NCBI GenBank assembly: GCA_007375535.1
Contig: VMEM01000002.1
Span: 84,265-148,264, forward strand
DNA from: Parcubacteria group bacterium LiPW_41
GTDB taxonomy: Bacteria > Patescibacteriota > Minisyncoccia > UBA6257 > GWB1-50-10
DNA length: 64,000 nucleotides
Direction: 5' to 3'
The notes beneath the pieces are model-generated. The model did no database searches and was not told the DNA's origin. It worked only from the letters and a program-made list of their open reading frames with translations. Each line of letters begins with the position of its first letter. Position 1 is the first letter of the stretch. Below are positions 1-64,000 of the stretch, piece after piece. The translations under genes and the position numbers were made by a program.

Positions 1-57
1 AAGCGATTTTTTGTATGTATCGATATTTTCTCTGTGTGAATATATGATAAATGGAAT

Positions 58-627
58 TAATATGAAAAGAAAAAGGATTTCTAGTATTGGAGATCCTAGT
101 GTGATTGAGCAAACAAATGCAGTAACTGCTCCGGTTATTGACGCCTTGAATACATCATCACGATTAAATCTGTGAATTCCAAGCATCAGAATAAATGCAA
201 AAAATGCTAATGCAGCAATTTTAGGATCAAGTCCAATAAGAACGCCTAACCCAGTGGCAACTCCCTTTCCTGCTTTAAATTTAAGAATTGGATTAAAGAT
301 GTTTATGAGTATAACAAGTATTCCAACTCCAATTTTCAGAGAAAATAGTTGATTTGGCCCTAAATTAGTTGTGACATCTATTGTTTCAATAAAGCTTATA
401 ATAAATGCTGCTTTTAATGCATCAAGAAGGATTACTGCAGACCCATAAATCCTTCCTGTTGTCTTTCCGTATATTTCCTTATAGACCCTTCCGACGTTTG
501 TTCCACCAATATTTCCACTTCCAAATTTTCGGATGTCTCTTCTATCAATTAAGAAACAGAAAATAAGACCAGTTGGAAACAATGCAACAAAGAGCATTAT
601 AAAGATTGATATATATAATTCTGTCAT
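58..627 (-). CDS. plsY: Glycerol-3-phosphate acyltransferase PlsY. This ORF is not in the supplied ORF track but is open on the reverse strand
   Basis: My own reverse-strand translation gives MTELYISIF...RDIRKFGSGNIGGTNVGRVYKEIYGK...KFKAGKGVATGLGVLIG. It carries the PlsY GSGNxGxTN and KGxATxxG motifs and is about 189 aa with multiple TM segments. Confidence 0.75.
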
Positions 628-726
628 GTTCTCACCTATGGTTATTAAAGATGGGTCTATTATGCTACAAAATTGATTTTTTTTCAACTGTAAGAAAGTT
701 ATATTTCACAGTACACTGGAAGCAGA

Positions 727-2439
727 ATGCCGAAGGATATAGACATAATTAAAGAGCGTCTTTCTGTTGTTGATGTGTTGCAAATGTATCTTGCGCTTAC
801 TCCAGCGGGAAGAAATTTTAAAGCAAACTGTCCATTTCACAACGAAAAAACTCCTTCGTTCATTGTCTCGCCTGATAGAGGGAGGTGGCACTGTTTTGGA
901 TGTAGTGAGGGAGGCGACATCATCACGTTTGTGATGAAATATGAAAATTTAGAATTTCCTGAAGCGTTAAGATTTCTTGCTGAAAAAGCAGGAGTACAAC
1001 TTGCAAGTATCAACCCACAACATCAACGAGAGTTTGGTGTTTTGTATGACATAAATGAAGAGGCAAAAATATTTTTTGTTGAAGCCTTGAAAAAAAACAG
1101 TGCAGCGCTTTCATATTTAAAAACGCGTGGATTGACCGACGAAACAATAAAAGAATTTGAAATTGGTTTTTCTCCTGGGGGTGAATCGCTTACATTGCAT
1201 TTAATACAAAAAAAATATGCCGTTGCAGATGCTGTTCGGGCGGGACTTCTTTATAGAAATTCTCGAGGACTTTACCGTGATAGATTTGATGGGAGGATTA
1301 TGTTTCCTATTTTGAATCATGTGGGAAAGACTGTTGCGTTCACTGGTCGTGTGTTTGGTGTATCAGCTGAAAATCCTGACAATCCAAAATATATGAACAG
1401 TCCGGAATCTCCTGTGTTTAATAAATCAAAGATTCTTTATGGGTTGAACAAAACAAAAAACGATATCGCAAAAGCAAAAACATTTGTGGTGGTTGAGGGG
1501 CAGATGGATTTTTTGATGTCATGGCAATGTGGAATAAAAAACAGTGTTGCAATTTCTGGTACTGGATTTACCGAACAACATTTGGAGCGTTTACGGAAGA
1601 TTTCCGATACTGCGGTTGTGAGTTTTGACAATGACGATGCAGGGCGAAAAGCGCTCGAGCGAACACTTTCGCTTTTTAATACATTTGATTTTCATACTAA
1701 AGTTATTTCTCTAAAGAATTACAAAGATCCTGCTGACGCGCTTTTGGTAGACCCGCAGTTTATGGAGCGAGCAGTTAATGAAGCTCGTCCTGCTTTTCAA
1801 TTTCTTTTTCAAATATATTTTGGTTCTGAAAAAATACGAAGTGATATTCCATTAAAAAAGAGGATAGTACATCGTTTACTTGAAATTCTCTCTTCACTTA
1901 AGAGTCCAATCGAGCGTTCGGAGTGGATTCGTGAACTTTCACGTGAATCAGGTATACCCGAGACGTCTCTAAGTTCTGAGCTCGATTTAATCGAGGATCA
2001 GAAAAAGAAGGAAGACAAGCCAGAAGTTGAACAGGTGAAAGAAATTTACTCTCAGGGACGTAGAATAGATGTAATTGCGCGACAACTAGTTTCTCTTGCA
2101 TTTACAAATGACAAATTTAAGGATATAGTACTAGCAAATAAGGAATTTATGCCTCGGCCGTTTCTTTCGGTGCTTGAAAACCCTGGGGCGGAATCTGCAA
2201 CGGTATTCCAAATGCAATCAACCTACTTGTTTGGAAACGCAGATATTAATGACCTCGAAGAGGAGGCAAAAGGACTCATACGCCAGTTACAACTGGAGTA
2301 TTATCGGGATGTGCAGGAGACGCTGAAGCGTGAGATGAAAAACGCAGAAGCGCGTGGAGAAGAGGAAAAACTCCTTGAGGCGACAAGGAAATTTCAGGAT
2401 TGTACTCAAAAAATAAATTCGCTCACCATAAACGTATGA
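727..2439 (+). CDS. dnaG: DNA primase DnaG
   Basis: CHC2 zinc finger ([11 protein letters not shown]...HCFGCSEGG); Toprim region ([22 protein letters not shown]); 570 aa. Confidence 0.9.
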
Positions 2440-3710
2440 AGAAAAAAACTACAAAAAAACCAAAAGTAGTGAAGAAAGCAAAAAAAGTAGTAAAGCAAAA
2501 AAAGAAGATCGTTGTTAAAAAAAAGGCAACAAAGCCAGTAAAACAGAAAAAACAAAAAAAACACGTTTCTGTTCCTGAAAATAAAAATCAAAAACCAGAA
2601 CCAAAAGAAAGAAAGAATTACATTATTCCTGAAGAATATGTGGCTAGTTTGGATGATTTAATTCGTCGTGGGCGCGTTCGTGGATTTGTGACTGATGCAG
2701 AAATTTTGAACTTTTTTCCAGCAATCGAGAAGAAACTTTCGTTTCTCGAGGTTGTGTATGGCCGTCTTGATCAAGAGGGTATAAAAATCAAAGAAACAGA
2801 CTCTCTCATTGAGAGTGTTAATAAAGAACGAGATGAGATTTCATACCAAGAGTTACAAGATGCAACTCGTATTGATTCTGATCTTCCAGATGCAGTACAG
2901 ATGTATCTCAAGGAAATCGGGCGTACCCCACTTTTAAATACAAAAGAAGAGCGTGAGCTTGCACGAAGAATTGAAGAAGGAGATGAATCAGCGCGACAGA
3001 AGCTTATCCAAGCGAACCTTCGTCTTGTGGTTTCTATTGCAAAAAGATATGTAAATCGTTCCCCACACCTTTCTATTCTTGATTTGGTTCAAGAAGGAAA
3101 TATTGGGCTTTCACGTGCGGTAGATAAATTTGATTATCGACGTGGATTTAAATTTTCAACTTATGCAACGTGGTGGATTCGTCAGGCGGTCACTCGCGCA
3201 CTTGCTGATTATTCTCGTACCATTCGTATCCCTGTGCACATGGTGGAAACGATCACAAAATATACTCAGACAAAGCGACGCTTGATGCAAGAATTGGGAC
3301 GTGAGCCACTTCCAGAAGAAATCGCGACAGAAATGAATTTAGATGTAGAGAAGGTTCATTATATTCAAAAAATCTCACAAGAGGTTATCTCACTTGAGAC
3401 GCCAATTGGGGATGATGACGAGGATTCAACACTTTCAGACTTCATTAAAGATGAGACGAGTATGAGCCCTGATCAGCTCGCCAATGCTGCATTATTGCGA
3501 GATCAGATAAAAGAAGTGTTGGTTGATTTAACTGATAGAGAGAGAAAGATTCTTTCAATGCGATTCGGACTTGAGGACAACATTCCACATACCCTTGAGG
3601 AAGTGGGGAAGGTGTTTGGAGTAACTCGAGAACGTATTCGTCAGATTGAAGCAAAAGCACTTGAGAAGATTAGAAATCATAGGGATATAAAGAAGTTGGA
3701 AGGATATTAA
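2436..3710 (+). CDS. rpoD: RNA polymerase sigma-70 factor RpoD with a Lys-rich N-terminal extension. The ORF track starts at 2400; ATG 2436 overlaps the dnaG stop as ATGA
   Basis: Regions 2-4 are conserved ([49 protein letters not shown]). A 1.1-like [19 protein letters not shown] is preceded by [16 protein letters not shown]... . Confidence 0.9.
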
Positions 3711-3711
3711 C

Positions 3712-3735
3712 AAAACCCCCTCTGGGGGTTTTGAA
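3712..3735 (+). terminator. Rho-independent terminator after rpoD
   Basis: aaaaccccctctgggggtttt: a GC stem followed by a T-run. Confidence 0.6.
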
Positions 3736-3807
3736 TTATAACTTGCATTATTTTTGAAAATATTGCATTATATACCCAGTTAATAAACAAGAAAATATGG
3801 AGGAAAC

Positions 3808-4173
3808 GTGAACAGTTTTGGATATCTTTTTATATCAAAGAGTCTCCTTGCTAGTATTCGAGAATCACGTAAGCAAACTCGTGAGGCAGTTGTTGAAATT
3901 TTAAAAGATTGTGGTCTTAATCTTGGAAAAGAATTGTATTTTTTAGGAAGTGTCGGAAAAGAGGTTTTCATTTTTTCTGATGCAATAGTATTTGATACAG
4001 ATGGGAATTTGTATGAGGTTGTTGATGCTCCAGGATTGGAAAGACGATTGGGGATTTTAGAAGACGAAGATGTTGAGTTGATTATTCAAAAATCAGACTT
4101 TATGCCTCGTCTTGAAGAGATTTTTAAAGTGTCTCAGGAAAATAAAAAGAAAAAACCGAAGGAGGAAAAGTGA
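3808..4173 (+). CDS. Hypothetical protein (GTG start, SD ggagg upstream)
   Basis: ORF with an SD 4 nt upstream; no recognisable motif. Confidence 0.45.
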   Translation: MNSFGYLFISKSLLASIRESRKQTREAVVEILKDCGLNLGKELYFLGSVGKEVFIFSDAIVFDTDGNLYEVVDAPGLERRLGILEDEDVELIIQKSDFMPRLEEIFKVSQENKKKKPKEEK

Positions 4174-4421
4174 TAGTAATTACTCGAACACCTGTTATGA
4201 ATTTAATTCCCGATGATTTACTTAGTGAATTAGTCGGCGTTACTCTTGATGTTGTTGAAACGAAGAAGGATAAGTTTTTAGTAAAAAAAGAAGAAATTCT
4301 TGAAGGGCTCAGGAAGTTAAACAGAAATTATGCCTTGCAGTATTTTGAAAAAGCAATTCACTTTTTTGGTATTAACGGATTAGTTCCAATATCAAAAGAT
4401 GTTGCTATTCATGTTGTGTAA
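4170..4421 (+). CDS. Hypothetical protein (GTG start overlapping the upstream stop as GTGA)
   Basis: Translationally coupled to 3808-4173. Followed by the terminator cccccgcaaagcggggg plus a T-run at about 4428-4455. Confidence 0.4.
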   Translation: MIVITRTPVMNLIPDDLLSELVGVTLDVVETKKDKFLVKKEEILEGLRKLNRNYALQYFEKAIHFFGINGLVPISKDVAIHVV

Positions 4422-4451
4422 ATAATTACCCCCGCAAAGCGGGGGATTTTT

Positions 4452-4682
4452 TTAACTAATTTCTGCGAGAATTAATAGAGATACAAAACTCATTGTTGTG
4501 AGCGAAAGGATTTTAGCCATTTTTTCTTTCTCAATGAAATCCACTAGAGAATTAAATGTCGAACTTCTTGCCATTTCTTCAACTGAACTTCCAGCATTTG
4601 GAAATCGTTTTGATAGGATTCCATTAATAAAGAGGTAGGCGTATCCATCTATCCCTATCAAAACTGAATAGGAGACCTTCAT
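4452..4682 (-). CDS. Hypothetical small membrane protein
   Basis: ORF only; hydrophobic C-terminus. Confidence 0.25.
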   Translation of the reverse strand: MKVSYSVLIGIDGYAYLFINGILSKRFPNAGSSVEEMARSSTFNSLVDFIEKEKMAKILSLTTMSFVSLLILAEIS

Positions 4683-4807
4683 ATATACCTCAGTTTCTTA
4701 AAGATAATTATATTATATATAAAAAGACATAATTCGTCAATCCTGTTTCTTCTTTGAAAAAAGTGCGGGATTTGTCTATTTTTACTGTTTTCCTTACTAT
4801 TATAAAT

Positions 4808-6577
4808 ATGGTTTCTTCTTCAGAAATTCGAAATAAATATCTTGAGTTTTTTAAATCAAAAGGACACACTAGAATTCCTTCTGCTTCTTTGATCCCTGAA
4901 AATGACCCCACGGTACTTTTTACTACTGCAGGAATGCACCCACTTGTCCCGTACCTTTTAGGCGAGAAACATCCGAGTGGGAAGATGCTCACAAACGCAC
5001 AAAAATGTATTAGGACGGGCGATATTGATGAGGTTGGAAATACTACCCATTTGACCTTTTTTGAGATGTTAGGGAACTGGTCACTCGGCGAATATTTCAA
5101 GGAGCAAGCAATCGAATATAGTTTTGAATTTCTTACTTCAAAGGAGTGGTTGGGTTTTGATAAAAACCTTTTAGCATTTTCAGTGTTTCAAGGAGATAAC
5201 GATGCGCCATTTGATTCTGAAGCATTTGAAAAGTGGAAATCGCTAGGAATTTCAGAAAAAAGAATTGCAAAACTACCAAAGAAAAATAATTGGTGGGGAC
5301 CAGCGGGAGAAACGGGGCCATGTGGACCAGATACTGAGATGTTTTACTGGACTGGGAATCCAAGTGAAGTCCCAGAGTCATTTAATGACGACAACCCACT
5401 GTGGGTTGAGATTTGGAATGATGTGTTTATGCAGTACAACAAAACAAAAGATGGTGAGTTTGTTCCGCTTGTACAAAAAAATATTGATACGGGGATGGGG
5501 CTTGAACGAACAGTAGCAATTTTAAATAAGTGTGATGTATATCATATCGATACGTTTAAGCCAGTAGTAAGTGCTATTGAAGAATTATCGGGAAAAAAAT
5601 ATGGAGAAAACGAACGGGATACACGCGCGATACGAATCGTTGCGGATCATCTTCGTGCGGCGACGTTTATTTTGGGTGATGAAAGAGGAATTGTTCCATC
5701 AAATGTGGGACAGGGATATGTGCTTCGCAGGCTTATTCGAAGAGCAGTCCGTTACGCAAAACAGATTGGAATTCCCATGGAGCGTCTCCATTTAATTGTT
5801 GGGGATGTAATTGAGGGTTTTGAGAATTCTCCATATTCAGAATTAGAAAAAAATAAAGAAAAAATAGTTTCTGAGTTTAAGAGGGAAGTGGAAAAGTTTT
5901 CGGTTGCACTCGATAAGGGATTAAAAGAATTCTCAAAATTAGAAAAAGTTGATGGGGCGGTTGCGTTTAATTTATATCAATCATATGGGTTTCCTTTGGA
6001 ACTTACCGTAGAGCTTTCACACGAGCGAGGATTTTCTGTTGATGAGAAAGAGTTTAATGAGGAATTTAAGAAACATCAGGACCTTTCGAGAACTGCATCC
6101 GCTGGAGTGTTTAAGGGTGGACTCGCTGATAATTCCGAAGCGGTGGTGAAATATCACACTGCAACACATCTTATGCTTCAAGCTATGAGAGAGATTTTAG
6201 GTTCACACGTCGAACAACGGGGAAGTAACCTTACCGCAGAACGAATGCGATTTGATTTTTCTCATCCAACCAAAGTGACACCAGAAGAAATTAAAAAAAT
6301 TGAAGATAGGGTAAATGAAATAATCAAAAAAGATTTGCCAGTACATTTTGAGATGCTTTCAGTAGACGAGGCAAAGAAGCGTGGAGCAACAGGAATTTTT
6401 GAGGAGAAGTATTCTGCGCTTGGAAATAATCTGAAAGTATATTTTGTGGGGGATTATTCTGCAGAAATTTGTGGTGGTCCACACGTGGAACACACGGGAA
6501 TCTTAGGAACATTTAAGATCCAAAAAGAAGAGGCGGTTTCTCAAGGAGTTCGCCGTATTAAGGCAATACTCTCATAG
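4808..6577 (+). CDS. alaS: Alanyl-tRNA synthetase with catalytic, tRNA-recognition and editing domains but no C-terminal C-Ala domain. The ORF track starts at the TTG at 4754
   Basis: N-terminus SSSEIRNKYLEFFKSKGHTRIPSASLIPENDPTVLFTTAGM; FFEMLGNWSLGEYFK; WGPAGETGPCGPDTEMFY; editing HTATHLMLQAMRE...GGPHVEHTG. Confidence 0.9.
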   Translation: MVSSSEIRNKYLEFFKSKGHTRIPSASLIPENDPTVLFTTAGMHPLVPYLLGEKHPSGKMLTNAQKCIRTGDIDEVGNTTHLTFFEMLGNWSLGEYFKEQAIEYSFEFLTSKEWLGFDKNLLAFSVFQGDNDAPFDSEAFEKWKSLGISEKRIAKLPKKNNWWGPAGETGPCGPDTEMFYWTGNPSEVPESFNDDNPLWVEIWNDVFMQYNKTKDGEFVPLVQKNIDTGMGLERTVAILNKCDVYHIDTFKPVVSAIEELSGKKYGENERDTRAIRIVADHLRAATFILGDERGIVPSNVGQGYVLRRLIRRAVRYAKQIGIPMERLHLIVGDVIEGFENSPYSELEKNKEKIVSEFKREVEKFSVALDKGLKEFSKLEKVDGAVAFNLYQSYGFPLELTVELSHERGFSVDEKEFNEEFKKHQDLSRTASAGVFKGGLADNSEAVVKYHTATHLMLQAMREILGSHVEQRGSNLTAERMRFDFSHPTKVTPEEIKKIEDRVNEIIKKDLPVHFEMLSVDEAKKRGATGIFEEKYSALGNNLKVYFVGDYSAEICGGPHVEHTGILGTFKIQKEEAVSQGVRRIKAILS

Positions 6578-6641
6578 TTTGACAATATATTGATATTCTG
6601 TTATTCTTTTTTCACTGAACATTAAAAAAAGAAGGAGTTAT

Positions 6642-6881
6642 ATGAATGGAAAACATACCCCCAGCTCATGGGCGGATGCTTTAGAGAAAGCGAGCCAAAT
6701 TTTACCACACTATAGTTTAATTGTGTTTAAAAAATATAATGTAGGGTCTGGTTTTTTTGAATTGGAGAAAGGAAAGAAAATGACACCAGAAGGAATGGTA
6801 AGGGTATTTCCACAATTTGCAGAATTTTTTCCTGAACAAAGTGTTTTAAAAAGAAAGGAGATTGATAATGAGAATAATTAG
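6642..6881 (+). CDS. Hypothetical protein
   Basis: ORF only. Confidence 0.3.
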   Translation: MNGKHTPSSWADALEKASQILPHYSLIVFKKYNVGSGFFELEKGKKMTPEGMVRVFPQFAEFFPEQSVLKRKEIDNENN

Positions 6882-7197
6882 CGAAAAAAGTTTTGTCGAC
6901 TATGGCTTGGTGAAAAAAGAACAGAAGAAAGAGCGGGTTCAGGTTTCAGAAACACAACCATCTCAAAAAGAAATAAGGGCGGTAATTGCGGAAGGAAAAG
7001 GATTGAGTGATGCTCGTAAGGCTCGTATTGCTCAAAAAAACAGAATTGCTGCCGCAAAGAACCTTGCTTCGGTTTCAAAGCCGGGATTTGGATTTCGAAA
7101 CCAAAGCAGTATCGTTCTTTCTACAAAAACCACTGATATTTCTCCAAAAATAATGGACTCTGTTGTCCGTAGGCAATTAGCTGCCTCTATGCGCTAA
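6862..7197 (+). CDS. Hypothetical protein
   Basis: ORF only. Followed by the terminator ccctcgttcgcgaggg plus a T-run at about 7205-7231. Confidence 0.35.
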   Translation: MIMRIISEKSFVDYGLVKKEQKKERVQVSETQPSQKEIRAVIAEGKGLSDARKARIAQKNRIAAAKNLASVSKPGFGFRNQSSIVLSTKTTDISPKIMDSVVRRQLAASMR

Positions 7198-7264
7198 ACT
7201 ATTTTTCCCTCGTTCGCGAGGGATTTTTTTATAAACAAATGAATATAGGGTATAATTAAAAAAG

Positions 7265-9235
7265 ATGGAAGAAGAGAGACGAGATGTCGCATATTTCGGG
7301 CGTACCAATTTCCGTAATAAGGATCAGCTTTTTGGTGTAAAAAGAAAAGACAGGCGCCAGCATATGTATGTGATCGGACAGTCAGGTACTGGTAAGTCTT
7401 CTCTGCTTCATAATCTTGTAATTCAAGATATTGCGAATGGTGAGGGATTATGTGTGGTTGACCCACACGGAGAGCTTGTAGAGGGCGTGCTTTCAATGAT
7501 TCCCGAAGAACGCATAAAAGATGTGGTGTATTTTAATCCTGCAGATACTGACTATCCAATTGGGTTCAATATTCTTGAACTTCCTGATCCAAAATACAAA
7601 CATCTTGTGGCATCAGGTTTGATGGGAATTTTTACTAAGATTTGGTCTGGAGTTTGGTCTGCTCGTATGGAGTACATCATGAACAATGCAATCTTGGCAT
7701 TACTTGATACTCCTGGGACGACATTGCTTGGTATTACAAGAATTTTAGTTGATAAGGATTATCGACAAAAAATAATTGCGAATGTAAAAGATCCTGTAGT
7801 AAAAGCATTTTGGATTAATGAGTTTGAAGAATGGAAAGATCAATTTAGAAACGAGGCAATTGCACCTATTCAAAATAAAGTGGGACAATTTCTTTCAACT
7901 CCAATTGTAAGAAATATTGTTGGGCAACCAAAGAGTACTATTAATGTCTTAGACATAATGAACTCGGGAAAAATCTTTTTGGTGAATGTATCAAAAGGAA
8001 GAATCGGAGAAGATAACTCTGCATTGTTGGGTGCGATGCTTATTACAAAGATTCAGCTTGCGGCGATGGAGCGCGTGCGGATTCCAGAAGATGAGCGTGT
8101 TGATTTTTATCTCCACGTCGACGAGTTTCAAAACTTTGCGACTGATTCGTTTGCAAACATTCTTTCAGAAGCACGAAAGTATCGCTTGAATCTTATTCTT
8201 GCTCATCAATATATCGGACAACTTACTACAACCGGTTCCACTATTGTTCGTGATGCAGTATTTGGAAACGTTGGTACTATGCTTATGTTCCGTGTTGGAG
8301 CAGCTGACGCTGAATTTCTCTCGAAAGAATTTGAGCCAGAGTTTACTCCAACTGATATGGTGAATCTTCCAAACTATAATGTGTATTTAAAACTTCTTGT
8401 TGATGGATTTAGGAGTCGCCCATTTTCTGCACAAACGCTTCCACCGTTTAAGTTGAAGTCATCAAGCGCTGTTGAAGAAGCAGTTATTACTAATTCACGA
8501 AAAATTTATACAAAACAGGTGTGGAGCGTTGAAAGAGAGATAATGTCGTGGAGTGGTGTTGGTGGCGATGACAACGAGGGCGCGTCGAAAGGAGAAAATG
8601 AAGTGGATTGTATGAGTTGTGGGAAGCATGTAAAACTTCCATTTACTCCAATTCCAGGAAGGCCGGTATATTGTCCTGAGTGTTATGGAAAAGTGAAAGC
8701 GGGAGAGCTTGAACCAGTGCGTGTAATGCCGGAAAATCTTGCAAGAGAACGGGTACCACAACAAAAACATACAGAAGACCTCGCAAAACTTGGTATTGAA
8801 TTCGAACTCAAAAAATCATCAACAAACGATGAACGGAAGTCATTTGAAGAGAGACGGGACAATCATACCCAAACACATCAGAGAGAAAGTCACACTTCTC
8901 GAGAACAAGGTGGTGAGCGTCCGTCATTTCGTAAACCAATGGAGCGTCAAAAACCACGATTTGAAAAGCGAGGTATTGATAATGTGAGGCCTGTTGGAAA
9001 TATTGAGCGACCGGTTTCAAAAATTGGATCAGTAAAGCGTCCATCAATTTTTGATGAATCGAGGTTTAAGGATACAGAAGAAAAAATTGAAGAGAAGGAT
9101 AAAAACACATTAAGCTTGTCTGCGCTCAAACAGGTAACGGGGGACATAGCAAATGAAGAAGCGACAGAGGGATTGCATATGAGTGATTTGCGATCAGCCC
9201 TGTCTGATGCCTTAAAAAAACTGGAAAATAATTAG
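7265..9235 (+). CDS. VirD4/TraD/TraG-family (type IV coupling protein-like) P-loop ATPase. It has no N-terminal TM anchor and carries a C-terminal CxxC..CxxC zinc ribbon and a charged tail
   Basis: Walker A VIGQSGTGKSSLLHNL; Walker B/DExx FYLHVDEFQNF; LILAHQYIGQL; C-terminal CMSCGKHVKLPFTPIPGRPVYCPECYG, then a K/E/R-rich region. Confidence 0.6.
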   Translation: MEEERRDVAYFGRTNFRNKDQLFGVKRKDRRQHMYVIGQSGTGKSSLLHNLVIQDIANGEGLCVVDPHGELVEGVLSMIPEERIKDVVYFNPADTDYPIGFNILELPDPKYKHLVASGLMGIFTKIWSGVWSARMEYIMNNAILALLDTPGTTLLGITRILVDKDYRQKIIANVKDPVVKAFWINEFEEWKDQFRNEAIAPIQNKVGQFLSTPIVRNIVGQPKSTINVLDIMNSGKIFLVNVSKGRIGEDNSALLGAMLITKIQLAAMERVRIPEDERVDFYLHVDEFQNFATDSFANILSEARKYRLNLILAHQYIGQLTTTGSTIVRDAVFGNVGTMLMFRVGAADAEFLSKEFEPEFTPTDMVNLPNYNVYLKLLVDGFRSRPFSAQTLPPFKLKSSSAVEEAVITNSRKIYTKQVWSVEREIMSWSGVGGDDNEGASKGENEVDCMSCGKHVKLPFTPIPGRPVYCPECYGKVKAGELEPVRVMPENLARERVPQQKHTEDLAKLGIEFELKKSSTNDERKSFEERRDNHTQTHQRESHTSREQGGERPSFRKPMERQKPRFEKRGIDNVRPVGNIERPVSKIGSVKRPSIFDESRFKDTEEKIEEKDKNTLSLSALKQVTGDIANEEATEGLHMSDLRSALSDALKKLENN

Positions 9236-9237
9236 GA

Positions 9238-9266
9238 AGAAACGCTTTACAAGAAGCGTTTTTTCT
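9238..9266 (+). terminator. Rho-independent terminator
   Basis: aaacgctttacaagaagcgtttttt. Confidence 0.55.
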
Positions 9267-9313
9267 TATATACTATTTTCATACATTTAAAACAATAAAT
9301 AAGGAACTTTGTT

Positions 9314-9733
9314 ATGAACCGTGATGATAGTGCCTGTCTTTTGTCGAGTGTTTTCTCTCAGTTAGAAGAGATGGTTAGTGTTCCTACAAAATATTTAGAT
9401 TTTTGTGTAACACTAAGAAAACGCGAGGAAGTAGATGGAAAGCTTAACATTTTAAGTTTTAAGTTTGATGAAGAGACAAAAACAAAAGTTTTTGTTTTTC
9501 CTTCGGACAGTAATATAGTCGGCACAATTAATTCTCGAGCGATTCTCTATCATGCTGATAAATTCTTTCGCGTGAAGAGAGAAGAAGATATTTCGATTGC
9601 TATTGCGTCACTTTTTCCAGAGGAATTTGATGTAGAAAATCTGGAAGTTTCTTTTGAAATTCGTTCAGTTGAATTGAACGAACTCTCAAAATTTGTATTA
9701 TCGGTAGATAAAGTTAAAAAGAAATTTAAATAG
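9314..9733 (+). CDS. Hypothetical protein
   Basis: ORF only. Confidence 0.4.
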   Translation: MNRDDSACLLSSVFSQLEEMVSVPTKYLDFCVTLRKREEVDGKLNILSFKFDEETKTKVFVFPSDSNIVGTINSRAILYHADKFFRVKREEDISIAIASLFPEEFDVENLEVSFEIRSVELNELSKFVLSVDKVKKKFK

Positions 9734-9741
9734 GAGGTAAC

Positions 9742-10206
9742 ATGAATATTACACAAAGTATGAGATTGTCTTCTGATCTTCTCGAAATACTCATTCGATC
9801 TAATCTAGGTTTAAAGGTTGATGGTATGTTTGTAGAAGATTCATCTATACCAAAAAAAATAGAGATAACACTTTCTTACTTCAATAGTCCAAGTGAAGCA
9901 GGAGTAGAAACCTCAGACCGAAGAAAACTAGAATTATTTGGAACTAATGTTCGTGGATATTTAGATCTTTGTTCCCGAGTGTCGACTTTGAAAGAAGAGA
10001 TGGAAAACTCTATTTGCCCATTTCCAGGATTTGATCCATTTCAGTTCAGTCATATCAATGCCTTAGAATTGAAAGAAGTTCTTGAGAATTTTTTTCAGGG
10101 CAACCCGTTAAACAACGAGGTCACTATAAATATTCGGATAGAAGAAATTCCGTTTACGCGCATTTATGATATTACTAAAACGATTATGAAGCTTCGAGCT
10201 AAATAA
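9742..10206 (+). CDS. Hypothetical protein (SD taggaggt upstream)
   Basis: ORF with a strong SD. Followed by the bidirectional terminator aaaacccccgctttcgcggggattttttt at 10209-10237. Confidence 0.45.
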   Translation: MNITQSMRLSSDLLEILIRSNLGLKVDGMFVEDSSIPKKIEITLSYFNSPSEAGVETSDRRKLELFGTNVRGYLDLCSRVSTLKEEMENSICPFPGFDPFQFSHINALELKEVLENFFQGNPLNNEVTINIRIEEIPFTRIYDITKTIMKLRAK

Positions 10207-10277
10207 TTAAAACCCCCGCTTTCGCGGGGATTTTTTTCTTTAACTAATCTCTATGCCCTAACAACTAGTTACTATTC

Positions 10278-10859
10278 CTATGCTTTTTCAACTCTCTCAA
10301 CGTATGCGCCTGTTTGAGTATTTACTCGGACTATGTCGCCCTCATTGATAAACATTGGGACGGTGAGTTTTGATCCGGTTTCCAAAATAACAACCTTGTC
10401 TCCACCTTGTGCGGTGTTTCCTCGTACTGCTGGGGCTGCCTCGGTCACCTTAAATTCCATTTTTACTGGAAGTTCAATGTTAATAAATTTATCTCCGAAT
10501 TTGTACGCCTTAACTTCCAAGTTTGGCTTTAGAAATGTTCCCATATTTTCCACTACCGCGTCAGTTAAGAAAAAGCGATTTTTTGGGTTTCCGGTTTCAT
10601 TAAAGAAATATTGATCTTTGCTGTGATAGAGGAATGTTACTGGCATCATTTCAATCTCTGCTTCGCGAAAGTCCTCATTTTGGTGTGCGGTGTAATCCTG
10701 ATTTTTTCCTGTTAAAAGATTTTTAATCTTTAATTGGGTTACTGGTTTTCTCTGTTGCATTCGAATAAATGCATATTCCAAAACCTGATATGGATTTGGA
10801 TCCTCATTTTTAGTGAAAATGGTGCCGACTTTGAGTTCGTTATATTCAAGCTGTGACAT
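10278..10859 (-). CDS. efp: Elongation factor P
   Basis: 193 aa; KVGTIF..NEDPNPYQVLEYAFIRMQ...LKIKNLLTGK...PMFINEGDIVRVNTQTGAYVERV matches EF-P along its whole length. Confidence 0.9.
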   Translation of the reverse strand: MSQLEYNELKVGTIFTKNEDPNPYQVLEYAFIRMQQRKPVTQLKIKNLLTGKNQDYTAHQNEDFREAEIEMMPVTFLYHSKDQYFFNETGNPKNRFFLTDAVVENMGTFLKPNLEVKAYKFGDKFINIELPVKMEFKVTEAAPAVRGNTAQGGDKVVILETGSKLTVPMFINEGDIVRVNTQTGAYVERVEKA

Positions 10860-10991
10860 GGGTTGTAGAAAGTATTCAGTAGTATGTATTTAGTACGGAC
10901 CAAATACATAACACCGAATGATTTTTTGTCATTTTTTCGACGTTCGTATTTTAAGAGATTTTTGTTGAATTTGCAATAAATTTCTCATTTT

Positions 10992-12188
10992 TTGGAAAAT
11001 GTGATATACATTCAAAGTATTCCAATGTCAAGAATAATAGAGCAAAAAAAAGAAAAAGTATTTGTGGGGCTTTCAGGGGGTGTGGACTCCTCAGTTGCTG
11101 CACATTTGTTAATAGAACAAGGCTACGATGTTGTGGGTGTTTTTTTGCGTTGTTATAACATTGATGGGTGTGCAGAGAGAGATGCAGAAGATGCACGACG
11201 TGTTGCAGAACATTTGAAAATCCCTTTTTATGTATTTGATTTTGAAGAAGAATATAAACAGCGCGTGGTTGATTATATGATTGATGGGTATAAGGCAGGA
11301 CTTACTCCAAATCCGGATGTGATGTGTAACAAGGAAATTAAATTTGGTTTATTTTTGGAAAGAGCACTCAAACTTGGTGCTGATTATGTGGCGACGGGAC
11401 ACTATGTACGCCTTCGGCGGAATGACGAATTTCTAAATTCGAATTTCGAAACAAATTCAAAATTCAAAATTCAAAATTCAGAATTATCACTTGCAATAGC
11501 AAGGGATTTGAATAAGGATCAGTCATATTTTTTGTGGACTCTTACGCAAGAACAATTGAAACATTCTTTATTTCCATTGGGAGATATTACGAAACCAGAA
11601 GTGCGCGCAATTGCGAAAAAAGTTGGACTTCCAACCGCAGAAAAGAAAGATTCTCAGGGAGTGTGTTTTTTGGGAATGGTAGATATGAAGGATTTTTTGA
11701 CAACGTTTATCAAAGAAGAGCGTGGGGATGTGCGAACAGTTGATGAAGAATTAGTTGGATATCACAAAGGAGTGCGTTTTTATACTATTGGACAGCGACA
11801 CTTTGATATTGAACTATTACCAATAAAAGGAAACACACGAAAACCATTTTATATTGCGAAGAAAGATATAAAAAATAATATCCTTTATGTTGCAGAAGGT
11901 GGAGAACACGAAGCTCTTACAAAGAAAGAAGTTGATCTCACTGGTGTTGTTATCGATGAATCGTTTTTGAAAAAAGAAGATGAATATGCTATCGAAATTC
12001 CAGTGATGGCGAGAGTGCGTTATCGTCAACCACTTTTTGATGCGGTTCTTTCTTTGTCTTGTCATCACTCATCCGTTGTTGGATGTAAATTACAATTTAA
12101 CTCTCCTCAAAGGTTTGTCGCCGAGGGACAATCGGCAGTTTTTTATAAAAAAGACGGAACATTGATTGGGGGTGGGGTAATCTTGTAA
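10992..12188 (+). CDS. mnmA: tRNA-specific 2-thiouridylase MnmA. An alternative ATG lies at about 11025. It contains an in-frame repetitive insertion
   Basis: PP-loop VFVGLSGGVDSSVAA; DAEDARRVAEHLKIPFYVFDF; NPDVMCNKEIKFG; ADYVATGHYVR; DQSYFLW; CFLG. Confidence 0.9.
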   Translation: MENVIYIQSIPMSRIIEQKKEKVFVGLSGGVDSSVAAHLLIEQGYDVVGVFLRCYNIDGCAERDAEDARRVAEHLKIPFYVFDFEEEYKQRVVDYMIDGYKAGLTPNPDVMCNKEIKFGLFLERALKLGADYVATGHYVRLRRNDEFLNSNFETNSKFKIQNSELSLAIARDLNKDQSYFLWTLTQEQLKHSLFPLGDITKPEVRAIAKKVGLPTAEKKDSQGVCFLGMVDMKDFLTTFIKEERGDVRTVDEELVGYHKGVRFYTIGQRHFDIELLPIKGNTRKPFYIAKKDIKNNILYVAEGGEHEALTKKEVDLTGVVIDESFLKKEDEYAIEIPVMARVRYRQPLFDAVLSLSCHHSSVVGCKLQFNSPQRFVAEGQSAVFYKKDGTLIGGGVIL

Positions 12189-12230
12189 TGCTTTATTTTT
12201 TTGGTATTTGGTGTATAATGGGGTAAATAT

Positions 12231-12812
12231 ATGCGGAATATACAAAAACCGCTTGGTATAATGGTTTTTTCGGCCCTGCTTCTTGCGGGCTCTGTTCTTG
12301 TTACCGAAGCAAAGACAAAAAAGGTGTTTGCGCAGGAGGCGACATCAACCCCTACGGTTGTGAATTTGGAGCCCACAAAATGGGAGGCTCTTGAGATTTT
12401 AGGACGTGGGAAGCTAGAAAAAGGAATGGTAATTGATGCGACATATTCCGAAGAGGAACTTAATGGGTTTATTGAGGGAGCACTTGCATCGAAAAATGTT
12501 TCTTGGTTTTTAGATCAGGCTTCAATAAAGATTAACAAAGGAAACGCAGAATTTTCGGGAAGAATGTTAAAGCCAATAAAAGGATGGCTTGTGGTCAACA
12601 CTTCTGTGTTAGTTGAAAATGAAAAACTGGTGATTAAGATCAATTCTGCACGATATGGGATATTTAGAGTTCCTGCATCATTTGTTGAAAGAGTTGGGAA
12701 TTTCATTTTGAAAAAGAAGGCAATGACTGAATGGTTTAATGTTCCGAATGCACGGTTTGAGGATATAACTTTTTCTCCTGGTTCAGTTCACGTTCGAGTT
12801 GTTGGTGAATAA
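12231..12812 (+). CDS. Hypothetical secreted protein (signal peptide)
   Basis: N-terminal MRNIQKPLGIMVFSALLLAGSVLVTEA looks like a signal peptide. Lies upstream of comEC. Confidence 0.45.
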   Translation: MRNIQKPLGIMVFSALLLAGSVLVTEAKTKKVFAQEATSTPTVVNLEPTKWEALEILGRGKLEKGMVIDATYSEEELNGFIEGALASKNVSWFLDQASIKINKGNAEFSGRMLKPIKGWLVVNTSVLVENEKLVIKINSARYGIFRVPASFVERVGNFILKKKAMTEWFNVPNARFEDITFSPGSVHVRVVGE

Positions 12813-12823
12813 TTTCGGAAAAA

Positions 12824-14275
12824 ATGTTTCCCCACGATTTCTGTTTCTATAGTGGGTTCGCATTTCTTGTTGGCGTTGCGGCGGCACTTTTAGGAGTTCC
12901 GCCTTTTTTTATTACTTTTGCAGCACTAGTGTGTGTTGTTTTTTGCTTTATACAGGGATATATACAACGTGATAGTTGGATGCAGGGACTTGGAATCTGT
13001 GCGTTGTTTGTTTTGGTTGGTGGGTGGTATGTCAGTGTTCGATATGAGAGATTTAGTTCAATTGAGGTTCCTTATAATAAGACAATTCAATTCGAGGGAT
13101 GTATTGCGAGTGAATCAAGATTTTCTGCGTCTTCTCGTGAAGCAACGCTTCATGTATTGAAACCGTTTGTTGGAGATGTTTTGTTTCGTGTAAGAGATGG
13201 AGAAAATATTTCGTATGGAGACTGTATTCGTGGAGAAGGGAAGATAGTGAAACCACTAAAAAACTCAGTAAATTATTTTTTAAAGGAAGGTTTATATGGA
13301 ACTATTTCATATCCGAAATTTTCTTTAACAGGAGAATGGAGAGGCTCAAAAATTAAAAATGTAATGATAAGTGCAAAACAACGGATTATGAATACATTTT
13401 TGACTGTTCTTTCACGAGATGAGGCTACATTTCTTGCTGGTCTTACTATTGGTGCTAAGGGTGAGTTTCCTGATGAGTTGGTCCAAGCATTTAAGAAAAG
13501 TGGAACGACACATCTTGTTGCGCTTTCTGGATACAACATAATGATTGTTGTTTCTGTTTTAATGTTGTTATTTGTTCGTCTGTTTAAACGACGATATGCA
13601 GTGATTACAACAATGATTTTTATATTTTTGTTTACATTTTTTGCGGGTGCGGAAAGTTCTTTGGTTCGTGCGGCGATTCTTGGATGTATTGGAATGGTAG
13701 CGGGTGAGGTTGGTCGGATCTATGATATTCGTCAGGCCGTAACTGTTGCAGCGGTGGGGATGGTACTTGTTAATCCTTTTGTTCTTATTTTTGATATTGG
13801 ATTTCAACTCTCATTTGCGGCATTTCTTGCTATTGCATATTGTTCTCCAGCGTTTTTTGAATTATTTCGTATTTCAGATAATCCAAATAAATATATGAAG
13901 ATTGTTATTGATTCATTATCTGCACAACTTATGACACTTCCTATTATTGCGATGCAATTTGGAACATTTTCGTTTGTTGGTATTATTGCAACATTTGCAT
14001 TAATGGAGTTTATTCCATTTACAATGGCTTTTGGATTCATTGCTGCTGGATTTTCATTTATCTCACCCCTTGTTGCTCAGATCCCATTATTTCTTGTTGG
14101 TATTCTATTAAAGTGTGAGCTCTTTCTCATTCGTATATTTGGTTCGTTTCCTATGGTTGAGTGGAAGATGAATTCATTTGTTTTTGTTGTTTACTATGGA
14201 TTACTTATTACATTTATTTGGATATACTTACAAAAAAGAAATGTACGAAATCGTATACACATTGTGGAGGGATAA
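12824..14275 (+). CDS. comEC: ComEC/Rec2 competence channel, N-terminal part (DUF4131 plus Competence domain). The ORF stops inside the overlap with the next ORF
   Basis: Polytopic membrane protein; GTTHLVALSGYNIMIV (ComEC motif); many TM helices. Confidence 0.8.
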   Translation: MFPHDFCFYSGFAFLVGVAAALLGVPPFFITFAALVCVVFCFIQGYIQRDSWMQGLGICALFVLVGGWYVSVRYERFSSIEVPYNKTIQFEGCIASESRFSASSREATLHVLKPFVGDVLFRVRDGENISYGDCIRGEGKIVKPLKNSVNYFLKEGLYGTISYPKFSLTGEWRGSKIKNVMISAKQRIMNTFLTVLSRDEATFLAGLTIGAKGEFPDELVQAFKKSGTTHLVALSGYNIMIVVSVLMLLFVRLFKRRYAVITTMIFIFLFTFFAGAESSLVRAAILGCIGMVAGEVGRIYDIRQAVTVAAVGMVLVNPFVLIFDIGFQLSFAAFLAIAYCSPAFFELFRISDNPNKYMKIVIDSLSAQLMTLPIIAMQFGTFSFVGIIATFALMEFIPFTMAFGFIAAGFSFISPLVAQIPLFLVGILLKCELFLIRIFGSFPMVEWKMNSFVFVVYYGLLITFIWIYLQKRNVRNRIHIVEG

Positions 14276-15125
14276 TAAGAAATATTTTTTACTTTTGTTT
14301 ATTATTTTGTTTGTTGCAAATTGTGTTTTTGGGATACTTATTTTTTCCTCATTTCAAAGTTCATTAAGTGAAATTTATTTTTTAAATGTTGGACAAGGAG
14401 ATGCGGAACTTATTACGCTTGATTCTGGTGCGGTGATGCTAGTTGATGCTGGACCGCCAAACGGAATGGTTCTTGATTCGCTTTCTCGTGTGTTTCCAGT
14501 GGGAAATCGTTCAATTGATCTGTTGTTTGTTTCACACCCAGAATCTGATCATATGGGCGGAATTCAGTCACTATTAGATACATATCGAATTGGTGCTGTT
14601 GTGTATTCAGGAAGAGAGGGAGTAAGTGATTTATGGAAAAGAACAAAGAAAATGATTGAAGAGAAAAACATTCAAATTATTTCTGTTGGTAAGGGTGATA
14701 GGATAAAAACAGGAGATTCTATTATAAATGTTCTTTCTCCAGATTTTTCTTTGCTAAACAGAAAAGAAACAAATGAGTCATCGCTTGTATTGGAACTTAT
14801 TGAGCGGGACACTCGTTCCTTGTTTGTTGGTGATAGTGGAAAGGTAGCAGAGGCAAATTTTATTAGGGCGACAAATGAAACGATCGATATTTTAAAAGTT
14901 GGGCATCACGGTTCTAAATATTCTTCACTTGATTTGTTTCTTGGTACTATAAAACCAAATATTGCAGTTATTGAGGTTGGAAAAAATTCATATGGACATC
15001 CAACACAAGAAGTACTTTCTCGGCTTTCAAATATTGGTGCAAGCATTTTTAGAACCGATCAAGATGGAACGGTTACTATTGAACTACTCGGTGAGGGGAG
15101 AATAAATGTTTTTAAAGAAAAATAA
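14178..15125 (+). CDS. comEC: ComEC C-terminal metallo-beta-lactamase (nuclease) domain, written as a separate +1-frame ORF that overlaps the previous one
   Basis: YFLNVGQGDAELITLDSG...VDAGPP...VSHPESDHMGG...LKVGHHGS is the MBL fold typical of the ComEC C-terminus. Confidence 0.8.
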   Translation: MFLLFTMDYLLHLFGYTYKKEMYEIVYTLWRDNKKYFLLLFIILFVANCVFGILIFSSFQSSLSEIYFLNVGQGDAELITLDSGAVMLVDAGPPNGMVLDSLSRVFPVGNRSIDLLFVSHPESDHMGGIQSLLDTYRIGAVVYSGREGVSDLWKRTKKMIEEKNIQIISVGKGDRIKTGDSIINVLSPDFSLLNRKETNESSLVLELIERDTRSLFVGDSGKVAEANFIRATNETIDILKVGHHGSKYSSLDLFLGTIKPNIAVIEVGKNSYGHPTQEVLSRLSNIGASIFRTDQDGTVTIELLGEGRINVFKEK

Positions 15126-15126
15126 C

Positions 15127-15175
15127 ACAATTGTCCGAGGTCCGACCTCGGACAATTGTGAGGGTTGGTTGTATT
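15127..15175 (+). terminator. Perfect 17-bp inverted repeat followed by a T-rich tract. Likely the terminator of comEC, and possibly also a regulator-binding palindrome
   Basis: cacaattgtccgaggtc c gacctcggacaattgtg, then gggttggttgtattttgattttt. Confidence 0.5.
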
Positions 15176-15213
15176 TTGATTTTTATGGTGTAAGTTGGTA
15201 TTCTAAACGTGAT

Positions 15214-16617
15214 ATGGAACGAACACTTATTAAGGATGTCGGAGCACATGTCGGAGAGGAAATTACTATCAAGGGATGGGTTGATGTTCGTCGCGATCAT
15301 GGAAAATTAATATTTATTGATGTTCGTGATTGGACGGGACCTGCACAGGTTGTGTTTTTGCCAAACAATAAAGAGTTACACGAAAAGGCAAGTGCATTGC
15401 GTTCTGAGTGGGTAATTGAACTTACGGGGACGGTTCAGAAACGTCCTGAAGGACTCATTAATAGTAAGATTGCATCGGGTGCATATGAAATGCTTGCAAC
15501 TGGGCTTGTGATATTGAATGAGGCAAAGACGCCACCATTTGAAGTTGGCGCAGACGGCCGAGATGTGAGTGAAGAGGTGCGAATGAAGTATCGATATATC
15601 GATGTTCGTCGACCTCGACTCCAGAAAAATCTCCGCAATCGAACTAAAGTTTTTCAGTTGATTCGAAATTATCTCATTGGGGAGAATTTCGTAGAAGTAG
15701 AAACTCCAATCTTAACTAAATCGACTCCAGAGGGTGCGCGTGATTATTTGGTTCCATCACGCATTCATGAGGGAACGTTTTATGCGCTTCCTCAGTCGCC
15801 ACAGCAATACAAGCAGTTGTGTATGGTTGCGGGGTTTGATAGATATTTTCAGCTTGCTCGATGTTTTCGAGATGAGGATACACGTGGAGATCGTCAGCCT
15901 GAGTTCACACAACTTGATATTGAAATGAGCTTTGTTGATCGAGAAGATGTGATGGTGGTGAATGAGGCCCTTTTAATAAAACTCGTAACAGAATTATATC
16001 CTGAGAAAAAAATACAACAGATTCCTTTTCCAAGAATTTCATATAAAGAAGCACAGGAAAAATATGGAACCGATAGACCCGATATGCGGGAGGATAAAAA
16101 TGATCCAAATCTTCTTGCGTTCTGTTGGGTGATTGATTTTCCTTTCTTTGAAAAAACAGACAATGGAGGATGGACTTTCACACACAATCCATTTTCAGCA
16201 CCAAAGCCGGAATATATGAGTGATCTACTTGAAGGAAAAAATATTGGAGATATTCTTACTACTCAATATGATATTGTTTTGAACGGGTGGGAGATTGGTG
16301 GGGGAAGTGTTCGCAACCATCGGGCGGAAGCATTGAAATCTGTATTTAGAATTATGGGATTTGAGGAAGAGAGAATTCTTAAGAATTTTGGACATATGCT
16401 TGAAGCATTTGAATTTGGTGCTCCGCCACATGGAGGAATTGCGTGGGGAATGGATCGAGTGATGATGATTTTGGAAAATGAACCAAACATTCGTGAAGTC
16501 ATTGCATTTCCAAAGACAGGAGATGGAAGCGATTTAATGATGAATGCACCATCAGAAGTTTCTCCGGAACAGTTAAGAGAATTACGATTAGAAATAAAAA
16601 AGAAACCACAAAAATAG
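15214..16617 (+). CDS. aspS: Aspartyl-tRNA synthetase, compact form without a GAD insertion. The ORF track starts at 15106 and runs through the upstream palindrome
   Basis: Class II motifs: FRDEDTRGDRQPEFTQLDIE, QSPQQYKQL, GAPPHGGIAWGMDRVMMIL; N-terminal OB domain. Confidence 0.9.
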   Translation: MERTLIKDVGAHVGEEITIKGWVDVRRDHGKLIFIDVRDWTGPAQVVFLPNNKELHEKASALRSEWVIELTGTVQKRPEGLINSKIASGAYEMLATGLVILNEAKTPPFEVGADGRDVSEEVRMKYRYIDVRRPRLQKNLRNRTKVFQLIRNYLIGENFVEVETPILTKSTPEGARDYLVPSRIHEGTFYALPQSPQQYKQLCMVAGFDRYFQLARCFRDEDTRGDRQPEFTQLDIEMSFVDREDVMVVNEALLIKLVTELYPEKKIQQIPFPRISYKEAQEKYGTDRPDMREDKNDPNLLAFCWVIDFPFFEKTDNGGWTFTHNPFSAPKPEYMSDLLEGKNIGDILTTQYDIVLNGWEIGGGSVRNHRAEALKSVFRIMGFEEERILKNFGHMLEAFEFGAPPHGGIAWGMDRVMMILENEPNIREVIAFPKTGDGSDLMMNAPSEVSPEQLRELRLEIKKKPQK

Positions 16618-16639
16618 CAACTAGAGTTTAGTGAATAGG

Positions 16640-16672
16640 GCATAGGGAAAATCCGTAGGAATACGGATTTTT
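16640..16672 (+). terminator. Terminator after aspS
   Basis: aaaatccgtaggaatacggattttta. Confidence 0.5.
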
Positions 16673-16676
16673 AAGC

Positions 16677-16728
16677 TTGACAAAATACTATATATATTGA
16701 CTTTTATTGTATATGTGATATAATATCT
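16677..16728 (+). promoter_or_regulatory. Sigma-70-like promoter upstream of the DGR target gene
   Basis: TTGACA at 16677 and TTGACT at 16700, then a 17-nt spacer to TATAAT at about 16723. Confidence 0.5.
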
Positions 16729-16776
16729 GCAACATTAAAAACGACTTATCTGATGCTTCCGAAAGGGTAGTAGGAG

Positions 16777-17460
16777 GTGATGGAGAGTCAAAATATGAGG
16801 TGTATCATGGCAAAGAAATCAGTTGATATGGCAGTGTTTCAAAATTGGATTAACACTATTTCCAATTTACTTACAGCAATTAAAAAGCTTGGCGGAACTG
16901 CTGATGCGTTTAAAAATTTCAACAAACAGGAAGTAATTGACGCAGTAGCAGAACTTCTTGTTGGTAAAACCGATGATTTGAAATTGAAATTTCTTATGGT
17001 TATAAAAGAATCAATCTCAATTACAACATCAGCATTTAGCAAGTCGCTATTCACAACAAGCACTAACCCCAAATACTACATTTGGGAAAACTTCCAGAAA
17101 TGGATATTGAACAAGGCATCTGATTTTATCCCCGAATTCAAAGGAACAGTGAAGTCCCTGAAGCTTACCAAAAGCATGAAGGATTCTGAAATCCTTGCAG
17201 AAATCGGTGAATCAAACATCTTTTCTATCGACGAAGCATGTGCCATTTTCAAAGCACTTACTGAACGTCAACCTAATGGTGAAGCAGGTGATCTTATAAA
17301 CAACGGATATGCGAATATCATCTATGTTCGCCTAGACGAAAAAACTGTTGTTCCTGCGCGCGTGCGTTGGAATTTTGACAATCGCGAGTGGCGCTTGATT
17401 GCGCGCTCGTTTGATGACTATTCGTGGTTTGCTGTCCATTCTGTTCTTGTTCGGGGCTAA
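16777..17460 (+). CDS. DGR target (variable) protein. Its C-terminal 37 aa are encoded by the VR. No signal peptide is evident
   Basis: SD gtaggaggtg sits 3 nt upstream. The C-terminal VVPARVRWNFDNREWRLIARSFDDYSWFAVHSVLVRG corresponds to the TR-encoded VVPANVNWNSDNRKWNLNANSFDNNSWNADHSVLVR. Confidence 0.7.
   Translation: MMESQNMRCIMAKKSVDMAVFQNWINTISNLLTAIKKLGGTADAFKNFNKQEVIDAVAELLVGKTDDLKLKFLMVIKESISITTSAFSKSLFTTSTNPKYYIWENFQKWILNKASDFIPEFKGTVKSLKLTKSMKDSEILAEIGESNIFSIDEACAIFKALTERQPNGEAGDLINNGYANIIYVRLDEKTVVPARVRWNFDNREWRLIARSFDDYSWFAVHSVLVRG
17340..17453 (+). repeat. DGR variable repeat (VR) at the 3' end of the target gene
   Basis: About 107-114 bp, roughly 85% identical to 17776-17889. 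It differs at 16 positions, and at 15 of them the other copy has A. Confidence 0.75.
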
Positions 17461-17775
17461 TCATCTTGAACACTGAATATTGATATATTGTTTTGATTAT
17501 TGTCTTATTGACCTTATTTCCGAATGGAAATAAGGTCTTTGTTTTATACTTAGTAATGAATTATTGATTTTGTTTCGGTTACAACTTAGACAACAATATT
17601 TCAAATTATTTTATTCTGGAATTTTGCTTGGTACGCCTTGCAAGAGAGTGGGTAAAATAATTTTTATAATATAAATGATTAGCCCGTATATTTTGCTATC
17701 GAATTATATATTTGGAATTCAATACAACCCAAAGAAGAATCAATGGGTGGTGGCAATGAAGGCAAAATATATAAT

Positions 17776-17889
17776 AGTTGGTGTTGTTCCTGCGAACGTG
17801 AATTGGAATTCTGACAATCGCAAGTGGAACTTGAATGCGAACTCGTTTGATAACAATTCGTGGAATGCTGACCATTCTGTTCTTGTTCG
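17776..17889 (+). repeat. DGR template repeat (TR). AAC-codon rich and non-coding; the ORF 17675-18004 that spans it is not a real gene
   Basis: It carries A at the mismatch positions (AAC/AAT where the VR has CGC/CGT, and so on). The 3' ~30 nt are identical to the VR end. Confidence 0.75.
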
Positions 17890-17893
17890 ATGC

Positions 17894-18214
17894 TTATCGT
17901 TTATTTATTCCCCGCATATTTTTTGCGGGGAATCCCGTTTCTATGTTTCGTTTCCATCCATACAACATTTTTCCTATTTCTCCAAGTTGTTCGGTAAGCT
18001 TTGAAAAATGTGAGGTTGAAATTATTTTTGATTCCCAGGAGAGTTGAATAAGCATTTTTAGTGTATCTAGTTTTGCAATTGCCACTTCCAGTATTTCCAT
18101 TTTTCTAATCGGAGATGCATAGAGTGCTTTAAATAATAACTCAATATATCGAATAAATAGCTCATCAATTCTTTCTCCAAGTGTATAGCGCGATGATTTG
18201 GGAATGTGTGGCAT
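17894..18214 (-). CDS. avd: Avd-like accessory variability determinant (four-helix-bundle family). It is encoded on the strand opposite to TR and RT
   Basis: 106 aa, helical. ...SHFSKLTEQLGEIGKMLYGWKRN matches the Avd/four-helix-bundle C-terminal motif (GxMLGGW-like). Confidence 0.6.
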   Translation of the reverse strand: MPHIPKSSRYTLGERIDELFIRYIELLFKALYASPIRKMEILEVAIAKLDTLKMLIQLSWESKIISTSHFSKLTEQLGEIGKMLYGWKRNIETGFPAKNMRGINKR

Positions 18215-18270
18215 GATCGAAACCCAGAAAATATATGCTTCTTTTGATTTTAGTATTATTTTAGGAACAG

Positions 18271-19323
18271 ATGAAACGGGGGGGGGGGATTAATGGGAAG
18301 AGATTGTTTTATATTCATATGAATATATTTAAACAGATTATTTCAACAGAAAACATAGTTTCCGCGTGGCAGGAATTTTTGTGTGGCAAGCGGAATAAGT
18401 ATGACGTGCAGTTATTTTCGCTCAATTTGATGAGTAATATATTTAGATTACAGCGAGAATTAGAAGAGAAGCGATATATTCATGGACTATATCACGCATT
18501 CAGAATATCGGATCCGAAACCGCGTGATATTCACAAAGCATCAGTACGAGATCGTTTACTTCATCATGTACTTTATCGAGTATTGTACCCACTGTTTGAT
18601 ACGACATTTATTGCCGACTCATTTTCTTGTAGAAATAACAAAGGAACACACAAAGCACTTCAAAGATTTCAGCGGTTTGTATGGAGGGTAGGTAAAAACA
18701 ATACAAAGCAATGCTGGGTATTAAAGTGTGATATACGAAAATTTTTTGCGAGCATTGATCACGAGACGCTTGTTTCAATTTTGGAGAAGCGTATAAATGA
18801 TGCAGATGTTATTTGGTTGTGCAAAGAAGTGATAAAAAGTTTTGAGACAGAAGTGGGGAGTAGGCGAGGACTTCCATTAGGAAACCTAACCTCGCAATTA
18901 TTTGCAAATGTGTATATGAATGAATTTGATCAATATATAAAACATACATTGAAGGTAAAGCATTACATTCGTTATGCGGACGATTTTGCGATATTCTCAA
19001 ATAATAAAGATGAATTAGAAAAACTGATTCCTAAAATACGGTCGTTTCTTAGTGAAACGCTTCATCTTTCAATTCACGATGATAAGTTATTTATTGAAAC
19101 TATTTGTTCTGGTGTTGATTTTTTAGGTTGGGTTCATTTTTCAAATCACCGAGTTGTGCGGACAAGAACAAAAAGAAGAATGATGAAACGGATCGAAGGA
19201 CATCCTACACAAGAAACAATTAACTCATATTTAGGGCTTTTGAAACACGGAAATACAGAGAAATTAAAAAAGCAAATTGATTACTTCACATTTTTAAAAG
19301 AAAAAGATATACTGCCTAAGTAA
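18271..19323 (+). CDS. DGR-type reverse transcriptase. The start is probably the internal Met at about 18319; the ORF 5' end spans a G11 tract
   Basis: RT motifs: FRISDPKPRDIHKASVRDRLLHH; CDIRKFFASIDH; GLPLGNLTSQLFANVYMNEFD (the DGR-specific SQ motif); YADDFAIF. Confidence 0.85.
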   Translation: MKRGGGINGKRLFYIHMNIFKQIISTENIVSAWQEFLCGKRNKYDVQLFSLNLMSNIFRLQRELEEKRYIHGLYHAFRISDPKPRDIHKASVRDRLLHHVLYRVLYPLFDTTFIADSFSCRNNKGTHKALQRFQRFVWRVGKNNTKQCWVLKCDIRKFFASIDHETLVSILEKRINDADVIWLCKEVIKSFETEVGSRRGLPLGNLTSQLFANVYMNEFDQYIKHTLKVKHYIRYADDFAIFSNNKDELEKLIPKIRSFLSETLHLSIHDDKLFIETICSGVDFLGWVHFSNHRVVRTRTKRRMMKRIEGHPTQETINSYLGLLKHGNTEKLKKQIDYFTFLKEKDILPK

Positions 19324-19326
19324 ATT

Positions 19327-19920
19327 ATGAAAAACGAACGAACATTTGTCATATTAAAACCAGACGCAGTCCACAGAAATCTTTTGGGAGAGATTATAAG
19401 TCGTTTTGAACGAACGGGTTTGAAAGTAGTTGCGGTAAAATTTATTATTCCAACGAGAGAACAATGTCTTACGCATTACAATAAAGATGATGCTTGGTTT
19501 GTAAAGGTAGGGAATCGTACGATGCAAGAAATGGTAGCAAAGGGAGTTACTCCAAACAAGGAGGCAATAGAATATGGGAAAGAAATTTTGGAGGGGAATG
19601 TAAAATTTTTAACTGCAAGCCCAGTACTTGCAATGGTGTTTCAGGGAAACAGAGCAGTTGATATTATAAAAAAACTTGTAGGAGGAACGGAACCATTAAC
19701 ATCAGATGTAGGAACGATTCGAAGTGACTACACTATTGATTCATATGCACTTGCAGGAGCTGATGGGAGATGTGTGAGAAATTTAGTTCATTGTTCCGAT
19801 GTGGTAGAAGAGGCAGAACGGGAGATTAAGGTGTGGTTCAAAGAAGAGGAGATAGTACAATATACCCATCTTAACGAAAAGATTTTATATGATGTAAACT
19901 TGGATGGAATACTAGAATAA
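19327..19920 (+). CDS. ndk: Nucleoside diphosphate kinase (extended form)
   Basis: ERTFVILKPDAVHRNLLGEIISRFE; NLVHCSDVVEEAEREIKVWF (active-site His). Followed by the terminator aaaaccgcttacgcggtttta at 19918-19940. Confidence 0.8.
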   Translation: MKNERTFVILKPDAVHRNLLGEIISRFERTGLKVVAVKFIIPTREQCLTHYNKDDAWFVKVGNRTMQEMVAKGVTPNKEAIEYGKEILEGNVKFLTASPVLAMVFQGNRAVDIIKKLVGGTEPLTSDVGTIRSDYTIDSYALAGADGRCVRNLVHCSDVVEEAEREIKVWFKEEEIVQYTHLNEKILYDVNLDGILE

Positions 19921-20342
19921 AACCGCTTACGCGGTTTTATTTAAGTTAAAAGTTCAAAGCGTAAATCTCAAAATTGAAGCGCAAAAGTATGAGGCAGTAA
20001 AATAGAAACCTTTGAGTTTTGAATTTCATTTTTGCATTTTGAGCTTTGAGTTAATCTGTTATAATTAAGACAGTCCTACTTTTAAAGGTTTCTGATCAAA
20101 TATCGTACATTAGGGATTCGGATTATTATAGGATTGCTGATTCGTTCGGAATTCTATTCTTGATGGAACCCACCTGATACAATGCCGGATAGCCTTTATG
20201 GGTAGGATAAGAAAGTCCCCAATCTTTAAAAAGAGTGGGGTTTTTCGTAGGAAGAGAAAAGAAAACAAAAAATTTTCACAATAAAACGCCAATTTAGTCA
20301 ATTTTGACGTTAAGCGGGAAACCAAATACATTAGTGAGTACT

Positions 20343-21326
20343 ATGGAACCTAAGGCCGTCATAAAACCACCAAAACTTCGTCCAGGGGATGTTGTAGGGG
20401 TAATTTCGCCCTCTACTGCGGTAACCTCAAAAAAAGCCCTCTCAAATGGGATGCGGATTTTGGAATCTCTGGGTTTTAAGCCAAAATTAGGTCCAAAAGC
20501 ACTTGAAGTGCATGGTGGATATCTTGCGGGAACTCGCGAGGATCGTTTGGAAGATTTTCACACAATGTTCCTCGATGATGAGGTAAAAGCAATTTTTTGT
20601 ACGAGTGGAGGATATGCCTCAATCCAGTTGCTTCCTGATATTGATTGGGATGTTATAAAAAAGAATCCAAAAATATTTGTTGGATATTCTGATATCACTA
20701 CACTTCTTACTGCGATTAATGAAAGAACTGGACTCATTACATTTCATGGTCCAATGATTCAGGGTTTAGATAAAGATACAAAAGGAGGAAAGTTTACACT
20801 TAAAAATTTCAAGAGCACATTGATGAAGGGTGACGCAGGAAATCTTTCTGGATTTACTGAGTGGAAGGTATTAAAACCAGGAAGAGCAGAAGGAAAACTC
20901 ATCGGAGGTAATTTGAATATCATGTTGAGCTTGATGGGAACTCCATACGAACCGAAGTGGGACGGAAAGATTCTTTTCATTGAAGAAGTAGATGAGACGA
21001 TTGAAGGAATTGATAACTATCTATGGCGCCTTCGTGTTGCAAAGGTGTTTAAGAAGATTGAAGGAATTGTTGTTGGAAAAATTACTAATTTGTATCCAAT
21101 TGATGATGATGATGCTTCTTGGTCGGATCGAGAAAAGTCACTCACTATTGAAGACGTGATATTAAAAGCAACGGAAGGGTTCGATTTCCCAATCCTTTAT
21201 GGAGTAGATTTCGGACACGATGTTCCATCACTCACACTTCCTATTGGTGCTGATGCGCGACTTGATTGTCCAAAAGTAGGGAGAGTTGGAAAACTTTCCA
21301 TTAGTGAAAAGTTTTTAGAAGATTAA
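20343..21326 (+). CDS. ldcA: LD-carboxypeptidase (peptidase S66, LdcA-like). The ORF track starts at 20304
   Basis: RPGDVVGVISPS; FCTSGGY; GYSDITTLL; HGPM. Confidence 0.8.
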   Translation: MEPKAVIKPPKLRPGDVVGVISPSTAVTSKKALSNGMRILESLGFKPKLGPKALEVHGGYLAGTREDRLEDFHTMFLDDEVKAIFCTSGGYASIQLLPDIDWDVIKKNPKIFVGYSDITTLLTAINERTGLITFHGPMIQGLDKDTKGGKFTLKNFKSTLMKGDAGNLSGFTEWKVLKPGRAEGKLIGGNLNIMLSLMGTPYEPKWDGKILFIEEVDETIEGIDNYLWRLRVAKVFKKIEGIVVGKITNLYPIDDDDASWSDREKSLTIEDVILKATEGFDFPILYGVDFGHDVPSLTLPIGADARLDCPKVGRVGKLSISEKFLED

Positions 21327-21339
21327 AAAAATGTAATAA

Positions 21340-21374
21340 AAATCTCGCCAGTCATTGAACTGGCGAGATTTTTA
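21340..21374. terminator. Bidirectional terminator hairpin between the convergent ldcA and ddl-like genes
   Basis: aaatctcgccagtcattgaactggcgagattttta. Confidence 0.55.
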
Positions 21375-22376
21375 TTTAGCTCTTTTCAACGTTTCTTCAA
21401 TAATCTCTTGTATAACGTCTTTATATTTCATTCCTGAAATTTCTGCGGCAGTCGCAAATCCTGCTTCTGGTGAAATAAGCGGATTGGTGTTTACCTCAAT
21501 AACATATGGTCTTCGATTTTCGGCAAGGCGAATATCAACGCGAGCATAGTCACGTGCTCCAATTTCTTTAAATGCTTTAAGTGCGATGCGCTCAATTCGT
21601 TTTTGAAGTGCTGAATCAAGTTCTGCTGGGTAGTGGTGATCCAATGGGTCGTGTGCGTCCCATTTTCCTTGATAGGTAACAATTTTTGGTTCTTTTTTTG
21701 GAACAGAAGAAAAATCCATTTCGCCAATTGCGAGTATCCGTGGATGTTTGTCGCCAATAATTGGAACGGTGAGTTCTCTCCCTTCAATATATTCCTCAAC
21801 GATTGCAGCTTGTTCGTATTCTTTATGAATTTTTTCTACCAGCGCAATTACCTCATCGCTATCTGAAGTGACTGATTTATATGTTATTCCAGCACTTCCA
21901 TCTTCGCGAATTGGTTTCACAATGTATGGAGGAGTGAGGTCTTCAAGATTTGGAGTTTCATCTAAATCGACAACAATACCATAAGGAACTGGAATTCCCG
22001 CGGACCTTAGAATTTGTTTTGTCCTTTTTTTATTCAGAGCAAGTGCGAGTGCAAGTGGAGGGGAGCCGGTATATGGAACTTTTAGTAATTCGAAAAAACC
22101 GGCAATGTATGATTCGCCGATACTTTCTTCATTGAATGCTTCGCAAAGGTTAAAAATAAAATCTGGATTAATATCCTGAATTTTTTGTACTGTTGGTGCA
22201 GTAAATCTACGAACTCCCATTACTCGGACATTGTATCCGAGATCTTTTATAACATTACGAATATATTCAACCTCACTTCTGTCATTATTTGTTGCTTCGA
22301 ATTCATCAGCAGTTGCATTTTGTCCACTACCAAACGCATTGTAAACAATAAGACATGTACGTAATTCATCCGTCAT
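21372..22376 (-). CDS. ddl: ATP-grasp enzyme of the D-alanine--D-alanine ligase family
   Basis: LKVPYTGSPPLA; YIVKPIREDGSAGI; EEYIEGRELTVPIIG; YVIEVNTNPLISPEAGFA. Confidence 0.65.
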   Translation of the reverse strand: MTDELRTCLIVYNAFGSGQNATADEFEATNNDRSEVEYIRNVIKDLGYNVRVMGVRRFTAPTVQKIQDINPDFIFNLCEAFNEESIGESYIAGFFELLKVPYTGSPPLALALALNKKRTKQILRSAGIPVPYGIVVDLDETPNLEDLTPPYIVKPIREDGSAGITYKSVTSDSDEVIALVEKIHKEYEQAAIVEEYIEGRELTVPIIGDKHPRILAIGEMDFSSVPKKEPKIVTYQGKWDAHDPLDHHYPAELDSALQKRIERIALKAFKEIGARDYARVDIRLAENRRPYVIEVNTNPLISPEAGFATAAEISGMKYKDVIQEIIEETLKRAK

Positions 22377-22604
22377 ATATATTTATAATACTCTACAAAC
22401 AAAAAAATAAAAAGATTTTTTATTAAAAATAAAATATTTTTAAGAATGTATGAGTAATATTAAATAAAAATCTTTTTAATAAAAAATATAAACATTTTTT
22501 CGATGTGGTTTTTTCTTTGACAAAAAGTGCTTTTTGGTTTATACTCTTTTCCAGTGGTGACAAAAAGTTACCGTTAACAAATCAATAACAAAACAGGAGT
22601 TCAT

Positions 22605-23207
22605 ATGAAAAAAGGGTTGCTTATTACACTTGGTGTGTTTGGTATACTCATACTTATTGTTGTCTCAACCATCGGTTGGGGTGTTGGAAAATACAATGGT
22701 TTTGTAACCTTAGATCAGGCAGCGACTTCACAATGGGCGCAGGTTGAAAATGTATATCAGCGAAGAGCGGATCTGGTCCCGAATTTAGTTTCTACTGTTA
22801 AGGGTGTTGCTAAGTTTGAAAAAGAAACATTTACTGCAGTAACTGAAGCTCGTGCGAAAGTGGGTCAGGTGAAGATTGATCCAACAAATATAACAGCTGA
22901 AGGACTGAAAAAATTTCAAGAGGCCCAGGCAGGTTTAGGCGGGGCACTTCAAAGATTAATGGTGGTTTCCGAAAACTATCCTCAGTTAAAAGCAAATGAA
23001 AACTTTTTGCAGCTGCAAGCGCAGTTAGAAGGAACGGAAAATCGAATCGCTGTTGAAAGAAAGAAATATAATGAAGCAGCGCAAGAATTTAATACCGCGA
23101 TAAAGAAATTTCCTGGAAGTATAATCGCAGGAATGGGTGGTTTTTCAGAGAAGGCATATTTCAAAGCCGACGAAGGGGCAAAATCTGCCCCAAAAGTTGA
23201 ATTCTAA
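22605..23207 (+). CDS. lemA: LemA family membrane protein
   Basis: N-terminal TM segment; QWAQVENVYQRRADLVPNLVSTVKG...ETFTAVTEARAK. Confidence 0.8.
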   Translation: MKKGLLITLGVFGILILIVVSTIGWGVGKYNGFVTLDQAATSQWAQVENVYQRRADLVPNLVSTVKGVAKFEKETFTAVTEARAKVGQVKIDPTNITAEGLKKFQEAQAGLGGALQRLMVVSENYPQLKANENFLQLQAQLEGTENRIAVERKKYNEAAQEFNTAIKKFPGSIIAGMGGFSEKAYFKADEGAKSAPKVEF

Positions 23208-23274
23208 ATTAATTAAAATGAAAGGCATCGAGTGAACAACTCGGTGCCACATTTATTAAAAAGATGGAGGATAG

Positions 23275-24081
23275 ATGAAGCGATTGTTTTTATTTTTGTT
23301 TCTTCTGCCTTTGGTAATTTCCTTTTCTCAAATTGTTCCTAAGATGCAGGGTCGTGTGAATGATTATGTAAATGTTCTCTCATCTTCTACAAAGGAAAAA
23401 GTAGAACAGATGCTTAAAACACACGAAGACAGCACAACAAACCAAATTGCTGTGCTGAGTATTGAGAGTTTAGAAGGATATACCATTGAGCAGGTTGGAG
23501 AAAAAGTTGCTAATGAGTGGAAACTCGGCACTAAAAAAAATAATAATGGAGTTCTTTTTGTTTTTGCTATGAAAGAACATGATGCTCGCATAGAGGTTGG
23601 ATATGGACTTGAAGGGCCGTTACCTGATGCAATTTGTAGCTCAATTATCAGAAATGAGTTTGCACCAGAGGCAAAGAATGGTAATTATGATCTTGCTGTT
23701 GAAAAAACGGTAGTTGCGATTCAGAAAGCTATTAAAGGCGAATATAAAGCAGATGGAAGTTCAAAAGAGAATGATATTCCAATTTATTACATTCTTTTTG
23801 GAATTGCTTTTGTTGGAGGGATTTTAGGAAAAGTATTTGATAGTGTTTTAGTTGGTGGAATTGTAGGGAGTGTTATCGGTGGTGTGATTGCTATATTTCT
23901 TTATTCTTTTGGATTGATGTTTTTTGGTGGTATTATCGGAGGTTTCTTTGCTGGTGCTTTTGGAACGGTTTCGGGTAGTGGATCGAGGAGTGGTGGTTCT
24001 TTTGGTTCTTCGAGTTCTGGCGGTGGCTTTTTAGGTGGCGGTGGTTCTTTTGGTGGTGGCGGAGCTTCTGGTAAATGGTGA
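23275..24081 (+). CDS. TPM-domain (YgcG-like) membrane protein with a Gly-rich C-terminus
   Basis: Signal/TM segment; VNDYVNVLS...IAVLSIESLEGYTIEQ...GVLFVFAMKEHDARIEVGYGLEG; C-terminal GGGSFGG repeats. Followed by the terminator aaaaaacccccgcggatgcgggggattttt at 24095-24129. Confidence 0.75.
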   Translation: MKRLFLFLFLLPLVISFSQIVPKMQGRVNDYVNVLSSSTKEKVEQMLKTHEDSTTNQIAVLSIESLEGYTIEQVGEKVANEWKLGTKKNNNGVLFVFAMKEHDARIEVGYGLEGPLPDAICSSIIRNEFAPEAKNGNYDLAVEKTVVAIQKAIKGEYKADGSSKENDIPIYYILFGIAFVGGILGKVFDSVLVGGIVGSVIGGVIAIFLYSFGLMFFGGIIGGFFAGAFGTVSGSGSRSGGSFGSSSSGGGFLGGGGSFGGGGASGKW

Positions 24082-24132
24082 TATTATTCTTACAAAAAAC
24101 CCCCGCGGATGCGGGGGATTTTTATTTTGCGT

Positions 24133-24321
24133 TTATTTTGTCTTTGAGAGAGTTCGGAGACACTTCGTGCAAACAAGTGATTTCTTTCCTTTTACTAAAA
24201 GAGAAGTCATCTGAAGGTTTGCCTTCTTTTTACTCCAATTGGTTGGATTATACTTTCCACGTAATTTTACGCGGGTTCCTCCCATCTCGTATGATTTTGT
24301 GCACTTTTCACAGGCTCGCAT
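24133..24321 (-). CDS. rpmB: 50S ribosomal protein L28 (Cys-containing type)
   Basis: 62 aa: MRACEKCTKS..GGTRVKLRGKYNPTNWSKKKANLQ...LVCTKCLRT. Size, basic composition and CxxC..CxxC pattern fit L28. Confidence 0.65.
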   Translation of the reverse strand: MRACEKCTKSYEMGGTRVKLRGKYNPTNWSKKKANLQMTSLLVKGKKSLVCTKCLRTLSKTK

Positions 24322-24366
24322 AACTAGGTCAGTGTAAATTGTTTTCCAATTTTCGTCAATATATCT

Positions 24367-24969
24367 TTATTGAATAACCTCTTTATAGGTCTTTTTCTCA
24401 AGATCGAAACTATAAAATGTGATTCCCGTTCCATTGTCTATCCGTACCATTATTGTTTTTTGGTCCTTTTGTTTTGGGAATGAGAGAGTTCCTGTTACAA
24501 AGCTTTTTGGTGGCATCGATTTCCACACAGTACTTGTTGATTTTGATTTTATTATAATCCCGTCTCCTTGAAGTATAGTCACAAGTGAAGGCATTTCGAG
24601 AGCGGTATACGAAGATGCTTTTGAGGTAAATGCTTTTATATTGATATCAAGAATGTCGGTTTTTGGGGTAATAGATTCAATGGTGACCACAATTGGTGCT
24701 TGCGGGGAAAGTGTTGGGCTTGATTTTGTTTCGAATATGATTGCGGATGGTATATTTACAGAGATGTTTTCGGTATTTTCTTTATTTTGGTCGTTCTCTG
24801 ATATTTTTATATCAGGTGTGGTGGTTGCTTCATTTTTGTATTGTTTTGAAAGTTCAATATTGCTTATCTGAAGTTCGAGAGATTTTGTTTGTTGATATAA
24901 ATAAGCAAAACCAAAAGCCATACAAAGAAGGATGACGTATACAAAAACGTTCGAATTATTTCTTTCCAT
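24367..24969 (-). CDS. Hypothetical membrane-anchored protein
   Basis: N-terminal TM segment; Thr/Ser-rich region. Confidence 0.4.
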   Translation of the reverse strand: MERNNSNVFVYVILLCMAFGFAYLYQQTKSLELQISNIELSKQYKNEATTTPDIKISENDQNKENTENISVNIPSAIIFETKSSPTLSPQAPIVVTIESITPKTDILDINIKAFTSKASSYTALEMPSLVTILQGDGIIIKSKSTSTVWKSMPPKSFVTGTLSFPKQKDQKTIMVRIDNGTGITFYSFDLEKKTYKEVIQ

Positions 24970-25033
24970 TGGATTTATTGTATCACTTTTTTTGAATTTC
25001 TATTTTTGTGATTAATGAGTACAATAGAGTGGT

Positions 25034-25660
25034 ATGAGTATTTTAATTACTATTTTTCAACTTATCGTTCTTATTTTTTCAATTGTGGTACACGAAGTGT
25101 CTCACGGATTTGTTGCAGAAAAGCTAGGGGATCCAACTGCGCGAAAAATGGGAAGGTTGACGCTAAATCCATTGAAACACATTGATCCATTTGGCTCTAT
25201 TTTGCTTCCGCTCGCGTTATTACTTCCATCATTTTTTATTAAGGGATTTAACGGTCCGGTGTTTGGGTGGGCAAAGCCAGTTCCTTATAACCCGATGTTT
25301 TTGAAATACCCAAGAAGGGACGCGGCACTTTTGGCTCTTGCTGGTCCCGCAAGTAATCTCGTCCTTGCTGTTGTGTTTGCGGGCCTATTTCGTCTTGTGG
25401 GAGGTTCAATCGGAACATTGTTTGCAATTATTGTAATTACCAACATCTCGCTCGCACTATTTAACCTTATCCCAATTCCGCCGCTCGATGGATCAAAGAT
25501 GTTATTTTATCTACTTCCAAAAAATGCAGCTAGTATTGAACGATTTTTGGAACAGTATGGGTGGTACATTCTTCTCTTTTTCATTGTGTTTGGGGTGGAT
25601 CTACTCTCAAAACCAATCTTAGGATTTGCTCAATTTTTGCTAGGAGTAAACTTGTTCTAG
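25034..25660 (+). CDS. Zinc metalloprotease of the M50 (site-2 protease) family
   Basis: HEVSHGFVAEKLGDPTARKMGRLTLNPLKHIDPFGS; polytopic membrane protein. Confidence 0.75.
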   Translation: MSILITIFQLIVLIFSIVVHEVSHGFVAEKLGDPTARKMGRLTLNPLKHIDPFGSILLPLALLLPSFFIKGFNGPVFGWAKPVPYNPMFLKYPRRDAALLALAGPASNLVLAVVFAGLFRLVGGSIGTLFAIIVITNISLALFNLIPIPPLDGSKMLFYLLPKNAASIERFLEQYGWYILLFFIVFGVDLLSKPILGFAQFLLGVNLF

Positions 25661-26059
25661 TTTATACCAACGGAGAATGTCATTTCGAATAAACATGTTG
25701 GAGTAAAATAGATAACTACTGAGTAAAAGAAAAACCATTTATTTTTTTCTGCACGTCTAAACGAAAGAATCCACTCTTTTATGCATAATATACGCCCAGA
25801 CGGAAGAATTCCTATTTTTCTATGTACGTCGGAATACAATCAATAAATTCACGAAAAAGGGGAAACTTGAAAATAGAATCCACAACACTGTTTGAGACAC
25901 CGTAGGTGTCGAGTTTGTTGCGGGTTATTTTTTTTCATTTCCTCTTTGAGTTGAATTTATATTGTATGAAGATTTCATATAAAAATAGGAATTCTGAAGT
26001 AACCTTGACCATTTTACTCTATTCATCTATACTTGGTTTTGATTTAAAGAAATATTCAA

Positions 26060-26479
26060 ATGCCGACTATTGGACAGTTAATCAAAAAAGGGAGGACTTC
26101 AAAGACGAAGAAAGACAAGTCGCCTGGTTTGACTACCTATTTTAATTATTTAAAGAATCGCCCAAAGGATTCTCCGTCGCCGTTTAAGCGTGGGGTATGT
26201 TTGAAGGTGTTTACTACCACTCCAAAAAAGCCAAACTCCGCACTCCGAAAGGTTGCGCGTATTCGTTTGACCAATGGAATGGAAGTCACCGCTTATATCC
26301 CTGGAGAAGGACACAATTTACAGGAACACTCAGTGGTAATGATTCGCGGAGGACGCGTGAAAGACCTTCCAGGTGTTCGATATCACATTGTTCGTGGAGT
26401 ACTCGACACCGCTGGAGTAGACAAGAGAAAACAGCAACGTTCAAAGTATGGTGCGAAATTTAAGAAAGCAGCTAAATAA
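26060..26479 (+). CDS. rpsL: 30S ribosomal protein S12
   Basis: [12 protein letters not shown]...[59 protein letters not shown]. Confidence 0.9.
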
Positions 26480-26484
26480 ACTAT

Positions 26485-26964
26485 ATGAGAAAAAAATCTA
26501 ACGTTGTAAAAAGAGATGTTGGTTCTGATGTGAAGCACAGCCGAGCCGATGTTGCACGATTTATTAACTATTTGATGGTTGATGGAAAAAAGAGTGTTGC
26601 AGAAAAAGTAGTGTACGATGCATTGAAGAAGGTAAAAGAGGTTACAAAAGATGAACCTATCAATGTATTCGAAAAAGCACTTGAAAACGCAACCCCACTT
26701 TTAGAAATTGTTTCAAAGCGTATTGGTGGAGCAAACTACCAAATTCCTCGTGAAGTACGCCCAGAACGAAAGTTCTTCCTTGCTACTCACTGGATTATCA
26801 ATGCAGCACGAAGTAAAAAAGGAAAGCCAATGGCAGATCGTTTGGCAGATGAATTAATTGCAGCATCAAAGAACGAAGGAGCAGCAATTAAGAAGAAGTT
26901 AGACACACACCGAATGGCAGAGGCAAACAGAGCATTCGCCTCACTCATCCGATCAGGATCATAA
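26485..26964 (+). CDS. rpsG: 30S ribosomal protein S7
   Basis: S7 fold: PDVARFINYLMVDGKKSVAEKVVYDAL... Confidence 0.9.
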   Translation: MRKKSNVVKRDVGSDVKHSRADVARFINYLMVDGKKSVAEKVVYDALKKVKEVTKDEPINVFEKALENATPLLEIVSKRIGGANYQIPREVRPERKFFLATHWIINAARSKKGKPMADRLADELIAASKNEGAAIKKKLDTHRMAEANRAFASLIRSGS

Positions 26965-27069
26965 GAGACACTTTTACGAGAACGGTAATTCGGCTCTGCA
27001 TATCACAGACCAAATATCCGTTCTCGTTCTCATTTTCAAACTAATAAAAAAATAAATTAAAACAATTTT

Positions 27070-29184
27070 ATGTCACGACAATATCCAATTGAACGTACTC
27101 GCGATGTAGGAATTATCGCACACATCGATGCTGGGAAAACCACTGTTTCTGAGCGTATTTTATATTACACAGGGGTTTCTCATAAGATTGGTGAGGTGCA
27201 CGAGGGAGAGGCAACTATGGACTGGATGGATCAGGAGCGTGAGCGTGGTATCACTATTACTGCTGCTGCAACAACTTGTTTTTGGTCTCCTTCTTATTAT
27301 CCAGAGGAAGAGCGAAAAACGCACGAACATCGAATCAACCTCATCGATACTCCAGGGCACATCGACTTTACTATTGAAGTAAAGCGATCGCTCCGTGTAC
27401 TTGATGGTGCGGTGGTTGTGTTTGATGGTGTGTCAGGTGTTGAACCACAATCAGAGACGAACTGGAGATATGCTGATGATTATAACGTTCCCCGAATGTG
27501 CTTTATAAACAAGCTCGATCGTATGGGAGCAAGTTTCGATAATAGTTTTGCTTCAATTCTTGAGCGTTTAACCCCAAATGCACTTCCTATTCAATATCCA
27601 ATTGGTTTGGAAGAAAATTTCAAAGGAGTTATCGACGTATTAACACTTAAAGCGTATGGATCGGAAGGAGAGAAAGGAGAAAAAATTATTGAGATTCCAA
27701 TTCCTGAAGAATATAAAGCAAAAGTAGAAAAAATGCATCGTGAAGCAGTTGAACGAATTTGTGAGACTGATGATGTGCTTATTGCAAAATTCCTTGATGG
27801 AGTAACGCCAACACTTGCAGAATTAAAAGCTGCACTTCGTAAGGCAACACTCGCAGTAAAACTTATTCCAGTACTTTGTGGATCAGCGTTGAAGAACAAG
27901 GGTGTTCAGTTGATGCTTGATGCGGTAATTGATTATATGCCATCGCCAATCGATCTTCCTCCAGTAAAAGGAATGAATCCTGATACTCATGTTGAAGAGG
28001 AGAGACATCCAAATGACAATGAGCCACTTTCAGCACTTGCATTCAAAGTTGCAACTGATCCGTTCGTTGGTTCGCTCACATTCTTCCGTGTTTATTCAGG
28101 AACACTTAAAAAAGGAAGTTATATTTTAAATACCAGTAAAAATTCACAGGAGCGTATTGGACGTATTATGCGTATGCATGCGAACCATCGTGAAGAAGTA
28201 GATGAGATCCATGCTGGTGATTTGGGAGCGCTTGTTGGACTTAAAAATACTACTACGGGAGACACACTTACGAATCCAGAGAATCCAATTATTTTGGAAC
28301 GTATTACATTCCCAGAGCCAGTTATCTTCGTTCGTATTGAACCAAAAACGAAAGCAGACCAAGAAAAAATGGGTATTGCACTTCGTAAACTTGGAGAAGA
28401 AGATCCAACATTTAAAGTTTCAGGAAATGCAGAAACAGGGGAGACAATTATCGGTGGAATGGGAGAGCTTCACCTCGATGTGCTTGTTGAGCGTATGCGT
28501 CGTGAATTTAAAGTTGAGGCAAACGTAGGACGACCACAGGTTGCATACAAAGAAACAATTAAGAATCACGCAGAAGCAGAAGGAAAATATATTCGTCAAT
28601 CTGGAGGTAAGGGTCAGTACGGTCACGTGAAATTGAAAGTTGATCCAATGGAACGCGGTGCAGGATTTGAATTTGTTGATGAAATTAAGGGAGGTGTTAT
28701 TCCACAGGAATATATTGCACCAACTGAAAAAGGTGTTAAGGAAGCATTGGAACGCGGTGTGCTTGCGGGATATCAGCTCGTTGACCTTAAGGTTACATTG
28801 TATGATGGATCATTCCACGAAGTTGACTCATCAGAATTCGCGTTTAAAATCGCAGCATCAATGGCATTACAAGAAGCAACCAAGCTTGCAAAACTTGTGC
28901 TCTTGGAACCGGTAATGAAAGTGCAGGTTATTGCACCATCTGATTTCTTGGGAGACGTTACGGGGGACTTGAGCTCACGACGAGGAAAAATTTCTGCAAT
29001 GGGAGAGCGTGGGAATCTTCGTATTGTGGATGCGATGGTGCCACTCGCTGAAATGTTTGGATATGTCACCAACCTTCGATCATTCACACAGGGACGTGGA
29101 AGCTTCAATATGGAATTTTCGCACTATGATGAGGTTCCAAACAATGTTGCTCAAACAATCATTGAAGGAAGACAGAAGAAATAA
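27070..29184 (+). CDS. fusA: Elongation factor G
   Basis: [21 protein letters not shown]...[13 protein letters not shown]; 704 aa. Followed by the terminator aaaaaaacaggggatgaccccctgtttttg at 29211-29240. Confidence 0.95.
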
Positions 29185-29241
29185 AGATAGGAGTTAGAGC
29201 GTAGATGAATAAAAAAACAGGGGATGACCCCCTGTTTTTGA

Positions 29242-29862
29242 TTAGATGTTTTTAACCCGCTTAACGAATTCAAAAATCTCATTTTTCTTTTCGCCCTGAT
29301 ATTTTCCTAATTTTCTCAATACGTATTCTTTCAGGTCAGTTTGTGAATGAAGTTTGATGAGTTCAAGAATTCTGTTTTGTGCTTCTGGAGATGAAGCCTC
29401 TTCGACCGATTCTGCAAGTTGAATAAGTGTATCAATATTTGTTATACCAACTTTTTTTATCATAGCTAGATCGGTTAATGTGTATCCACCTTTGTTGCGT
29501 TTTGCAAAAATAATAGCGTCTGTGAGTTTTTGTTGCTGTTCCGCGGTATCTCCGGAAATTCCATTGATAATTGTGATTGGGGGTTCTTTTATTTCCATAA
29601 ACAAAAAATCAAATACCTCACAATCACTTTCGCCTTGTTGATCTAAAAGTGAACACAATGAAAGTGTTACAGGAGAATTGATTATGCAGAGGAGTCTTAA
29701 AACTCTTTTTTCATTTTTGAGAATTTTTTTGATTTGTTCCTTTTCGTCAGTGGTTGCATTTTTTAATAGCCTCACTATTCCTGGAATTGCAGAGAACGAT
29801 GTTCCTGATTTGAACAGAGCAATATGTTTTTCAAAACTTTCAACTAACTTACTTTTTTCCAT
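29242..29862 (-). CDS. Hypothetical protein inserted between fusA and tuf
   Basis: ORF only. Confidence 0.45.
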   Translation of the reverse strand: MEKSKLVESFEKHIALFKSGTSFSAIPGIVRLLKNATTDEKEQIKKILKNEKRVLRLLCIINSPVTLSLCSLLDQQGESDCEVFDFLFMEIKEPPITIINGISGDTAEQQQKLTDAIIFAKRNKGGYTLTDLAMIKKVGITNIDTLIQLAESVEEASSPEAQNRILELIKLHSQTDLKEYVLRKLGKYQGEKKNEIFEFVKRVKNI

Positions 29863-29966
29863 TATTTCCTCTATTTATTTGTGAATGTTGGGTGTATTAA
29901 ACTACTTTCTGCAATTATAGTCAAATAATTTGTGATACTTCAAAAAATCGGTATAATTCTATTTAT

Positions 29967-30695
29967 ATGGAGAAAAAGATTATTATTAGTGCAATTGTTG
30001 GATTTTTAGTGGGGGTAGGGGCATATTTTTTATTTGTCTCACCATCAACGGTTGAAAATGGAGAAATAGATTCTGATTCAGTTGTGGTTGATACAGCAAC
30101 ATCATCAGATTTAAAAGTTACCGTAGAATCTAAAAAATTCTATACAGCTGATGTAAGGAGCACGACAATAACACTGTACAATGGTGAAAAGAAAAGCGGG
30201 GTGATAAATGCAGGCTCAGGAGATACATTTGTTTCTGCATTTGCGATTGAAAAAACAGGAGATCGTTTTTTTGTAGTGGTAAAACATAATGATTCTTCAA
30301 TTGATTTTGGAATTCTTACCTCAGAAAATCAGAAATTTGAGATGCTTACCAAGGAAAGTGGAATAAAGAATATTGTTGATGGGGTGGTGTTTTCACCTCA
30401 GAAACAGTATGCAGCCTTTCAATATCTTCGTGATCAGGGAGAATGCAAAAAAGATCTAATGCTCGCAGTGGTAAGTTTGAAGGATGGGAAAATCTCGGTT
30501 CCAGAAATAAAGCGATCGTATGAAATTGGAACGGGAAAACTTCAGGCAGAGATGGGTGGATATCGATTTGATGGAGATGAGATATTGCAGTTTATGGATA
30601 TGCCACGCGCATGTGACAACGCAGGGGATTATAATGCGCAAAAATATTATTCTTGGAATATTAAAACAGGAGAATCGAAAGTGATGGAGTTCTAG
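29967..30695 (+). CDS. Hypothetical membrane-anchored or secreted protein inserted between fusA and tuf
   Basis: N-terminal TM segment IIISAIVGFLVGVGAYFLFV. Confidence 0.45.
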   Translation: MEKKIIISAIVGFLVGVGAYFLFVSPSTVENGEIDSDSVVVDTATSSDLKVTVESKKFYTADVRSTTITLYNGEKKSGVINAGSGDTFVSAFAIEKTGDRFFVVVKHNDSSIDFGILTSENQKFEMLTKESGIKNIVDGVVFSPQKQYAAFQYLRDQGECKKDLMLAVVSLKDGKISVPEIKRSYEIGTGKLQAEMGGYRFDGDEILQFMDMPRACDNAGDYNAQKYYSWNIKTGESKVMEF

Positions 30696-30856
30696 AATTT
30701 TCTAGTGTGATATACTGAGACAGTAGACTATATACCTACAATTCTAAGTGTAGGGATTGACATTTTTCGCGGAATACGCGAAGATAGTCCTTGTCTAGAA
30801 AAACTAAATTAGAGGTCGAAAATCTAATAAAAAAATAAAAAAACTCATTTTTATAC

Positions 30857-32056
30857 ATGGCAGAAAAAGAAAAATTCCAGCGTACCAAACCACACGTAAA
30901 CATTGGTACAATCGGACACGTTGACCACGGGAAGACAACTCTTACCGCGGCTATTACCAACGTATTATTCAAGAAAGGTCTTGCAAAGAAAGCAGAAGGA
31001 GTCGACAACATTGATAATGCTCCAGAAGAGAAGGCACGTGGTATCACCATTGCACTTCACCACTCAGAGTACGAGTCAGAAACCCGTCACTATGCACACA
31101 TTGATGCACCAGGACACGCTGACTATATCAAGAACATGATCACCGGTGCGGCTCAGATGGATGGTGCAATCCTCGTGGTTGCAGCAACCGATGGACCGAT
31201 GCCTCAGACTCGCGAGCACATATTGCTTGCACACCAAGTCGGAGTACCAAAAATCGTAGTATTTTTGAACAAGTGCGATATGGTTGACGACCCAGATCTT
31301 ATTGATCTCGTTGAATCAGAAGTTCGTGAACTTTTGAGCAAGTACGAATATGATGGAGATAATACTCCTGTCATCCGTGGTTCAGCTCTTAAGGCGCTTG
31401 ATGCAAAGGATTTAGAAGATTCAGCAGTACAGCCAATCATTGATCTTATTAAAGCTTGTGACACTTGGATTCCAGAACCAGTTCGTGAGACAGAAAAGCC
31501 ATTCCTTATGCCAATTGAAGATATTTTCTCAATTGAAGGACGTGGAACAGTATGTACCGGACGTGCAGAGCGTGGAGAATTAAAAGTAAACGAAGAAGTT
31601 GAAATCGTTGGTCTTCGCCCAACCGTGAAAACAGTTGCAACCGGAATCGAAATGTTCCAGAAGCTTCTTGATTCAGCACGAGCAGGAGATAACGTAGGTA
31701 TTCTTCTCCGTGGACTTAAAAAGGAAGATGTGGAGCGCGGACAGGTTATTTGTAAACCAGGTTCAGTAACCCCACACACCGAATTCACCGCAGAGGTATA
31801 TATTCTTTCGAAAGAAGAAGGTGGACGACACACCCCATTTTTCAAGGGATACAAGCCACAGTTCTATATCCGAACCACTGACGTAACCGGAGAGGTTATC
31901 CTCCCAGAGGGAACCGAAATGGTAATGCCAGGAGATACCGTATCAATCACTGTTAAACTCATTGCACCAGTTGCACTTGAAGAGAAGCAGAGATTTGCAA
32001 TCCGCGAAGGAGGCAAGACGGTAGGTGCAGGTTCAGTAACCAAAATATTAAAATAA
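30857..32056 (+). CDS. tuf: Elongation factor Tu
   Basis: [24 protein letters not shown]...; 399 aa. Confidence 0.95.
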
Positions 32057-32077
32057 GCTAAAGACGCTTGATCAGTT

Positions 32078-32404
32078 ATGGCAAAAGAGCAACTTCAAAA
32101 AGAAAAATTACGCCTTCGCATTAAATCTTACGATGCACGACTTATTGATAGTTCGGCGCGTCAGATTGTCGAGGCAATCAAGCGACAAGGAGGGGAGGTG
32201 GTGGGTCCAATTCCTCTTCCTACTGAATTTAAAAAATATTCAGTAAATCGATCGACCTTCGTACACAAGAAGTCAGTAGATCAATTTGAGCTTCGCGTGC
32301 ACAAGCGACTTATCGATATCTTAAACCCCCAGCAGAAAATTATTGAGTCATTGACTGATTTAAACCTTCCTGCCGGAGTAGATGTAGAAATAAAAATGAG
32401 TTAG
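32078..32404 (+). CDS. rpsJ: 30S ribosomal protein S10
   Basis: LRIKSYDARLIDSSARQIVEAIKRQGGEVVGPIPLPT. Followed by the terminator aaaaatcccccctcccgggggatttttg at 32405-32432. Confidence 0.9.
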   Translation: MAKEQLQKEKLRLRIKSYDARLIDSSARQIVEAIKRQGGEVVGPIPLPTEFKKYSVNRSTFVHKKSVDQFELRVHKRLIDILNPQQKIIESLTDLNLPAGVDVEIKMS

Positions 32405-32510
32405 AAAAATCCCCCCTCCCGGGGGATTTTTGATAGGAAATTAGACTATTTTTGATATATTGACTTTTTATCAGTTTTGGTGTAGAATCTGAACAATACT
32501 TAACAATTTA

Positions 32511-32717
32511 GTGAGGATCGTTATGTTGAATAGTAAGTCTGAACCATTTAATGAAAGAGATTTCAGATTTAAAACAATGTTAGCAGCGGTGTTGTTCTTA
32601 TTGGTATTTCAGATTGGAAAAAATTGTTTTGATCTGGCGAAAACAATAACAATAAAAAATCCTACTACTGTTGAAATAAGAAAAATTCCGCCAGGAAAAT
32701 TTGGAATTTGGAAATAA
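32511..32717 (+). CDS. Small hypothetical membrane protein inserted between rpsJ and rplC
   Basis: 68-aa ORF flanked by terminators; the downstream one is cgaccccttcggggtctttttttt at 32721-32744. Confidence 0.3.
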   Translation: MRIVMLNSKSEPFNERDFRFKTMLAAVLFLLVFQIGKNCFDLAKTITIKNPTTVEIRKIPPGKFGIWK

Positions 32718-32758
32718 CTTCGACCCCTTCGGGGTCTTTTTTTTACCTTTAAAAGCGA

Positions 32759-32862
32759 GTAATTCCTGTATTTTAGGAATATCCCGCAGACGACGAAGGT
32801 CGTCGAGGGAAAAGAAAATTTTCAGCAGAAAATTATTCTGGTTCCTAAAATACAGGAATTGC
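32759..32862 (+). repeat. 19-bp perfect inverted repeats flanking a 62-nt spacer with internal hairpins. Candidate structured RNA (r-protein leader) or MITE-like element
   Basis: aattcctgtattttaggaa (32761-32779) is the reverse complement of ttcctaaaatacaggaatt (32842-32860). The spacer contains cgacgaaggtcgtcg and gaaaattttc. Confidence 0.4.
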
Positions 32863-32973
32863 AAGTGAAACCTTGACTTAATTGACCCCTTCGGATATTA
32901 TTAACAGCGGTTTAACCTAATGAAACTTATGTAGCAACAGTTTCTAACTGTTGTTTTCATATGAAACAGGTCT

Positions 32974-33405
32974 ATGAAAACATACGCGAAAAAAATAAAG
33001 ATGACGCAGATCTGGAAGGAAAACGGGACCGTTGTGCCCGTGACGCCACTTCTCTTAACTGGAGAAGATTTTGACGCAGTCCTTTCTGAACTCAAAGAGG
33101 GAGATCTCGTCTCTGTATCAGGAACAAGTCGTGGAAAGGGTTTCCAGGGTGTTGTAAAGCGCCATGGTTTCCATGGAGGGCCAAAAACACACGGACAGAA
33201 GGATCGCCTTCGAGCCCCTGGTTCTTTGGGTCCAACAGCACCACAACGTGTGCTTCCAGGACGAAAAATGGCAGGACATACAGGAAACGTACGGGTTACC
33301 GTCCGTAATCTTTTAGTCGCAAAAATAATGCCCGAAGAAAAGACAGTGATGGTTCGTGGAGCAGTTCCAGGTCATCGTGGCAAACAAGTTGAAATACAGA
33401 AATAA
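32974..33405 (+). CDS. rplC: 50S ribosomal protein L3, shortened to 143 aa by an internal deletion of about 55 aa relative to E. coli
   Basis: [19 protein letters not shown]...[32 protein letters not shown]...GRKMAGHTG. Confidence 0.8.
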
Positions 33406-33409
33406 ACAT

Positions 33410-34024
33410 ATGAACATTGACGTATTCAATCAATCACACGAGAAGGTAGGAGAAGTAACAGTATCCAAGGCCTTTGAAGCAAAATGGAATCCTGATCTCG
33501 TACATCAAGTAGTTGTCGCATATCTTGGAAACAAGCGTGCACCACTCGCACATGTAAAAGATCGCAGTGAGGTTCGTGGTGGAGGAAAGAAGCCATATGC
33601 ACAGAAGCACACAGGTCGTGCTCGTCATGGATCTTCACGTTCTCCAATCTGGTCTGGTGGAGGTATTACTCACGGCCCACGTTCTGATGAGAAGAATTTT
33701 GAAAAGAAAATAAACAAGAAGATGAAGAAAGGTGCATTGAATGCAGCGCTTTCAAAGAAAAATACTGATGGAGAAATCCTTGTAGTTGATTCACTCAAGT
33801 TTGAGGCAAAGAAAACAAAGTCAGTTGCAGAAATGTTTAAGAAATTCTTTACTCGAAAACCAAGTGTTTTAATTATCACTTCAAAAGAAAATAAGACAGT
33901 ATTTCAGGCAGCACGAAATATTCCAAAAACACACATTATGCGCGTATCTGAATTGAACGTGTTTGATGTTATGAATCACAAAGTCGTAATGTTTGAGAAA
34001 GAAGCAATTGAAGCGGTGAAATAA
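33410..34024 (+). CDS. rplD: 50S ribosomal protein L4. The ORF track starts at 33356, inside rplC
   Basis: HVKDRSEVRGGGKKPYAQKHTGRARHGSSRSPIWSGGGITHGPR. Confidence 0.9.
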   Translation: MNIDVFNQSHEKVGEVTVSKAFEAKWNPDLVHQVVVAYLGNKRAPLAHVKDRSEVRGGGKKPYAQKHTGRARHGSSRSPIWSGGGITHGPRSDEKNFEKKINKKMKKGALNAALSKKNTDGEILVVDSLKFEAKKTKSVAEMFKKFFTRKPSVLIITSKENKTVFQAARNIPKTHIMRVSELNVFDVMNHKVVMFEKEAIEAVK

Positions 34025-34032
34025 TTTTAACT

Positions 34033-34410
34033 ATGGCACTATTCAACAAAACAACTAAAAAAGCTGAGGTAGCTCAAACAGCAGAAGCGACGAAAGAAGT
34101 AGTAAAGAAAGTATCAACAGCACCAGTAGGTGGACATGCAGTTCGTTCCGTTTTGGTTCGCCCACACGCAAGTGAAAAAGCATATGGACTTCACGGAGTG
34201 AATACCTATGTGTTTTATGTAAGTAAAGATGCAAATAAGACGTTGGTAAAAGAAGAAGTTTCACGACGCTACAATGTAAAAGTGGTGAAAGTAAATATGA
34301 TCACTGACCACGGAAAAGTAAAACACTATCGTGGACGTGAGACAAAAGCAAAGGTTGCAAAGAAAGCAATGGTTACCCTTAAAAAAGGTGACAAGATTGA
34401 AATTGTATAA
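34033..34410 (+). CDS. rplW: 50S ribosomal protein L23
   Basis: VLVRPHASEKAY...YVFYVSKDANKTLVKEEVSRRYNVKVVKVN. Confidence 0.9.
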   Translation: MALFNKTTKKAEVAQTAEATKEVVKKVSTAPVGGHAVRSVLVRPHASEKAYGLHGVNTYVFYVSKDANKTLVKEEVSRRYNVKVVKVNMITDHGKVKHYRGRETKAKVAKKAMVTLKKGDKIEIV

Positions 34411-34412
34411 GT

Positions 34413-35240
34413 ATGAAGCAGTATAAACCAACAACGCAGTCACGACGACACATGTCAGTAGTTGATTATTCAAAGGTTTCAAAAGAGGGACCAATGAAGA
34501 AAGCAACAAAGCGTTTGAAGACTCACGCAGGAAGAAATTCACAGGGACGCATTACAATGCGCCATCAGGGTGGAGGAAACAAGAAACTCTATCGTGAAAT
34601 TGATTTCAAGCAGATGAAGAAAGGAGTTCCAGGGAAAATTGAGACGATTGAATACGATCCATATCGCAGTGCGTTTATTGCTCGTGTTTCATACAAAGAT
34701 GGAGATCGTAGATATATTCTTGCACCAAATGCATTGAAAGTTGGAGATACAATTATTTCAGGAGATGATGCATTGATCGCACCAGGAAATCGCACGTCAC
34801 TTAAGAGAATTCCAGTGGGAACATTTGTGCACAATATTGAAATCACTCCAGGAAAAGGAGGACAGATTGCTCGTTCAGCGGGAAATAGTGTACAGGTGCT
34901 CGCAAATGAAAATGGATACACACAACTTAAAATGCCTTCAGGAGAAATTCGAAAGGTACTTTGGGATTGTTATGCAACAATTGGAGTAGTTTCAAACCCA
35001 GAATATTCATTGGTAAATAGCGGAAAGGCAGGACGATCACGATGGTTGGGAATTCGCCCTACTGTTCGCGGAAAAGCAATGAACCCACGTGACCATCCGT
35101 ATGGAGGAGGAGAAGGAAGTCAGCCACGAGGAACAAAGAGACCAAAGACAAAATGGGGAAAGGTAACTGGTGGAAAGAAAACAAGAAACAAAAAGAAGTG
35201 GTCGAACAAGCTTGTGGTACGTCGTCGAGTAAAGAAATAA
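34413..35240 (+). CDS. rplB: 50S ribosomal protein L2
   Basis: GRNSQGRITMRHQGGG; KFRSL...; HPYGGGEG. Confidence 0.95.
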   Translation: MKQYKPTTQSRRHMSVVDYSKVSKEGPMKKATKRLKTHAGRNSQGRITMRHQGGGNKKLYREIDFKQMKKGVPGKIETIEYDPYRSAFIARVSYKDGDRRYILAPNALKVGDTIISGDDALIAPGNRTSLKRIPVGTFVHNIEITPGKGGQIARSAGNSVQVLANENGYTQLKMPSGEIRKVLWDCYATIGVVSNPEYSLVNSGKAGRSRWLGIRPTVRGKAMNPRDHPYGGGEGSQPRGTKRPKTKWGKVTGGKKTRNKKKWSNKLVVRRRVKK

Positions 35241-35298
35241 ACTTGCCGATTTCGATAAATACAAGTATACTAATCAGCGCTTTACAGAAATTACATAT

Positions 35299-35604
35299 AT
35301 GAGTCGTTCAGCACAAAAAGGACCTTGGGTTGATCCCAAATTATTAAAGAAGATTTCGAAACTCACGCAGGGTGACCGAACGGTCATTAAAACCTGGTCA
35401 AGAGATTCAGAAATTTCCCCAGAAATGGTGGGGTTCGTGTTTGGGATACACAATGGAAAGGATTTTGTTGAGGTGACGATTGGGGAAGACATGGTGGGAC
35501 ACCGTTTGGGAGAGTTTTCTCTTACACGAAAATTTGCAAAGCATGGAGGAAAAATGCAGCGTGATCTTGAAAAGAAGGCGCCAGCAAAAGCCCCAGCAAA
35601 ATAA
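35299..35604 (+). CDS. rpsS: 30S ribosomal protein S19
   Basis: SAQKGPWVDPKLLKKI...FVFGIHNGKDFVEVTI...MVGHRLGEFSLTRKFAKHG. Confidence 0.9.
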   Translation: MSRSAQKGPWVDPKLLKKISKLTQGDRTVIKTWSRDSEISPEMVGFVFGIHNGKDFVEVTIGEDMVGHRLGEFSLTRKFAKHGGKMQRDLEKKAPAKAPAK

Positions 35605-35616
35605 ATTTGAACAATT

Positions 35617-36114
35617 ATGGAAACGATATCAGCAACATTAAGGAATTTGAGAATCGCACCGCGTAAATCGCGGTTGGCGGTTAATGTAATTAAAGGGCTT
35701 TCAGCGAATGAGGCAGAGGCACAATTGTCGCTTTCTCCACGACGCTCGAAAGATTATTTACTTCGTCTTTTGCGTAGCGCAATTGCAAATGCAGAAAATA
35801 ACAAAAAAATTCCTGTAACTCGCTTGTTCGTCAAAAACGTAATTGTAAATCAAGGAACTAAAATGAAGCGTGGAACTCCACGTGCACGAGGAAGTATGGC
35901 ACTTATCGAAAAGAAGATGAGTCACGTAACAATTGTGCTTGGAGTAAATGAAGAATCAAAAGATAAGAAATTTGCTATTCAAGAGGTGAAAAAGGTAAAG
36001 AAAGGAGCATCAAAAGGAAAGAAAGTAGTAAAGAGCGAAGATTCTCACGCAGATAAGGCAGCGAAAGCAAAGAAAGGTGCGGCACAAAAAACGTTCCAAA
36101 GAAAATCAGTATAA
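35617..36114 (+). CDS. rplV: 50S ribosomal protein L22 with a Lys/Ala-rich C-terminal extension
   Basis: ATLRNLRIAPRKSRLAVNVIKGLSANEA. Confidence 0.9.
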   Translation: METISATLRNLRIAPRKSRLAVNVIKGLSANEAEAQLSLSPRRSKDYLLRLLRSAIANAENNKKIPVTRLFVKNVIVNQGTKMKRGTPRARGSMALIEKKMSHVTIVLGVNEESKDKKFAIQEVKKVKKGASKGKKVVKSEDSHADKAAKAKKGAAQKTFQRKSV

Positions 36115-36115
36115 T

Positions 36116-36799
36116 ATGGCACAAAAAGTAAACCCAAATGCATTTCGTCTTGGAGTTACCACGACTTGGTCAAGCCGTTGGTTTTTGAATAAAAATACAA
36201 AATTCTTCCTTGAAGAAGATCTTGCAATTCGTGAGTTTATCCGTGAGCGTTTGAAAGAAGCAGGAATTGTTTCAATTGATATTGAACGTGCAAGCGACAC
36301 AATTCGTGTTTCAATTCGAGCAGCTCGTCCAGGACTTATTATTGGACGTGGTGGAAAAGGAATTGAAGAGATGAAAGAGAAATTACTTCGCAGTTTGAAG
36401 AAACTTCGAGTAGCGAACAATATTCCAACAAATTTTGCATTCAATTTAAATGTTGAAGAGTTGAAGCGTACTGAAATTGCTTCTGCAGTAGTTGGTCAGC
36501 AAATTGCGACCGATTTGGAGCGACGTCAACCATATCGAAAATTGATGAAGCGAGCAATCGAAAATGCGATGCAAAATCGTGATATTAAGGGAATCAAAAT
36601 TAAGCTTTCAGGCCGTTTGAATGGTGCTGAAATTTCAAGAACTGAATGGCTTGCAAAAGGAAGAATGCCACTTTCAACACTTCGTGCAAATATTGATTAT
36701 GCGGAGGCAACTTCGTTTAATTCATATGGAACGATTGGAATTAAAGTATGGTTATACAAAGGCGAGATATTTGATGCAAAAGCAAAACCAAGAAAATAA
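36116..36799 (+). CDS. rpsC: 30S ribosomal protein S3. The ORF track starts at 36077
   Basis: MAQKVNPNAFRLGVTTTWSSRWF; KH domain. Confidence 0.9.
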   Translation: MAQKVNPNAFRLGVTTTWSSRWFLNKNTKFFLEEDLAIREFIRERLKEAGIVSIDIERASDTIRVSIRAARPGLIIGRGGKGIEEMKEKLLRSLKKLRVANNIPTNFAFNLNVEELKRTEIASAVVGQQIATDLERRQPYRKLMKRAIENAMQNRDIKGIKIKLSGRLNGAEISRTEWLAKGRMPLSTLRANIDYAEATSFNSYGTIGIKVWLYKGEIFDAKAKPRK

Positions 36800-36801
36800 A
36801 T

Positions 36802-37221
36802 ATGTTGCAGCCAAAGAAACAAAAACATAGAAAGATGCAGAAAGGACGCTCAAAAAAGCGCATGGTTGAGACTCGTGGAATAAGGCTTTCGTATGGTACG
36901 TATGGGTTGCAAGCAACTGAGGCAGCATGGGTAACCGCACAACAGATTGAAGCAGGAAGAAAAGCAATTGCACACTCGATGAACCGTGAAGGAAGAATGT
37001 GGATTCGTATTTTCCCAGATAAGCCAATAACAAAGCTTCCTCCAGAAGTAACCTTGGGAGGAGGAAAGGGAGAAGTTGATCACTACGTATTCCCTGTTCG
37101 TCCCGGAAGAATTCTTTATGAAATTGATGGAGTGAAAGATACGGTCGCACGACGAGCTCTTACGATGGCGGGACATAAGATGCCGATAACAACGAAAATC
37201 ATTAGTAGGGAAACTAAATAG
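36802..37221 (+). CDS. rplP: 50S ribosomal protein L16
   Basis: MLQPKKQKHRKMQKGR... Confidence 0.9.
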   Translation: MLQPKKQKHRKMQKGRSKKRMVETRGIRLSYGTYGLQATEAAWVTAQQIEAGRKAIAHSMNREGRMWIRIFPDKPITKLPPEVTLGGGKGEVDHYVFPVRPGRILYEIDGVKDTVARRALTMAGHKMPITTKIISRETK

Positions 37222-37266
37222 TGCCGAAAGGACACACAAAAGGTTCCGAAAAAGGATAACATTTGT

Positions 37267-37479
37267 ATGAAGAAAAATCAGTTACAAGAAAATAAAACAA
37301 AAAATTCAGCCGAATTAACGAAAGAACTCGGTGTTCTTCGCGCAAAATTAAGTGGAATGAAATTTGATCTTGCTGCGGGGAAGAGTAACGCGGTAAAAGA
37401 AATTCGAGCGACAAAGAAATTAATTGCGCAGATGCTTACCATCTTGCATGAAAGGTCAGTAAAGGAATCAAGTCAATAA
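37267..37479 (+). CDS. rpmC: 50S ribosomal protein L29
   Basis: ELTKELGVLRAKLSGMKFDLAAGKSNAVKEIRATKKLIAQMLTIL. Confidence 0.85.
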   Translation: MKKNQLQENKTKNSAELTKELGVLRAKLSGMKFDLAAGKSNAVKEIRATKKLIAQMLTILHERSVKESSQ

Positions 37480-37483
37480 ATAT

Positions 37484-37711
37484 ATGAGAAAATTAAAAGG
37501 AACAGTAGTAAGTGACAAGATGAATAAGACTCGTGTGATTGAGGTAACCAGACTTAAGAAGCATGCGAAATATGAAAAGTTTTATCGTGTATCAACTCGT
37601 TTTAAAGCACATGATGAAAACAATGAGTATAAGACAGGCGATATGGTAATCATTCAAGAAACTCGTCCTATTTCAAAAGATAAGCGATGGGCAATTGTTG
37701 GAAAAATTTAA
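37484..37711 (+). CDS. rpsQ: 30S ribosomal protein S17
   Basis: KGTVVSDKMNKTRVIEVTRLKKHAKYEKF. Confidence 0.9.
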   Translation: MRKLKGTVVSDKMNKTRVIEVTRLKKHAKYEKFYRVSTRFKAHDENNEYKTGDMVIIQETRPISKDKRWAIVGKI

Positions 37712-37720
37712 AGTACACAT

Positions 37721-38086
37721 ATGATACAAGAACGATCAATTTTAAGAGTAGCAGACAATAGCGGTGGAAAAACCGTACGTTGTTTTCGTGTACTTGGAGG
37801 AAGCCGACGCCGATATGCTCGTGTGGGTGATTTAATTGTTGCATCAGTGCAAACCGCAGAACCAAGAAAAGCAGTAAAAAAGAAAGATGTAGTACGTGCG
37901 GTAGTAGTGCGACAACATGCTCCAATGCGACGCGCAGACGGATCATATATTCGATTTGATGACAATGCAGTAGTAATACTTGATAAAGGCCAACCAAAAG
38001 GAACGCGTATTTTCGGTCCTATTCCACGCGAGGTGAAAGAATGTGGATATGATTCGATTGCGTCGCTCGCAGAAGATTTAGTGTAA
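37721..38086 (+). CDS. rplN: 50S ribosomal protein L14
   Basis: [17 protein letters not shown]. Confidence 0.95.
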
Positions 38087-38092
38087 AACAAT

Positions 38093-38398
38093 ATGCATAT
38101 ACGAAAAGGAGACAATGTAAAAATGCTTGCAGGAAAAGACCGAGGAAAGACCGGTAAGGTTTTGCATGTTGATACAAAAACATTGCGAGTAACTGTTGAG
38201 GGTTGCAATATGGCAAAGCGTCATATGAGACCAAAGAAACAAGGAGAGAAGGGTGAAATCGTTTTAATCCCACGATCAACAAACATTTCAAATGTTGCGA
38301 TTGTGTGTGGAAATTGTAAAAAAACTGCACGTATTCAATATCGTGTAGATGGAAAGTCAAAGGTCCGCGTATGCGCGAAATGCGATGCGGCATTATAA
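38093..38398 (+). CDS. rplX: 50S ribosomal protein L24 with a C-terminal Cys4 zinc ribbon
   Basis: KOW motif: KGDNVKMLAGKDRGKTGKV; C-terminal CGNCKK...CAKCD. Confidence 0.85.
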   Translation: MHIRKGDNVKMLAGKDRGKTGKVLHVDTKTLRVTVEGCNMAKRHMRPKKQGEKGEIVLIPRSTNISNVAIVCGNCKKTARIQYRVDGKSKVRVCAKCDAAL

Positions 38399-38408
38399 AC
38401 TGGAAACC

Positions 38409-38924
38409 ATGACTACAAAAAAACATATAAAAAAAGAAGAGATTCCATTTTCGAAAATTGTTGTGAACGTTGGAATCGGAAAAATGAGAAGCATTGCACA
38501 GTTCGATGATAAGGTACTTCCTGCAATCATGGAGGAGCTCCGCACTATCACTGGCCAGAAGCCAGCGATTCGAAAAGCGCGTCAATCAATCTCAAGTTTT
38601 AAAATTCGCCAGGGTGAAACCGTGGGACTTCAGGTTACTTTCCGAGGAAAGAGGATGATGGACTTTTTCACTCGTCTTGTGGTAACTGCACTTCCTCGTG
38701 TAAAAGATTTTCGTGGGCTTCCATTATCAAATGTGGATGGTCATGGAATTTTGAATCTTGGAGTGCGCGAACAAACAGTATTTCCTGAAATTATTGCAGA
38801 AAAATCATTTCATTCGTTTGGAATTCAAGTAACAATTGTTCCAAAGAAACGAATGGTACGGGAAGATGCAATTGAAATGTATAGGTCGCTTGGAGTGCCG
38901 TTGAAGCGGTCTGAAAAAGATTAA
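38409..38924 (+). CDS. rplE: 50S ribosomal protein L5 with a shortened N-terminus. The ORF track starts at 38349
   Basis: IVVNVGIGK...; FRGLPL...[19 protein letters not shown]. Confidence 0.85.
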
Positions 38925-38935
38925 TATTTGAAATT

Positions 38936-39121
38936 ATGGCAAAAACATCAGTAATTGCGCGATCAAAAAAGAAGCCGAAATATTCCACACGTGAAGTGCG
39001 ACGCTGTTTCCGTTGCGGGAGAAAGCGAGGATTTATGCGAGATTTTAACCTCTGCAGAATCTGTTTCCGTGAGCTTGCGCAAAAGGGCGAGATTCCAGGA
39101 ATAAAGAAGTCGTCGTGGTAA
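38936..39121 (+). CDS. rpsN: 30S ribosomal protein S14, zinc-binding type Z
   Basis: 61 aa; [25 protein letters not shown]. Confidence 0.9.
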
Positions 39122-39131
39122 GTGTATTCAT

Positions 39132-39503
39132 ATGTATATTGATTTGTTAATAAAATTAAAGAATGCTCAAGCAGTAGAGAAGTACTCTATAAAAACCCGC
39201 CATACAAAAATGGATTATGCGGTTGCTGAAATTTTAAATCGTTTTGGATTTATTAAGAGCATTGAGGTAAAAGGAAAGTCATACAAAAAGGTGATTGAGA
39301 TTGATATTAATCCTGATCGTCCAATTAGAGGTATTAAACTTTTAAGTAAGCCATCAGTGCATCGATACGCATCGTATCGTGATTTTCAGAAAGTGAAGAG
39401 CGGACACGGACTTCTTGTAGTATCAACTTCAAAGGGTATTAAAACTGGAGATGATGCAAAGAAGGAAAAAGTCGGAGGGGAAATGTTATTCGAAATTTGG
39501 TAA
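39132..39503 (+). CDS. rpsH: 30S ribosomal protein S8
   Basis: DLLIKLKNAQAVEK...ISTSKGIKTGDDAKKEKVGGEMLFEIW. Confidence 0.9.
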   Translation: MYIDLLIKLKNAQAVEKYSIKTRHTKMDYAVAEILNRFGFIKSIEVKGKSYKKVIEIDINPDRPIRGIKLLSKPSVHRYASYRDFQKVKSGHGLLVVSTSKGIKTGDDAKKEKVGGEMLFEIW

Positions 39504-39510
39504 AAAAAAT

Positions 39511-40056
39511 ATGTCAAAAATTGGAAAAAAACCAATAGAAATTCCAAATGGTGTCACTATTTCGATTGATAAGAAAGTGATTACTATTTCTAATGGAAAA
39601 CAGACTCTCTCTGCGAATCTTCCTGAAGGCGTTGAATCTTCGATTGAAGGAAATGTGTTAACATTCACTCTCTTGAAGCAGTCAAAGCAGGCACGAAGTA
39701 ATTGGGGAACTGTCCGTGCGTTGGTTCAAAATGCAATTGAAGGGTTAACAAAAGGATATGAAAAAACCCTTATTCTTGAAGGAGTTGGTTATAAAATGGC
39801 TAAGGATGGAAATGATCTAAATTTAAACTTGGGATTTTCGCATCCAGTAAAGTATAAGACACCAGAACATATTACATTTGAAGTAGAAAAAAATACTATT
39901 TTGAAAATAAAAGGTTTTGACAAAGCGCTTGTTGGGCAGGTTGCTGCAGAGATTCGCGCAATGAAAAAGCCGGAGCCATATAAAGGAAAGGGATTCCATT
40001 ATTCAACTGAGGTCGTGAAGAGAAAAGCGGGAAAGAAAGCCGCATCGGGAAAATAA
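39511..40056 (+). CDS. rplF: 50S ribosomal protein L6. The ORF track starts at 39451
   Basis: MSKIGKKPIEIPNGVTISID; two L6 domains. Confidence 0.9.
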   Translation: MSKIGKKPIEIPNGVTISIDKKVITISNGKQTLSANLPEGVESSIEGNVLTFTLLKQSKQARSNWGTVRALVQNAIEGLTKGYEKTLILEGVGYKMAKDGNDLNLNLGFSHPVKYKTPEHITFEVEKNTILKIKGFDKALVGQVAAEIRAMKKPEPYKGKGFHYSTEVVKRKAGKKAASGK

Positions 40057-40064
40057 ACTGACCT

Positions 40065-40418
40065 ATGAACGTAGCAAAGAAACAAAAAGTACAAAAAGAA
40101 CGTCGAGCACAACGAGTGCGAGCAGGTGTTCGTGGGACAGCTGAACGACCACGTCTCTCTGTTTTTCGAAGTAATGCGTATGTCTATGCGCAGGTTATTG
40201 ATGACACAAGCGGACTCACTCTTGCGTCGGCAAGTTCTCGAGAGATGAAAAAGAAGGGGGCAACTATGGAAGGAGCAAAATATGTTGGGAAGACAGTTGC
40301 AACTCGTGCAAAAGAAAAAGGGGTGAAGTGTGCAGTATTTGATCGCGGAATGTATCGATATCACGGTCGCGTAAAGGCGCTTGCGGAAGCAGTGCGCGAA
40401 GAAGGGATACAAATGTAA
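40065..40418 (+). CDS. rplR: 50S ribosomal protein L18
   Basis: [18 protein letters not shown]... Confidence 0.9.
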
Positions 40419-40420
40419 TT

Positions 40421-41029
40421 ATGGAAACAAAACAGACACAAACACCAGGTCAAAACAATGGAGCGCCAGCAGGAGGACGATTTAATCCTCGTGGTGCACG
40501 CACTGGCCAGCGTCCAGGAAGCGGGTTTTCTCGTGGTCCAGGAGGTCCAGGCGGAAGAGGCCCATCACGACGACCGCTTGTTAAAAAGAGTGAATATAAA
40601 GAAAAAGTAATTGAAGTTCGTCGCGTTACTCGTGTTGTTGCAGGAGGAAAGCGTTTTAGTTTCCGAGCAACGGTTGTAGTAGGTGATTATCGCGGACGAG
40701 TTGGTATTGGTATAGCAAAAGGATTGGACTTTGCAGCAGCGGTAATGAAAGCACAACGAAAAGCGGAACAAGAAGTAGTGAAAGTTGAACTCTTAGAAAA
40801 TCGAACTGTTCCATATATGATTGAGGCAAAATATGGTGCAGCAAAAGTTCGTATTAAACCAGCAGCAAAAGGACATGGACTTATTGCAGGAGGATCACTT
40901 CGAACTGTTCTTGAACTTGTGGGAATCAGAGATGTTTCTGCAAAAATTGTAGGTCGCACAAAAAATAAAATTGCGAATGCACAGGCAGGAATCGTAGCAT
41001 TGAAGAGCATTCATACAAATAAGAAATAA
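40421..41029 (+). CDS. rpsE: 30S ribosomal protein S5 with a Gly/Pro/Arg-rich N-terminal extension
   Basis: VIEVRRVTRVVAGGKRFSFRATVVVGDYRGRVGIGIAKG. Confidence 0.9.
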   Translation: METKQTQTPGQNNGAPAGGRFNPRGARTGQRPGSGFSRGPGGPGGRGPSRRPLVKKSEYKEKVIEVRRVTRVVAGGKRFSFRATVVVGDYRGRVGIGIAKGLDFAAAVMKAQRKAEQEVVKVELLENRTVPYMIEAKYGAAKVRIKPAAKGHGLIAGGSLRTVLELVGIRDVSAKIVGRTKNKIANAQAGIVALKSIHTNKK

Positions 41030-41031
41030 TT

Positions 41032-41451
41032 ATGCAACTTCACGAATTAAAACCAAAAACACAATCAACATCAAAGAAGCGTGTAGGACGTGGAGGTACG
41101 CGTGGAAAAACTTCGGGACGTGGAGAAAAAGGACAGGGGGCACGCTCAGGAAGAAAGTATCGTCCAGCAGAGCGCGATTTATATATGCGCATTCCTAAAC
41201 TTCGCGGTGTTAAGAATTTGAGAAAATCACATCCTGCATTTGCATTAAATATTGGATTGATTGCAAAACTTGGAATTGCAGAAGTCACAAAGCAGATATT
41301 GGTTGAGAAGGGATTTATTTCAACTATCAAGCAACCAGTAAAGGTGCTTTCAGTAGGAGAGATAAAGAAACCAGTTACTATCGCAAAAGGAATTAAAATT
41401 TCAAAAGAAGCTCAGAAAAAGATTGAAGCCGCAGGAGGAAAAATTGAGTAG
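41032..41451 (+). CDS. rplO: 50S ribosomal protein L15, directly after S5 with no L30 gene between them
   Basis: MQLHELKPKTQSTSKKRVGRGGTRGKTSGRGEKGQ. Confidence 0.9.
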   Translation: MQLHELKPKTQSTSKKRVGRGGTRGKTSGRGEKGQGARSGRKYRPAERDLYMRIPKLRGVKNLRKSHPAFALNIGLIAKLGIAEVTKQILVEKGFISTIKQPVKVLSVGEIKKPVTIAKGIKISKEAQKKIEAAGGKIE

Positions 41452-41465
41452 TATTATTTCTATCA

Positions 41466-42737
41466 ATGAAAAAATTTCTCGCAATTTTTAAACATGTAGA
41501 TCTTCGCAAGAAAGTTCTTGCGGTTTTGGGTTTGCTTGCAGTGTATCGTTTGCTTTCTGCAATCCCAATTCCTGGAGTTGATGTTTCGAAACTCCAACAG
41601 TTTTTTGAATCAAACCAAATGTTTGGTTTGTTAAATATGTTTTCTGGAGGGGGATTAAGCAATCTTTCTATTGTAATGCTTGCAGTGGGTCCGTATATCA
41701 CTGGAAGTATTATCATGCAGCTTCTTACAATAATATTTCCAAATTTGAAGAAGGCATATTACGAGGAGGGCGCATCGGGACGAGCAAAATTTAATCGAAT
41801 CACTCGATATATTTCTGTTCCACTTGCAGCACTTCAAGGGTATGGGTTTTTGAATTTGTTAATGGCGCAGAACGTTATTTCACGACTCCCATTATTTGAT
41901 GTTATTACTAATGTTGCAATTATTACTGCAGGAAGCGTACTTGTAATGTGGATTGGGGAGCTTATTTCTGAATTTAAAGTTGGAAATGGTATTTCATTAC
42001 TTATTTTTGCGGGTATCATAAGCGCTGCACCTCAGGCTCTTACTTCAGCATTTTTGAACTATTCTCCATCACTTTTGATTACCTACATTGTATTTGCAAT
42101 TATCGGAGTAATTGTTATTGCTGGTGTGGTGTTTGTGAATGAGGGAGAACGAAAAGTTCCTGTCTCGTATGCAAAGCAGGTGAGGGGAATGAAAATGTAT
42201 GGCGGTGCGTCCACCTACCTTCCACTTAAAGTGAACCAAGCTGGTGTTATTCCAATCATTTTTGCGATATCAATTCTTTTATTCCCACAGTTTATTGCAC
42301 AATCGATGTCGATTATTTCTCCTGAGCTTTCTTTGTCTTTAAATGCTTGGGTTACAAAATTCTTTAATAATCATTACATTTATAGTACTTTATACTTTAT
42401 CCTTGTGGTGATGTTTACGTACTTCTATACTGCAGTAACTTTTGATCCAAGTGAGATTTCAAAGAATCTTCAGAAGAGTGGCGGATTTATTCCAGGTATT
42501 CGTCCAGGTCAAGCAACAACTGATGTTATTGCAAAAACAGTCCATCGAACTACATTATTTGGCGCATTATTTCTTGGTGTTATTGCGGTGCTTCCAAACA
42601 TCACGCAGATAATAACAGGAATTCAATCATTAAAGCTTGGAGGAACGGGACTCTTAATCGTGGTGTCTGTTGCACTTGAATCAATGAAGCAGGTTGAATC
42701 GCAACTCTCTCTTCGAGAATACGATAATAACTTCTAG
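41466..42737 (+). CDS. secY: Preprotein translocase SecY
   Basis: 423 aa, 10 TM segments; LAVYRLLSAIPIPGVD; GGGLSNLSIVMLAVGPYITGSIIMQLL. Followed by the terminator aaaaaagccgcatttaatgcggttttttg at 42738-42766. Confidence 0.95.
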   Translation: MKKFLAIFKHVDLRKKVLAVLGLLAVYRLLSAIPIPGVDVSKLQQFFESNQMFGLLNMFSGGGLSNLSIVMLAVGPYITGSIIMQLLTIIFPNLKKAYYEEGASGRAKFNRITRYISVPLAALQGYGFLNLLMAQNVISRLPLFDVITNVAIITAGSVLVMWIGELISEFKVGNGISLLIFAGIISAAPQALTSAFLNYSPSLLITYIVFAIIGVIVIAGVVFVNEGERKVPVSYAKQVRGMKMYGGASTYLPLKVNQAGVIPIIFAISILLFPQFIAQSMSIISPELSLSLNAWVTKFFNNHYIYSTLYFILVVMFTYFYTAVTFDPSEISKNLQKSGGFIPGIRPGQATTDVIAKTVHRTTLFGALFLGVIAVLPNITQIITGIQSLKLGGTGLLIVVSVALESMKQVESQLSLREYDNNF

Positions 42738-42771
42738 AAAAAAGCCGCATTTAATGCGGTTTTTTGTTACA

Positions 42772-42800
42772 TTGACATTTTAGCAAAAAAGGTGTATAAT
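42772..42800 (+). promoter_or_regulatory. Consensus sigma-70 promoter
   Basis: TTGACA, 17 nt, TATAAT. Confidence 0.55.
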
Positions 42801-42838
42801 TATTTCACAATTCATTAATAATTAGGCAGAGGTAAAAA

Positions 42839-43171
42839 ATGAAAAAGGTTTCAATTTTTTTGGTTGCAATTCTTATAAGTTCGCTTTTTACTGGGTGTTT
42901 TAAAGAATCAAAAAAGGTTTCACATTCGAAACAGGTTGAAAATACTATAAGTAAATTTGATTTTGCGAAACGGGGAAACAAATGGTATCCAGTTAGAAAT
43001 GTATTAAGAGAAGGCAAGGAAATAAATATTGAAATATGTTTAGATCCTTATGGTTCGAATAAACTCTTTGTTTTCGAGATTTCTGAATTTGATTCAGTAA
43101 TTCAAAGAGGATATGATTCGCAAAAATGGCAAAAATTGGCGACAGAATATATTGAGTCGCGAAACTTTTAA
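42839..43171 (+). CDS. Hypothetical lipoprotein
   Basis: Signal peptide with a lipobox-like LFTGC. Confidence 0.45.
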   Translation: MKKVSIFLVAILISSLFTGCFKESKKVSHSKQVENTISKFDFAKRGNKWYPVRNVLREGKEINIEICLDPYGSNKLFVFEISEFDSVIQRGYDSQKWQKLATEYIESRNF

Positions 43172-43230
43172 TAACAGTGAGTTCCGTATTGTGCGGAGCT
43201 CTTTTTTTTCAATAAGGTATAATTAAATAA

Positions 43231-44085
43231 ATGGAGCGGCTTACTGAAAAAAAGCTTGCGCACTTGTATACGAATGCGAATCGTATTCGTGAGCTTATAA
43301 TTGAGTCACTATTGCATGCGGGCTCTGGTCACTCTGCAGGACCTCTTGGAATGGCAGATATTTTTTCTGCACTTTATTTTCATATACTTACCCACAACCC
43401 GAAAGATGCTCTGTGGGATGAGAGAGACCGCGTAGTACTCTCAAATGGGCATATTTGCCCCGTACAGTACGCCACACTTGCCTTGGCTGGATATTTCCCT
43501 ATAAAGGAACTTCTTACTCTTAGGAAGATTGATTCGCGACTTCAAGGACACCCACATCGAAATTCGATTCCAGGAATTGAGACAACTTCAGGGCCATTAG
43601 GTTCGGGGCTTTCTCAATCAATTGGTATGGCACTTGCGTTATCGCTTGATAAGAAACGTAATCGAGTTTATTGCATGATGTCGGATGGCGAACACCAAGA
43701 AGGAAATACATGGGAGGCAGTTATGTTTGCAGGAAAAAAGAAACTTTCGAATCTTACGGCAATTATTGATAGAAACAATATTCAAATTGATGGATTTACT
43801 GAAGACACAATGCCACTTGAACCATTTCGAAAAAAATATGAGGCGTTTGGATGGAATGTTATTGATGTAGACGGACACAACATAGAAGAATTTATTTATT
43901 CAGTATTAGAGGCGCAGGCGGTGTATGAAAAACCGACTGCAATTTTAGCACACACAATTCCAGGGAAGGGGGTTACATTTATGGAACGAAATTATTTGTG
44001 GCATGGAAAATCTCCAAATAAGGAAGAAGCAGAACGAGCAATAAAGGAAATTAGGTCGCTTGGAAATAAAATTTCACACGAATAG
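43231..44085 (+). CDS. tktA: Transketolase, N-terminal (thiamine pyrophosphate-binding) subunit
   Basis: GHSAGPLGMADIFSALYF; GPLGSGLSQSIGMALA; split-type transketolase. Confidence 0.85.
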   Translation: MERLTEKKLAHLYTNANRIRELIIESLLHAGSGHSAGPLGMADIFSALYFHILTHNPKDALWDERDRVVLSNGHICPVQYATLALAGYFPIKELLTLRKIDSRLQGHPHRNSIPGIETTSGPLGSGLSQSIGMALALSLDKKRNRVYCMMSDGEHQEGNTWEAVMFAGKKKLSNLTAIIDRNNIQIDGFTEDTMPLEPFRKKYEAFGWNVIDVDGHNIEEFIYSVLEAQAVYEKPTAILAHTIPGKGVTFMERNYLWHGKSPNKEEAERAIKEIRSLGNKISHE

Positions 44086-44098
44086 TTTTGATATTTAT

Positions 44099-45091
44099 AT
44101 GAACAATGAAGAGATGAAATTAAATAGTAAGTTTTTTTCTCACGCACCGGATGAGGCACCAACTCGTGATGGGTTTGGTGATGCATTGGTAGAATTAGGA
44201 AAAGAAAATGAACGAGTAGTTGCACTTACTGCGGATCTAAAGGAATCAACACGTGTTGAAGCGTTTTCGAAACAATTTCCAGAACGATTTTTTGAGGTGG
44301 GCGTTGCGGAACAAAACCTTGTTACCATTGCTGCGGGACTTGCGGTGATGGGAAAGGTTCCATTTATCACTTCATATGCAACATTTTCTCCAGGAAGAAA
44401 TTGGGAACAGATTCGTACTACAGTGTGCTACAACGATGTGAATGTGAATATTGCAGGTCATCATGCAGGATTAATGACGGGTCCTGATGGAGCAACTCAC
44501 CAAGCCCTTGAAGATATTGCGCTCATGCGAACGCTTCCAAATATGACTGTGTTTGTTCCTTGTGATAAAGAAGAGGCGCGCAAAGCAACAAAAGCAATGA
44601 CACATATAAAAGGAGGGGGGTATATCCGTCTTTCCCGTGATGTCTCGCCAATTATTACTACAAAAGAAACCCCGTTTATTCCCGGAAAAGCGAATGTATT
44701 ATGGGAATCAAAACGACCAAAAGTTACTATTTTTGCATGCGGCACAATGGTGTCTCGTGCACTCTATGCCGCAGAAGAATTAGAAAAGGAAGGAATTGGA
44801 TCGATAGTAATTAATATTCATACTATTAAACCAATTGATTCAAAAACGATTATTGCTTATGCAAAGAAAACAAAATGTGTAGTGACTGCAGAGGAGCATC
44901 AGATAGCGGGAGGATTGGGGAGTGTGGTTGCTGAAGTGCTCGCAATGAATTTTCCAGTGCCACAAGAATTTGTTGGGGTGAAGGATACGTTTGGTGAATC
45001 AGGAACGCCAAATGAACTTTTTGAAAAATATGGATTGGGGATTAAGGATATAAAAGAAGCAGTAAAAAACGTAGTAGTTCGTATAAAGTAG
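44099..45091 (+). CDS. tktB: Transketolase, C-terminal (pyrimidine-binding) subunit. The ORF track starts at the TTG at 44060
   Basis: TRDGFGDALVELGKENERVVALTADL; FFEVGVAEQNLVTIAAGLA. Confidence 0.85.
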   Translation: MNNEEMKLNSKFFSHAPDEAPTRDGFGDALVELGKENERVVALTADLKESTRVEAFSKQFPERFFEVGVAEQNLVTIAAGLAVMGKVPFITSYATFSPGRNWEQIRTTVCYNDVNVNIAGHHAGLMTGPDGATHQALEDIALMRTLPNMTVFVPCDKEEARKATKAMTHIKGGGYIRLSRDVSPIITTKETPFIPGKANVLWESKRPKVTIFACGTMVSRALYAAEELEKEGIGSIVINIHTIKPIDSKTIIAYAKKTKCVVTAEEHQIAGGLGSVVAEVLAMNFPVPQEFVGVKDTFGESGTPNELFEKYGLGIKDIKEAVKNVVVRIK

Positions 45092-45118
45092 TAAGTATTA
45101 CGTATAAAAATCCCGCCA

Positions 45119-45523
45119 TTAGGCGGGTTTTTTCAAATGATATAAAGAAATTATTGCAATAACTAGAAGCGCAGACAACCATAATGAGTGATACCGAAGA
45201 TTAAAGAGATTGTCGGCAACATTTGTAAGTTCAAGTAGCTTTGCAAATGTTGAGAGTGCATTCATAAGGATTGGTAATACTAGCCATAAGGCGAATATAC
45301 GAACACCTTTTGTAAAACTCTCAATCCATCCGTAAAGTTGATTTGGAGCTCTTTCCAATAATCGATTTTTAGCGAATGCAAGAAATATTATAATCGCAAT
45401 AGGTGCTCCGATAAAAATATCAATTGATTCGGGTGGAAATGCACCATCTCCACTAAAAAATCGATATCCAATCATCATCACAACGCTTATTACCGTCCAG
45501 ATAACAAGTAACAGTACGTACAT
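45119..45523 (-). CDS. Hypothetical membrane protein
   Basis: Four predicted TM segments. The terminator aaaaatcccgccattaggcgggttttttc at 45106-45134 is shared with tkt. Confidence 0.45.
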   Translation of the reverse strand: MYVLLLVIWTVISVVMMIGYRFFSGDGAFPPESIDIFIGAPIAIIIFLAFAKNRLLERAPNQLYGWIESFTKGVRIFALWLVLPILMNALSTFAKLLELTNVADNLFNLRYHSLWLSALLVIAIISLYHLKKPA

Positions 45524-45683
45524 TGGTTACTCTCCTATTATTTTAATGATATTTATATAATACATTCAATTTAGCAAAAAGTCAATAGTAAAAATCCGCA
45601 TAAAATCAAGGTTTTCTTGATGTCCGAGTTGCTAACCCCTAGAACCTATACCCTATGCCTTAAACCCTATATACTATCTCTAT

Positions 45684-46685
45684 ATGCTTGATGTGATAAC
45701 ACTAGGGACGGTTACTAACGATTTATTTTTAGAAAGCAAATTATTTAAACCAATTCACGATTCCAATTTTCCTAAAAAAGATTTCCCGACGGGAAATGCT
45801 GAATGTTTTGCGTTGGGGTCAAAATTATATATAGACGCACTTACTCAAACGATTGGTGGAGATGCGGTAAATGCTGGAGTGACATTTGCACGTCAGGGGT
45901 TCCAGACAGGATTTGTTGGAAAACTTGGGACCGATCAAAATATAAAAGTAATTCAAGATCAGCTAAAGAAGGAAAAGATAAAATTGCTTACGAAGAATCA
46001 ATCAAGGAAACAAACAGACACATCAGTAATTCTTTTATCTCCAACTGGTGAGCGTACTATTTTAGTTTCGCGTGGAGCGTCAAGCGATTTTTCTGCGAAA
46101 GATATTCCAGCAGCAAAGGCGAAGTGGTGGTATATCGCTCCAGGAAAGATTTCATCTTCGATTATTCTTGATTTAGTAAAGAAGTTAAAAAAAGAAAATA
46201 CGAGTATTGCGTTTAACCCGTCGGGGCATTATATAGAACACGAACGACAGGCATTAAAAACAATTTGTGGATATGCTGATGTGGTTATTGTAAATCGAGA
46301 AGAAGGAGCAAAAATTACTGAAAAACCATACGAAAAAATAAAAGATACATTTAAGGCATTTGATGCAATGGTGCATGGTATTGCGGTGTTAACTGATGGA
46401 CCAGACGGCGCATATGTCTCTGATGGAAGAATGATGTATCGATCTCGCGCATTTAAAGAAAAAAAACTTGTGGATCGTACTGGTGCTGGGGACGCATTTG
46501 GTTCTGGTTTTATCGCTGGATTTATTCAAAAAAATGATATTGGATATGCACTTCGATTGGCCTCAGCAAATGCAACATCGGTAGTGGAACATTTAGGTGC
46601 GCAGAAAGGAATTCTTTCAAAGAAAGATTTTTCTGCTTCTCGATGGAAATTTGTTGATCTTGATGTTGAATCATTACACTCATAA
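45684..46685 (+). CDS. PfkB-family carbohydrate kinase
   Basis: DRTGAGDAFGSGFIAG (PfkB signature 2); GGDAVNAGV. Confidence 0.8.
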   Translation: MLDVITLGTVTNDLFLESKLFKPIHDSNFPKKDFPTGNAECFALGSKLYIDALTQTIGGDAVNAGVTFARQGFQTGFVGKLGTDQNIKVIQDQLKKEKIKLLTKNQSRKQTDTSVILLSPTGERTILVSRGASSDFSAKDIPAAKAKWWYIAPGKISSSIILDLVKKLKKENTSIAFNPSGHYIEHERQALKTICGYADVVIVNREEGAKITEKPYEKIKDTFKAFDAMVHGIAVLTDGPDGAYVSDGRMMYRSRAFKEKKLVDRTGAGDAFGSGFIAGFIQKNDIGYALRLASANATSVVEHLGAQKGILSKKDFSASRWKFVDLDVESLHS

Positions 46686-46690
46686 ATTTT

Positions 46691-47950
46691 ATGGAAAATA
46701 ATGCACACGATTTAATTGCTAGAATTTTGCGTTCTGACAAAGATGATATCAGAGTGCTCGAAGAACATCTTTCAAAGCGCACCGGAAGACAGGATGTATT
46801 TTCTAAAATAGCATTTGAAAATGAAGAAAAAGTAAGTGAGCGGTTAAAAAAATTTGGACTTCCTCGGAACGCAAAAGCGAAGGATGTGTATGATGCTTTG
46901 ATAAAAAAAGTTCAAGAGCATGACAAGGACATCCGTGAAGCAATAAAAGGAAATGATTCTTCTGGTACTGATTTTGAGGCAGTAGTGCGCGCAGTAAAGA
47001 GTGTCGCGAATATTCCCAATGGATATTTCATAAAAAAAGAAAAACTCGTTCAGTTTCTTTATAATGAGCCACCACAGAAAGTAATGGAATTTCTTGGGTA
47101 TGAAAATCCTCTGGATATGGTTCAGAAAGAGGATTTGTTTGAGATTATGAGCGCTTTGAGATTCATCGAAGGAAATGAGTGGCTTAATGAACGATTTTTT
47201 AAACAGTATAAAGTTCTCACCCCAGATGATTTTGAAGAACGACCAGTAGAAATTCGTGTACTTTCTGAAAAGTGGGGAAGATATGCAAAAGACTTTGTAA
47301 AAAAGAAATGGCACAATGTGAGTCATTTAAAGGAATTTGGATCAATTTTTGTTATTCCAATTTCACTTGATATTCCTGGAGAAACATTACGAACGCTTAG
47401 TTTGGTATTCCATTACACGCACGAAATACCTTTTTATTCGGATATAATTCGCGAACTTTCAAAACAACCCGATTCATTTTCTGAAAATGTACTTTCTCTT
47501 TTGCGTGGAGATACACCTGACGAGCGGTTTACACAAAATTCCCACAGTACCAGATTTCTTGTGATTCAACGGTATCTTGCAAAAGATGACGAAAATGATT
47601 GGCGATTGTTTGTTCCTCGGATTAATCCAGAAGCACTTCACTGGCTTCGTGCAGAGGAGGATTTAAATAAATTAAGTGGAACATTTGGTCATTCAGGAAA
47701 AGAGCTCCATTTTTGGAATGATTTTGATTGGGTGGGGGATTTTTTCCGTGACGATGTGGGAAATGAAGTTTTAGTAAGTTTTGATTTAGTAGACACAGTA
47801 ATGAGTTTGGTAATGCAAAAAAATATGGTGAAATATCTCTATCATCATCAGGAGGCATTGTGGAATAAGATCTTTATTGAATATTTTTCAATTGTCGAAT
47901 TAGAAAAATACGCAAAAAAACATCTCCTTCATGGATGGTTTGAGTTATAG
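46691..47950 (+). CDS. Conserved hypothetical protein (419 aa) lying between the kinase and the aldolase
   Basis: ORF only. 5 nt downstream of the kinase, and it overlaps the aldolase ORF start. Confidence 0.5.
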   Translation: MENNAHDLIARILRSDKDDIRVLEEHLSKRTGRQDVFSKIAFENEEKVSERLKKFGLPRNAKAKDVYDALIKKVQEHDKDIREAIKGNDSSGTDFEAVVRAVKSVANIPNGYFIKKEKLVQFLYNEPPQKVMEFLGYENPLDMVQKEDLFEIMSALRFIEGNEWLNERFFKQYKVLTPDDFEERPVEIRVLSEKWGRYAKDFVKKKWHNVSHLKEFGSIFVIPISLDIPGETLRTLSLVFHYTHEIPFYSDIIRELSKQPDSFSENVLSLLRGDTPDERFTQNSHSTRFLVIQRYLAKDDENDWRLFVPRINPEALHWLRAEEDLNKLSGTFGHSGKELHFWNDFDWVGDFFRDDVGNEVLVSFDLVDTVMSLVMQKNMVKYLYHHQEALWNKIFIEYFSIVELEKYAKKHLLHGWFEL

Positions 47951-47963
47951 TTATTTTAGTAAT

Positions 47964-48839
47964 ATGAAACTTATTGAATGTATAAAAAATGCAGAGCAAA
48001 AGAAAATTGCAGTTCCGCATTTTAATGTGGGAAATCTTGAGCAATTAAAAGCGATTGCACACGTGGGAATGAAATTGAATGTTCCTCTTATTATTGGTGT
48101 GTCCGAAGGAGAGCGTGAATATTTAGGAACGCAACATATTGTTGATTTTGTTGCGAGTTATAACAATACCCATGGAAAAGAAGGTGGGTTTCATTTGTAT
48201 TTAAATGCAGATCATACGCACTCACTTGAAAAAGCAAAGGAAGCGGCAAGTGCTGGGTTTGATGCAGTATTATTTGACGCAGGAAAGCTTCCGTTTGAAG
48301 AGGACATAAAGGCAACCAGAGAAGCGGTGATAGCACTTAAAGAAATAAACAAAGATCTTGTTGTTGAGGGAGAGCTTGGATATATTGGGTCATCATCGGA
48401 GATTCTTACAAAAATTCCTGAGGGCGCAGCAATTCGTCCTGAAGATCTGACAACCCCAGAAATGGCAGAGCGATTTACACGAGAAACGGGAATTGATTTA
48501 GTTGCTCCGGCAGTGGAAAACATTCATGGAATGTATGCAAATATGAAGAATCCTGCACTTGATATCGAGCGTATTCGCGCAATACATAAAGCAGTGAATG
48601 TTCCACTAGTGCTCCATGGTGGTTCAGGGACTACTGATGAAGATTTTGCGCGTGCAATTGATGCGGGGATTTCAGTGATTCATATATCAACCGAACTTCG
48701 ATACATCTGGAGAAAAGAACTTGAGGACGTCCTTCGAGAACATCCAATGGAAATTGCACCATCAAAAATAATGCCTGAAATCCTCAAGGCAATTGAGGAG
48801 GTAGTTGAAAAAAGAACTAGATTGTTTTTGAAGATTTAG
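47964..48839 (+). CDS. fba: Class II fructose-bisphosphate aldolase. The ORF track starts at 47931
   Basis: VPHFNVGNLEQ; LNADHTHS; VEGELGYIGSSS; LVLHGGSGT. Confidence 0.85.
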   Translation: MKLIECIKNAEQKKIAVPHFNVGNLEQLKAIAHVGMKLNVPLIIGVSEGEREYLGTQHIVDFVASYNNTHGKEGGFHLYLNADHTHSLEKAKEAASAGFDAVLFDAGKLPFEEDIKATREAVIALKEINKDLVVEGELGYIGSSSEILTKIPEGAAIRPEDLTTPEMAERFTRETGIDLVAPAVENIHGMYANMKNPALDIERIRAIHKAVNVPLVLHGGSGTTDEDFARAIDAGISVIHISTELRYIWRKELEDVLREHPMEIAPSKIMPEILKAIEEVVEKRTRLFLKI

Positions 48840-48941
48840 TTCTGGGGTTGGTTTATTTATTGAGCGTGCTCAGAAAGTTTATAAATTTTGAGCTTCATTT
48901 TTGAGTTTTGAGTTTTGAACTTTCGAGCTTATAATATATTT

Positions 48942-49622
48942 ATGTCTAGAGTTGTAATTTTATATGGTCCTCCAGGATCAGGAAAAGGAACCCAAGCCGA
49001 ACTTTTGGTGCGGAAATATGATTTTATTCACTTTGATTCGGGAAGATATATAGAAAGTTTAGTTCACTCAAAAGAAGCAGCAAAAGATCCGATATTAATG
49101 CGAGAACGGAAGAATTTTGATACAGGAATTTTGTGTACTCCAGAATGGGTTTTAAAAGTTACACGTGATGAGGCAATTCGAGTTGCAAAGTCAGGATTCA
49201 ATTTGGTATTTTCAGGGGCTCCACGAACATTATTTGAGGCATTTGGAGATCATAAAACAAAAGGATTGTTTGATAGTTTGGAAAAACATTTTGGAAAAGA
49301 GAATGTGAGTATTATTCTTTTTACCGCAGGAGAAAATGTTTCAATTTTTAGAAATAGTAATCGGAAGGTATGTTCAGTGTGTGGACTTCCACTACTTGAG
49401 TCGGCAAGGGCGTCCCATTGTGGGTTGTGTGGTGGCTCAATGCGCACACGAACACTTGATAAGCCAGAAATTATTAAGGATCGTCTTGTGCAATACAGAA
49501 CGCGAACATTTCCAATAATTAAGGAACTTAAAAAGCGTGGATATCAAATTAAAACAATAAAGGCAGAGAAACTTCCATTTGAAATATTTAAATCGGTGGA
49601 ACGAAATCTTAAACTTGGATAA
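48942..49622 (+). CDS. adk: Adenylate kinase with a Cys4 zinc lid. The ORF track starts at 48915
   Basis: P-loop ILYGPPGSGKGTQA; lid CSVCGLPLL...HCGLCGG. Confidence 0.85.
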   Translation: MSRVVILYGPPGSGKGTQAELLVRKYDFIHFDSGRYIESLVHSKEAAKDPILMRERKNFDTGILCTPEWVLKVTRDEAIRVAKSGFNLVFSGAPRTLFEAFGDHKTKGLFDSLEKHFGKENVSIILFTAGENVSIFRNSNRKVCSVCGLPLLESARASHCGLCGGSMRTRTLDKPEIIKDRLVQYRTRTFPIIKELKKRGYQIKTIKAEKLPFEIFKSVERNLKLG

Positions 49623-50386
49623 TGGACTCAGTACGACTTAAAACCGAACGCGATTTACAATTTCTTCGTATATCAGGGAAAATTCTTTCTCGTACTCTTT
49701 TGTTATTAAAAAAAGAGGTGAGGGTGGGCGTTTCGTTAAAACATCTTGATAATCTTGCGCGTGCCTTTATTAAGGATGAGGGAGCAATCCCAACATTTTT
49801 AGGATATACACCCGATGGTGCGGGGAAGCCATATCCTGCAGCAATTTGTGCTTCAGTGAATGATACGATTGTTCACGGTATTCCAGGAAATTATGAATTG
49901 AAGGAAGGAGATATACTCTCCATTGATCTTGGAGTTACTTTTGAGGGATATATCACTGATGCGGCTATTACTGTACCAGTGGGAAAAATTTCGAAAGATG
50001 CGCGACGCCTTATTACTGCAACAGAAAAATCATTACAAAATGCGATTCATGAATGTTTTCCAGGAAACACATTAGGAGATATTGGATATGCAATTGAGTC
50101 GGTTGCAAAGAAAGCGGAAGTTTCAGTTATTGAAGGGCTCACAGGGCATGGTGTTGGGTTTGATCTTCACGAAGATCCAAGTATTTTTAATAAAGGAAAG
50201 AAGGGGAATGGAATGAAATTAAAACCAGGAATGGTAATTGCAATTGAACCAATGTTTTCTCTCGGTAGTCCATATGCGACTATTGCACGTGATGATAGTT
50301 TTAAAACAAAAGATAAAAGTTTAAGTGCACACTTTGAACACACAATTGCAATAACTGAGAAGGGATACGAAGTTTTGACTGCATAA
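49622..50386 (+). CDS. map: Methionine aminopeptidase type I
   Basis: IVHGIPGNYELKEGDILSIDLGVTFEGYITDAAITV; HGVGFDLHE. Followed by the terminator atcccgcac...gtgcgggat at 50413-50444. Confidence 0.9.
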   Translation: MDSVRLKTERDLQFLRISGKILSRTLLLLKKEVRVGVSLKHLDNLARAFIKDEGAIPTFLGYTPDGAGKPYPAAICASVNDTIVHGIPGNYELKEGDILSIDLGVTFEGYITDAAITVPVGKISKDARRLITATEKSLQNAIHECFPGNTLGDIGYAIESVAKKAEVSVIEGLTGHGVGFDLHEDPSIFNKGKKGNGMKLKPGMVIAIEPMFSLGSPYATIARDDSFKTKDKSLSAHFEHTIAITEKGYEVLTA

Positions 50387-50486
50387 TAATATAACTATTT
50401 TAGAACCAGAATATCCCGCACCTTTTTATAAAAAAGTGCGGGATTATGTGTGAAATAAAAAATCCCGCGTTAAGCGGGAAGTGTAA

Positions 50487-50768
50487 TTATCGGGACTTTT
50501 TAAGATTTACAAATAAAACAGTGTCCCCAACATCAAAATTTTTTGTTCTGCATTTCTTTAAATCAATCATGAGTACATTAGGTGAGTTTATAGATATTGA
50601 AAATTTCTTTCTGTTTTCAAGGTTTTCAACCTTTAAACTATCTGTTTTTAACTCATGAATGACAACCCACTGACGTCGTCCCGTATTCTCATTTTCCAAA
50701 TTTATATAAAGAGAGACGAGAAAAAGAACGCCAAGAAATACGGCAACCCAAGTCATATTATTTTTCAC
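50487..50768 (-). CDS. Hypothetical small membrane protein
   Basis: N-terminal TM segment. Downstream terminator cccgcgttaagcggg at 50455-50479 on the minus strand. Confidence 0.35.
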   Translation of the reverse strand: MKNNMTWVAVFLGVLFLVSLYINLENENTGRRQWVVIHELKTDSLKVENLENRKKFSISINSPNVLMIDLKKCRTKNFDVGDTVLFVNLKKSR

Positions 50769-50937
50769 TTAAAACCTCGTTAAGTTGTTTAAGAATGTTA
50801 ATATTATATCACATAATATGACAAAAATCAATATATCAAAAACCCGCATAAAACAAGGGTTTTTGATGTTTTTGGTAAAAATTGACTTATTTTTGATTGG
50901 CTGTATCATTTGTGCAGTAACTAAACAAGGAGGAGTA

Positions 50938-51630
50938 ATGTCAGTAAAAGAAGAGATTACCAAACTATTAAAAGGAGTTTCGCCAGGTGATCGTCAACGA
51001 ATGGTTGGTGACATTCTGCGGGAGATTGAAGATTCCTATCCACCATATCAAATTTCTATTGATGCCCCTGTTGAAAAACTTCTCAAACTTTTTGAGGATA
51101 AACTTGCACATGCCAGCGTAGAGTCTGTATTGCGTACACTCAAAGTCAATCTTCTTGAAATCACTGATTTCGAGAGTAAGTATATTACAGTGATGCAGAT
51201 TGAGGAGTTTCAGAAAGATTCCAAAATTGAAATTTCCGATATTTCTGTATTGGAATTTATTTCATATAACCTGATGGGTAGTCGTGCTCCTGATGAGTGT
51301 AGTGTTTTCATAAAAATTCAAAACAAGCGCTTGGAAGAGAAATACCTCACTTGTAGACATGTATGGTATGAATTTCACAATCCGGAAATTATTTTTGATG
51401 TTGAGTCAGAACCACCGAGAGGAGAAAAAGTTTTTCTTCTTAAGAAAATAAAAAAAAGAGCCAGTATAAACTGGCTTTATTTTTTTATTTTGTGGGGGTT
51501 ATGGTTTGGACATTTTTTATTTGAACAACGCTCAGGAATCGTTTTTGTTCCTTCCATCATGAGCGCGCCACACTCAGGACAAATGTTTCCTGTTGGCTTT
51601 GATTTAATGATAAGTTTGCAATCAGGATAA
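50938..51630 (+). CDS. Hypothetical protein (SD aaggagg upstream; the ORF track starts at 50785). Its 3' 150 nt overlap the topA 3' end on the opposite strand
   Basis: ORF with a strong SD at M52 of the tracked ORF. Confidence 0.4.
   Translation: MSVKEEITKLLKGVSPGDRQRMVGDILREIEDSYPPYQISIDAPVEKLLKLFEDKLAHASVESVLRTLKVNLLEITDFESKYITVMQIEEFQKDSKIEISDISVLEFISYNLMGSRAPDECSVFIKIQNKRLEEKYLTCRHVWYEFHNPEIIFDVESEPPRGEKVFLLKKIKKRASINWLYFFILWGLWFGHFLFEQRSGIVFVPSIMSAPHSGQMFPVGFDLMISLQSG
51450..51488. terminator. Hairpin terminator immediately downstream of topA on the minus strand. It lies inside the plus-strand ORF
   Basis: aaaaaaaagagccagtataaactggctttatttttt. Confidence 0.5.
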
Positions 51631-53642
51631 TTTGAACAGCTATAAAACAATCCAAATCGTCCACGTCGTTCCATTAATTCTCCTTTTTTACATTCTGTAC
51701 AAATGACACCTGTTTTCTTTTTTGCCTCTTCCTCTTCACTTGTTTTTATAAATTTACATTTTGGATAATTTGCACAGGAGATAAATTTTCCAAATCGTCC
51801 TTCGCGCTCAATGAGTTTTCCCTTTTCACATTTTGGACAAATCTCCCCAGTTTCTTTTGGCCCTTCCATAATTGACCCATCGATTTTTCGAGCCCCCATA
51901 CAATCAGGAAATCGTTTGCAGCTCAAAAACTTTCCCGTCTTTCCAAGTTTTATAATCATTGGTCCATCACAGAGTGGGCAGGTGAGATGAACTTCCGCAT
52001 CTCCAAGGTTGGTAATTTTTTCTATTTTTTCTCGTGCTTTAATGTCTTTGGTAAACGGTCCATAAAAATCTTTCAAAATTTTCTCGTAATTTTTTGTTCC
52101 ATTTGCGATGTCATCAAGCTCTTGTTCCATCTCTGCGGTGAATGAGTCACTTACATATTTTGGAAAGTGTTCTTCTAAAAAGCTGCTTACCACGTCGCCA
52201 GTGTCTGTCGGGTGGAGTGTTTTATTTACCTTTTCAACATACCCACGATCTTCAAGTGTCTTAATAATTGATGCGTAGGTAGAAGGACGTCCAATGTCGC
52301 GTTTCTCAAGTTCTTTCACAAGTCCCGCTTCTGTATATCGTCCTGGTGGTTCGGTTGCTTTTTCTTCTGACTCAATAGAAACAAGCGTGAGTGGTTCTCC
52401 TTCTGGTAGGTGTGGAAGTTCTACTTCCTCACCCTTTGCAGCAATGTCAGCAGCAAGCCACCCATCAAAAAGAGTGCGGGCACCATTTACTGAAAAATTA
52501 GGAATTGAATTATCCTCAATATTTGCAGATAGTTTTGTGCGCATTATTTTTGCATCAGCCATCTGGGAAGCAACAGTCCGTTCCCAAATCAATCGATACA
52601 GTTTTAATTGATCTTCGGTGGTTCCTGCACGATGTTTTTTTGCTTCTGTTGGTCGTATTGCTTCGTGTGCCTCTTGAGCATTTTTACTTTTTGTAACGAA
52701 TGTTCGTGGAGAAAGATATTCGGCTCCATACTGTTTTTCTATTTCTTTATAAATTCCCTGAAGTGCAACCTGGCTCAACGTCACGCTATCGGTGCGCATA
52801 TAGGTAATATGTCCTGCTTCGTACAGTTTTTGTGCAATTCCCATTGTGCGAGATGGAGAATATCCAAGTCGAGAACTTGCAGCTTGCTGGAGTGTTGAAG
52901 TAGTAAATGGTGGTTTTGGTGATCGTTTTGCCTCAGTTGATTTTATTTGGACAACACGCCACGATCCTTTGTTTGCTTCATTGAGTATTCGGTCATTTTC
53001 TTCTTGTGTGTGTGGTTCCTCTTCACAAACTAAATGGAATCCAGTTCCATTCTGTGTCTCAAAATCACCACCAATTACCCAGTATTGTTCTGGAATAAAC
53101 GCACGAATTTCACGTTCACGCTCCATAATAATACGAAGTGCAGGGGATTGAACTCGTCCTGCTGAGAGACCGTATCGAACTTTTTTCCATATAAGACCAG
53201 AAAGGTCATATCCAACGAGACGATCAAGCACTCGTCGTGCTTCTTGAGCTCTTCGAAGATTTTCATCAATTGTTCGTGGGTGCTGTACTGCTTCTTGAAC
53301 TGCAAGTTCCGTGATTTCGTGGAACACTACCCGTTTTGGATTTTTTAGCGAGCAGGCTTCTTTTATGTGCCACGCAATTGCTTCTCCTTCTCTATCGGGG
53401 TCGGTTGCAAGAAGTACCTCATCTGCCTTTTTTGCTAATTGTTGTATCTCACTTACAATCTTTTCTTTTCCTTTTGAGATTTCATAGTGAGGAATAAATC
53501 CATGCTCAATATCAATTGCTTTCTTGTTATTTTTTGGAAGGTCACGAATATGGCCCACACTTGCGTGGACCTCATATTTTCCCTTGAGATATTTTTCTAT
53601 TGTCTTTGCTTTTGCTGGGCTTTCAACAATTAATAACTTCAT
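51477..53642 (-). CDS. topA: DNA topoisomerase I with C-terminal C4 zinc ribbons
   Basis: MKLLIVESPAKAKTIEKYLKG...VHASVGHIRDLP; Toprim; active-site GHITYMRTDS; four CxxC..CxxC repeats. Confidence 0.95.
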   Translation of the reverse strand: MKLLIVESPAKAKTIEKYLKGKYEVHASVGHIRDLPKNNKKAIDIEHGFIPHYEISKGKEKIVSEIQQLAKKADEVLLATDPDREGEAIAWHIKEACSLKNPKRVVFHEITELAVQEAVQHPRTIDENLRRAQEARRVLDRLVGYDLSGLIWKKVRYGLSAGRVQSPALRIIMEREREIRAFIPEQYWVIGGDFETQNGTGFHLVCEEEPHTQEENDRILNEANKGSWRVVQIKSTEAKRSPKPPFTTSTLQQAASSRLGYSPSRTMGIAQKLYEAGHITYMRTDSVTLSQVALQGIYKEIEKQYGAEYLSPRTFVTKSKNAQEAHEAIRPTEAKKHRAGTTEDQLKLYRLIWERTVASQMADAKIMRTKLSANIEDNSIPNFSVNGARTLFDGWLAADIAAKGEEVELPHLPEGEPLTLVSIESEEKATEPPGRYTEAGLVKELEKRDIGRPSTYASIIKTLEDRGYVEKVNKTLHPTDTGDVVSSFLEEHFPKYVSDSFTAEMEQELDDIANGTKNYEKILKDFYGPFTKDIKAREKIEKITNLGDAEVHLTCPLCDGPMIIKLGKTGKFLSCKRFPDCMGARKIDGSIMEGPKETGEICPKCEKGKLIEREGRFGKFISCANYPKCKFIKTSEEEEAKKKTGVICTECKKGELMERRGRFGLFYSCSNYPDCKLIIKSKPTGNICPECGALMMEGTKTIPERCSNKKCPNHNPHKIKK

Positions 53643-53669
53643 ACAGTATGTTTCACACTATATCACGAA

Positions 53670-54530
53670 TTATTGTGTCAGTATAAATTTTCCTCCTACA
53701 TCATGAATAACATCATCAAGTGCAAGGAGTGTAAGTGCTTCTTGTACCTTACGTGGTTCAAGATGAGTGATTTCTATAATTGTGTCAACTCCCATTGGGT
53801 TTGATGTAGTTCGAAGTGCCTCGACGATTGCATTTGAAATTGGATCGTTTAATGAAAAATTATTTTTACTGTCTTCTTCCTTTTGTATATTAAGATCTTC
53901 CAAAATATCTCTTGGAGAGGTAACCAGTCGCGCTCCATTGCGAATGAGCGAGTGTGATCCCTCATAATTTTTATTATTTATTGGGCCGGGTATTACAAAG
54001 ACGTCGCGTCCTGATTCTATGGCAAGTCGTGCGGTTGCGATTGATCCAGAACGAATTGGTGCTTCAATAACAAGTGTTGCGATCGATAGTCCTGCAACGA
54101 TTCGATTTCGTTCAAGAAATTGACTTGGATATGAGGGACTATTTTCGGGATATTCAGAGAATATACATCCACCTGTTTCAATAATTTTTTTTGCTAATGA
54201 TTCGTGTTGGCGAGGATAAATTGAATCAAGTCCATTTCCTAATACTGCGATTGTTTTTCCATTTGCTTCAAGTGCTCCTTCGTGTGCAGCTCCATCAATT
54301 CCAAGTGCGAGTCCGCTTACTATTACACATCCGAAATGTGCAAGTTCTTTTGCAAATGTTTTTGCGAGAATAAGTCCCTCTCGTGTTGCTTTTCTGGTTC
54401 CAACAATTGCAATGTGTGGTTTTGTCCAATCAGAAAGAGTCCCTAAATAATATAATTGCTTTGGGCTTTTTTCGATTTCTTGGAGTAGAGGGGGATATTG
54501 TTTGTGCTTTGAGTGTAAAACTTCAATCAT
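53670..54530 (-). CDS. dprA: DNA processing protein DprA (Smf)
   Basis: IAIVGTRKATREGLILAKTFAKELAHFGCVIVSGLALGIDGAAHEGAL. Confidence 0.9.
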   Translation of the reverse strand: MIEVLHSKHKQYPPLLQEIEKSPKQLYYLGTLSDWTKPHIAIVGTRKATREGLILAKTFAKELAHFGCVIVSGLALGIDGAAHEGALEANGKTIAVLGNGLDSIYPRQHESLAKKIIETGGCIFSEYPENSPSYPSQFLERNRIVAGLSIATLVIEAPIRSGSIATARLAIESGRDVFVIPGPINNKNYEGSHSLIRNGARLVTSPRDILEDLNIQKEEDSKNNFSLNDPISNAIVEALRTTSNPMGVDTIIEITHLEPRKVQEALTLLALDDVIHDVGGKFILTQ

Positions 54531-54580
54531 TAAATTGTGTGTTACAATTAATTATAGATTAGCAGACGTATTGAGTATAT

Positions 54581-55129
54581 ATGGATTTTAAGAAAAAACT
54601 TGCAATCGAACTTGGAATTACCGCAGTTCTCATTGTTGGTCTTCTTTCTGGTATTTTGGTTTTTGCTTCAAAATTGAAATCGAGTTCTGAGGAGATGTCC
54701 TCGCTTCGCAAAGAACTTGCACTTCGATCAAAATCACTTAATTCTGTGGCAGCACTTCGATCTGAATATGATATTAAGGTAAAAGAACGAATGAAAACAC
54801 TCATTGCGTCTGTTCCTGTAAAAGATCAACTCATTAACATTGCGAAGGATTTTCAGCTCATTTCTTCTGAATCTGGGCTTCAATCATCGTTCACGTTTGT
54901 TGGAGAGACCCCCGCAACAGGAGATATGCTTGGAAGGGTGACATTTAAGCTTTCAGAAGAAGGAAGTTTTGAAAAACTTGTTGACTTTATCTCTGTGTTA
55001 CAAAAGTTTCATTATCTTTCTTCATTTGATTCATTTTCTTTATTACGAAAACAAGAGGGAAATTCAGTGTTGGCTACTCAAGGGAATATTTATTTTCGAG
55101 ATCAGGTAAATTTAAATTCATCTAAATAA
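54581..55129 (+). CDS. Hypothetical membrane-anchored protein; weak resemblance to PilO-like pilus assembly proteins
   Basis: N-terminal TM segment plus a coiled region. Confidence 0.4.
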   Translation: MDFKKKLAIELGITAVLIVGLLSGILVFASKLKSSSEEMSSLRKELALRSKSLNSVAALRSEYDIKVKERMKTLIASVPVKDQLINIAKDFQLISSESGLQSSFTFVGETPATGDMLGRVTFKLSEEGSFEKLVDFISVLQKFHYLSSFDSFSLLRKQEGNSVLATQGNIYFRDQVNLNSSK

Positions 55130-55138
55130 ACGTATCAT

Positions 55139-55366
55139 ATGAAATTATTACCAAAATCGATTTCTAAATCATTTGTACGACAGACAGTATTTTCTGTTTT
55201 GGCAATTTTTTTGTTTTTAATTCTTGGATTTGTTGTAATATATTCCACCACATTTATTGTGAAAAATTCAGAAAGTGCACTCGATATTTCTGTAGAACCA
55301 TCGCCAGCTCAACGGTTTGATTTGCAGGGATATGAGAAACTGGAAATAGTAAAACAGAAGAAATAA
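55139..55366 (+). CDS. Hypothetical small membrane protein
   Basis: ORF with a TM segment. Followed by the terminator aaaagccgccttaggggcggttttt at 55367-55392. Confidence 0.3.
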   Translation: MKLLPKSISKSFVRQTVFSVLAIFLFLILGFVVIYSTTFIVKNSESALDISVEPSPAQRFDLQGYEKLEIVKQKK

Positions 55367-55552
55367 AACAAAAGCCGCCTTAGGGGCGGTTTTTGTGTGG
55401 ACCCGATCGGCAATTGAACAAAATTTCGCAGACGAAATTTTCTGACACCTTGCGGTTTCAGTACTTCCACCACGGGAAAACTCCCGTTTTCCCGACCCCT
55501 TTCTCGTTCAAATCCTTGTACAAAAAAATTCATCAAAGATGAATTTTTATTG

Positions 55553-55625
55553 TGGACCCGACCGGATTTGAACCGGTGACCTCCTCATTGCAAATGAGGC
55601 GCTCTACCAGCTAAGCTACGGGCCC
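55553..55625 (-). tRNA. tRNA-Ala (anticodon UGC)
   Basis: Reverse-complement sequence gggcccgtagcttagctggtagagcgcctcatttgcaatgaggaggtcaccggttcaaatccggtcgggtcca. Anticodon loop ttTGCaa; G3:U70 Ala identity pair. Confidence 0.85.
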
Positions 55626-55665
55626 AAATGTAGCAACTAGCGACTAGGATTTAGTGACTAGTGTG

Positions 55666-55737
55666 GGCGTGAAAGGAATCGGACCTTTGACCTCTGTCTT
55701 ATCAGGACAGCGTTCTACCACTGAACTACACGCCCAA
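55666..55737 (-). tRNA. tRNA-Ile (anticodon GAU)
   Basis: Reverse-complement sequence gggcgtgtagttcagtggtagaacgctgtcctGATaagacagaggtcaaaggtccgattcctttcacgccca; cloverleaf with a GGTCCGATTCC T-arm. Confidence 0.85.
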
Positions 55738-55876
55738 CTTGGAATATAATATCATTTATACATATTTTTTCAAGCATTTTATTATGGGAACGAAATGTGT
55801 ATAAAATCCCTATTGTGCAGGTTATAAGGTGCTCTGTAAATTTTCCACCAATTATGTATCGTGGTACTATATTTGT

Positions 55877-56110
55877 ATGAAGAACGTTATTGTATATTCA
55901 ACTCCATCTTGTGTGTATTGCAAAATGGCAAAAGCATATTTCGATGAAAAAGGAATAAAATATTCTGATAAAGATGTAATGGTTGATATTGAGGCAAGAA
56001 AAGAAATGATGGAAAAATCCGGACAGCTCGGAGTTCCTGTTATTGATATAGGGGGAAAAATTATTGTTGGGTTTGATAAAGGAACAATTAGAGAGCTTTT
56101 GGAACTTTAA
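55877..56110 (+). CDS. Glutaredoxin/NrdH-like redoxin. The ORF track starts at 55829
   Basis: VIVYSTPSCVYCKMAKAYFDEKGIKY...GVPVIDIGGKIIVGFD. Followed by a terminator at about 56114-56141. Confidence 0.75.
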   Translation: MKNVIVYSTPSCVYCKMAKAYFDEKGIKYSDKDVMVDIEARKEMMEKSGQLGVPVIDIGGKIIVGFDKGTIRELLEL

Positions 56111-56284
56111 AGATAGACGCCTCGACACACGGGGCGTTTTTGTTATTCTGAATAAAAGAACATGGTCCCGTTAGAAGTAGTCCCATTTTTTGGGACGTGG
56201 TTCCAACGGCGTATCTAAAAATGTAATACTAAATTATGAATCAAAATAAAATGTCGCAATCAAAAATAAATTACTTCTAACGGG

Positions 56285-56992
56285 ATGGCAAAAAAGATTC
56301 ATCGATTTATTGGGAGCTTCGACTTGGAGAAAAATAGAATTGTTATCACCGATGAGGAGTTGGTGAACCAGATGCGGAACGTATTGAAGTTGTCCGTTGG
56401 AGAACGAATTTGTATTTCAAATGGAAATGGAAATGAAGCGGATGCTCGTGTATATGAAATTAAAAGTAAGGAGGTGCATATTGATGTTGTTTCCCGTTTT
56501 TGTAATATTGTTGAACCAGAAAATGAAACTGCATTATTTTTAGCAATTTTAAAGAATGAAAATTTTGATCTTGTAATCCAGAAAGCGACAGAGGTCGGAA
56601 TAAAGAAAATTATTCCAATGATTACCGAACATACAGTAAAACAAAATATAAACAAAGAACGATTAGAACGTATTGCAAAAGAGGCTGCAGAGCTTTCTGG
56701 CCGTGCGTGTATTCCAGAGATTCATTCAATTATGAAATTTGAAGATGCGATAAACTATGCTCGTGAAATTTCAGAGACAATTTATTTCTTGGATAGTACT
56801 GGAGATGTTATTTCAAAACATAAACCGCAAGGGACCCACATTTCTTTTTTTGTGGGCCCAGAAGGAGGATGGGGAGATGAGGAGAGAATTACTGCGAGTG
56901 ATGCTGGGTTTCCTTTTATTTCATTAAGCCCACTTACGTTTCGAGGGGAAACAGCTGCAATAATTGCTTCATATATTATTGTTAATAGCTAA
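56285..56992 (+). CDS. rsmE: 16S rRNA (uracil1498-N3)-methyltransferase RsmE
   Basis: FFVGPEGGWGDEE; LSPLTFRGETAAIIA; PUA-like N-terminus. Confidence 0.85.
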   Translation: MAKKIHRFIGSFDLEKNRIVITDEELVNQMRNVLKLSVGERICISNGNGNEADARVYEIKSKEVHIDVVSRFCNIVEPENETALFLAILKNENFDLVIQKATEVGIKKIIPMITEHTVKQNINKERLERIAKEAAELSGRACIPEIHSIMKFEDAINYAREISETIYFLDSTGDVISKHKPQGTHISFFVGPEGGWGDEERITASDAGFPFISLSPLTFRGETAAIIASYIIVNS

Positions 56993-57008
56993 AAGTGTAT
57001 TTATATAG

Positions 57009-57596
57009 ATGGGAACAAAAGAACGAAAACAAAAGATACAGAAAATAATGAGTGCCAGACAATCTGGGTGTGTTGTGGTTCTTGAGGATGTTTCGGATCC
57101 GCACAACGCAGCCGCAGTGATACGTACTGCTGAGGCACTAGGAATAAGTGACGTGTGGCTTATATTTAATGAAGGGAAATCATTCAATCCGAGAAAGGTT
57201 GGAGACAAGTCCTCTTCTCACGCAAATAAATGGATGAGATTTCAAAAGTTTAAAAGTAGCAGAGAGTGTATAGAGTCGTTAAGAAGAGATGGATACGAAA
57301 TTGTTGCTACCGCGCTTACCACTAATGCTGAATCATTGTATTCGGCGAACTTGAAAAGTGATAAGATTGCCTTGTTTTTTGGAAACGAACATTCGGGACT
57401 TTCACTTGAGACGATTGAGGCAGCCGATCGAAAGATTAGTATACCGATGCGGGGAATGGTACAAAGTTTAAATATTTCAGTAACTGCAGGAATTGTGATG
57501 TATGAGGTTACCAGACAACGAATGGAAAATTTTGATAGGTATATGATAAGTGATGTTGATGCAAAGAAACTAACCAAGGAATTTAACAATGAATGA
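57009..57596 (+). CDS. SpoU/TrmH-family RNA 2'-O-methyltransferase
   Basis: VVLEDVSDPHNAAAVIRTAEALGI; LFFGNEHSGLS; SIPMRGMVQSLNISVTAGIVMYE. Confidence 0.8.
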   Translation: MGTKERKQKIQKIMSARQSGCVVVLEDVSDPHNAAAVIRTAEALGISDVWLIFNEGKSFNPRKVGDKSSSHANKWMRFQKFKSSRECIESLRRDGYEIVATALTTNAESLYSANLKSDKIALFFGNEHSGLSLETIEAADRKISIPMRGMVQSLNISVTAGIVMYEVTRQRMENFDRYMISDVDAKKLTKEFNNE

Positions 57597-58266
57597 AGTG
57601 AAATATAAAAAAGGGATATATGGTTTTTGGAAGCCACGAGGACCGAGTTCATTTGACGTAATTCGAGAAATAAAAAGATCTTCAGAAGATAAATGCATTG
57701 GACACGCAGGAACACTTGATCCGCTTGCTGAAGGGGTTCTTGTGATAGCAATCGGAAAAGAGTTCACAAAAAAAATTAGTGAGGAGGTAAAAAAAGAAAA
57801 AGAATATATTGCGCATATACGATTGGGGGTTGAAAGTTCAACAGATGACGAGGAAGGAGAGAAAAAAAATTTTGAAATAAAGAAGGAGCCGACACAAGAA
57901 GACATTGAGGGAGTGTTGCAGAATTTTATTGGTACGATAATGCAAACACCTCCAATATGGAGTGCAGTTAAGATTCAAGGAAAAGAAGCATATAAGAGAG
58001 CAGAAAAAGGAGAGGAGATTTTAATGAGTTCTCGGCAGGTGAGAATCGATGAGATTGAAATTATTTCATATAAATTTCCCGAATTGTTTGTTCGTGTTGC
58101 AACTGGGTCTGGGGTATATATTCGTTCACTTGCACGAGATATTGGGAAGATGTTAAAAACTCACGGATATCTTGCGGGGCTCATTCGCACAAAAGTGGGG
58201 AGTTTCACTAAAGAAAATTCAATACAAATTGATGTTGGATTTCAAACTCCGAAAATAAGAAATTAA
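57589..58266 (+). CDS. truB: tRNA pseudouridine55 synthase TruB
   Basis: GFWKPRGPSSFDV...GHAGTLDPLAEGVLVIAIG. Confidence 0.85.
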   Translation: MNEVKYKKGIYGFWKPRGPSSFDVIREIKRSSEDKCIGHAGTLDPLAEGVLVIAIGKEFTKKISEEVKKEKEYIAHIRLGVESSTDDEEGEKKNFEIKKEPTQEDIEGVLQNFIGTIMQTPPIWSAVKIQGKEAYKRAEKGEEILMSSRQVRIDEIEIISYKFPELFVRVATGSGVYIRSLARDIGKMLKTHGYLAGLIRTKVGSFTKENSIQIDVGFQTPKIRN

Positions 58267-58901
58267 TGTATTATTACTATATGTACGAATTACAACCATT
58301 ACCATATTCATATGATGCGTTAGAGCCATGGATTGATGCAAAGACCATGGAGACACATCACAGCAAACATCACAAAACGTATTGTGATAAATTTAATGAG
58401 GCGGTTGCAAAACATCCAGAACTATTTGAGAAAAAACCAGAGGAACTTCTTTTTGATCTTGCTTCTATTCCTGAAGATATTTATGAAGTAGTAAAAAATC
58501 ACGGAGGGGGATTTGTGAATCATAATCTATTTTGGAAGTGTATGGGAAAAAATAAAGGAGGGTTGCCAACGGGATCGGTGCTCGACGCGATTGTTCGCGA
58601 TTTTGGAAGTTTTGAATTATTTAAAGAAAATTTTTCGAAATCTGCATTACAACAATTTGGTTCTGGGTGGGCGTGGCTCGTAATAACCAATAACCAACAA
58701 CCAACAACCGAAAACAAAAAATTACACATCATTACAACATCAAATCAGGATTCCCCATTGTCCAATGGACTTATTCCTGTGCTTTGTCTTGATGTGTGGG
58801 AGCATGCATATTATTTAAAATATCAAAATAGACGTGTAGAATATATTGAAAATTGGTGGAATGTGGTCAATTGGGATGCGGTCGAAGAGTTATATAAATA
58901 A
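58266..58901 (+). CDS. sodA: Fe/Mn superoxide dismutase
   Basis: LPYSYDALEPWIDAKTMETHHSKHH; DVWEHAYYLKYQNRR. Confidence 0.9.
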   Translation: MYYYYMYELQPLPYSYDALEPWIDAKTMETHHSKHHKTYCDKFNEAVAKHPELFEKKPEELLFDLASIPEDIYEVVKNHGGGFVNHNLFWKCMGKNKGGLPTGSVLDAIVRDFGSFELFKENFSKSALQQFGSGWAWLVITNNQQPTTENKKLHIITTSNQDSPLSNGLIPVLCLDVWEHAYYLKYQNRRVEYIENWWNVVNWDAVEELYK

Positions 58902-58907
58902 TAAAAT

Positions 58908-59198
58908 ATGATTGATTCAATCAAAGAAAACACAAAAGAAAAATTGGAGAAAATTCAGAATGAGAAAAATAAATTAAAACGTGAAGTACGCAATCAAACG
59001 CTTACACTCATTATCACTAGCTTTGGTCTTGTTGCTGGTCTTGCATGGAATGAAGCGGTAAAAGCATTTATAGATTTATTTTTTCCACCAACTGGAAGTG
59101 GAGTAATTGCTAAAGTAGTTTATGCAGCATTTATTACTTTTATTGTGGTACTCGCAAGCTCAACACTGATGAAGATGAAACAAAATAACGAAAATTAA
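58908..59198 (+). CDS. Hypothetical small membrane protein
   Basis: Coiled N-terminus and two TM segments. Confidence 0.4.
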   Translation: MIDSIKENTKEKLEKIQNEKNKLKREVRNQTLTLIITSFGLVAGLAWNEAVKAFIDLFFPPTGSGVIAKVVYAAFITFIVVLASSTLMKMKQNNEN

Positions 59199-59199
59199 A

Positions 59200-59529
59200 A
59201 TGACATTTAAAGAATACCAAGAATTTGTTGACAGTGTCGCAATCTATCCAAATGTTGGGCACAACTTCGTATATCCAACACTCGGTCTTGTTGGTGAGGC
59301 GGGTGAGATTGCAGAAAAAGTGAAAAAGATATTTAGAGATAATGGAGGTGTTGTGGAGGATGAAAAGAAGGAAGAAATAAAAAAGGAATTGGGGGATGTG
59401 TTGTGGTATATTGCTCGCGTTGGGGCAGAGTTTGGGTTTACTGTTGAGGATATTGCTGAATTAAACAAAAAGAAACTTCTTTCAAGAAGAGAGCGAGGAA
59501 CTTTACATGGAGACGGAGATAATAGATAA
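59200..59529 (+). CDS. MazG-like nucleotide pyrophosphohydrolase
   Basis: LGLVGEAGEIAEKVKK...ELGDVLWYIARV. Followed by the terminator aaaaccccatttctggggttttg at 59528-59550. Confidence 0.75.
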   Translation: MTFKEYQEFVDSVAIYPNVGHNFVYPTLGLVGEAGEIAEKVKKIFRDNGGVVEDEKKEEIKKELGDVLWYIARVGAEFGFTVEDIAELNKKKLLSRRERGTLHGDGDNR

Positions 59530-59552
59530 AACCCCATTTCTGGGGTTTTGTG

Positions 59553-60848
59553 TTATTTTGCGATTTTGATATTTGCTCCGAGTTTTCTGAGGCGAGAGGC
59601 AAGATCCTCATATCCACGATTTATTGAATAAACATTACGAAGAAGTGAACTCCCTGGGGCGGCAAGCATTGCTATTAGAATAATTGCGGCGGGACGGAGT
59701 GCAGGAGGACAAATGACTTCGGCTGATTTGAATTTTGTTGGTCCAGTGATAAACACTCGATGTGGATCTGCAAGGAGAATATCAACCCCAAGCTTTGAGA
59801 GTTCTAAATAATAGAGTGCTCTGTTTTCATATACCCAGTCGTGAATCAGTGTTTTTCCTTTTGCGCGAGCTGCTATTGGGACAAAGAAGGGGAGATTATC
59901 AATGTTGAGTCCTGGGAATGGGCGAGCATAAATTTTTTCATGGAGTGCCTTGAGTGTGCTTGGAAATGTCTCAATATCAACCAATTTAGTAAATCCATTT
60001 GCTGATATATATGATTTCAAAATTTTATATTTGAATCCCATTTGCTCAAGTTTTAGGAGTTCAAGCTCAAGAAACTCTATTGGGCATTTTTTGATTGTAA
60101 TTCGTGAGTTTGTTGTTGCGGCAATAGAAATAAAAAGCATTGCTTCAATTGGATCTTCGCTCAAGGTGTAGGAAACTGGCATATCCATTTCTTTTACTCC
60201 AGTGATCTTAAGTGTGGTCGTTCCTACTCCCTCAATAACAACTCCAAACAGTTCAAGAAAGTGGCACACATCTTGAACCATATAATTTGCTGATGCAAGA
60301 CGGATTTCTGTGGTGCCTTGAATTTTGGCTGCTGCCATTAAAATATTTTCGGTGGTAGTGTCACCTGACTCATACATCACAATTTCATTTGCGTGAAGTT
60401 TTTTTCTTTTTACTTCAAAGTGGTCGTTTTTTGTTGTAATTGTTACTCCTAGTTTTTTAAGTGCTAAAAGATGTGGTTCAACGGTGCGTGATCCAAGTTT
60501 GCATCCGCCAGTTTGTGGAATTTTAAATGATGTGAAGAGGTGAATGAGTGGACCTATAAACATCACAATACTTCGCGTTTTTTTTGCAGATTCCTCATTA
60601 AGATTTTCAATCAAATATTTTTTTGGAGGAGTGAGGGTAAGCGAGGAGTTATTCCACGTGGCTTTCATCCCGATGCTCTCAAGAACTTCAAGAATTCGGT
60701 ATACCTCTTCAATCTTTGGGACATTAGTAATTGTAGTGGTACTTTTATTGAGGAGCGAGGCACATAATATGCCTACCGCCGAGTTCTTTGACGAGTTAAT
60801 TGATATGGTGCCCGAAAGGGGTTTTCCACCCTCAATTTTGAAATTCAT
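59553..60848 (-). CDS. murA: UDP-N-acetylglucosamine 1-carboxyvinyltransferase MurA
   Basis: EPT-family fold; N-terminal FKIEGGKPLSGTISINSSKNSAVGILCASLL; 431 aa. Confidence 0.85.
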   Translation of the reverse strand: MNFKIEGGKPLSGTISINSSKNSAVGILCASLLNKSTTTITNVPKIEEVYRILEVLESIGMKATWNNSSLTLTPPKKYLIENLNEESAKKTRSIVMFIGPLIHLFTSFKIPQTGGCKLGSRTVEPHLLALKKLGVTITTKNDHFEVKRKKLHANEIVMYESGDTTTENILMAAAKIQGTTEIRLASANYMVQDVCHFLELFGVVIEGVGTTTLKITGVKEMDMPVSYTLSEDPIEAMLFISIAATTNSRITIKKCPIEFLELELLKLEQMGFKYKILKSYISANGFTKLVDIETFPSTLKALHEKIYARPFPGLNIDNLPFFVPIAARAKGKTLIHDWVYENRALYYLELSKLGVDILLADPHRVFITGPTKFKSAEVICPPALRPAAIILIAMLAAPGSSLLRNVYSINRGYEDLASRLRKLGANIKIAK

Positions 60849-60943
60849 ATGCTTATTATAGTGTAATCGGATATATTTGTGGAAAACTAATGAAAAACAA
60901 TATTGACAATTGGCACCGAACTATTATCATTGCTAATGAACAT

Positions 60944-61243
60944 ATGAATATACAACCATTATCAAATCGCGTTCTCATTTCTGAGGATGAAATCAAAGTA
61001 ACAAAGTCGGGTATTATTATTCCTGATACAGTCGAAACAAAGGAGCAGGGTAGGGGAATAATAATTGCTGTTGGTCCTGGAAAATTTAATGAAAGAGGTG
61101 AAATAATTTCGATGATGCTAAAAATTGGAGACAGGGTATTTTTTAGAAAAAGAGGGTGGCCAGACGAGAGTAAATTTGAATATGATGGAAAGAAATTATT
61201 TTTAGTCGAAGAGGAAGATGTGCTCGCAACAATTACTGATTAA
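60944..61243 (+). CDS. groES: Co-chaperonin GroES. The ORF track starts at 60890
   Basis: IQPLSNRVLI...KSGIIIPDT...GIIIAVGPG. Confidence 0.85.
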   Translation: MNIQPLSNRVLISEDEIKVTKSGIIIPDTVETKEQGRGIIIAVGPGKFNERGEIISMMLKIGDRVFFRKRGWPDESKFEYDGKKLFLVEEEDVLATITD

Positions 61244-61250
61244 TAAAATT

Positions 61251-62879
61251 ATGTCAAAACAAATTATTTTTAACGAAGAGGCGCGTGCAGCGATGAAAAA
61301 AGGAATTGATAAACTCGCGACAGCAGTCACAATGACACTCGGTCCACGAGGTCGTGCGGTGGTAGTAGAAAAATCATATGGAGCTCCACAGGTAACGTTT
61401 GATGGGGTAACCGTTGCAAAAGAGATTGAACTCGAAGATAAGTACGAAAATCTTGGGGCAGAATTCTTAAAGCAAGCAGCTGACAAAACTAACGACAATG
61501 TTGGTGATGGAACGACCACCTCAGTAGTGCTTGCGCATGCATTAATTGAAGAGGGAGAAAAAACGATTAAAGAGAAAGGATTTAATGTTATCCAACTTGC
61601 TGAAGAGTTGAAGAGACAAAGTATTGGAATCATTGCTTCTCTTGAGAGCCAGAAAGAAGAAATTAATGATGTAAAAAAGATTGAAGAGGTTGCAACGCTT
61701 TCTGCAAAAGATAAAGGAATTGGGAAGCTCATTGCAGAAGTGATTGAAACAGTTGGGCGTGATGGAGTGGTAACTATTGATGATTCAAACACTATTGGAA
61801 ACTCACACGAGATTGTGGAAGGTATGCAGTTTGATCGCGGTTATATTTCTCAATATATGATCACCAATCAGGAACGAATGGAAGCCTCGCTTGAGGAGCC
61901 ACCAATTTTGGTAACTGATAAAAAGATTTCTTCAATTCAAGAAATTCTTCCAATACTTGAAAAAATTGTAGCAACAGGAAAAAAAGAATTGGTAATTATT
62001 GCCGATGATATTGATGGTGAGGCGCTTGCAACATTGGTGGTAAACAAGATTCGTGGGATTTTTACTGTGCTTGGTATAAAAGCTCCTGGATTTGGAGATA
62101 GGAAAAAAGAGATGTTGCAGGATATTGCAATTGTAACGGGTGCGATGTTTGTTTCTGAGGAAGTCGGAAAGAAATTTGATTCTGTAGAATTATCTGATCT
62201 TGGATCTGCACGACGTGTAGTTACTGATAAAGATAAAACAACTATTGTTGGTGGACGTGGAGACAAAGAAACTATCAGTGATCGAGTTGTGGAACTTAAG
62301 GCGCAGATAAAGAAAACTGATTCTGATTATGATAAAGAAAAATTAAACGAAAGAATTGGGAAACTTTCTAATGGGGTTGCAGTTATAAAAGTTGGTGCGC
62401 CAACCGAGTCGGCACAAAAAGAATTAAAACAGCGCGTTGAAGACGCAGTTGCAGCAACTCGTGCAGCTATGGAAGAAGGTATTGTTCCTGGAGGAGGTAT
62501 CGCATTATTAAATGCTGCGATGAAAGCAAAATCAGAAAAAGGGAATTCAGCAGTTGCAGAAGCGGCACATTCAATTTTGATGCACGCGGCAGAGGCTCCT
62601 ATTACTGCAATTGTTGCAAACAGTGGAGAGAGTCCATCAAAGATACTTGCAGAACTTAAGAGTGAAAAAAGAGCTGAATGGTTTGGATTTAATGCATTTG
62701 AGAATGCAATTTGTGATCTCAAATTGTCAGGAATTATTGACCCACTCAAAGTTACCAAGATGGCATTCACTAATGCGATTTCGGTTGCGGCAGTTTATCT
62801 CACTATCGGTGCAGCGGTTACGGAAATTCCTAAAAAGGAAGATTCACACGCACATGGTCCTGCAGGGATGGACTACTAA
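61251..62879 (+). CDS. groEL: Chaperonin GroEL. The ORF track starts at 61218
   Basis: MSKQIIFNEEARAAMKKGIDKLA...GPRGR.VV; GDGTTT; VAAVKAPGFGDRRKE-like. Confidence 0.95.
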   Translation: MSKQIIFNEEARAAMKKGIDKLATAVTMTLGPRGRAVVVEKSYGAPQVTFDGVTVAKEIELEDKYENLGAEFLKQAADKTNDNVGDGTTTSVVLAHALIEEGEKTIKEKGFNVIQLAEELKRQSIGIIASLESQKEEINDVKKIEEVATLSAKDKGIGKLIAEVIETVGRDGVVTIDDSNTIGNSHEIVEGMQFDRGYISQYMITNQERMEASLEEPPILVTDKKISSIQEILPILEKIVATGKKELVIIADDIDGEALATLVVNKIRGIFTVLGIKAPGFGDRKKEMLQDIAIVTGAMFVSEEVGKKFDSVELSDLGSARRVVTDKDKTTIVGGRGDKETISDRVVELKAQIKKTDSDYDKEKLNERIGKLSNGVAVIKVGAPTESAQKELKQRVEDAVAATRAAMEEGIVPGGGIALLNAAMKAKSEKGNSAVAEAAHSILMHAAEAPITAIVANSGESPSKILAELKSEKRAEWFGFNAFENAICDLKLSGIIDPLKVTKMAFTNAISVAAVYLTIGAAVTEIPKKEDSHAHGPAGMDY

Positions 62880-62972
62880 TTAGATTAGAAAATAAAAACA
62901 CACTCATTTGTATTTGAGTGTTTTTTTTGTTACCTTTTGTGTAGATTATTTAACAAACATAACGGAGGTTTT

Positions 62973-63869
62973 ATGTTAGAAGAGAAAACAAATCGTCCAC
63001 CAAATTCTGGTGGAGAGTCGTGGATTGAAAAACAGATTACTTGCCTTGATCACGGGTTTGTAAAACTTGTTGATTTTATGGGTAATGATGCTGAAATAGC
63101 TCGTGCTGCACGTGTTTCTTATGGAAGAGGAACTAAAAAGGTGCGAGAAGATGAGGCACTTATTAGATACCTATTACGAAACAAACACACCTCACCATTT
63201 GAAATGGTAGAGATAAAGTTTCATTGCAAAATGCCGATATTCGTTGCGAGACAGTGGATTCGTCATCGTACTGCAAATGTAAATGAATATTCGGGAAGAT
63301 TCTCGATTATGTCAGATAAGTTTTATGTTCCCAAACCTGAAGTATTAAAAAAGCAATCCGAAGAGAACAAACAGGGAAGAGATGAGGATCTTTCTGATGA
63401 ACAAAAACAGAGAGTGCTTGAATTGCTCACTACTGACTTCGGAAGAGTATATGATGACTACAAAGAACTTACTGAAATTGGTTTAGCAAAAGAACTTGCC
63501 CGTATTGGGCTTTCAGTTGCAAATTATACTGAGTGGTTTTGGAAAATAGATCTTCATAATTTATTCCATTTTCTCAAACTTCGATTGGATCCTCATGCAC
63601 AGTATGAGATTCGGGTATATGCAGAGGCAATTGCACAAATCATAAAGGACTTGTGCCCAGCATCATATCAAGCATTTGAAGATTACATTCTCAATTCTGT
63701 TTCTTTTTCGCGGCAGGAAGTGGAATGGATACGGAAAATTGTCTCTGGTACATTTTCTATTTCAGATGATTATGCAAAAGAGCATACACCGTTTGAAAAT
63801 GAAAAGGGTTCAAAGATGATGCGCGAAACAAATGATTTTATTAAGAAGCTCCGAAAAATTGGATTTTAG
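62973..63869 (+). CDS. thyX: Flavin-dependent thymidylate synthase ThyX. The ORF track starts at 62937
   Basis: ThyX motif RHRTANVNEYSGRFS; SD ggagg upstream. Followed by the terminator ccccgccagtctatgaactagcggg plus a T-run at 63882-63914. Confidence 0.9.
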   Translation: MLEEKTNRPPNSGGESWIEKQITCLDHGFVKLVDFMGNDAEIARAARVSYGRGTKKVREDEALIRYLLRNKHTSPFEMVEIKFHCKMPIFVARQWIRHRTANVNEYSGRFSIMSDKFYVPKPEVLKKQSEENKQGRDEDLSDEQKQRVLELLTTDFGRVYDDYKELTEIGLAKELARIGLSVANYTEWFWKIDLHNLFHFLKLRLDPHAQYEIRVYAEAIAQIIKDLCPASYQAFEDYILNSVSFSRQEVEWIRKIVSGTFSISDDYAKEHTPFENEKGSKMMRETNDFIKKLRKIGF

Positions 63870-63916
63870 CAATTTATTATTACCCCGCCAGTCTATGAAC
63901 TAGCGGGTTTTTTTAT

Positions 63917-63950
63917 ACCTTATTTTTTGCAAAAAAGTGCGGTATTGGTA
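63917..63950 (+). promoter_or_regulatory. Sigma-70 promoter with an extended -10
   Basis: TTGCAA, spacer aaaagtgcggtattgg, then TGGTATAAT-like TATAAT. Confidence 0.45.
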
Positions 63951-63960
63951 TAATACCCAT

Positions 63961-64000
63961 ATGAATCCGTTTTATATTGTATTGCTAATTGTGGGAGTTA
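63961..64000 (+). CDS. Start of an ORF truncated by the window end (hydrophobic N-terminus)
   Basis: ATG follows the promoter; MNPFYIVLLIVGV... Confidence 0.3.
   Translation, partial: MNPFYIVLLIVGV

Follow-up and report, generated by a model that had tools for sequence, protein, structure and literature searches.

Bordetella phage BPP-1 carries the mechanistic prototype of diversity-generating retroelements (DGRs), with the gene order mtd-avd-TR-brt. DGRs of the CPR type were reportedly the subject of work by Paul and colleagues in 2017, which Wu and colleagues cite in 2018. The arrangement TR-(avd)-RT, termed architecture B3, accounts for 90% of a CPR DGR set (Wu et al. 2018, Nucleic Acids Res 46:11, PMC5758913), and a DGR clade restricted to Patescibacteria (clade 2) has targets without recognisable domains (Roux et al. 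2021, PMC8144416). We also count Treponema denticola TvpA and the C-type-lectin variable proteins of the FGE-sulfatase type among the closest known systems.

Here we analysed a stretch of 64 kb (the window) from the Parcubacteria MAG LiPW_41, an ultra-small bacterium of groundwater type, in which a first-pass annotation had proposed a complete DGR (a target gene with VR, a TR, an avd gene and a reverse transcriptase, RT) between aspS and ndk. All of these parts are present between the two named flanking genes, and the open reading frames given for the target (16777–17460), the Avd-like protein (17894–18214) and the RT (18271–19323) were found as described. We are highly confident that the element is a real, chromosomal DGR of the CPR type with the B3 architecture of Wu et al. 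Its order is TR-(avd)-RT with avd reversed, its VR lies within a coding target, and its TR is close to the RT, with 380 nt between the TR and the RT open reading frame downstream of it. It shares the gene order, the inverted avd, the host phylum (Patescibacteria/Parcubacteria) and the chromosomal site with the CPR B3 and clade 2 DGRs, as well as a small target with a C-terminal VR and no recognisable Pfam or transmembrane domain, and we found no essential difference from them. Neither the cassette nor its target family was found under a name in the DGR literature that we searched. A phage-borne DGR was rejected, as blastn against 50,697 phage records gave no match and the neighbours are housekeeping genes.

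Comparison with BPP-1 reveals a common core and a different layout. Both systems have an adenine-specific flow from TR to VR, an RT with the I/LGxxxSQ and YADD motifs, an Avd or Avd-like four-helix-bundle protein, a C-terminal VR in the target and an IMH-like boundary with a hairpin beyond it. In LiPW_41, however, avd follows the TR and is read from the other strand, which makes the RNA past the 3' end of the TR antisense to avd, whereas BPP-1 has a dedicated spacer of 140 nt; the TR RNA of LiPW_41 is also predicted to be ended by a terminator-like hairpin within about 50 nt. The BPP-1 target is a phage tail-fibre tip, whereas that of LiPW_41 is a cellular protein of 217 amino acids, and the LiPW_41 element is chromosomal, between housekeeping genes.

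The repeat pair carries the clearest signature of the element. A repeat finder returned a single direct repeat of 117 nt (17346–17462 and 17782–17898; offset 436; 84% identical), and no further copy occurs in the 64-kb window. Within it, the VR (17347–17453, plus strand) and the TR (17783–17889, plus strand) align without gaps at 91 of 107 positions (85.0%). The exact alignment agrees with the earlier description of repeats that are about 85% identical and differ, at 15 of 16 mismatches, where the downstream copy has A; tabulated by TR base, these 15 fall among only 26 adenines in the 107 nt (hypergeometric P = 1.5 × 10−10). The lone exception is at 17375, with T in the VR and C in the TR. Codon changes (VR/TR) include CGC/AAC three times, CGT/AAT, GAC/AAC, TAT/AAT and TTT/AAT, among others. 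The TR is adenine-rich, its adenines being distributed 11:15:1 over codon positions 1, 2 and 3, with ten AAY codons, and the 15 variable codons of the target give an estimated 10^15 or so possible protein variants. This asymmetry, together with differences between strains in the VR, upholds the assignment of the downstream copy as TR and the upstream copy as VR.

The VR makes up the final 36 codons of the target gene, and its 3' boundary (17436–17465, plus strand) resembles an IMH: 18 nt (17436–17453) are identical to the TR and are followed by GGGCTAATC. The TR counterpart (17872–17901, plus strand), which resembles an IMH*, has ATGCTTATC where the VR has GGGCTAATC. By analogy with phage BPP-1, we infer that the VR boundary may function as an IMH. 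Its fixed differences, at 17454, 17455 and 17459, recur in a closely related strain (L009) and in a paralog of the target, LiPW41_444 (L002). This paralog was assessed as a possible additional target at a distance and rejected. Its end is IMH-like too, but it has 31 mismatches to the TR, 12 of them at non-adenine positions, and neither a TR nor an RT lies within 6 kb; it is not currently rewritten from the LiPW_41 TR.

Comparison between strains provides direct natural evidence, at the level of sequence, of adenine mutagenesis. The TR homology (17782–17898) is identical in L009 at all 117 positions, whereas the VR shows 18 differences, all but one of them (17) at TR adenines (P = 2 × 10−12); the flanks of the two cassettes differ at 2.7–3.9 positions per 100 nt. 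In a further assembly (L093), the TR has 1 difference and the VR has 24, with TR adenines accounting for 18 of these. The heterogeneity that the first-pass annotation had expected at TR-adenine positions of the VR is thus seen across independent assemblies, rather than among reads of one sample. From the sequence and these differences between assemblies, the DGR of LiPW_41 is probably active.

The target gene probably starts at ATG 16807, preceded by GAGGTG, and runs to 17460 on the plus strand (LiPW41_280; 217 amino acids); the longest open reading frame, from GTG 16777, has 227 codons for amino acids. Its family is large, with 2,299 cluster representatives at 50% identity, and has no Pfam domain. 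Searches of the target against Pfam and NCBIfam, a single-sequence search of the PDB and a search of the PDB with a profile of 116 sequences all returned no known fold. A confident structural model of this family now exists: the AlphaFold model of the target has a pLDDT of 93.4, and a Foldseek search against the PDB gave no match. In the model, the domain that bears the VR weakly resembles a C-type lectin, being at best a minimal variant of that fold, and the variable residues are predicted to lie on the three C-terminal strands of this compact domain. The modelled C-terminal domain is probably a ligand-binding surface.

The RT (18304–19323, plus strand; Pfam RVT_1) has YADD and LPLGNLTSQ, as the first-pass annotation reported, yet its conserved core begins near 18304–18319 (TTG 18304 or ATG 18319) and not at 18271, where the ATG of the maximal open reading frame reads through a G-run. 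Its best match in the PDB is the DGR RT of Bordetella phage BPP-1 (8ub7; 159 bits, E = 1.4 × 10−45, over residues 16–321), in which IPIGSLTSQ aligns with LPLGNLTSQ. Group II intron RTs in the PDB score at most 77 bits and true retron RTs at most 26 bits, which bears out the earlier call of a DGR-type enzyme; judged by scores and motifs, the RT belongs to the DGR clade.

We gathered related loci by alignment of the RT; target alignments held no sufficiently conserved stretch. RT relatives confirmed by tblastn occur in at least 583 representative genomes, nearly all of Patescibacteria; among the best 80 loci, they are 58–88% identical and come from many CPR classes. The homologous cassettes L004, L006 and L007 have A-biased TR/VR pairs of their own, as do 61 of 74 related loci, and in all 78 related loci avd immediately precedes the RT and is encoded on the minus strand.

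These observations bear on a rival reading, in which the RT would come from a group II intron, a retron or a defence-associated RT system, while the repeat would simply be a duplicated 3' end of the gene. The top NCBIfam model for the RT is indeed a group II intron RT/maturase (TIGR04416), weak matches to Drt and retron models were returned and no DGR-RT model is among the NCBIfam matches. All of these scores, however, are far below the curated cutoffs (154 bits against 300 for TIGR04416; at most 68 bits against at least 235 for retron models), and the score of the BPP-1 enzyme, the nearest structural relative, is double that of the best group II RT in the PDB. Rfam contains no match in the region to group II intron RNA (Intron_gpII, group-II-D1D4) or retron RNA, and neither a maturase/X nor an endonuclease domain accompanies the RT. 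A plain duplication cannot give mismatches confined to adenines (P about 10−10) that recur in 61 related loci. We therefore reject both the intron and the retron identity and consider this reading extremely improbable.

The accessory gene is less straightforward. An Avd-like gene between TR and RT had been proposed with its strand left unstated; it is annotated from ATG 18214 on the minus strand (17894–18214). The protein exceeds the cutoff of the Pfam bAvd model (PF22296; 50–51.8 bits against 40) but falls below that of the NCBIfam model DivGenRetAVD (NF033474; 56.5 bits, or 61.8 with an N-terminal extension that aligns from model position 2, against 80). The conserved N-terminal helix of Avd runs on in frame upstream to about 18268, so that a start at the annotated ATG costs helix 1 approximately 20 residues, and the window offers no canonical start codon for the full-length protein. 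Expression of avd in LiPW_41 is therefore uncertain. A conserved N-terminal leucine codon is GTT in LiPW_41, L004 and L009, with TAA directly 5' of a C-run in the avd frame. As a test of whether this codon is a TTG start, TTG was counted there in 21 of 63 loci, an enrichment of only about 1.8-fold. As a test of whether the poly-C tract is coding and read from a start further upstream, an in-frame canonical start was sought beyond it and is present in 24 of 70 loci, the chance expectation of one third; neither result settles the matter.

Might the cassette then have decayed, with the adenine asymmetry and the strain differences recording past activity, the avd start lost and mutagenic homing stopped? 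The GTT codon and the TAA in LiPW_41, L004 and L009 point in this direction, as the sole predicted product is a shortened Avd that starts at ATG 18214, and so does the non-adenine mismatch at 17375, which fresh homing would erase. On the other hand, L009 and LiPW_41 share the GTT codon and an identical TR and have VRs that differ at 17 adenines; diversification thus continued after the lineage had gained GTT. The RT, TR and avd open reading frames are intact and 96–100% conserved between strains, and 15 of 70 related cassettes, about a fifth, also have no canonical avd start, a pattern more suggestive of unusual initiation than of decay. We consider decay unlikely and retain the reading of a DGR that is probably active.

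The non-coding parts of the cassette are distinctive. Upstream of the target lies a putative promoter (16697–16724, plus strand; TTGACT-16 nt-TATAAT, with an extended −10 TG and 11 of 12 matches). The site reported near 16700 as a strong promoter is present, with a spacer of 16 nt and not 17; sites of this class are no more frequent than chance in the AT-rich region (11 found, 12 expected). The target gene is followed by a hairpin (17510–17537, plus strand; 12-bp stem, 4-nt loop, DNA fold z = −5.5) and then TTTGTTTT. Pairing is retained with other stem sequences in L004 and L006, and the hairpin is probably the terminator of the target gene and possibly also a cruciform for target recognition. 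Directly 5' of the TR, a conserved non-coding block (17685–17781, plus strand) contains an imperfect inverted repeat (17703–17729 and 17749–17775) and probably corresponds to the 5' portion of the TR RNA, to its promoter or to both. Past the TR lies a hairpin (17907–17935, plus strand; ATTCCCCGCA-TATTTTT-TGCGGGGAAT) followed by a T-rich stretch, antisense to the 3' end of avd; a hairpin with a T-run follows the TR in 47 of 74 related loci compared with 1.85 of 74 random windows. Of the terminator-flanked boundaries described earlier, the hairpins after target and TR stand, whereas none lies between RT and ndk, where the ndk ATG is 3 nt past the RT stop.

The divergent starts of avd and RT flank a G11 homopolymer (18278–18288), the only run of G or C of at least 8 nt in the window. 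A G-run of at least 7 nt separates the two genes in 71 of 78 related loci (67 of 74 when non-redundant), with lengths of 7–14 nt (10 in L009), within a gap of about 35–60 nt between the coding starts, and no conserved motif flanks the run in these loci. The gap is too short to hold two promoters, and the transcription starts of avd and RT are therefore predicted to lie within the opposite gene. If the C-run were 12 or 9 nt long in place of 11, avd would be fused to the minus-strand ATG at 18318. We tentatively suggest, while giving it a minority chance, that the run is prone to slippage and acts in cis as a gate on the mutagenesis machinery: phase variation or transcriptional slippage would place an upstream start in the avd frame, or the homopolymer would tune both leader RNAs. 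Our search of the CPR DGR literature found no description of this run or of the terminator-like hairpin after the TR, and no account of slippage control of DGRs through a G-run was found in the literature searched.

By analogy with BPP-1, transcription of the TR would yield a short RNA with its 3' end at the hairpin and U-run (17907–17935). A complex of RT and Avd would copy this RNA into cDNA, with misincorporation opposite adenines, and the cDNA would replace the VR in one direction, with the IMH-like end (VR, GGGCTAATC; TR, ATGCTTATC) fixing the 3' boundary. The outcome would be a small target protein with its last 36 codons rewritten.

This kind of cassette and its gene layout are already well described in CPR bacteria, whose genomes are enriched in DGRs and in which this layout is the standard one, and the element is conceptually little new. 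Its value is as a clean, well-documented case of an episymbiotic CPR bacterium that hypermutates a protein in a targeted way, with natural evidence from strain to strain that the element works. For specialists, a useful point is that the start codon is unsettled in many avd genes of related cassettes. Biochemical studies of the production and regulation of RNA in B3-type DGRs could take their lead from the stereotyped non-coding anatomy, in which a terminator-like hairpin directly follows the TR and a G-run separates avd from RT. If the G-run does gate the machinery by slippage, hypermutation in these bacteria would be switched on and off stochastically.

The first-pass annotation had proposed a diversity-generating retroelement (DGR) from an adenine-biased pair of repeats, and this pair is real. 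A repeat finder identified one long direct repeat in the region, with ungapped copies at 17346–17462 and 17782–17898 (84% identity, offset of 436 nt), and no third copy occurs in the 64-kb window. Between 17347–17453 and 17783–17889, 16 of 107 nt are mismatched, and 15 of these mismatches fall at an adenine of the downstream copy, the template repeat (TR). The 107-nt TR contains 26 adenines and the bias is far above chance (hypergeometric P = 1.5 × 10−10 for at least 15 of 16 mismatches at A); at the level of sequence, the relation between the copies is directional and adenine-specific. The remaining mismatch, at 17375, is a T in the upstream copy and a C in the TR. The upstream copy, the variable repeat (VR), forms the final 36 codons of the target gene (ORF 16777–17460). 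Read in the VR frame, the TR has 10 AAY codons, and its adenines are distributed 11:15:1 over the first, second and third codon positions. The VR has 15 variable codons, sufficient for approximately 2 × 10^15 protein sequences, and a stop can be reached by mutation from one of them (AAG).

Evidence that the element has been active comes from related strains. LiPW41_280 from the metagenome-assembled genome (MAG) ‘Parcubacteria group bacterium LiPW_41’ has exactly the sequence of the target protein, and the window matches an independent Logan assembly of SRR8863432 without a difference across 12.9 kb. The decisive comparison is with L009 (ENA ERZ27284374), which is closely related and comes from a sister sample. 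Its TR is invariant (117 of 117 nt are the same), whereas its VR has 18 differences over 108 positions, 17 of them at TR adenines (P = 2 × 10−12). The accessory gene avd and the gap between avd and the reverse transcriptase (RT) gene show about 1 difference per 100 nt, and the target gene outside the VR shows 3.9 per 100 nt. At 17375, L009 has the TR base, which makes the mismatch in the window VR an ordinary point mutation. L093, from a JGI metagenome and less closely related, has 1 TR difference and 24 VR differences, 18 of which are at TR adenines. When the VRs of the window and L009 are taken together, 22 of the 26 TR adenines carry a substitution in one or both. The heterogeneity at TR adenines that the first-pass annotation had suggested looking for was thus found, although the comparison was of assemblies and not of reads from a single set. 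Judged from these sequences, the variation among strains carries the natural signature of adenine-specific mutagenic homing, and the element is evidently an intact DGR that was recently active.

The cassette lies between aspS (15106–16617, 5′ flank) and ndk (19327–19920, 3′ flank), both assigned using Pfam. The RT (ORF 18271–19323; Pfam RVT_1) has as its best match among all PDB sequences the DGR RT of Bordetella phage BPP-1 (8ub7; E = 1.4 × 10−45, 159 bits, residues 16–321), compared with at most 77 bits for group II intron RTs and no more than 26 bits for true retron RTs in the PDB. The IPIGSLTSQLFANVY motif of 8ub7 aligns with LPLGNLTSQLFANVY in the window RT, and its YMDD with YADD. These scores bear out the earlier assignment of the RT to the DGR type. 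The NCBIfam matches of the RT include no DGR-RT model, and the group II intron, Drt and retron RT models all scored far under their cutoffs. Rfam returned no group II intron or retron RNA at the locus, and blastn found no match in phage records. The avd gene previously placed between the TR and the RT (ORF 17894–18214) exceeds the cutoff for Pfam bAvd (PF22296; 50 bits, cutoff of 40); it lies on the minus strand, a detail that was absent from that annotation.

The target protein has no sequence match in Pfam, NCBIfam or the PDB, either as a single sequence or as a 116-sequence profile. Its family nevertheless comprises 2,299 cluster representatives at 50% identity (E ≤ 1 × 10−3), most of them 200–230 aa in length. 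One member (P0019, 926 aa) contains five tandem copies of the domain and another (P0109, 490 aa) carries it C-terminal to a BNR/sortilin beta-propeller, with a signal-like N terminus; the domain thus acts as a portable module. Alignment of the family reveals a conserved core, QPxGExGxLLxNGYANIFYV, and, C-terminal to it, a segment that keeps only a scaffold, VxWxxxxRxWxxxAxxLDxxxWxxGxRVFSR. AlphaFold models are confident (pLDDT of 84.6 with 19 sequences and 93.4 with 116) and predict three N-terminal helices and an alpha/beta domain, the last three strands of which correspond to the VR. A Foldseek search of the model against the PDB gave no match.

Target homologues in other genomes belong to separate cassettes in which the TR/VR pairs are likewise A-biased. 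The aspS–DGR–ndk synteny is shared by L004, the cassettes of L006 and L010 sit beside other neighbours, and L007 is a GC-rich relative with a cassette. A scan based on the RT, using one genome per GTDB species, yielded at least 583 loci with relatives confirmed by tblastn; the best 80 of these share 58–88% identity with the window RT and are nearly all from Patescibacteria/CPR MAGs. Wherever the upstream sequence was long enough (78 loci), avd is on the minus strand directly 5′ of the RT. At 61 of 74 non-redundant loci there is a TR just past the avd stop and, 400–850 nt upstream, a VR on the same strand; in a 70-nt window these pairs have 6–24 mismatches at adenines and no more than 2 elsewhere. 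As only 21 of the 61 VRs belong to the target family of the window, the core cassette pairs with several target families. Directly upstream of the intact DGR in L007 is a second, degenerate cassette (5300–5850) with an AAC-rich TR-like stretch, a minus-strand avd, a G-run and the first ~20 codons only of an RT; its sequence indicates tandem duplication followed by decay. On another contig of the MAG, LiPW41_444 (L002, 6001–6648) is a target paralog with a VR-like C terminus and an identical 3′ end, GTTCTTGTTCGGGGCTAATC. Against the window TR, 12 of its 31 mismatches are at non-adenines, no TR or RT is present within 6 kb, and a four-helix-bundle gene of the 23S_rRNA_IVP type is found 3 kb downstream. 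There are two readings of LiPW41_444, as a relic or as a gene targeted by another TR.

Signals around the genes suggest how the element may operate. The target gene would be transcribed from a promoter-like site at 16697–16724 (TTGACT and TATAAT, with a TG), for which we count a spacer of 16 nt and not the 17 nt reported earlier, to a terminator hairpin with a 12-bp stem at 17510–17537. Directly after the TR, and antisense to the 3′ end of avd, is a GC-rich hairpin (17907–17935; consensus 5′-CTCC...GGAG-3′) with arms ATTCCCCGCA and TGCGGGGAAT, followed by the T-rich stretch TTTTGTTTT. A hairpin with a T-run occurs at this site in 47 of 74 related loci, compared with 1.85 of 74 for random windows of the same loci (25-fold), and the stems vary in sequence while pairing is kept. 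It looks like an intrinsic terminator defining a short TR RNA, which would start in a conserved block at 17685–17781. This RNA would be copied by RT and Avd with misincorporation opposite A, and the cDNA would replace the VR. The 3′ boundary of replacement would be set by an IMH-like end (named by analogy with BPP-1), in which 18 nt at 17436–17453, identical in the TR, precede GGGCTAATC in the VR and ATGCTTATC in the TR; the differences just past these 18 nt are fixed in the window, L009 and the L002 paralog. The cassette had been described as terminator-flanked, which holds on the 5′ side only, because the ndk ATG (19327) is 3 nt past the RT stop with no terminator in between. A promoter-like site for ndk (TTCACA-17-TATACT) lies within the RT 3′ end at 19285–19313. 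L004 keeps the same junction.

The start of avd is unusual. The NCBIfam Avd model aligns, from model position 2, with residues encoded 5′ of the annotated ATG (18214), and the minus-strand frame is open upstream (18215–18277), encoding a conserved first helix (VPKIILKSKEAYIFWVSI in the window, LP[VI]xQKxxxAYxLW in relatives). No ATG, GTG or TTG start for full-length Avd is present in the window, L004 or L009, all of which have an in-frame TAA directly 5′ of a C-run; 15 of 70 related cassettes (about a fifth) likewise lack a canonical start. On the plus strand this run is 11 G (18278–18288); it separates the N-terminal codons of Avd from the RT start and is the only G/C run of at least 8 in the window. 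A G-run of 7–14 (mode 9–11) occurs in 67 of 74 non-redundant related CPR cassettes, and also in L004, L006, L007, L009 and L010, at 2–21 nt from the conserved Avd N terminus and about 10–40 nt from the RT start, with no conservation of its flanks across related loci. The divergent avd and RT coding starts are ~35–60 nt apart, which leaves too little room for two promoters. Run length is the sole difference in the 104-nt gap between the window (11) and L009 (10), and may reflect assembly error. A minus-strand ATG (18318–18316) would be in frame with avd if the C-run were 12 or 9. Poly-proline coding from an upstream start finds an in-frame start in 24 of 70 loci, which is the chance level, and a start at the conserved Leu of Avd finds TTG in 21 of 63 loci. 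A slippage-based switch acting on the mutagenesis machinery could lie behind the conserved homopolymer and the avd start; we found no description of the tract in the searchable literature, which does not cover Paul et al. 2017. The internal RT ATG (18319) lies within a CATATG palindrome (18316–18321) that places a minus-strand ATG facing avd, and many relatives have CAATTG in the RT start region, giving TTG on both strands; these palindromes may be coincidence.

By definition, architecture B3 has the order TR–(avd)–RT and a reverse-strand avd, and no fold class could be given to the majority of CPR VRs (Wu et al. 2018, PMC5758913). DGR clade 2 is cellular, aquatic and confined to Patescibacteria, with targets without recognisable transmembrane or other domains, and unannotated VR domains have been proposed as new C-Lec variants (Roux et al. 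2021, PMC8144416). The window element matches the descriptions of both B3 and clade 2 in every respect, and is an ordinary DGR for its host group.
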